DNA of 64,000 bases from the NCBI GenBank assembly GCA_039096225.1, contig JBBPEB010000009.1:1612001-1676000 (forward strand), read 5' to 3'. Every line of letters starts with the position of its first letter. Position 1 is the first letter of the stretch. Position numbers and translations under genes: made by a program. Below are positions 1 through 64,000 of the stretch, piece after piece. The notes under the pieces were generated by a model that saw nothing but the letters and a program-made list of their open reading frames with translations, had not been told where the DNA came from and searched no databases. This DNA comes from Blastocystis sp. Blastoise (Eukaryota > Protista > Bigyra: Opalinata).

Positions 1-47
1 ATATGTATATCATATATATGTACATCACGTATCTTAGGGGTTACAGG

Positions 48-90
<43 letters not shown>

Positions 91-1082
91 TATTATAATA
101 AAATATTAAAAGAGACAATGTATTCTATTATAAACAATATAATAATAAATATAATAATACTTTTCCTTCTTTATATAAATCACTCAGACGTTTTCCGTCT
201 TGCTTAACAGCGCTGAAAATAGGAACTTCTTGCTTAATATCACCTTTAAACCTATATATAATAATAATAATAATAAACATAATAATAATAATAAACATAA
301 TAATAATAATAATAAATATAATAATAATAATAATAATAAACATAATAATAATATATACTGAGATAATAGTCTCTCGATATCTTCTTTCTTTATATAATTA
401 CATACACGATCAGCAATAATAGGTCTATATATATAAACTAATATATAAACTAATATATATATCTAATTGATTATTATTAAAAATAGACAGATATATATAA
501 ATGCCTATATATATATATATATAGATACGAGTCAAGATCAATTGATTCTGTCTTAATTCCAAGTCTCCACGTGGATTTATATACTTTTATACTTGGCATA
601 TACTATAAATAGAAACAAAATTATTTTTTTTTAAATCATTCATTTATCTATGAAAACAAAATAATATTACATAAATACATTCAGTAACTTTGTGGCTGAG
701 CCAATAGCAATAGGAAGTATACCTTCAGCAGCTTTATCTAGTGTACCACCATGACCAATATCCTTTCGATTCAGTATTTTCTTTAAACGAACAACGCAAT
801 CATTAGATGTCATACCTAATAGTTATAAAAATAAAATAATAATACCAAATTACAACATTAAATACCTTTTGTTTTATACAAATTAATAAACCCAGACCAA
901 TTTGTAAAATTATCTTTCTTAAGGTTTGATCTATAATTTTTCTTAACTTGATCTTCAGTCTCATTCAATGTTTCAGACTCCATGGACAATTGGCGAAGAA
1001 AAGTTAATGATTGAGTCAACCTTGTTTGCTTCTTCCATATTGTATTAATGGAATATGAAGCCTTTGTTAAAAAAGAATTCAT
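1..1082 (-). CDS. TruB-family tRNA pseudouridine(55) synthase, probably organelle-targeted; multi-exon, 3' end runs off the window
   Basis: Joined exons give [53 protein letters not shown] (TruB GHxGTLD catalytic motif) and [20 protein letters not shown]. Five GT-AG introns; basic Ser/Thr-rich N-terminal extension. Confidence 0.9.
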
Positions 1083-1282
1083 GACTCACGTAATAAAACA
1101 AAAGAATTTATAAATCCTATAATCGTGAGAAATTACCAAATATTTGAACAAAAATGAGAGAATTCCGTAGAAATAAAGAAAACACTTTTGTTATTGTTCT
1201 GCTTTCATATTCTTTCACTCTTCATTATTCTAAAGTAATTTATTAAACTTCAGAGTGTTGACATATATTTAAATAAGAGGAA

Positions 1283-3825
1283 ATGGATAATCACCAAAAT
1301 TTCCTCACATCAGGTGTTCATCAAGGTGCTAATGATCAAGAAAGAAGTCAAATAACAGATTTTTCTATAGAATATATTCCATTAGATCATGCTAGTATGT
1401 TATATTATTATTTTTGATGTAATAGTTTGAAATGCTAACACTCTTTTTTAGTTGTATTGAATCCAACAGCATTACTTGGATCTACATTGCATCCTACAAA
1501 TGAATTCGCTGTTCTACCAGGGAATCAAAGAACACTTCCATCAGTATTCAGTATTATGCCTCCTGAAATCTCTGTTCATCCACGAGACTATATGGATATA
1601 ACTGGATCATTGCAGATAAGTCATATGGGAATTCCTGAAATGTCTAATTTAAATCAGCCTTCTCTTCCTCAACAATCTTCATTACCTAAAGACATTCAAC
1701 CACGTAAAATGCAAAATCAAGTCATTATTCCCATGGTAAGGATATATATATATATTATATATGTTATGTTATAAAAGATATTTACAAGAGAATTCAAATT
1801 GTTTATAAATATTGTTTAGATTTCTTATCTATATAATATATATAGGAATATTCAAATGACAATTCTTCTATAAAAGAGGATCCATCACGTGCGTCGTTAT
1901 ATAAATTATTCGAAATACAACCTCCAAAACGTGTACGAACTGCTTATAATTTTTTTGCCCAATCATGTTTTGATTCATTAAAAAAAGAAAATAACACACA
2001 TTTTAGTAATACAGAACTTATGAAAATTGTATATATATAGTAGTGTTCTATTTATTATTATATTTTTTATGTTTTTATATTTATATATTTATTAGTTTTT
2101 ATATGTTTCTATTTATATATGATATTCATTGTTAAATTTATAATTCAATTTATAATTCAATTTTTATTTTTTAATTATAATAATTCTTTATACCTTAAGA
2201 ATTTGTATGAATAGTATTCTTTCATTCTTATCTCTTCTTCTATATATATATATATTGTTATTATTTCTGTAGTGTGGTGAGAAATGGAAATGTTTAAAAG
2301 AGGAAGAGAAGCAGATATATATAGAGAAACATAAGGAGGATGAAGAAAGATATAAGAAGGAAGATAAAGTATATAAAGAGAAATTTCAACAAATGGGACT
2401 TACAACTATTCGAGATAAAAAAGGTATATAGATTATTATGTACGTAACTATGTCAATATTGAGTTTTATATATATATATATTATTTTATTGATATATTTA
2501 TATACTGGTATATATATAAATTGTTTATTTTTCTAAATATGTCATCTAGTTGTAAGAATTTTATTATTATTATTATCATTATTATTAATATCATTATTAT
2601 TATGTTAATTATTATTATTATTATTATAAATAGATCAAATGTCCTGTATAATGACGGGAATCAAGAAAAGTGACGTTCGACTCTTTAGCTACGGAATGCT
2701 TTCACTATATGTATATATATACTCATGATTATTATGTTTATTATTATTATGTTTATTATTTTTTTTTTATTATTATGTATATTATTATTTATTACCCTAT
2801 TTATTTAATTGTTTGTTTTCTCTTATAACTATACATATATATATATAACTCTATATATATATATAGGATTATAATATGGAGCATGCTATCGCCTTATTAG
2901 ATTCATCAGTTCAATTTATGCGGTCTATTTATACAAATAACCGTGAAAATAATCCCGATGATATATGTATTTTATTAGTCTTTAATTATTTAGGATCTAT
3001 TGTTTAAATTATATCTTTCACATATCCATATTATTATTATTCAATATATATATATCACTATTATATAAATGATTCCTTCGATACCCTTATTATTCGATTA
3101 TATATATATTTGCTGTAGAATCACCACAATCTCCATCACTTCTTTCTGGAACGTCCGTTATCTCTTCCTCCTATGAACCCTCTACATTGTCTAACGGTGG
3201 AACACAAACAGGAACACAAACAAATACAGAGAAACCATTTGAAAGTAACCAGGAGAATTCGTCATTATCTCCTTTTATCGATATGGATTTATCGAATTCG
3301 AATAGAACTCCAATTCATCAAGAACCTCTAAGTATCCATGACGTGCACATGACAGAGGTAATTCATGATAATACTGTTCCTGTACAAGAACCAATCAAAT
3401 CAAAAACTGATAAACAATATAATGGACCCTCATTACGTTATACATGTTTGTACGAAGGTTGTACGAAATCATTCTCTACGAAGGGTTCGTTACGAATTCA
3501 CATGCGTTCCCATAATAGTATTTCTTATATTCTATTTATATTGTATTAAATCACAGATATATATATAAATTATTATTATTAATAGTTCTATTTTTAATTT
3601 GTTTCTACTGTTTATGCTATATATATAGATGTACAAAAGAAGTATATATGTCAAATACCAGGGTGTAACAAGGAATTTCAGTCGATTTCAGGATTTAATA
3701 AGCACAAACGAAGTCATATACAGAATCAGCAGTATCCTTGTACGGCGATGAACTGTAATAAAGTATTTAAAAGCAAACAGGTATATAGTATTCTTCTAGC
3801 TATGTTATATATTATTATATTATTA

Positions 3826-3860
<35 letters not shown>

Positions 3861-3995
3861 TATTATATATTATTATATTATTATATATTATATTATTATT
3901 CTACTATAGGGTCTTCAATTACATATCCTGAATATTCATCAAAGTAAAAAGCCTTATCCGTGTGAATATCCAAAGTATATATATATATAATTATA

Positions 3996-4030
<35 letters not shown>

Positions 4031-4204
4031 TTATCTTCTCTATATAGTTGTAATAAGTCTTTTTCTCGTCGTTGTGATCTTCATTTACACGTGATGCGTA
4101 TCCATACAGGTCAAAAACCGTACAAATGTTTGTACTTAAATTGTAACCGTACGTTTGCCACATTATCTGAGTTACGAAGACATAATGCTCTTCATAAATA
4201 CTGA
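1283..4204 (+). CDS. HMG-box plus five C2H2 zinc-finger putative transcription factor (10 exons)
   Basis: HMG box: PPKRVRTAYNFFAQ...ELMKI|CGEKWKCLKEEEKQIYIEKHKEDEERY. Fingers: YTCLYEGC..HMRSH, YICQIPGC..HKRSH, YPCTAMNC..HILNIH, YPCEYPNC..HVMRIH, TGQKPYKCLYLNC..HNALH. Linking the two halves needs one non-canonical intron (2967-3109). Confidence 0.8.
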
Positions 4205-5351
4205 TTTATTTTATCTCTTCCTATTATATTGAACACATATAATAATGCATGTTACTATTATTATCTATTTATTTACTATATTAATTAGTTTTTTCTTTTT
4301 TTTTTACCTTTTTTCTTTTTTATACATGTATTAATTTATATAAAATAAACTTTTATTTCACTATTCGTTATTCATTTTATATTTTTAGTTTTTTTTTATT
4401 TTTTATTTTTTATTATTTATTACTTGTTTTTCTCTTCTCTCTTCCCTATTCTCTAGTTATTGTATATAATCATGCCATCAAGAAGAAGATAATTTATTTA
4501 TAAAAATATCTCGTGTTAGTATTCTTTTTATATGATCAAGAATTTTTTATTCAAATAATAATTGCCTTTTCGTACTCTATCCTTTTAAATTATGATCGTT
4601 ATCCATTCTTGTTGATTTTGTAAATACTTGTTGTAATATAAAAACACCAACCAAACATATTTTGACACTATAATACAGTCATTCTATTCTTCAGTCATAA
4701 AATATATATAATAACATATATACTTTTACAAATTCAGATATTTTAATTTTTCTATCAAAAGAAAAACAAGATTTTGAAGAAATATTTTAAAAAGTACGTT
4801 CAGAAAAGGAATATATTATTCTTATTTCACGTTGAGCACATTCAGTATTTTAACTTCTCTATTTGCTTTGAAAAAGCATCTCCTATCACTTCAAAAATAA
4901 AATAATTAACAAATCATGGCTAGAATTACAATTATATTTTAATATATAGTTGTACAGAGATGTTTATAACTATAAACAACACTGAATTTCAAATATTATT
5001 CATTCATAATTTAGATATACGCAAAACTTTAAAAGATGGAATTTATTCTCATAAACTGGAAACATTTGTCAAAAGAATAAATAATCATGAATATTGTATT
5101 CAAAATACAATCCAGGGGTAAGTTATCGTTTGCATTAATTTTTCAAGTATAAAAAAATTTCAATTAATAAACTACCCCCATGGTCTTTTCGTCCTTTCAA
5201 TAAAAAGTCTTGTTTTCTTATCACATAATTGTTCTTATAATCTGTATGTATTTGCTATATATGTTGTGTTTATCCTTTTATTTCTATTTAATAATGACTT
5301 ATTAATGTGATTCATTATTCTTTATCTATAAATTCCTTCATATAGATAAAA

Positions 5352-5429
5352 ATGAGAGCTAAGTGGGCTAAGAAGCGTATGCGACGTCTTCGACGTAAGA
5401 GACGAAAGATGCGAGCTCGTGCTAAGTAA
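5352..5429 (+). CDS. RPL41: 60S ribosomal protein eL41 (25 aa; below the ORF-track cutoff)
   Basis: Translates to MRAKWAKKRMRRLRRKRRKMRARAK*, near-identical to the eL41 consensus. Confidence 0.97.
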   Translation: MRAKWAKKRMRRLRRKRRKMRARAK

Positions 5430-5715
5430 ATTGTATGTTGAATTTTATATATATATGAAGTTCACTATATAATTGTGATCAATTTTTATAGTTACCTCCC
5501 CTTTTGACAACAGGGTAGTCTTATGTATATGAGTTGTATCTTTCCTTAAAATGAAATTGTCTTTTTGCATGACTTGAAGTTGCCTTCTAATATTCTATGT
5601 TTTGTTTTTTTTTAATTTATGTAAAATGGGAAATGAAAAAAAGCCATTATGTTAGAGAAAAACATTGATATTTAAGAAATGAACATGGATGAAAAAAAAA
5701 TTATTTTTTTTATTA

Positions 5716-6705
5716 TTATTCGATTTTATCTAAGGTATCATAAGAGTAAATAGAATTATGACCATCAGACCATTGAATGTTTACACCATAATTACCTTCA
5801 TAATCGATAGCAAGAGGAATGACTTCTTTATGATCTCCTTTATAAATTTGTTCACCAGTAAATTCATCGACACATTTTGCACATTTACATTTATTACGAA
5901 CAAGATAAGGTTCAATATTTCTTTGAGATGCTTTCATGCCTTGTACTTTTCGATATTGAATTTGTTTGAGATCCGGTTTATATTGAATAAAATAACTAGC
6001 AGGAGGAGGAAGAAGAGAAGACTTTAAGAGTTGTACAGATAATTTTTCAGCCATTTCTTTGAATATTAAGCCCATTTCAGAATTTGGGTCAGTAATTGAT
6101 ATAGGAAGTGATTCTATAGATATATTTATATATTTATATATATTTATATATTTATATATTTTAATAAAAATATAAATAATAGTATATAATAGAATAATTT
6201 ACATATATATACTATCTTGACTAAGGTTTTGATTTAAAGGTAACTGCATAGATGTTGGTATCATAAATCGTTTTGTAACTTCTTCTATATTACCTTTTCC
6301 TATATATATATATAACATAAGATATATATATATATATTATCATAAATATACAAAACAAACATATATATATATATATATACCAAAAGGATAATAGATATCC
6401 CCGTGATTACATTTGAAATAAGCCATATTTTCTACATACATATCTATAGGTACCTTCATCTTTGTAAACATACGAATACCTTTATATATTAAATATTATA
6501 CATATATATACTTTAATTTGTATAATTAAATAATAGTCATAAATAGTATATAAATATATATATAGAAACATAAGCATAGATATATTATATTAATAGATAT
6601 ATGCCTTTATAAGTATCAGTAAGAGAGAGAGATTGAGGAGTAGATATAGTAACAGAAGAAGAAAGAGATAATTCCTGACATAAAGATAACTGAATATCTC
6701 CCGTA

Positions 6706-6766
<61 letters not shown>

Positions 6767-8172
6767 GGAGGCATATCTAGAACGAGATAATCTAAATCTT
6801 CCCATAAGGTATTCTGAGCTAACTATATATATATATATATAATATATATAATATTAATACATAATAATGATAATAAGTATAAGTATAAGAAGAAGAAGAG
6901 TATAATAAGATTAATAATAATAATAATAATATATATATATATATACTTGTTTCATAATTTGCATGATCATAGGTCCTCGCATGATATTAGCTGACGCAGG
7001 GTTCGTCATATATCTATATATACATATCACAATAATCATAATAATCATATATATATATATATATTAACGATAGTAAATAACAATACAAAAATATGAAATA
7101 ACAAATATATATCATTTATTCTTGTAATAAGAAAGTGTATTAAAAATCAACTAATTATATATATATATATCCAAAGGACATACACTTGACTCCATGAACA
7201 TTAACAGGTATATATGTATCACCATAACCCATAACTATATATATATATATTAATAGGAATAGGAATAGAATAGTATACATATATAAATATGATACATATA
7301 TAATATATATATATATTAAATGATAAAAAAACAATAAATATTTTAATATATAATACTTCGTTCATTTTCATTTCTGAGGATTGTAGGAAGTGAGGGACCG
7401 TACAAATCACAATCCAATATACCAACTTTAGCACCCAAATTAGATAAACTATATATATATAGAAATAAATATTTGAATAAAAATTATATAAATATATAAT
7501 AAAAATAATATAAAAAAAAGCAAACTTTATAATTAGCATAATAATAAACAAAATAATATACAAAACAATAATAATCAATATTTAAATATTTGTTTTAGTT
7601 TATTTTGTATATATACCTATAAGCTAAATTAACAGCAACTGTCGACTTACCAACCCCTCCCTTACAACTATATATATAATTATATATATATATACATGAA
7701 AAATAATGAAATAATATTGTTTTCAACTACTCAATAACCAAGATAGATACCTGCTAACTGCTATAATGTTACTGATTTTCTTCATATTCTCATATTTAGA
7801 TTGTTTTTCAATAGGTTTTGCACAAAGAGGACGATTAATATAACTAATATTAATTTTATCTTTATTAAGCCATTCTAGACCTTTCAATGCATCCTTTGAT
7901 AATTGTATCAATTCATCTTTATGAGGATATATAGGAGTCAATAATTCAATATCAAATTTAGTACTATCTTCAGTAGTACGAACATGTTTAATCCAACCCA
8001 ACTTTTTCAAGTCCTTTTGAGAGATTGGTTCAATTACTTTAGATAAGCAATCTTTTATCGATCGTTGTTTTTCAGCTTCAACAGCAACTGAGTCGCTGAA
8101 TGCCCTAATAGGCATCGCTCTAACAAAACTCTGACTTTGTCTTGCTAATCTAAATGATTGTCGTAGAAACAT
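5716..8172 (-). CDS. HCF101: HCF101-type Fe-S cluster carrier ATPase (DUF59 - Mrp/NBP35 ATPase - DUF971) with mitochondrial-type presequence; 10 exons
   Basis: N-terminus MFLRQSFRLARQSQSFVRAMPIRAFS (the ORF track start at 8178 is a TTG). DUF59-like LSKVIEP..DL..LGWI; P-loop VSSCKGGVGKST; DCDLYGPSLP; IMRGPM; LDMPPGTGD; C-terminal CKCAKC...GNYGVNIQWSDGHNSIYSY (DUF971). Confidence 0.9.
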
Positions 8173-8746
8173 TTCCAAAATAAATATTTTGCTCCGAAAA
8201 TAGAAAATTTATAATGAAAAAAAATTCTCCGTTTCCCTCATGATTGTTAACAAATGTTTTTATTTTTTATCTATTTTTGGAATTCTTTTATACAAAATAT
8301 TATATATATATGTTTTGTACACTTTAGAATATAATATATATATTTTTAAAATTTTCACAAACCTAAACCAAACACTGCAGCTCATTGACAAATAGATTTC
8401 CTAAATGGACATAAATAATTTATGTATGTGCAAAACGATGTTCAAGAATAAAATAATATATAATAATAACACATAAATAAATAAGTTATAAAACATCAAT
8501 AATTTATGAAACATATTAATCAAGTAATTAGTATATACATACGACAGTTCACCTATGAATTAGTTCAGAATTAGATTAAAGAGGTATTATTATAGCGAAT
8601 TGAAATAACAACACCAAAGAAATTCAGCATAGAGATCCACACTCGAATAGATATTTACATATAAAAGCAGAATAATCAATGAATGACTTTAAGAAACATA
8701 TCTCTAGCCATATAAGATAAGAATTAAAAGATGTAAATGAAGTTCA

Positions 8747-9013
8747 TCAGTGTTGAAAGTCAATCATGACAATATCGTCTTTTCTTATGTATACATCCTT
8801 ATAGACACCAAGATGAGACGATAATTCCTTGATGTGAATTAAGTCTTGATTTTCATTTGTTGCATAGTACAAACCATTCACTACTTGTCTATTATATAAA
8901 GTAATTTGAACTGGCGTTTTTTGCCCTTGTTGAGAAATCCAGAAATCGAGAAGTTTAGTTTTGCTTGAAGAATATAGAACGTAAAAAAGACGTATATAGA
9001 GTATATCGTACAT
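8747..9013 (-). CDS. Gemin7-like Sm-fold protein (SMN complex); start uncertain
   Basis: PVQITLYNRQVVNGLYYATNENQDLIHIKELSSHLGVYKDVYIRKDDIVMIDF parallels the Gemin7 pattern (V.FTL.....V.A.F.ATD......VSQL.TP.GV...A.LR..DI....F), recalled from memory. Confidence 0.65.
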   Translation of the reverse strand: MYDILYIRLFYVLYSSSKTKLLDFWISQQGQKTPVQITLYNRQVVNGLYYATNENQDLIHIKELSSHLGVYKDVYIRKDDIVMIDFQH

Positions 9014-9252
9014 GAATTCATAACTAAAAGTATATCGTAATCAGCATAATAAGCAAAGAAAACAAAATGCAAAAACAAATAATCACGGGGATAGCGAAAA
9101 AGAAACAATCTCACCTTCAAGTTAAACAGTCTTTTTTAAATAGTTTGTTGCTATTAGCCTTTAAGTTAACTAGAAATAGATTATTTATAAATTATTCAAA
9201 CGACTGAGAAAGTATGATATGAATTTTATTCAATTATTAGCCGATTATAGAA

Positions 9253-17058
<7,806 letters not shown>

Positions 17059-17335
17059 GTCAAGAATAATAATATATATATATATCTTTAAATATCATTA
17101 TTTTATATACAAATCTATTTTAATCTAGACTTTAAAATTATATATGCTCATTTTTCTAATGTTCATTCTTTTTTAACAATTGATATTGGTTTTGTTTTTT
17201 TGCATATAATATAATATTGAATATTATATTGAAAAATATAGTTATATGAGTGAAACCAAACAAATATAAACTTATAAAAAATCATCCAAAATATTACGAA
17301 CTACAACAACAATAACAAAAGATAGAATGCAGAAA

Positions 17336-18668
17336 TTACTTAGAAAGTTGCTTAAGACCTTCAGTAGAAGCAATAATGACCTATAAAATATGAATGTATA
17401 GAGTTATAAGTATAGTAATCAGATAATATATAGATATATACATGTTATAAAATGTATAATAATAAATAATAAATAGAATAAATATAAGAAAATAATAATA
17501 AATAGAATAAACATAAGAAAATAATAATAAATAATAAATAATAAATAAATATTAAAAATAAATAAATAAATAGAATAAATATAATAAAAATTTATAAAAT
17601 GATAATAATAATAAAAATAATAATATATACATTTGTAGCCATATTACAGAAAAGACCATGTTCTAAGACACCTACAACAGATTTAATGCTTTTACCCATA
17701 GAAACAGGATCTTCAATACCATTAGGGTATTCACAATCTAAAATATAATTCTGATTATCAGTCTTTAAACTAGATAAAAAAAATACTTATATAATGAATT
17801 ATTATTTATATTGTTATGAATATATTTCTTATTATTATATAATATATATATAATATATATTTCAAAAAGAATTATGCTCTATAACAATAACTATATATAT
17901 ATATACGGTTCATCAGAATTCTTCATCATTCTTAAATGAGGAATACAGCCAAGAGTTTCAAGTCTCTTTGATGTATTCTTCCATCCAAAAGGAGCAACTT
18001 CTACGGGAATCCATTCTTTAGAAGCAATTTTCTTAACCATTTTAGTTTGATCGACAATAATAATGAGTTTTTTAGCTAAAATTTCAACACTCTTTTCACG
18101 GAATAAAGCAGCTCCTTTTCCTTTAGTAAGTTGAAGGTCATTAGTAACTTCATCAGCACCATCAATGGCAACATCAACATAGCTAATCTCATTTAAAGTA
18201 GTCATAGGGATGTCAAGACTACGAGCCTATAGTGAATTATTTAAGTAAAAGGCAGATATATTAATTGGAATCATAATATATTGTAGAATTAAAAAACAGT
18301 ATATATATTATTATTGTTCTTTAAATTATAATTTTTATGTATTATATATTAATATATCATAATTTATGAATATATAGAGTCGACAATTCTTTAAGCAATA
18401 TATATAATATATAAAAATATTAACTTGATAACTTATAAACAAAGAGAAATAACATAAAAAAAAAACATACTTGAGTCTCTGTAGCTTCAGAAGTAGAAAC
18501 ACAAATAATATCCTTCAATTTTCCTTCTCTTAATAATCTTCCAACTTCCTCAACAGCATAAAAAGCAGTAGAACCAGTACCTAAACCAACAATCATACCA
18601 CTTTTGATAAAAGTGACAGCTTCACAAGCAGCAGACTTTTTAAGTTGATTGATAAGAGCAGAACTCAT
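17336..18668 (-). CDS. rpiA: Ribose-5-phosphate isomerase A; 4 exons
   Basis: Motifs VGLGTGST, IDGADEV, KGKGAALFREK, TDNQNYILD and VGVLEHGLF; three GT-AG introns. Confidence 0.96.
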
Positions 18669-19213
18669 ATTTTAACTGAGAGATATGTATAATTCTCTAT
18701 AAAAGAAAAATCAGGTTACTCAAATGAAATGAAAACCAATTATTTTTCCCTAAAAAATAAAATCACGAATATTCAATTGTATTTGATTCTCTTTTGTTTT
18801 CTAATCATGGAGATTCTTTCTTTTCATCGATGACATCATTCTTTTTATAGATTCAATCATATCTTTTTTTATGAATGTGTATCATTTAACTAGTTGAATG
18901 TCATGACAATAGAATGAGATATATAATTTTTAAATACATATACTCATTCTTAATATTAATATTTATTCTTATGAATAATAATAATATATTAAATGAATTT
19001 TTAATAAATAATTAAGGTTGGTTAATAGGTAGTTAGATTGATGAATAATTAAAAACAAATTAATAAAATGTAATGAAATGAGATAACGATGACATGCAAT
19101 ATAATATATATTTCAAATAAAGAAAATATAGTAAATATATAAATATGAAAAATTCATAATAGAAAGAATTTATAATGTACAAATCAATGAATAAAAGCAA
19201 GTAAATAATAAAA

Positions 19214-19906
19214 TTATTCAATTACTCGTTCTACATTAATAAGAGAATGGCCATGAATACCATGTAAATCAAGAGTATCCATATCATGTTTTACAGGAAC
19301 GCCATTAATACTAATGACCTGTTCATTTGTAGGAATTTTTGTTTGAATTTCAATTTTTTTCTTTAATTTGGCTATAGTCTCTTGAGGGTCAAATGGAATG
19401 TCTAATCTTTCATTTCCTGGACATAAAATAACTAATTGACAATAACGTACAAGTTTCTGGATTAAACGAAGAATACCACCAGGAGGTATATGAAGTTCTT
19501 GAAGTGTTTTTTCAGGTTCATTTATTGGCATACCATCAAAAACTGCTCGTAAATCGAAGTTTTCAATATTTGTATTATGTTTCCATGTATCAATAATATA
19601 CTTTACAGAAAGACTAGGATTATAAGGAACAAAAGTTGGTTCCTGTTGTTCATAAATTATAAATAAACGATTATCTTCTGTATTATTCATGGAAAAAGAA
19701 ATAACAGCTCCATCAACAAGATTATAATTTGCTAATTTTTGACCTAACTTCATATCCTTTCCATTATATGATAATACTGTTTCAGTATTTACAGATTCAA
19801 ATTGAACTTCTAAAGTAGCTAAAAGTGCATCAACATAATCATCAGGTTCAAACTCAAAGTCAATGAATGTAGAACGACCCATATTATCTTTTGCAATAAA
19901 TTTCAT
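19214..19906 (-). CDS. Intronless protein with three tandem ubiquitin-like domains
   Basis: Three beta-grasp-like units of about 75 aa (LSYNGKDM..GQKLANYNL; AVFDGMPI..EKTLQELHI; ETIAKLKKKIEIQTKIPTNEQVISING..TLDLHGI); no C-terminal GG. Confidence 0.75.
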   Translation of the reverse strand: MKFIAKDNMGRSTFIDFEFEPDDYVDALLATLEVQFESVNTETVLSYNGKDMKLGQKLANYNLVDGAVISFSMNNTEDNRLFIIYEQQEPTFVPYNPSLSVKYIIDTWKHNTNIENFDLRAVFDGMPINEPEKTLQELHIPPGGILRLIQKLVRYCQLVILCPGNERLDIPFDPQETIAKLKKKIEIQTKIPTNEQVISINGVPVKHDMDTLDLHGIHGHSLINVERVIE

Positions 19907-20207
19907 TTTATATTATTTATATTGTATTAATTGATTATGATATAAAAATATAAATTTGGTATGTTTATAACACTGATGAATAGAATCTAGTAGAAATAAA
20001 TAAAACAAAAAAAACTCAATCTGGTTCAAAATTATTACTATCTTATTGGTCAATGGAAAAGTGGTGCGAGATTCTATCGAGATTTTATATAAATAAATTA
20101 CATTATTTACGTTCTCGACAGCTAGTTTGAGATAATCATTGTTTATTGCCAGTTTTGAATTTTGAAAGGCGAAAATGTAATTATTATTTTTTTCATTGTA
20201 AATCGAT

Positions 20208-21449
20208 ATGTCTCATCGTAAGTTTGAAAGTAAGTTGATATTTATGATTTATAAGGATAGATTCTTAAAGCTAGAATAGAAAAGACTTATTTTTCCCAAT
20301 TTTATAAAGCCCCGTCACGGTAATCTTGGTTTCGCTCCTCGTAAGCGATGTGCTCACCACCGTGGTCACGTTAGAAGTTTCCCTAAGGATAACATCGAAG
20401 CTCAACCTCATCTTACTGCCTTTATGGGTTACAAGGCTGGTATGACCCACATTCTCCGTACTGTTGATCGTGCTGGTTGTAAGAGTCACAAGCAAGAAGT
20501 TGTTGAAGCCGTCACTGTCGTCGAATGTCCTCCTATGGTCGTTGTCGGTATTGTTGGTTACATTGAAACTCCTCGTGGTCTCCGTACTCTTTCTACTGTT
20601 TGGGCTGAACATCTTTCCAATGAAGTCAAGCGTAGATTCTATAAGAATTGGTGTGCTTCTAAGCAGAAGGCTTTCACTAAGTATGCTAAGGCTTTAGCTA
20701 CTGAAGAAGGTAAGCAAAGTATGGCTGCTAAGCTTGATAGAATGATTCATTATTGTTCTGTCATTCGTGTTATTGCTCATACTCAACTTAGTAAGCTTTC
20801 TCTTCGTCAAAAGAAGGCTCATATTATGGAAATCCAAGTTAATGGTGGTTCTATTGAAGCTAAGGTTAACTATGCTAAGGATCTTCTTGAAAAGGAAGTT
20901 AAGGTTTCTGAAATCTTTGAACAAGATGAAATGATCGATGTTATTGCCGTTACTAAGGGTCATGGTACTACTGGTGTCACTAAGAGATTTGGTACTAAGA
21001 GACTTCCTCGTAAGACTCATAGAGGTCTTCGTAAGGTCGCTTGTATTGGACCTTGGCATCCTAGCCGTGTTAACAGATCTGTTGCTCGTACTGGTCAATA
21101 TGGTTATTTCCATAGAACTGAAATTAACAAGAAGATTTATCGTATTGCTAATGGTTCTGATAAGACTAGTGCTTCCACTGAATCTGATTTAACCGAAAAG
21201 GCTATTACTCCCATGGGTGGTTTCCCTCATTATGGTGTTGTCAAGAACGATTTCGTCATGATCAAGGGTTGTTGTCCTGGTACTAAGAAGCGAGTCATTA
21301 CTCTTCGTAAATCTCTTATTCCTCATACTAAGAGAGCTCACCTTGAAAAGATCACTCTTTCTTTCATCGATACCTCCTCCAAATTCGGTCACGGTCGTTT
21401 CCAAACCTCCGTCGAAAAGGCTGCCTTCTATGGTGTCAAGAAGAACTAA
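20208..21449 (+). CDS. RPL3: 60S ribosomal protein uL3; 2 exons (non-canonical intron 20230-20307)
   Basis: [21 protein letters not shown], then [28 protein letters not shown] and [14 protein letters not shown]. Confidence 0.99.
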
Positions 21450-21616
21450 ACTATATAATTTTTCTATTATATTGTTTTTACAAGATAACTTGCTTAGACA
21501 TATTGAAAAGTTATTGTTTTGTTGTGATTTTTTTTTAAAGTATTTGTTTTTAATATATTTATAATTTGACAAAACAAATTATGGAAATAAAATATGTAAA
21601 CATTTTTTTTTTAAAT

Positions 21617-22518
21617 TTATAAACTATCTGTTATCCATGTAAAAACAGGAACTAATGTATTTCGTTTTATTACCGATGTTTTAAATACACGTAAAGGTCT
21701 GTACATATTGTTTATTGAATGAATATTTAATTGACTTAATACATCCTCAGGTGAAGGAGTATTCTAATATATATATAATTATTATATTTTTATATAATAA
21801 TATAAATATATAATAATAATAATAATAATAATAACATACATCACGGTCAATTTTATTCAAACAAATAGCAATAGGAATTGTGAGAAAAAGATCATTTTGA
21901 AATAAATAATCGAGTTCCTAAATATATATAAATATATATACTAATCCTATATAATGAAGAAGAATACTTCTCGAGCTTCTGCAAATCGTAAAGGATTACT
22001 GACATCAACAACATAAATAACTATATATATATATATATAATTATTCAACTATCATAATAAAATATATTCTAATATCTATATACTAGCATCACAATCATTT
22101 AAGTATGACACCATGCGTTTAAATGGCTAAATATAACTGAGTAACTTAATAAATAAAAATAATTACCTCTCTACTAGATAAATCAAATGTGTTTAATTCA
22201 ATTCCATTATATACAAATGTAGATTCTAATATCCTCTAGAATAAAATTCAGTTCAATTGTCTATATTGCCAATATATAAATAACATACGAGTGTCGGAAT
22301 CGTCTGTATCAACTGATTATACATAATCATGTGAATTATTGACGTTTTTCCACTATTATCCAAACCTATTATTTTATAGATCATCTTTACATATAATAAC
22401 TTGTCTTACCACAAACAACTAACTTTGCTTTCTTTTGATACATGCCAAGAAGTTGCAAAAAATAATTAAATCCATTAACAACAGCATTTCCAATATTAAC
22501 AAAGATAGAATCTATCAT
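21617..22518 (-). CDS. Divergent Sar1-like small GTPase; 7 exons; absent from the ORF track
   Basis: Joined exons: LLGMYQKKAKLVVCGLDNSGKTSIIHMI..TIPTL..TFDLSSRE..DAIIYVVDVSNPLRFAEAREELDYL..IPIAICLNKID..RPLRVFKTSVIKR..FTWITDSL*. All introns are GT-AG. Confidence 0.85.
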
Positions 22519-23448
22519 TCTTGAATAAAATAAACAAATATCAATGGTATAAAACTTAAAAACGTAAATTCGTTTTCAGATCATTTCAGCTATCCTTAAT
22601 TTTATTTTGTTTTCTCTATGAATTACTTAAAATATGAACATCAAATTGTCATAAATTAGATGAGAAGAAGTATAACTTAGCTTGTATACAAAAACTTTAA
22701 GTATGTTACTATGGTTGATTAGTTATTTTTTATAATCAGCATTATTTTAGTTAAAAGTAATCAATAGAAAAAATTGGAATTGGCGTAGACTGTAAAATTA
22801 AATAGAAATAGCTATTTTTTCATGTTTATAGTGTATTATTTAGAATACTGTTAAGAAGAAACTATTTAAGAATAATTGTTTAAATGAAGGCTATATTAAA
22901 GGCTTCAGAAATTGCATTCTTTTATTCCATTTCAAAAAAGCAAATGAATTTAATTCAAATAAAAGAAAGGGAAAAATGATTAAATGATGAAAACGAATGC
23001 ATCAATATGTTGTGTATCTATTAAAGTAACATTTTCTGGCCTATATCTTACAATCATAATTAAAATATTAAAAATGAAATTCACTTTTTGTTTAATGATA
23101 AGAGATTGAATTATTTTTCTATTTTAAATGTAGACAACAATTACATGCAATTTGATATTCCATATTAATAAAAATGACAATAAAATAAGTAAAGAGACGT
23201 GTGTAAACAATAAAAATGATGTAATTTGTTCAAGATTTGTAATTCCAATCAGAATATGGATGAATGATGAAGTATCCAATAAAACAGGCGATGGAATGTG
23301 TTTGATTGGTTGTTATAATTGCATCATCTTTTCTCCAATTCTTTTTCTTCTCTACGTCTTGGCTCCTGATAAAGAACGTCTTTCTTTTGTTTATGATTCA
23401 TTTACACTCATTTCAATTCATTATTTGATTTTAATAATTTATAGAATT

Positions 23449-24855
23449 ATGAAAATGATTGCTGAACTTATTGATCAATATTTCTGTGGCTGGTAAGTAA
23501 TATATTTATGTTTTGAGTTAATTATCATGTATTCTCTAGTGCCATTAACATTTTTAAAGTTGTTGGATGCATTTTAACTATTAAGTTCATCATTTATATT
23601 ATTCAATGTATGTAGTCTATAGTTTTTTTTAATGATTCATATTTTAGCTATCCTTTTCCATGTTTTACCTGGTAAAGATTTAAAGAGAGCTTATGGTGAT
23701 TGGGCTGTAGTTACTGGATCAACTGATGGTATTGGTTTAGGTAAGTCTTTAAATTCTAATTAGAATGGTCTATATATTTTATTTTTCATTAGGTTATGCC
23801 AAACGTCTAGCCAAGAGAGGATTAAATATTGTTTTAGTTGGTCGTTCTGAAGAAAAACTCGCTTCTTGCTCTCAAGAAATTATTGATAAATATCATGTAT
23901 ATATATATATATAGATACTATATACTATAAAAATATTTATGTTTATATATATATAGGTAGAAGTCAAGACAATTTGTGCTGATATGAGCGGTGATTATGA
24001 AGAATTAAAAGAACAATTTGAAAAAGAACTCTCTTCTTTCCCTACTGCTATTTTAGTTAATAATGTTGGTATATCCTATGATCACGCTATGTATCTCACA
24101 GAATTACCTGAAGACCGTTATCAAATGTTAATTAAATTAAACGTTGAAATGACTACACTTATCACAAGAATTGTTCTTCCTGGAATGGTATATATATTAT
24201 TATGTTTATTATATATATATATTATGTTTATTATATATATATATTATGTTTATTATGTATATATATATACATATATTTATAGATTGAAAGACATCGTGGT
24301 GCTATTATAAATGTTAGTTCTGCTGCTGGATACTTATATATAGGTGATCCTTTATATACTATTTATTCTGCAACTAAGGCTTATGTTGATTTCTTCTCTC
24401 GTTCTCTTTCTCTTGAAGTAAAATCAAAAGGAATTGATGTTCAATGTCATATTCCTTATTTTGTCCCCTCCAAATTATCTAAAATCAGAAACTCTTCTCT
24501 GTTTTGTCCCAGCGCTAACACATTTGCTGAAGCTGCTGTTAATAAAATTGGTATTCATCTATTATTATTATTACATTATAAATATACTTAATATTCAAAC
24601 TCTATATATATATCTATATAGGTAAAAATGCTATTACAGTTGTTCCTTATTGGTGTCATGCTCTTCAAAACTGGATTTTCAATTCAATTCCTACTCCTCT
24701 TCTTAATATGGTATATATATGAATAGTTCATCTATTTTTTATATTAATATATATAATATTTATTATACATCAATATATATATATAGATTATTTTAAGCCA
24801 TCATAAAAGTATCAGAACAAGAGCTTTAAAGAAAAAGCAAATGAAAAGAGATTAA
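23449..24855 (+). CDS. Very-long-chain 3-ketoacyl-CoA reductase / 17beta-HSD12-like SDR; 8 exons
   Basis: YGDWAVVTGSTDGIGLGYA, ILVNNVGISY and catalytic YSATK; N-terminal TM segment and basic C-terminus. Confidence 0.92.
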
Positions 24856-25500
24856 AACTAAATAAATGTGTTTTATGTTTATTATTAATTTAAAATATCG
24901 TACCTCTATATATAAATACTAAATAGCTTTTGAATTTAAAAAAAAATAGTTTGTTTTATTTTTTTCAAACGGATTAAAAAACATTAGTAAATGAATTATA
25001 AGTAACGAAACAAATCAATATGATATTATAAAATCAAGTAATTACATAAGGATTACTCATAAACGAAAAGAATTACAATATAAAATTGTCTATTACACTT
25101 CCAATTATTGGATAATAAAAGCATTGAATTATATGGTAATAAAATCCTATGAAAAGAAATAGATGTGAAATACATAAGAAATAAAGAAGGATAACAATAA
25201 AAGAAACGATTCAAAAAAAAAAAGAGAGCAAAAAAACATAAAAAATAGTAACAGATAGAATTAAAAAAAAAGAAAGAAAATAATGGTATAGTTTTATTAT
25301 ATAGACATATTAATTGAATACTAATACAGCAATAAATAAATTTTATTTAAAAATATACAAGTATAAATAATTACAAAAGAATTATAACAAATAAACGTTT
25401 ATAGATAAAAAAACAACGAATTATTTTCTCAAATTGTTCCAAACTAAGTCTTATCTATTAAATATATATAAATATCTCTCTATTATTTTTGTATCTTAAT

Positions 25501-25826
25501 TTACTGATGAATTTGAGCGACGGCCTTTTTGGCGGCATCATCAAGATCATCGGCGGGAATAACCTTTAATCCACTATCCTTAATAATCTTCTTACCAATA
25601 GCAACATTAGTACCTTCTAATCTGACAACAAGAGGGATAGAAAGATTGGTTTCCTTAACAGCATCAACAATACCTTGAGCGACAACATCACAACGGACAA
25701 TACCACCGAAAATATTAACTAAAATAGCCTTGACGTGTTTATCAGCACGAAGAATATTAATAGCAGAAATAATTTATGTATATAGGTTATATATAAAGTG
25801 TATATAGAAAAGATGATTCATATATA

Positions 25827-25861
<35 letters not shown>

Positions 25862-27544
25862 TGATAATATATATATTTGATTCTTGTTAGCAGCACCACC
25901 GACATCAAGGAAGTTAGCGGGATTACCTCCATTAAGTTTAATGATATCCATGGTAGCCATAGCAAGACCAGCACCGTTGACCATACAACCGATATTACCA
26001 TCTAAACCAACGTAGTTCACACCAGCTTCAGAAGCAGCGACATCACGAGCATCTTCTTGAGACTATATATATATATAAGATAACTATGTAATCATTTAAC
26101 TAGATAATATATAAATATAGAAATTTCATTTTAATAATATAAAACATAATAAAACATTATTATAATAATAATACTAATAATATACTTTATCTCTTAAAGC
26201 GAAGATATCTTGTTGTCTGAATTTAGCATCTCCATCGAAGTTCAATTTAGCATCAACACAACATATATGTTCTTCGTGATTAGGATTCTCAATAACAGCA
26301 AGAGGGTTAATTTCAACCTATATATATATTCATAAAATAAAATAAATAAATAAATATAATAATGATAAATATGAAAATAAAATAATAAATATGATAAATA
26401 AAATAGGAAACATAAACATAAATAAACATAATAATAATATAATAATATAATAATGATAAATAAAATAAACATAATAATACATACCATAGTAGAATCAGCA
26501 CCAACAAATAAATTATATAATTTCTCCATATTTAATGCAGTTTCATCTAAGAGTTTTCCTTCAACGCCAAGGTTCTTAGCGAAGTTCTTTAATTGAACTT
26601 TATCGATACCAGTCTTCACATCAATAGGTAACTTGAAAATAGTCTCAGGTTTAGTCTTAGAAACTTCTTCAATATCAACACCACCATTAGGACTATATAT
26701 ATATATATATATATTGTTATTGTTAATAATTAATTTAATTTTAAAAAAACTTAAAATGAATAATAATAATAATAAGAATAATAAGAAGAATATATAAATA
26801 TATATATACGAAGCAATCATAACGGGTCCACCAATAGCACGATCTAATAAGATGGCGAAATAGAATTCCTTCTTAATAGGAAGAGCACCACAAACTAAGA
26901 CTTTTTCACATTGAATACCCTTAGCACCAGTTTGCTTAGTAAATAATTTATGACCAAGCATTTGTTCAGATAACTGAGCAACTTCTTTAGGGCTATATAT
27001 ATACATATATATAGAATAGTTATAAACAATTAACAATAAAATAAACAATAAAAAAACACAATAAAATAAACAATAAAAAAACACAATAAAATAAACAATA
27101 AAATAAACAATAAAATAAACAATAAAATAAACAATAAAATAAACAACAGTAAAATAATTTAATTTGAAAAATAAATTCTCAATAAAAAAAAATAAAAATA
27201 TATAAAAAAAATATAAAAATAATAACTTAGGTATTAGCAAGTTTGACACCACCTTGAAGACCAGAGTCAAAATGACCCTTACCACGGCCACCAGCTAAGA
27301 CTTGAGCTTTAACAACAAATTTAGCCTTAGGGAATTGCTTCCAAATACCAGTAGCTATTTCTTCAGCTCTAGTAGAAGAGAAGGCAACATCACCAGTTTG
27401 AGCAGTAGCACCATACTTGGCAATCAGTTCCTTAGATTGATATTCATGGAGATTTAAGAATCTTAAAGAGCCAACAGTCTTAGGAGCAATACGATTGATG
27501 GAATTAAGAGCTACAGATTTGCTAAGGAAACGACTAGCAAACAT
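25501..27544 (-). CDS. Succinyl-CoA ligase beta subunit, mitochondrial; 6 exons (two non-canonical introns)
   Basis: Presequence followed by [62 protein letters not shown] and VRLEGTN. Confidence 0.97.
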
Positions 27545-28955
27545 TGGATATGTCTAAAAGAGTATATACAAAAAAAGAATTGTTTTGTAAAAAAAAAAAT
27601 ATTTGTTGCCTTGAAAACAAACACTATTAGGTCCTATGAATGCACCCTAAATTCTTCCTATAAATATCCTAGAAATGGGTCTTTTCTTTACGAATACCAT
27701 CATATGTTCTTTTTTATAAATAGGGAAAAAGGAGAAACATCATATTGGTTCTTTCGACTTGTTCTTCTTATTCATTATTTGTAGTTATCTTCATTTTCAT
27801 TTACAAATCAATCTTTTTTTTCATTTAATGACAACCTAGCGTTAAAAATGAAGGATGACTTTTTTTTTATTTTCTTATTTTATACGATTTCTATCATATA
27901 TTTTAATTTTTTATAATTATATTTGTTTATTACGGTCTTTTGAATATTCATGAATGACACAGCAACTTTATTTCCCCATTCTCCATTCATAACTTTTTCT
28001 CTTTATCCTGTAAAAAAGAAGTAAACAGTTATTTTGAGCTCTGAAATTTTTAATGAAGAATCATTTAAATAAAGAAAAGAAAAATATGTAGTTGAATTAG
28101 AAATATTATCAATTCATAATCCAATGAACTTGCTTTTATAATATAATTGTGATACTTATGTTTGTGAAACTATTCGTTTGTAGTTTCATAACAAATTAAT
28201 TACTTGAAATATGAACTTCAGTTCTGAACAACTTTTTTTTATATAACTGGAGTATATAGAAGCTAAATTATATAATAATTTTTGATTTGTAGAAGAGTAT
28301 TAAACAATATTCTAATCATGGTATTCACAGTTTTTCACATTTATATGTCTTATTCAATTTTTATGTTTAGTAAATTTATGTGGATGTAAAACAATTACGA
28401 CTCATAATAAAAACATACATAAATGATAATAAAAAAATAGATAATTATCCAGAAATGTATATTTATCAATTGAGTATGTCTACTAGCACATATAGATGTT
28501 ATTACTTTTGTATTTGAGACACAAAAGAGTAAATGGCATTTCTCAATTTCACAATTAACTCTTTAAAATTATTTGTAAGTTCATAAAAGATCAATAAGAA
28601 ACCAAAATGTTGACAAATATGATTTTTCTAAAAATTATGGGTAACTCCAAAAACAGTGTTTGGTGTCGAAGAAAAATATAAGGGTTTTTTCTTTCATTTT
28701 TTGAAAAACATCTTTAAAATTATTACATTCGTTTACTCGTATATTATATATTCTACGATAATACAGTTGATGTATACTTGTCTTTAGTAAATGTTTTACT
28801 CTAAAAACAGAGGTCATTAAAGTGTGTTAAATTAATTTTTATTATAATAACATTGAATATATATTGTTAATTGAAGAAAACAGCAATTAATGAAAGCGAA
28901 AAGTTATAAAAATGAATAATAAGAATAAATGATAAAAATGTGATTAATAATTTCT

Positions 28956-31655
28956 TTACAGCGATTCATTACTTGTGGAATATGAGGTTTCTGTTTCTTG
29001 AGTATCTCGTTTGACAAAGAGGAATGTTAATATAGCTCCGATTAAACTTAGTAATGCGCAAATTTGTAGTAACTATGATAAAAAAGTATGTTTAAAATTA
29101 TTGTAGTAATATTACAAGTATAAAGACTTTATTGTGTAATGTGATAAAAAGCATACTTTGTAAATGCCGTATTGATTGAAGATCATAACAAATCCACCTG
29201 ACCCTAAAACTGCTCCTACCTTACCAAGTCCTGCAGATAATGCATAGAATGTTGTTCTTACTTGAGAAGGGTATGTTAAAGAGGGAAGAATAATACATGA
29301 TGTTCCTGGACCATAATTAGTAAAAAAGAAACAAAAGTAAAAACTATATATATATATAATAACGTATATTTAGAGTATCGTATTTAGAAAAAAAATATAA
29401 ATAATATAAATGAATGATATAAATATGATTATGATGATATATGCATTTTATATGATATTCTTTATTTATAGTATTAAAAAGGTTATAAAACCAATTATAG
29501 ACGTACTTGTTGATTAATAATATAGAGAAGTTTATAATAAATAATAATAAATAAAAATATTAAATATATACATGATTAAGATCAAGAGAGGATTAAATTT
29601 GTGTTCAATGGAGAATTGTGTGAATAGAAACACAAATACATTCATAAGAAATCCCTAGTATATAAGTATATATAATATTGATATTATTATTGTTCATGAA
29701 GATAAATAAGTGAATATATATATATATATATATATATATACTTGCAACATAAGACTGTATGGACCTTGTTTTTTAATCAATTTATAGGAGAAGAATTGAC
29801 CAATTGTTCCAAAAGTTCCCGCGATTATTGTAGAGAAAGCAGCATCTTTCGGTGTTCTTCCTAATTCAAAAACATAAGAAAGAATATGAGGAGCAATAAT
29901 AGTAGTACCATAAGACTATATATATATATATAGAATGGGAATAAGTATGTATAATAAGTAGATAAGATAAGAGAGAATATATAATATATATATACTACTA
30001 TATCATATATTAAATAAGTAAAACCAGTTCCAATGAGTAATTTGATATATTTTAATTTGCAAATATTCATTATATACTATATTCATAATAGTATATATAT
30101 ATATATGGATTCATAAAAAAGTGAATAGGAAGTGATATTCATATATATATATATTTAATAATAAAATATTATATATATATTAGAAAAAAAGTTTATAATA
30201 TAATAGATATGGATAAAAAGTGAATAATAAAAGTTATAGTATATATATATATATATACAACTTTAAGTGAATGTTTGTTTTTATTAATATTATGTAATAA
30301 ATAAGTAGTTGACTCGTGAAGAGGATGAAAGAAGGAATACAAGGGTGCTATTATAGGCAATACTATAGACGGAGAGGATAGAGGGAAGATTATCGACTCG
30401 ATAGTTAAGGAAAATATATATATTTAGGATCATGAATACATAAATAAATATATAAATAAATAACATAGATTAATTATTAAGTAATAGATAAAGAAATAAC
30501 ATATAAATAAACATAAAAAAATAAATAGATGATAATATATATATATATACGCATAGCTAGTCTCCATGCATAGGAATAAAGTGTAGTAGTAACACCAGGA
30601 AGTGAGAAGAATAGATAAAAACACGAAGGGCCAATTAGCTATAGACATAATAGTTTTAATGAAACTTGTTAATAATATATATAATAAATAATATATATAA
30701 ATAATATATATATTAAATAATATATATATTAAATATATAAATAATATTTATAATAAAGAATATATATATAATATAAATAATAAAGAATATTATATAATAT
30801 AAATAATAAGTAATACTATATAATATAAATAATAAGTAATACTATACCCATCCAAAAGATTGTAACAGTCCTAATAAAACTCCGTTCTTCTTCTTTTCAT
30901 GATGTTTGGATTCTGCGGTGAGAACCATCGTTAGCGGTAACATCCCGCCATTTCCGATGCCTGAAATTATCCGAAAAATGATGAAAACTTGGGGGGTTGT
31001 CAGATTCAAACAAGGAAATGCAAATGCACTATATATATATATATATATAATTATGATTATGATTATTTTATAAGGTATACAATAATATACTTATTATAAA
31101 CAATAGCAATAAGCTTTAAAAAACAAAAATAAAAAAACAATAAATAATAAATAAAATTAATAATTAATAAATATTATCAATAAATAATCAATACATAAAT
31201 TTAATAATTAATAAATAAAATCAATAATAATTAATACATAAAATCAATAATAATCAATAAATCATCTTATAAATTATATCTCTCTATTACCTTCCTAAAG
31301 TACCTATGAAAACAATAACCATACATATTCGAATACCTGTGACACGACCAAAACGATCTCCAATTATGCCAAATAATAATAGACCTATTAGAGAACCAAC
31401 AAAGATGGAAGAAGATAGCAAAGAACTTATCCACGTTTCTTCAGAATTATATAGAATTTCATGAATTCGAGTAACAATTGGAACGATACTAACGCAATAA
31501 CCATATAAAAAATTAGATAATTTGCAAATAATCATGTTTTCTTTTGTTTTTTCATCTTGAATCTCTGTATCATCGTTTGTATCAACGAGAACTATATCTT
31601 CTTGATCATCATCCAATTCTGTATAAATATTTTCATTTTGTTTTGAAGTAAACAT
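28956..31655 (-). CDS. MFS transporter, Pho84/PHT1 phosphate-transporter-like; 9 exons
   Basis: FGIIGDRFGR, FRIISGIGNGG, AWRL and NYGPGTSCIILPSLTYPSQVRTTFYALSAGLGKVGAVLG; multiple TM segments. Confidence 0.85.
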
Positions 31656-32131
31656 TGATTTTTTAAATGAAATATTAAAGATATCAAAGAGCTAACAGAG
31701 TATATATTAATAAAAGAACGTTTTAATAATTATTTATTTGGAAAACAATTTGTATTCCAAAATTTTTTTTTTCTTTCTTTTTTGGAATGAATATTTAGTA
31801 AACAGTCGATTTATTTTTGAATGAAGTGTTCACACATGTAAAGTAGCCATTTGTATCATAGAAAGAATGTTTAATATTGATAAAATACTTTTGTAGTGAT
31901 GTAATTTACAAATAACTAACTAAAACCAATATCAGCATACAGAGAAAATATCTTATTATCATTAGGATAGAAAAAAAAACAAATAAAATCTTGGTAAAGA
32001 TAAATGACACAAATAATACAATGTGCAACCGAGAAAAAAATATTTACAATAAAAAAAGCATACTGTATTTAGTTCAAATCAAAATAAATTATTGAATAAA
32101 GAATAAATCCAATTGAATATGGATAAATAGT

Positions 32132-33776
<1,645 letters not shown>

Positions 33777-33881
33777 CCTTGAAACTTTTTGAAGAAAAAC
33801 AAATATTTTTCTTATTAACGTCATTTATTAGATCGTTTTTATGAAATCTCTACTATATTAGAATTGATTAAAATTTATCGA

Positions 33882-33954
33882 TCCCATGTAGTCTAGCCGG
33901 TTAGGATAGCGGGTTTTCACCTCGCCGACCCGGGTTCGAGTCCCGGCATGGGAA
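33882..33954 (+). tRNA. tRNA-Glu (TTC)
   Basis: Acceptor TCCCATG/CATGGGA, anticodon arm GCGGG-TTTTCAC-CTCGC, GGTTCGAGTCC T-arm, followed by a T-run terminator. Confidence 0.96.
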
Positions 33955-34215
33955 TATTTTTCTTTTTCGTTCATGTTTTTAAAACAATTTTTTCTTTTTG
34001 ATACGATGTCATATAATTGAGATATAAAGATGAGAAATATTAGATTTCAATATTGACAATATTTCAGTAATGTAACAAAACAATCATAAGGATAAAAAGA
34101 CAAAAACTCGAAAAACATTTGAAATTATTTGACGATAGGACATAATGCATAAGATATTGAATACATAAATAAAAATATTCTTAGCAGTAACAAATACTAA
34201 AAGAAAAAAATCATT

Positions 34216-35862
34216 TTAAACATCATAAAAAAGTTGATCTTCATGAATTGCATTTAGTGGATGCTTAATGGGTCTTAAAGGATAAGGTGAAATACATTCT
34301 TTTAATTCTTCAATAGAAAACACCATCATTTCTTTTTCGTAAGGATATTTTCCATCAGTTACTAATGTATTATTCTTTGAATCGTTTGGAAGATGTTTCA
34401 TACAGTAGTATCTCTTTTTGTGTATGATATCAGGTTGATTTAGAGAAGCACAACGTTGAGCTCCTTCATGGACAAAAATAGCTGGACCTACAAAAGGAAC
34501 ACTAATTCTATACGCACGACCAATTGAATTATAACCGTTTTTGTCGTAATTAGCTGCACAATAAAAATAAGCATTATTAGCAAATTTAAATTTGATTGTG
34601 TGAGAGGCAATAGCATTAGGAAGAACTCTTTTGATTCCATATTGGTCATCACCATAATTCTGTTCATCAAATTGAGCAAGAAGCATATTTCTGAATAGAT
34701 GAACAGTTCTGTAATTATATCGATATAAGAGAGCATATGTAACACAAACATATTCATCCATTACACGATTAACGCAACTTAAATCAACATCACTTTTACG
34801 AAATTCATTCAATATTTTTGTTGCACCTCCTTCAACACACATATAAGCAGAACTATCAATAGATAAGGTATATTTAAATGGAGACATCATTAATAACATT
34901 GTTTTCGTGTAGAATTGTTTCATTGGCCCATTTTGAGTCATTCGTTTCCCATTTTGAAGAATAAAATTATCAGGAATTTTTCGTATTTCTAAACGATCAG
35001 GAATTCTTTCATCAGGAATAATATTAGTAAAAAGGCAAACGTGAATCTATATGAGTATCAACTTTTATAGAACAATAGAATATAAATGAAAAAATTCTTT
35101 AAAAAAATGTGATTATGAATAAAATTAAAAAAGAAGATGAATAGAATAGAATAAGCATAGATTAAAATTAAATTTAAAAATAGATTAACAGAAGATATAA
35201 CTAGCCTAAATATTATATTAAAAATAGAATAACAAAAATAAAGTACAAAAAAGATTATCTACCCATTAATAGATTGACTTTTATAATTATGAAAAATAAG
35301 AGAAATACAGATATATACTAATTAAATAATATATATATATACATCTTTATCTCTTTTAATATATGATTTTGCAATACTAAATGCTTCTTTAAAGTAGTTT
35401 CTAGCTGTTTGATTATCTAATGAATATGACATTAGAACAATTCCTTGACCTCTCTTTTTCCTTTGATCGAATGGATGATACACGAAATTACGATCTTCTT
35501 GTTGGTAATAATTTGGTTCTTTCTCAACCTAAAGGAAAATGAAAAAATAAAGCAATAAGCAGAATATCAAGACCATAAATATAATTGTTAAAATACATAT
35601 CTATTGTTTATATACATCTAAACTGATGTCATTAGTCATTTTTGAATCAGCATTTGGCCTAAAAGAATTATATCAAGTATATAAATAAATCACTTATATA
35701 TATGACTTACAGTATCTCATTTTGGGAAACTATAGAGAAAGGAGATCCGAGTAATTGTTGTTTTATTGATAATTCTCGAAAACAAAACCAAATAAAAATA
35801 ACATTGAGTACTAATAAAATGTACAAACAACAGTGGTAATGTGTACGACTTGGTCTCATCAT
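34216..35862 (-). CDS. Type II membrane protein, putative GT-A fold glycosyltransferase; 4 exons
   Basis: Short cytosolic N-terminus plus TM (CCLYILLVLNVIFIWFCF); YTKTMLLMMSPFKYTLSIDS (SP(F/Y)..TL..DxD-like); DDQ motif. Confidence 0.6.
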
Positions 35863-37094
35863 TATAATTTTGTATCTAATATATCCATCACATATATACT
35901 AATTTATAAATGTATACAATTACTTATTTGTTGTGATATTAGAAATTATAAGGCAAATTATTATTGAAAACTTCTTAATGATAAAAAAACTACGATTTTT
36001 TCATCGGTTGACGACAAATTTTGGAAGACTTCTTTTTCCATGAAGACTCTTTTGGGATACAAAATGTTGTAATTATTTTTCTTATGTATTTTTAGACTCT
36101 AAAGGTATATAATACAATCTTTTTGGGGTAGGCGAGTTTCTCTGAGTGGAGTCAGGCGGAGCCTGTTTCTCAAATGTGCTAAAAAAATTAACCAATAATA
36201 ACTGAATTTTTTGTAATAGAGAATTCTATTAGAACAAATAAAAAATAGAGTATTCTCAGATTCTTGTGGAAAAGTTTAGAAAGACAGTGGAAAAAATGAT
36301 TTTTTCATTATGAAAAAACTGATAAATAATCGTGAAAAATGATAATTCGACTAGTGTTTTATTTTTTTAGAACATGAATGTAAGAATGTCTCTATTTGTT
36401 TGAATATTATATATTCTTAAAAATGAATATATATTCTCTTATAATATCGATGACAAATTCAAAGTCTACAATATAGTTCTTCTATTTGTGAATAATAAAT
36501 TGCTAATCATATTATTTTTTAAGATTACTCTTTTATTTCTACAAATCATACAGATGACAATACTTGATATACTTGATCTAAATGGAAACAATGAAATATA
36601 AGGGCTATCTATTCAAAGAAATATCAATGTATTTCTCTTTTTTATGGCATAAAACTTGTTTCGTTGATTACTAAACGAGATATTTATTTTTTGTAGGTAT
36701 CCAAAAATGAAGTTATGAACTGTTATCTCGGTGAACTTACTCAATTATTCAAATTCTATGTTTCAAATTAAGTTTCACATAAATATTTTAATATCAGTGT
36801 AGAGTAATGTTAATAATCAAAATGGATTTTTATGAAGAATAAGAATAACTATAAATTCTTTCCGTTTTCTTTGGTGATTAGAAAAATTGTTAGAATAAGA
36901 AATCATATAGTTATTTAGTTAGATATTAAAGTTAATATTATTTATGCATTGTTGACTCAATACTATTTTGGTATTGATATCTATAAATTAGTAAAATAAA
37001 GTGTTTTTTATTTTGTATATGTTATGTTGATAAGAATTCATATTTATATGCTTTATTATTAGAAGAAGATGGTATACAAGATAATAGTAATAGA

Positions 37095-37214
37095 AGAATA
37101 TAAATGATTATTCATTATAGAATATAAATGATTATTCATTATAGAATATAAATGATTATTCATTATAGAATATAAATGATTATTCATTATAGAATATAAA
37201 TGATTATTCATTAA
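37095..37214. repeat. Minisatellite, 5 x 24 bp (AGAATATAAATGATTATTCATTAT)
   Basis: Direct read; the last copy has one mismatch. Confidence 0.9.
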
Positions 37215-37857
37215 AGAATATGATTAAAAAACGATATATTTATATTAGTGTTAATTATCAAATATTCAGTCCTTTTTCATTTCATTTTTTTTCTATGTAT
37301 AGATTTTTGAAATAAAGAAATAGTTCATTTTGATAGTTTAAATCTGTTTTGAGTATTATATAAAGATATAGATACATAATATTAATATATGTATTAGAAA
37401 AATAATTTATTTCTAATATTATTTTGAATAGTTGTTGTATTGAAATGAAAGCAAATAATCAAATGAACTATTAAGAATAACAATAACATACAGTTATTTC
37501 CAAAAAGAATGACAAAATTTCATTAGAATAATAATGAATAAAAAATAAAACAAAAGAAATAGAAAATGAAATGAGATGATAGAAATGAAATGAAATAAAA
37601 ATGACATTGAAATAAATAAAATGAATATGAAATATATCAACTAATAAGAGAGAATATATAGTAATATATATAATCTCTATATATACGAACAATAATAAAA
37701 GATGAGATGAATTGACCACTGAAAGAAACAAAAGTATTTATAAGAAATTAAAATAATAATGAAGCAAAATGAAATATATATATATATATATATATATATT
37801 AATAACTAGATTGTGATTATTTATTATTATATATATATCTAGATAATAGAAGAATAT

Positions 37858-39506
37858 CTATTCTGAATCGCATTTCAATTGTTGAATATTATTAGATATC
37901 GCAGAAACATAATCATTTCTTGTGAAATTGAATTGTGGACAAGCTAGTTATATATAGTTATAGTTATATATAGTTATAGTTATATATAGTTATAATTACA
38001 TATAGTTATAGTTATAGTAATATATAGTTATAGTGATATATATAGTTATAGTTCTATCAATATATATATACTTATAGATAGACGTGTAAGAAGAGGTGTT
38101 GAGAGAGAATTTATGGACTGAAGTAACTGTAGAACATGCTTCGAAAAAGGTATATTAATAACTATAAAGATCATAGATATTAAATTATATTAATAGTCAA
38201 CAATAATAATACTAATGAATAAAAATTAAATATTGATAGTAACGAATGATTCAGTAAACGTACAGTTTAAATTTAAATTACGAATTTTTGATAAATTCCC
38301 GTGGGAAATAGCCTGCTGAATTACAGCAGGGAAACGATTATCAACAGAATGAGCTAGAGAATGAATATAATAATAAATGTAATAATAAATATAATAATAA
38401 ATATAATAATAAATATAATAAATATAATAAATATATAAATATAATAAATATAATAAATATAATAAATATAATAAATATAATAAATATAATAAATATAATA
38501 AATATAATAAATATAATAAATATAATAAATATAATAAATATAATAAATATAATAAATATAATAAATATAATAAACATAATAAACATAATAATAAACATAA
38601 TAAACATAATAATAATAATAATACTATATACTAGTGATAGAGAGTACTTGTATATTACTGAAAAATCCCTTGTCAAAAAGAATGAGAAGCGAATGAACAT
38701 TATAAGCTTCTGAGTTCATAACTATATATATAATAATAATAAACATAATAATAAGCATAATAATAATAATATATAAAAGAAACTAAATAACAATAGTTAT
38801 AAAACAACAGAAATTACTTTATGTATATATACATTTAAGAGATAATTTGATAAGAGAAGAAGGAAGAGAGAGAGATTGAGTTGAAAAAGAGGGCATTGAC
38901 GCAGTTTGGCGGGACTGAAAGGTGGGAGATGCGACTGTATTTTTAGCGGTTACTAATGGCGACGATGGAGGCATTGGCGATAGGTTGTGAGTGGCATTGA
39001 CGGTATGGTATATATGACTGTCTAGGGGGGGCGACATACACAGAACCATTGTTTCTTTATATTCCCACATATCAACTATATATATATATATAGGTTAATG
39101 GAATAATGGAGAAATAAATGAATATATTATAATAAATATAATAATATAATTAATATAATCATAAACATTATAAAATAATAATAATAGTAAATATAATAAT
39201 AATAAACATAATAAAATAATTACTAAAATAATAATAATAATCATAAACATAATAATATATACTATTAATAGAAAGTTCTTTAAGTGTTTTAGGACACGAA
39301 GAAACGAGAGCTAACAGAATAGCGGCCAGTCCCGCGGGAGAGTTCTTGATGGCTATGAAAAAAAAACATAGGAATAATGACTAAAGTATGTTAAAAATGA
39401 TATTATACCGTGAATATGTAAAGAAGACAATGTATGTAATATATTTCTGGTTAACAGATTAGCAATAGCATCACATAACGTTAGAGGTAAATCACAAGCT
39501 ATATAT

Positions 39507-39563
<57 letters not shown>

Positions 39564-39738
39564 TCTCAGATAATAATAATAATAATAATATCTCAGATAA
39601 TAATAATAATATATATATATATTAATTACATTCAAATCGAAGCTCTTTTAAAAAATCCAATTCACCTTCTTTCAGATTATTTAAGCAATGTGTAAGCACA
39701 TCTATGCATTCAATATCTTTAAAATCTATATAATATTA

Positions 39739-39825
<87 letters not shown>

Positions 39826-40887
39826 CAGAATTGAATGGATTGAATATGGTTCATATTATGTTTATATATTCCTCTAAACATCTCCTGTATAACCCATATA
39901 TTCTCTATATAATAATGTTTATAATAATAATAATACTAATACTAATAATAATAATAATATTAATAATAATAATAATAAAGAGAATCATTAATTATATAAA
40001 AATAATACAAAAAAAAACACTATATATATATGATACATACTATTGATAGTAATTGACTGAATATTGCTGAAAATATCTGATTTTAAGAATTGTTCCAATT
40101 GAGCGATTGATTTCCAATCACATTTATATCCTATATATATATATATATACTTATGGTATATAATAAATAGTTATATACTTGGAAAACATAACGACTTTAT
40201 TCCTTTTATTCGCGGGGATATGGACATTAAAAGGGATATATAATTAGATCCACGAGATAAATCTATATGTATGTTAATATTATTAATAATAATAATATGA
40301 ATATTAAGAATAATGCAAAATGATGATAAATAAAATGAATATAATAAATAAATAAATATGCATATATACATACGTGTAAGATCTAGTGTATCTATATATA
40401 AATTTGTATTTCGTTTTTGAAGTTCTTGAAGAAATAGAAAACTATTAATATTACAATCTATATAATAGAAATATATTTTAGTATATATTATATATTTTAA
40501 TATACAATTAAGAAAAATAGTTTGAATATTCATTTTACTGTGCTTCTTAAGCCACGTGACAATTCCTTCCATCGAACATGTATTATATTGATCTTAATAA
40601 ATAATAAATGATATTATTATAAATTAATATATATTATATAAACATAAAAAAAACTGTTTTAAATATATATAGATACCAACATTAAAAAATAGTGTTGATA
40701 ACCGTGGGAAATTCTTCATATTTATAAGTGAAAGTGCACTGACTATATATCCTGATGTTTTCTCTGTATTCTCATCGATATCTATATCTATATATATAAT
40801 ATATATATATATAATATAAATATAAATATATCTAGTTATACAAATAGTCATAATATTTATTTTTGTAAATATAGTAATATTCTTATC

Positions 40888-40923
<36 letters not shown>

Positions 40924-42689
40924 TACCTATTTTAATTTGATTAATTTGTTTATGTTCTTCTATTGTTATAAATTCAGTCAGTTCACCTTCAGAGAGAGAT
41001 TGTAAGAAAACTATATATAGTTTATTCAGAATATATAATGTATGTATTATAAATGAATGTATATATACATGAATTAAAATATATTCGTTTGATATGAGAA
41101 AAATGCTGATTTTTATATAAATTAATTATATCGATATTCTTTAATACTTTAGTAAAATCTATATAATAATAATACTTATAAACTAATAATATTTATAATA
41201 ATAGTATATTTATAATATTTAATAATTACACTATAGAGTATTGTTAGGATATTAAAAAAAAAGAATTGTATATATATACATAGTTGAATTTCTTCAATAT
41301 AACAATTATTGACATGTGTTAATATGTATTTACAAAACTCATAATTACATCCATCAAATGGAATACTATATACATATATAACTTTATATATATATATACA
41401 TACAATAATGTAGAAAGATGAGGCTTTTCTAATATATCTATATAATAATAAATAAAATAATAACTATACTAATAATGAATATAAACATAATAATATATAA
41501 ATAATTCTCTTTAATACTTATATATATACCTTGTTCTAGAGGAGAAGAGAGAGTATGTATATAGAACACTATATCGTGATATATATCATGGAGATCACTT
41601 ACTATATATAAATATAATTACTAATAACATATTATATAATAATAATAATAATTCAAAATATCATTGAATATAGATATTAAAATAATGATAACAATATTTA
41701 AATATAATTATATGAAAAACAAACAAATCAATAATTATATGTATATCTAAAAAAGTAAAACTACAAATATACAATTCGCAACACGCAAAGAAGAAGCAAA
41801 AGGAAAAATATCTAATAGTTCAGATGGAATAACCGCGGTTATATCTTCATTATATGTAAATAAATCTACAAAAGTATAAAATATGAGTTATATATATATA
41901 TATATATATACATAATATTCCAATTACATCAATTTTATATTCATGAATTAATTCTTTATATATTAATAATTTTTTGAGAAATTCTTTTGAAAATAAATCT
42001 ATATATCATTAAAAGTAAAAATCAAAACATTATATAGTTAAATAAAGATAAATACAAATATATATATAACTATGAATAAAAAAAAACTATATATATACAA
42101 AAAAAAATATATATATAAAATTAAGAATATATAAAAATAGATATAATTAAAAGAAAGCTAAAGAGAATCACATATAAATACTATGAAAGATGACTATATA
42201 ATTAGAAATAGTATTTGAATGATTCAATTGAACAGATGGACATGAATAACTGATATGTAGTATATCTTTATTATATAGAGAAGAATCATAAAACTCTACA
42301 TTCCATTGTGAACAGAAATGTTGAAAATGATTATGATATTCGTTGATTAATGGTGAACGAAAAGGACACTCACAATTACTAAAAAATACATCTAATGTTT
42401 CAATAATTATGGGAATATCTTTTTCATCTATAAATGAAAGATCATTTTGACTATGCTCAAACATATATATCACTTTCTCTAATGCTAAAATTGGTAAATC
42501 TGTCGAACATTCTTCTAATTCATTGTTAGACTTCTTCGTTTCATCATAGAGTGTTTTCAATAAGCATTGAGGATGCTGTGATAAGAAAACTACTGATATT
42601 CCTAGTGTTTCTTCATTACAAAAATGAAAAAGTACTATGAAAATCAAATATGATTGTGTAATATTATATTATATACTTATCTCTGACAT
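37858..42689 (-). CDS. Leucine-rich-repeat protein with possible BTB-like N-terminus; about 23 exons
   Basis: Exons end in LRR-like motifs (FPRLSTLFFN, IQTIFLN, IDTLDLT, IKSLCFP, LKELRFE, LKELSIN, IRNLNLN, LTRLSI); N-terminal FLSQHPQCLL. All traced introns are GT-AG. Confidence 0.75.
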
Positions 42690-43387
42690 TTTGAATAACT
42701 AAATACCTAAATAGAAAGAAAAGTAGTACCTAAATGATGTGAATCATAATAAATATATTAAAAATTTTAATGTACACGTCTTATTTTGCTCAGAATTATT
42801 TGAATGACTATTATAAAAGCGTTCCTTCAAAAGATAATTAGACAAAGTGATGATGACGGAATGGGGAAAAGATTTCGCAAGTGGAAAAATTCAGAAAAAT
42901 CATGAAATTCTTAGACTTCTTATTGTTTTCTCTTCTTTTCTCGGTGTTTTCCTTTGCATTAATGTTTATGATTTATAAAATATTTACATATAAATATTCA
43001 TAAATCTGTATACATGAAAGAAATGAATCGTCTGAGAAATTCTATCTTTCTTATGATACCAATTTTGAATTCTATTGATAAGATTATCTGCAAACATTAT
43101 TGTAAAACAATCTCAGATATGAATCATGTTTTGAAATCAATGCTTTCATGAGATTTCCTTTATTTTATTATATGAATAATGACAAATTGTTGCTTAATTT
43201 AACGAGAAGAAAGTTTACTTGTGAGAGAAATATATTTTTACTGATAAAATAAATGGAATTCACTTTGAAAAATACTCATAAGAAATAAAAGACGTGTAAA
43301 GTTGACAAAATAGTTCGTAAGAAGAGGGTTTCATAACTATAAAAATAATCTTATTAACTATACAGATATTAAAGTATAAATAGAATT

Positions 43388-43460
43388 GCCTCAATAGCTC
43401 AGTTGGTAGAGCACTCGCTTAGTAAGCGAAAGGTCGAGAGTTCGATCCTCCCTTGAGGCT
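43388..43460 (+). tRNA. tRNA-Thr (AGT)
   Basis: Acceptor GCCTCAA/TTGAGGC, D-arm GCTCAGTTGGTAGAGC, anticodon loop TTAGTAA, GTTCGATC T-loop. Confidence 0.95.
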
Positions 43461-44017
43461 TTGATTTTCAAATTTTTTTGGAAATTATTACATACACTTT
43501 TGTAATTATTTGTGTGTTAATTTTTTTTGATTTTGAAACATAATATAAGTTGCTTGTTATAAATAAATACTTTGGATAGTAATGATTTTATTCTAGTAAA
43601 TTGTATATATAAATTTAAGAAGCATTTCTTCCTTATAATAATATATATATTGATTGAATAAAGCCCTACATAAACATAAGAAGACAACAAAGAAATTATA
43701 TACTTTATTTAAAAAGAGTGTACGTAAATAATATTAGAGAAGAATCAGAAAAAAAGATACAAAAAAATTTATAAAAAAAATGGAATTATATTTTTATAAA
43801 CATCTTTTTAGGAGATTAATGATATTTATTGTATATAACAATTAAACTAAGTGTAATCTTAAAGTAGAATAATTAAAAAATAAAATAACGAAAATAAAAA
43901 TATAAAGAATATATAATATATATTATTATTATAAAAAATATATAAATAATCTTTAAATATAAAAAAAAAATAATAAATATAATAAAACAAAAGTTATCAA
44001 ATAAATAAATGTAAAAA

Positions 44018-44052
<35 letters not shown>

Positions 44053-44179
44053 AAAAAGAATAAATAAGTAAATAAATGTATTAAAACTAAAGGAAATGAT
44101 ATAAATAAGTGTATTATTCTATCGATATAGATAAATACCTTGAAAGAGAAAAAGAAGAGGAACTAGAAACATGAATTCT

Positions 44180-44244
<65 letters not shown>

Positions 44245-45569
44245 TCAAAAGAGCAGCAAAATAAAAAGAATAATATAAGAAAATATATATATATAATATA
44301 TATATATAGAAAGAAAAATATATATATGTATAAAAGTATAAAACGAATTCTATTTGTAAAAAAAAATAAAATAAATAGTTAAATAACTATTATATTATAT
44401 AATAAACGTTAAATTCAAATTAAAAAAAAAGAAGAAAGAAAGTAAAAAAATAGATTCATAAAAAAAAAGATAAATATAAAAATATAAATTAAAACAGTTC
44501 ATAGAAGATTATATATATATATATATATAGTTGAATAGAAAAGAATAGAGAAAGAACAAATATAAGAAATGAATTCTAGATCTTATCTAATTATATAGTA
44601 TATAACTATATTATAAATAAATAAATAAATATATATATATATTGAGTTCTAGAAAGAATGATAATTGAAATAAGAAAAAAAAGAAGAACTAAAAGAAATA
44701 TAAAGAAAAATGAAATATATATATATAAGAAATTCAATAGAAATAAAAGAAATAGAGCAATTTATTTGTAGAAGAGAAGAAGAAGAAATAAAAATAAAAA
44801 TAATTATGAGAGGAAAGAATATTTATTAGTATATATATATAGAATTTGTATAAAGAAAGTTTCCCAACAAAAAAATAAAAAAAAAAGTAGAAGAGAAAAA
44901 TATATATATAAATATACAAAAAAAATAAAAGTAGATTTTATATTATACAAGATTGAACAATAATAGCTAATAAAATTACTAATAAATATAAAAATATAAA
45001 TATATAATATATAAAACCAAAATGAGTGTATATCAAAGAATCATAAAAACTATTATTAAAAATAATATAGTTTAATAAATAAATACTAAATCTTAAAAAA
45101 AAAAATAGATATATAATTGAAACTTAAAAATAGTTGACATATATAATGTAAAAACAATTAATATTAATATTAATATAATTAAATTAATTAATTAATTAAA
45201 AATAAACTGATTAAACTGTTTATAGCTCCAAGAAATAAGAAGAAAAATAATAAATATAATAAATATATAATGAAAAAAACGATAGTTTTTCAAAGATATT
45301 AATATATATATAAATACTTAATATATATTAATATATATATAAATAAAAGTTCAACTTAGGAATAAGGAACTCTATATATATATATTATTCATTATACTTC
45401 ATATAAATATAATGAATAATGATAAAGATTAAAAGAAATTGAATGAATAAATGATATCAAAAAAAAGAATAGAAAGATAAGTATGTAAAATTAAAATAAG
45501 AAAAAAAAATAAACATAGAATAATATGAAATATGCAAAAAAAAAATAAAAATTATGATTTATTAAATAA

Positions 45570-49943
<4,374 letters not shown>

Positions 49944-50033
49944 TCAGATACATAGCCACTTAAAAGATATGTTTTTTAATAAAGAAAGACTTTAATTGAG
50001 TTTTAAATTGATCTGAAAAAAGATACGCAAAAG

Positions 50034-51431
50034 TTGGCCAGACTATTTTGCGCAATTAATTTTCACGCTTCATTGGCGATAAAGTCAGACCAGAAAATGA
50101 TCATTTTTTTCCACTGATAAATTCGAGAATTTCACGATTATTTCTATAGTTTGAACCGAAACAGAATTATTTCTAAAAAAGTTGGTACCAACTAAGAATT
50201 TTTCTTAGGATAAGGACAAAAGAATTGATTTATAAAAGAAAAAACGTGTTTTTGTATATATACATTTTATGTAGAGTATGGGAAAAGTCTAAAATTTAGA
50301 ATAACATCAAAAATAAAAGACTTATTAAAAAAAAGAAATTTAAAAAACCATGAATATTCTTTAAAAAACAGTGAATGTTTAAAACAAAATACTGGGAATG
50401 ATATTTTTTTCATTATTTGTATATTTTTTATTTTGACTTATTGCTCACATATTTGATGTTATTATGAAATTATAAAAATATTTTTATGTGTTATTTTATA
50501 AGTTATGCTTATGTTTACAATTTGTTTCAATATAACAATAAATATAGTTTTTAAGATTTTATTTTTGTTGAGTATTATTCTATTTTGCGATATTTTTAGC
50601 ATTAACAATGACGGATTCTGTTTTATATGATGCTATTAGACATTATTTCGAAAAATTAATATTTTTGTATTTTACACTTTTTTTTCTTTAATTGAATTGA
50701 GAGTATACAATTCGTGCATACTATATCATATCATGTGATAAATAATGTTTTTTAATAGATAGAATCCGATATTTCTGTCTATAATTTACCACATATAAAA
50801 TGTGTGAAAATTGATCCTATAAAAAGATTTATTACATAAAAACACTTTGTATCTCGTTTATATGATTTATAGATTATTTATGTCTAGTTTTAGGTTGTTA
50901 TTAGTGTTTCACATCAAATTTAGGTTTTCGTTTTTAATTAAAAATAACTTTTTAGTATTTATAAAGCATCTTTTAATCCAGAAATATTTTTATAATTTCA
51001 TAATAACATCAAATATGTGAGCAATAAGTCAAAATAAAAAATATACAAATAATGAAAAAAATATCATTCCCAGTATTTTGTTTTAAACATTCACTGTTTT
51101 TTAAAGAATATTCATGGTTTTTTAAATTTCTTTTTTTTAATAAGTCTTTTATTTTTGATGTTATTCTAAATTTTAGACTTTTCCCATACTCTACATAAAA
51201 TGTATATATACAAAAACACGTTTTTTCTTTTATAAATCAATTCTTTTGTCCTTATCCTAAGAAAAATTCTTAGTTGGTACCAACTTTTTTAGAAATAATT
51301 CTGTTTCGGTTCAAACTATAGAAATAATCGTGAAATTCTCGAATTTATCAGTGGAAAAAAATGATCATTTTCTGGTCTGACTTTATCGCCAATGAAGCGT
51401 GAAAATTAATTGCGCAAAATAGTCTGGCCAA
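50034..51431. mobile_element. Non-autonomous DNA transposon, 1398 bp, with 450-bp terminal inverted repeats and a CGCAAAAG target-site duplication
   Basis: 50034-50483 is the reverse complement of 50982-51431 (TTGGCCAGAC...GTCTGGCCAA). CGCAAAAG lies at 50026-50033 and 51432-51439. The 498-bp core has no ORF in the track. Confidence 0.93.
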
Positions 51432-52332
51432 CGCAAAAGCCGAGAGCTTCCGCGGTTATTCTGTTTATCTAGCGGCTTCGCCTAGATTGACTGTAGCTTC
51501 GTCTTCTTTATCATCTATAAATGAGCCAATCTATGTGAAGATAGAGTCGATACTCATGATACCAAAGGAGTCCCTTTGAAATTTAAAATTCATCATCATA
51601 TTTACTATAAAATAACTATACTATCTAGTAATGTCAAGTGAAACACAAATATTTTTTTATTATTAAATAGGTTGATAGTTTTACCATCTTGAGGAAAACG
51701 AAATAGTATAATCTTCAGGAATCATATGTAAACAAGTTTATCGAGAAAATCACATTTATTATATATTATTTTGAATTGATTGTCTTTCTTTTATAATATA
51801 AATGCTATAAGATCAAATCTATGTTTTAATTTAAATGAGAATTAATAAAAATGAAGGAAAGTCAATTTGATTACAGAATACTAAAAAACCCTGATAATAT
51901 ATATATTAATAGGCTATTTGATATAATATGTGACCTTCAACGTTTTCATATTGTTTCTATGATGATTATAAAGAAATTAGATTGACATAATCAAATCATT
52001 CATATTTATTGGTCTAGAATAGTTTGGTTAACCTATAGGAACTTGCGTGTATTTATGATATCTAAAAGAATGGATAAAAATATGTATATAATTCATGTTG
52101 TTATTTCATATAAATAGTTTTGAGTTAAAAGAATATAATAATCGGAACATAATGGAGTTATTATTGAATTATCATGTTTAGTTTTTTTTTATTTTACTTG
52201 TCAAATAGTGATAAGATGTTGATACTATACACGTTCATTTTAGACAGTAGCTTTTAGAATAAAAATAAATAATAATAAAACAAATAAACACAGAAAGAAA
52301 TATATATTAATGGAAACAATAAAAAAATTTGA

Positions 52333-52971
52333 CTACTGTGTTTTTGTGATTTTATATATATCTCTAAGAACGTTATTATGTGCATTATTTGAATCAATAA
52401 TCTCAACATTTAGAGGTAAATTCTATAGGATATATTTATAGAAGTATAGATAATAAATGAAATAAACGATATGATGTAAGAATTAAATATATATAATATA
52501 TATATATATGAATAAAATAATATTGAGAGATAATATACATGTTGTTGAATATAGTTAAGAAGACACATATATCCCCCGCCAACACCAAAATAATAACGTT
52601 GACTGGCACAATAGCACGTGACATTCATTGAGGATAAAAGGGGGACTAAGAGGTTTATGAAAAAGGAGACAGTTTCAGGTGAATATAGAGTGTATATAGA
52701 TGAAGGAATAGTGGTAAGAAGAGGAAAGAGAAGAAATATATATAATGATATATAAGAATAAAATAGAAAGAAGAATAAAAAGATATATCTGAGGCCAAAA
52801 TATAATCGAATGCAATATGTTCAACAAGTGGGAACACAGTTCCCCATTCTCCTTTTATTAACTTACAACTATAAGAATAGGTTTAATAAAGTGATATACA
52901 TAATAATGTTAGTATGTTTAATAATAATATTATGGTTAATAATGATAGTATGGTTAATAATAATAATAATA

Positions 52972-53016
<45 letters not shown>

Positions 53017-53417
53017 TACTTTGAATATTGATCATGATTACAGTTGACAGCAATAGCAGGTGAAGTAGCATTCAATAAAGTATCTTCATTCAAATCCTAT
53101 AATATATATTTAATAACAACTATAATAACGGTTATATATTGATGATAATTATGAATACAATTATTATTATTATATATATAAACAAATAATAAATATAACA
53201 CATTATTACATATACTATAATTATATTATATTATATATATATATACTTGAAAGATGACTTTAGCTCCATGTTGAAGCGCATATATACCCGGTAATCCATG
53301 GCCACATCCTAATTCAATCACATTCTTATTGCTGAATGGAATTTCAGACTTATTCAGATAATTCACAAGATCAATAGCACCATGCCAAACTGTATGACCA
53401 CCTTTATTATTGTATTA

Positions 53418-53457
<40 letters not shown>

Positions 53458-53855
53458 AGAATAAAAGCAAAAACAAAAACAAAAAATAGAATGTAATATT
53501 ACTCTCTTATAAGATATCAAGAAATATAGTGTACAACATACCTTCATACTTTCCTGGAATAATATCTGTGTTTTTAACACTAATTCCTTCATAGTTCACG
53601 TATTTTAATCCACAAATATTCAAAGGTGTTGTTATAGAAGTACTTAAAGCATCAAAATTTGGATTTTGAAGATAAGTAGCCTTCTCAATGTTTTTAAATT
53701 CTTTTTTTCGAGATTCATCACTTGATAATTGATCTTGAACTTCTATTTGAGGTTTCTCTGTGTTCTATATAGAAATTAATTGACTAAAAGTATTAATATT
53801 ATACTGCAAAGAAATTAAATTTGAAGGTAGCATGATTAGAATTAGAGAAATCCAT
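52333..53855 (-). CDS. METTL18: Histidine protein methyltransferase (METTL18/Hpm1-like); 7 exons, one AT-AC intron
   Basis: FKFNF N-terminal motif, DIIPGKYEGGHTVW, VIELGCGHGLPG, FQDLN, FDYILASD-TLYS and YYFGVGGG. Confidence 0.9.
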
Positions 53856-53967
53856 TATAACTACTTAATGTAAGCAAAACAATGTTAACAAATAAGAGAT
53901 TATTTTCATAATTATGTTTATCGTGACTGAGATATGAAAAAGTGTAATACGAAAAACTGGGCATTCA

Positions 53968-54049
53968 GACAATTTGTCCGAGTGGTTAAGGAGGTAGACT
54001 AGAAATCTACTGGGCTTTGCCCGCGCAGGTTCGAATCCTGCAGTTGTCG
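53968..54049 (+). tRNA. tRNA-Ser (AGA)
   Basis: GACAATT/AGTTGTC acceptor, GTAGA-CTAGAAA-TCTAC anticodon arm, long variable arm GGGCTTTGCCC, GGTTCGAATCC T-arm. Confidence 0.96.
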
Positions 54050-54200
54050 AATTTTTGTTTGAATTATTTTTTCTTGTTGATTATTTTAGTGTATTTGAGA
54101 ATATATGATTTTGTTATACACAGGAGTTAGTAATGAATACATAAAGAGAAGTAAACAAAACGTAAAATTATAGAATCGTTATATATTGAATATTTTATAA

Positions 54201-54514
54201 TTAAAAAGAGGTTATTGGATAAAAGAAAACTTGTAGATTTTCATTATATTGACTTTTGGGGTCATCCAATAACGTTAATATATTTTTAATTTGATTTAAA
54301 AGCGTTTTATGATTTGTATCTGGTCCTTGACATATATCTAATCTATATATATATAATAATAATAATATATAGTATTATTATATTTTAGTATTATATATTA
54401 TTATGTTTATTATTATATAGAATTATTATATACATATTTCTTGCTGTTAAGAAATATTCTTTTGATTTCGTACAATTATTTGTTATACATAGTAACCAAC
54501 CCATTAAATAATTC

Positions 54515-54547
<33 letters not shown>

Positions 54548-55115
54548 GAATATATATGAATATATATATACAATAACAGCTACCGTTGGTTCATTTTGTT
54601 TATATACTGATTTAAGTGAAGGATATAACTGATTTCCTACTGTAAGAGCACTCTGATATACTTTAATACTAATATAGAAGAGAAATAATTGAATTCGACA
54701 TGCTACTATTTCTGAATACTGATCATTATAATAAGTCTATATATAGTATATAATATAGTATATATAAACATAGTATATATAATTCTATTATATTATATAT
54801 AATATATGTAATAAATTTATTATATATATACACTAAGAGTAGCTATGGTATCTTCGATGACAGAGACCATTTGATGTGCGTCATTCACACTATATATATA
54901 GAGGAAATATTATAGAATATATATATAATATATATAATAGTAAATAGTTAATATTATAATAATATGTTAACTATAATAGTCGAGAATATATATATATATA
55001 TAGAATATATACTTTGTTAAAAATGGAATAATAGTTTGTGTTTTTGTGAGTGAAAGAGAAAGAAGAGAATATTGAAAAGAAGTATAATAAGAACCACATT
55101 TCTCACATCTATAAT

Positions 55116-55178
<63 letters not shown>

Positions 55179-57184
55179 GAGAGAATCATAATAATTTTAG
55201 TTATATATATATGTATATACATGGTGGATAATATATATTTTGTATGATAGGAATACATCTAGAATTACATTTCTTATTAATACAACTTGGACGATAATAC
55301 TCTCTCTCCTCTAATATAGTAGCATTCTATATATTATTATTATATAGGTTATATATATATATACTTGACATTTAGGACATGTACAATCAAAAGAAAATTC
55401 TGATCGAAGTATACTATATATATATATATATGAATATATAAATATATGAATATATATATATATATACTTTTTCCTTACAAATGTAGACCTATGAACATCT
55501 ACATAACTATACTATATAATATGTATAATAATAAGTATAATAAACATAATAATAAGTATAATAAACATAATAATAAGTATAATAATAATAAATATAACAA
55601 TAATAATATATTAATATGATTTATACAGTAAGTTCTTCTCCTTCTTCTATATTTCGAAGTGTTCTTAAAGTTGCTAAATTCCCGCGGAAAACAAGACAAC
55701 AGTTTGGATTACAGCTATGATTTACATAAGAAAGAACAGGATATATACCTATATATATATATAAGAAATATATACATTTGTATATATTCTAGATAACGTA
55801 ATATATATATATATACCAATTCCCGTGAATTTCAGAACATCATTTCGAATATATACTTTTGAACTTTCTATTAATCTCCAACAGTTTATATACATATTAT
55901 CATTTGTAACTGTAGATACATCTTTCCCGCGGTTTTTTTCGATATAATACTGTTTACATTCGTTGAACATATGTTTAACAGCCTTTATATAGAATAATAT
56001 ATATATATATATGTTTATATATAATTATTATATAAAGAAAATATATATAATATATTTATATATAAACTGATTAAGAAAAATAAAATAATATATAATAGGA
56101 TAAATGAGTGAATAAATATAAGAAAAAAGAGAAAATATAGAATAAAGATATCTGCAAAATATATGAAAATCTATTAGATAATAAAAACAATTATATATTT
56201 ACTAAATAAAATAAATAAAATAAACAAAATATAATAAACAAACAAAAAAACTATAATAAGCAAAATAACTATAATAAACAAAAAAAAACTATAATAAATA
56301 TATATCTACCAAGCAATCATTAATAATTTCGTATTCTTTAGAGACATTATCAAATATATTAATAGTTTTATTCTTATCTGTAATATTCATTTGTTTAACC
56401 AAAATCTCCTTATACTCTTCTAAAGATTTATTTTCTTGTAATTGTAATATAGCTAGTGGATTCAATAGAGAATTCCCTAGTTCCTTTATAGAGGATGAAT
56501 AGGTCTCATTCCCAAGGTTATATTCACGAAATATTGTCGATAATATAGTGTAATTCAATTCTACTGTTGGATTACTTAGTAAATATATTAATCGAAATAA
56601 TAAACGCTGAAAGGGAGAAATGTACTATGTAAAACAGAATAATAAGTTTTATAAAAATAAAATAAAACTATATATAGATAAAGATTTAAAAAATTACATT
56701 CACTCTTGTAAAAGCAATACACTCATTCTGATGGGCTTTCCTATAATGACAAGATTTGCATACGAATCAATAAATAAAAGTATTGAAATATATTTTAGAA
56801 AATATATAAAGGACAATTGACGTATAATATAACAATAAAACATGGGATTACTTACCAATCATTATATTGACAGGGTTTATCACAATATTTACAAACTTTA
56901 CAAATCGAACACTTCTTTAGTTTTGTAGGAAGAAAACAGAAATGGCATATATCTTGAGAATTTTCAACAGGAACTGCTACATATGGAAATACTGATAAAA
57001 TATTTGTTCCTAAAGAATATAATAGCCTATAAGCAATGTCTAGCAACAAATTACCTGCATTCATTGACTTTCTTGCAATCAATCCATGGTTGTGTATAGA
57101 ACTTTTGCCTATAGAGAGTCCAATATTGTTTAGCTCTTCCTGATTCTCTAACGAAACTTGTTTTATTACAGGTGTTGAAGCCAT
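54201..57184 (-). CDS. SMYD-family SET/MYND lysine methyltransferase; about 14 exons
   Basis: GLIARKSMNAG; MYND CHFC..KKCSICKVCKYCDKPCQYNDWKAHQNEC; GIYPVLSYVNHSCNPNC; EELTYSYVD; post-SET FSFDCTCPKC. Confidence 0.93.
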
Positions 57185-58541
57185 GAATAATGTTTTAAAA
57201 TTTTATAATTTTTTTTTCAAAAAATAGGTTGTTCTTTTTTATCTATTTTTTGTAAATATGAAATCTGTATATATTTTAAAAATAAGGTATAAATATAATT
57301 TAGTCTATTTACTATGTCTTCAATAGTTTTGTCTTATATTTATTATGATTTCGTAACTAATTAACAACTTCAGAGGTATTCATCTAGTACTTAGCTACAT
57401 TATAATGATTTTATTCTCCTCTACATAGTAATTCATGATTAAATAAATAGTACATATTATCTTATTCAAATATTAATTGTGCTTTTCATAAAAAATGTAA
57501 GCTTAATTAATTTGTATACAAGTATTTACTATCTAATATGAGGTTGAGTGGTTATTCTTATATGAAAAATTCATTGAAAACTGATTCTTTAGTATTTAAA
57601 TTATTTTTTATTTTCCAATTTTGAATAATTTTACTATAAATGAATCCAGTAAGATGATTTGAGGATAATCAAGATTATTTGAAATCAGAAAATAGAAAGT
57701 AGTGGTACATTTTGAAACCCTTTTTTGTGAAATTCTACTATTTGATTCTTTTAATGAGTTGATAAATTTATGGTTTCATAAAACAAGGCATTGCCATCAA
57801 GTGTTAAGAAAAACAATAGAAATAGATTATTCTTTTGTTTCTTTTTTTATTATTCTAATTTCCTTTGTGACCATTAGATATGCTATTATAACAACCAACT
57901 GAATAGAAAGGAAAAAAAAATTGGATTTTATTCAATAAAAAAAGCCATACCTTCGTCAAGTCAATAAAAATTAATGGTTTATATAGTTGACATTTTATTT
58001 GATACATTTATGTATAATACAAATTTCAATGACCTTTCTATAGAAGCATCCATCAATAATTCCTTTGAGTAGTGTTTCTAAAACATAAATAAGATCTTGA
58101 CATATGAATGAATAATTCTCAACATCATTTTATTTCATATATATATTCTATCGATGAAAATGTGTTGAAATTACTTAAATCAAGCACCTCGACTTGAGTA
58201 ATTACCACGAAAAGAATAAGCATTAAGATCTTTAAAATGATTGGCTCTTAAAAAGATTATGCAATTTGATTGGTTGATAGAGAATTGGGATAAACAGAAC
58301 ATTAAAAAATTTCAAATGATCTGAATAATCTTTTATTTGCGACTATTCTCGGAGTTTTGGCTCAATTGAGTTTACTTTTATGATTTTTCATGTGGTTTTT
58401 ATGTTAAGTGATCATAATGTTTTATATTAGACTTGACTGAAATTGAATCACTATACTTAAGTCAAAAAGAAAAAGAAATATTTTTTAAACTCAATAGATC
58501 TTAGAGAGATATTAAAGTATTTTATTAATAGATCTGCAAAA

Positions 58542-61131
58542 ATGCAATTTCAAACTGTTAAATTGAATCCATTTGATATCATTCGTGTTAATTATCATTA
58601 TGAAGTCACGGGTGGTCTTACTAAAGTTCATCACTCCACATTTCAAGTCAAAATCTTCAGTGATTTAGAGAATATAGAATTTATTCATGGAAAAGAATTG
58701 TATGTAGTTTTAGAATAAGTTCATCTTTTTATTATTATAAAATAAAACATAATTATTTTTAAAAATATTATGTATAGTCAGCTTCTTGTTAATGGAAATG
58801 AGCAATTGAAGAAGAAGATTACTGTTGAGCCAAGATGGTTTTATTCATTTACAGATAATGGTCTTTCTTGGACTGTGAAAATAGAAAAAGATCCTAAAAC
58901 AAGTATGTTTTGTTTTTGCTGATTCAATACTGTGTTAACATAAATTAATGATTTATTTTAGTATCATTTTATTAGTTGAATTATTTATATGAAATATAAT
59001 GATATATATTTTTATAGAATATAAGTATGATTTGTCTATTAATGGGAAAAGTTTTCATGAATATCCTGATGAAGCTACAGCCGAACAAATGAGAAAAGAT
59101 GTTCCTGAACCTGTTGTTCAAAAAGCAAGACGAAAGTCTAGTTTAGGTATTTTATTATATTATTATATTATTATATTATTATTATATTATTATTATATTA
59201 TTATATTATTATATTATTATATATTATATTATTATAATAATATAATAATAGTTCACAATAATAGATCATTAAATATATATATCTTAATAACTATATGATA
59301 ACACATAATCATTTCTATAGTATCTGATAAAGAGAGAAGAGCTTCTGTTCATAAAATAGAAGAATTTGATAATTCTAAAATGGAAGAATTTAAGAGAAAA
59401 GTTAGTAAAGACATGACTACAAAAGAAAGAAAGAATAGTATAGAGAAACAATCTTCAAAATCTTCGTTTTCATTGGACAATCCAACAAAAACTAAAACGA
59501 GAAAAACTAGAAAAACTAAAGAACAAATTAAAGAAAAGTATGTATATATATTTATATATATTTATATTCATTATTTCTATAGGGTATATATTTGTATATA
59601 AATCAATTTATTCTAAGAATCTCCTTAATGTAGATGCCATATATATTTATATTTGCTTTATATATATATAATTTTTTTTAAAAATTTAATTTTTATTCTG
59701 ATTGACTATTCCCGTGATTATTTAGCCTGAGAAAGAGGTTACTTCTTGGGATGACCTTGGTAATATCAGTTTATCTCCTATTACTCCGGATGATGATGAT
59801 GATTTTGATAAACTCTTTGAAAACTCGGATTGTATATATATTATTATTATTATTATTATCATTTTTATTATTTTTATTTTTTCTTATTAAATAATTCTGT
59901 AAAAAATAATATTATTAATGTATTATAAAATTATTCAAATAAGTATATTCTATATATATATATCTATAGCTGATTCGGATTCAATAGATAGTGACGATTT
60001 ACCTGATTTATCATCGATTTTAAAAGAAAAACCTATTTCTTCAAATACCCTTCATTCTTCTTCTTCTTCTTCTTCTTCTTCTTCTTCTAGTGATAGTTCT
60101 AAAAGTACAAATAAAAACGAAACAGATAATTCTGAAACTATAGAAGAACCTCAACAAGAGAATTCTGAAGAATCACCTAAAGTGAATACTATTCCTAAAG
60201 TGAAACCGAAAACTCCTATTGACGAACGATCTGTCGATGATATTCTTCTTTCAAAAACTATTGAGAAATTAGCTTCAAATCCTGAAACAGAACATTTAGT
60301 AGCAGTTGCTACTGGTTCTACAAATCCTTTTGAAAATCCTGTTATAGCTAGAGCTGCTAGTCGTCATCGAGTGTCGTCAGATAATCCTTTTGAAGTGAAT
60401 TCTCCTTCTTCTTTATATAGATCTACTTCTCAAATATCAACTTCTTCTATATCTTCTCCTTCTTCTTCTTCTCTATATAAAACTACATCTCAAATACCTA
60501 CTTCTTCTTCTACTCTTCCTCCTACTCCTATTCTTACATCTACACCTATGGCTCAACATTATAGAAGAGCTAGTCAACCTTCATTAAACACAAATCCTAT
60601 GAACCCCAATGCCGTTAATAATCCTTATAACGCATCCCCTAGTCGACCTATGACCTATTCTTCTTCAAATCCTCTTTATTATCGTATATTAATATTTATT
60701 TTTTAAATTTTTTATTCTATTATTTATATCTTATTATAATAATAATAATTCTTATTATGAATAATATATATAATTTTTTTATACCTATTTTTATATTTCA
60801 TCTTCTTCAAAGAAAATATTTTATAAATTAATATATATATATATATATAGCTTCTGCTTCTCCAAGACCCATGGGTGCTTCTTATATTCCTTCTTCTGCT
60901 TCTCCAAATCCTATATATTCAAGTACTTCTACTTCTGTTCCTCCTCCTTCTCCTTCTCCTTATGCAAATCCATTACTTAATCCATTTACTGTGTCTCCTT
61001 CTATTCATAATACAAATAGTCCATCCAATAGATCACGTGCAGGATCCTCAAATCCATTTGATAGTGTTCCTCTTCGTGTGCCTTCTGCCGAACCAGAACA
61101 TGCTGAAAAGAAACTTAATAACTGGTGGTAA
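58542..61131 (+). CDS. Protein with FAIM1-like N-terminal beta domain and a disordered Ser/Pro-rich tail with four NPF motifs; 7 exons
   Basis: IEFIHGKE..LLVNGNE..YSF..VKIE..YKYDLSINGKSF; NPF motifs in STNPFE, SDNPFE, LLNPFT and SSNPFD; ends NNWW*. Confidence 0.65.
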
Positions 61132-61828
61132 ATTATATATATATAGTGTATATATACATATACATAGTGTATTTATGTATTCATATATTCATATTTTATA
61201 TTTTACTTTTTCATTATATTATAACCTATTCAATATATATATATATCTTTATTGTTTTTCTTTATATCTTATTATTTTCATATTTTTTTTTTATTTTACA
61301 CAATTCATTCAGTGTATTTTGTAACATAGTTTTATATTTTCCTACACTATTTCATCTCTATATTATACTATCATTAGAGGACCTTTTTGTAAAAGTATTT
61401 TTTATAGTTTTTTTTCTCACATTATTTTTTTTATTTATATTATATATTTTTAATTATATTTATTTCATTTTTAATGGACAAACATTTTGCTTCAGTTTTA
61501 TTAATATATATGTATATATATATATATTTATTTATTTTGACAATCTTTCTATTGAATATTTCATTTTTGAAATATGTTGATTCTATTTGCATTCTAGATT
61601 AACTATTATTTCCTTTTGAATGTATATATTATGCTCATTTTCGTTTTGTTTATTTTATTTTTAAATATAATATTTATTACAATACATATACTTTATATAT
61701 TCAGTAATTCTATAACTTAAAGAATTAGTTACTCATTAAAAAAATATATTTATTCTGTATTTTTAAAAATATTTTTATGAGAATAGATACTTTATAAAAG
61801 GTTTCTTGCTACAATTTTCCTAGACAGT

Positions 61829-64000
61829 CTAACTAGTAAGGATAGAGGGTTTATGTGGGAATGAGAATATATCCTTTTATTAATAAGATTTATATAAAAA
61901 AAAAACAAAATAAAAATAAAAACATAATTAGAAGAACTATCTTGACAGACCATATATATATATGTAGATATATGTGTAATAACAAAAATAAAACAGATCG
62001 TTAGAAAACAATTAGAAATAAATAGATCAGTATATGGAATTTTATGAATATATATATAATAGATACTATATATATGTATAATGAATTTACAAAGGTTATT
62101 TTGTTTTTACTTTCTCTTCTTAATATAAAGAGGGACATTTGTATCTGCGTCATCATCATCATCACTGTATATATATATATATATATATATGTATATAATA
62201 TAATAATGAAATAAAGATTTTTTTGAAATTAAAAATATTAAAAATATTAAAAATAAATAAATAAATAGATAAATAAATAAATAAATACCTTGAGAATTCG
62301 ACAGGAGGAACGGAAGTATCTACTCCAAAGAGAATGCCTCCTGTGGCGTTATTTGCTTCATTCTTAAGCATTTCTGTGCTTTTCTTAAGTTCATCTCTAG
62401 TATATTCCATAGTATTCTTAAATAATGTTATACTGTCTTTAATTAAATATCCTATAGCAAATAGACATCCGCCTAGAATAATAAGAATAAGAAGAGTAAA
62501 GAAGAAACGACGATAGAAGAAGGAGAAATATTGATGATATGCCCATTGTTTAATAGTATCTGTTTCATCATTTAAATAATTAGCAGCACAAGTAGAAAAA
62601 GTAGGAACAGCATTATAATATACATAAAGAATATCATAGAGTTTATATATATATTGAATTAATGTAATTAAGTCATCACGAATTTCCTTGGGAATTTGTT
62701 CATATAGACTGATATCATCTCCATGAATAAGATGAGATGCAAATGAAGTGATTTCTGTTGTCGAATTCTTTAGAATGCCACTAACAATAGTAACATTAGT
62801 AGAAGCTTCTTTATAGAAAGCATCAAAATCGTGAATAAAACTATCTTTAAATATATGATAAGGAAGATTTGTCATAAATGTTTTATCTGTAAGATTATAA
62901 ATAGTAATATCATAAATACTATCTAATAAAATAGGATATTGATTAAAGAAATCATGTACTGTTTGTTTAGATAATGATTCATAAGGATGAGATTCAATAA
63001 ATAAAAATAATTCATATAAATGAGCACTTGAACTAGGTATATATTTAAGAAGAGGAGCAAGAGTAGTTTTCTTTAATAAATCACCATATTCAGGTAATTT
63101 ACTAAGTATTTGTTCATTAGACTTAATAAACATAAAGATTTCTGAAGTTAAATTTTTAATTTCTGAAAGAGGAGGAAAGACAGAAGAACAGTTTTTCACA
63201 AGATCTATACCTTCTTCTGAACTAAAAACAACTAAATCTTTATATACACCATTTAAAGGTATATCATCAATAGGTATATGTTGATTATATACTATATCAT
63301 TAAGAAGAGTAGTAGAATTAATAGATTGTGGATTCACTACTTGTGTTGTAGAAATAAATGGCTTCACGAAAACACTATATGCCGGGAAAACAGCAGCAAA
63401 TCCGAGAACAGACACGAAAACTACAAATAAAACAATAAATAAAAGTATATAGAAATAGATCATCACTTTATTACACATTCTCTTTCTATAGATATATTAA
63501 TTCATTTTAAGAAATTATTATTGTTTATATACATGATTATTATTAATATTATTATTATTATTCGTATAAATAGAATAAATATAATAAATATAATAAATAT
63601 AATAAATAAAATAATATATATACCTCTCTTTAGTAATCATTTTCTTTTGATTAAAATTACGAGGTAACTTTTGACCACAATGAGGGCATAATTTCTTATT
63701 AATATCCGTTGAAGTGACAACACCAGTCTAAAAATATGTATAAAATATTGAATACAAGAAAATAAAAATAATATATATATAAGATATAATATATATATAA
63801 ATATAAAAATAAATATATATATATAAACAAAAAAAAAAATTAAAAATAAATAAAAAAAAAATATAAAAATCAATAAAAATAAAAACAAATTACTGTAGCT
63901 TTTTTAGTTACTTCTTGTAACATTGCTTGATAATCTTCTTCTTCATCAAAAACTCTAAATAAATAAAAAGGTAAAAAATGTTATTTATTTCAATAAAAGA
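61829..64000 (-). CDS. Uncharacterised two-TM membrane protein with a large loop; 5' end outside the window, 3' end uncertain
   Basis: Large exon of about 62290-63486 with two hydrophobic helices; upstream exons include KKLCPHCGQKLP; downstream acidic exon DDDDADTNVPLY. Confidence 0.6.

Follow-up and report, generated by a model that had tools for sequence, protein, structure and literature searches.

Here, we asked whether Blastocystis sp. Blastoise truly splices an intron that begins with AT and ends with AA, or whether the genome assembly misstates the ends of an ordinary intron. The question is raised by a 103-nt segment, intron 5 of a gene for the beta subunit of succinyl-CoA ligase (SCS-beta) that we call copy W, which lies in a 64,000-nt stretch of DNA (the window; G000:C3:1612001-1676000, 17-37% GC) of a 33.3-Mb assembly in 34 contigs. 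The AT...AA ends are truly present in this assembly. As an intron the segment is ordinary; its AT-AA ends are most likely not real, and it is doubtful that they represent a new splice class.

Copy W is an intact minus-strand gene of 431 codons, the parts of which are listed in the table. Its exons were searched singly, the joined coding sequence being used only for a frame check and for the codon comparison with a paralog, and they yielded ATP-grasp_2 and Ligase_CoA domains colinear with solved beta subunits, which identifies the host gene. Once the five introns had been taken out, a frame of 1296 nt remained, whose only stop is the terminal one. On the structure PDB 6mgg_B, exon 5 residues 1-61 correspond to positions 237-297 and exon 6 residues 1-86 to positions 299-384; the two exons thus abut without a gap, and the Pfam Ligase_CoA positions likewise run on across intron 5, within one position. 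An earlier note on this DNA had claimed that conserved spacing requires the removal of these 103 nt, and the abutting exons, the intact frame and a paralog that is uninterrupted at this point bear the claim out. Separately, a stop-free minus-strand frame of 349 codons (window 26242-27291) runs from the interior of intron 1 via exon 2, intron 2, exon 3 and intron 3 to exon 4; a prokaryote-style gene caller would take it for one gene.

Table. Parts of SCS-beta copy W, its paralog P and the RPL3 intron; positions refer to the window unless a locus is given.
Feature	Position	Strand	Description
W exon 1	27231..27544	minus	ATG and presequence-like N-terminus
W intron 1	26993..27230	minus	CT-AG (CTAAGT); odd C is the first base of exon 2
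W exon 2	26810..26992	minus	
W intron 2	26693..26809	minus	GT-AG; common to paralog
W exon 3	26485..26692	minus	ATP-grasp_2 positions 127-194
W intron 3	26318..26484	minus	GT-AG; common to paralog
W exon 4	26186..26317	minus	
W intron 4	26063..26185	minus	GT-AG, 123 nt, phase 0; not in paralog
W exon 5	25877..26062	minus	62 codons, SQEDARD...AANKNQ; CoA-ligase domain begins
W intron 5	25774..25876	minus	103 nt, phase 0, AT...AA; not in paralog
W exon 6	25501..25773	minus	90 codons and TAA stop, ends ...AQIHQ
Paralog P	L006 (G000:C2:155500-161500) 4224-2315	minus	public model P0002, contig 2
RPL3 intron	20230..20307	plus	GT-AA; odd A is the last base of exon 1

The genome holds two SCS-beta loci, W and the paralog P, and no third copy. 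P aligns with W over 431 codons without gaps and at 83% amino-acid identity, and its DNA is uninterrupted across the intron 5 site (...AANKNQIISAIK...). It shares introns 1-3 with W and is without introns 4 and 5; two further introns are unique to it, namely GT-AT at L006 4013-3919 and GT-AG at 2522-2425. As the intact frame and the intron-less paralog indicate, intron 5 would be removed exactly from the mRNA. Every in-frame alternative to it, canonical or AT-AC, deletes or adds residues, and the canonical ones lose conserved residues. The nearest sequences outside this genome, P0003 and P0004 (loci L004 and L005), are ~80% identical and come from another Blastocystis lineage; these relatives are transcripts without introns or else end before the intron 5 site. 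An exact search for the W exon-1 open reading frame gave no match, and a word search with a 77-aa open reading frame running from exon 5 into intron 5 returned distant SCS fragments only.

On its coding strand, intron 5 reads ATATATAT...TACATAA, with 39 A, 9 C, 1 G and 54 T. GT, AG and GC are absent from all 103 nt, in agreement with the earlier remark that the single G leaves no canonical splice inside the segment, and as assembled the intron has neither the GT (or GC) start nor the AG end of U2-type introns. It has the extended U2-type consensus, with A at +3, a TATAT run, T at -3, an AT-rich body and the usual length, and it departs from the local GTATAT...TAG consensus only at +1 (window 25876) and -1 (window 25774). 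From +2 on and up to -2, it resembles the neighbouring introns (GTATATAT...TATAG). Because AAAT is directly repeated at the two junctions, AT-AA, AT-AT and three further registers are equivalent; the AT-AT register that had been proposed as an equivalent thus stands.

Both terminal As of intron 5 recur on the far side of the intron: the A at +1 matches the base with which exon 6 opens, and the A at -1 that with which exon 5 closes. We examined this relation in a sample of 26 introns from nine genes of this genome, 11 of these introns being odd-ended. All 17 non-canonical bases at +1, +2, -1 and -2 equalled the far-exon base, i.e. the base of the mature mRNA (permutation P < 1e-6), with the register of three introns picked as the best-fitting among those that give identical mRNA; an earlier test on 8 positions, made before register choice, had matched the far exon at 7 (P = 1e-5). 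Odd bases unrelated to the far exon, as ordinary point mutations would be, numbered 0/17. The third-base consensus (A at +3 and T at -3, as in GTA...TAG) is kept at all 14 changed ends, so the far-exon copy never exceeds 2 nt; the third base equals that of the far exon once, by chance. Wherever +/-2 is changed, +/-1 is also changed or is already the far-exon base.

When the odd bases were restored, W intron 5 became GTATAT...TAG and W intron 1 became GTAAGT, which is what P has where W has CTAAGT. The odd T of the GT-AT intron, the first in P, is the last base of P exon 1. In both copies of RPS5, the exons before introns 1 and 3 end in TG and AA, and the introns themselves read GT-TG and GT-AA, respectively; RPS5 intron 5, in the register ...GGT/GC...GT/GCT..., has far-exon bases at +2, -2 and -1 and is restored to GTATGT...TAG. 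FKBP and RPS3a were examined after the far-exon hypothesis had been formed. FKBP intron 1 (GG...CT) lies between an exon ending in CT and an exon starting with GG, and its restored form is GTAAGT...TAG. RPS3a has three introns, all of them odd (GT-TG, GG-AG and CG-AG), each odd base being the far-exon base, and restoring introns 2 and 3 gave GTATGT both times.

For the RPL3 intron, 20307 (...TATAA) is the required end, because use of the AG two bases downstream shifts the frame into a stop; an alternative AA...AG register (window 20230-20309, plus strand) gives E-S-P in place of E-K-P. RPS3a intron 1 (L028 1076-1171) has a 9-nt direct repeat, GTTGGTAAG, on its two sides and ten registers with the same mRNA; the repeat is partly due to coding GGT AAG that mimics the 5' splice consensus. 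The two RPS5 copies, L015 (C1) and L016 (C21), have virtually identical exons and flanks and very different intron repeat content, and their odd intron ends are identical. Low-complexity introns in this genome change at a rate well beyond what point substitution could produce.

Odd ends were unevenly distributed among the genes. They occupied 17 of 46 susceptible positions in RPL3, RPS5, RPS3a, FKBP and both SCS-beta copies, compared with 0 of 12 in IMP3 and an organellar-type L4 (Fisher P = 0.012), the high and weak expression classes being assumed from gene identity. The introns of L4 (L032 1683-2319, four introns) and IMP3 (L017 1812-2190, two introns) are canonical GTATA...TATAG only. A search for the RPS9 family gave IMP3 instead.

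Neither random sequencing error nor random mutation with a tolerant spliceosome can give the far-exon rule. The template of the odd bases is the mature junction, and since all 17 odd positions follow the rule, the two odd ends of intron 5 share one systematic cause, technical or biological. The earlier note had reasoned that an artefact would take two independent errors. This reasoning fails, because the reads of one spliced junction would place both odd bases. We consider it probable that the odd ends of intron 5 are an artefact of base correction with spliced RNA reads. W intron 5 would then be an ordinary major-type (U2) spliceosomal intron in a probably highly expressed gene, and in the organism itself it would most likely begin GTATAT and end ...CATAG. 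Where a spliced RNA read reaches only 1-2 nt past the exon-exon junction, it would be too short there for spliced alignment and would be placed, with mismatches, on the intron end; such reads could outvote the true base during base correction of highly expressed genes, and the number of unspliced reads protecting each end could explain why the changes are patchy. Splice-aware aligners require a minimum overhang, e.g. 3 nt at known junctions (STAR default), and unspliced aligners favour one end mismatch over clipping.

The artefact is favoured by the 17/17 rule, the 2-nt limit, the restored consensus and the bias towards high expression (in assumed classes). It is also favoured because GG...CT (FKBP) and CG...AG (RPS3a) are, to our knowledge, accepted by no known spliceosome, and because freely tolerated ends predict common AT-biased point mutations, of which none were seen among the odd bases. 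The R9 nanopore reads from which the strain was assembled, and the heavy polishing that they needed, speak for it as well (PMC12129017; the assembly fits strain Rus-B of that paper). Other observations count against it. About a third of the susceptible positions are altered, even inside one gene, and in W intron 1 the 5' end is changed and the 3' end is not. Polypolish and POLCA are conservative where DNA reads support the reference base. The Methods specify 'Illumina DNA' for Polypolish and just 'short-read' for POLCA (PMC12129017). This wording counts against the artefact, so the technical cause, RNA reads in a polishing step, is one that we infer and that is undocumented. Two further sources of the odd bases were rejected: random nanopore error cannot yield the far-exon rule, and reads of an intron-less paralog fail on numbers and because RPL3, RPS5 and RPS3a are without an intron-less copy.

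The alternative that survives best takes the assembly to be right. The AT...AA ends would be real, a major-type spliceosome would tolerate non-G termini, and the bases would have been templated in vivo, e.g. in short-tract repair or conversion with spliced mRNA/cDNA or the intron-less paralog as donor; tortoise-lineage Blastocystis would thereby splice AT-AA, CT-AG, GT-AT, GG-CT and CG-AG introns with ends copied from the far exon. We regard this as possible, if on the unlikely side. A complete SCS-beta needs an odd intron removed in both copies (W introns 1 and 5; the GT-AT intron 1 of P), with no third copy present, and both RPS5 copies and the sole RPS3a locus found likewise need odd introns removed. 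W remains intact and mostly under purifying selection, as judged from a rough lineage count, and the Methods describe polishing with DNA reads. Introns with A as the first and last base are workable in minor splicing, where AT-AA is the commonest odd type, and G...U ends are used by yeast without Prp18.

However, real odd ends would need two oddities at once, namely templated mutation of exactly 2 nt and a spliceosome accepting GG...CT and CG...AG. The 2-nt limit has no obvious cause, tolerance should also pass point mutations unrelated to the far exon (0/17), and the worst splice sites would sit in the most highly expressed essential genes. There is no sign of altered machinery, because the U1 5' end is canonical (AUACUUACCU) and a Prp18 gene is present in the genome. 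Loss of Prp18 as the basis of relaxed 3' site choice was rejected on the same ground. If this alternative were true, splice sites would be set by something beyond the GT/AG dinucleotides, and the odd bases would have been left behind where highly transcribed genes were repaired on an mRNA template.

The divergence between W and P also bears on in vivo templating. Synonymous differences between the two copies amount to 4-8% in codons 121-180 and ~265-376 and to 17-39% elsewhere, and each copy is ~50% from the outgroup transcript (L005) throughout. The tract at ~265-376 spans the intron 4 and intron 5 sites, which are occupied in W only, and this mosaic, with low divergence over the intron 5 site and both copies normal relative to the outgroup, suggests gene conversion, in keeping with real odd ends. 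As proof that intron 5 is spliced, gene conversion was rejected: it fits a spliced-copy route, yet the other low-divergence tract includes intron 2, diverged but retained in both copies, so the argument is not decisive, and it is silent on the terminal bases at the time of conversion.

It is very unlikely that W is a dying duplicate, in which the segment is retained or cut at distant sites and the contig 2 paralog does the work. A paralog does exist, W has about twice its lineage-specific amino-acid changes (31 vs 16), and two of the five W introns are odd-ended. However, W has no frameshift or stop over 1296 nt and is gap-free relative to P, P itself has an odd-ended intron, and single-locus and essential genes show odd ends too. 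Relative to the outgroup, the W lineage has 31 nonsynonymous and 20 synonymous changes in a rough count that undercounts synonymous ones, and by this count W would still be mostly under purifying selection.

Fainter still is the chance that P0001, the deposited model of W (291 aa), is correct. It starts inside exon 2, drops exon 1 and uses a distant GT...AG pair that makes the protein 25 residues shorter (DVG/VNIFGG). Its standing as the deposited model speaks for it; against it, the paralog, the related Blastocystis transcript P0004 and every solved structure have the 25 residues that it deletes, exon 1 is missing, and gene predictors admit canonical sites only. The earlier note had named use of distant GT-AG sites as an outcome that would overturn the AT-AA intron, and such a pairing comes at the price of these 25 conserved residues. 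P0002 in turn mis-splices the GT-AT intron of P, with the loss of 11 conserved residues (FPQCKFVVKAQ).

To an equally slight degree, intron 5 might belong to the minor (U12-type) introns, among which AT-AA is a known subtype and, of the non-canonical types, the commonest (PMC10639083, PMC1557818). Blastocystis ST1 has hundreds of minor introns, and this genome has genes for the minor spliceosome, with a U6atac at 63.8 bits (above its cut-off) and a likely, full-length U12 at 46.8 bits (short of the family cut-off, 53). A TATATAAC stretch also ends 12 nt short of the 3' end of intron 5. However, for a branch site 10-20 nt from the 3' end this stretch is the best match, and it agrees with TCCTTAAC at 5/8 positions, although the U12 candidate retains the canonical branch-pairing box. 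The 5' end, compared with ATATCCTT or (A/G)TATCCTT, is without the conserved C at +5 and +6, which confirms the earlier observation that the U12 ATATCC signature is missing. U12 motifs were not enriched in the window, and a U12 class would leave the far-exon rule and the CT-AG, GG-CT and CG-AG ends unexplained. On its motifs, intron 5 is unlikely to belong to the U12 class. The U6atac candidate (L008 1501-1617, minus strand) has UGAGCCGAGAGAAGG where the family consensus is UGAAAGGAGAGAAGG, with three bases differing in its box for pairing to the minor 5' splice site.

Least credible is that intron 5 was recently inserted, as an introner or MITE whose target duplication is AAAT, or that it is a nonconventional intron like those of Euglena, with ends that pair. 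Despite AAAT on both sides and a paralog without the intron, the sole match of intron 5 in the 33-Mb genome is itself, an end-pairing fold is absent (MFE -5.5 kcal/mol, less stable than shuffles, z = +2.1), and but for two bases it has the ordinary intron consensus.

Taken together, the far-exon rule and the 2-nt limit provide a single testable explanation for the odd-ended introns of this genome. If they reflect an artefact, the public assembly needs re-polishing with DNA reads only, and many public gene models have been shortened for a technical reason, as P0001 (exon 1 and 25 residues) and P0002 (11 residues) illustrate. If the odd bases are real, a spliceosome that ignores the most conserved eukaryotic expression signals would have to be combined with templated mutation, which would be a major finding.

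Several known systems can be set beside these introns. Fritillaria and Oikopleura have genomes rich in non-canonical introns, and Euglena has nonconventional introns, all of which are transposon-derived or pair at their ends; the likeness lies in many non-GT-AG introns within intact genes, whereas the introns here are one- or two-base variants of canonical ones, with odd bases that copy the far exon. Misalignment of spliced reads predicts far-exon bases at exactly +1, +2, -1 and -2, which fits the introns here, as well as alteration of +/-1 at least as often as +/-2, one cause for both ends and restriction to abundant transcripts; it differs in that the published Methods name no such reads for base correction. 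U12-type AT-AA introns (PMC10639083, PMC1557818) have the same terminal dinucleotides, and this genome has minor snRNA genes, but intron 5 is without the ATATCC 5' motif and the TCCTTAAC branch motif. In yeast lacking Prp18, non-AG 3' ends, in particular ...AU, are used by the major spliceosome (PMC10711555); unlike the situation here, A- or C-final sites are disfavoured there, the 5' changes would be left unexplained, and Prp18 is present in this genome. The closest likeness in sequence is to the ordinary U2-type GT-AG introns of this genome, which run GTATAT, GTATGT or GTAAGT ... TATAG at ~10% GC. Intron 5 is like these in length, composition, phase 0, the TATATAT from +2 to +8, the T at -3 and an ATAAC branch-like motif 12-13 nt from its 3' end, and it is unlike them in its first and last base only, both of which are A in the assembly.
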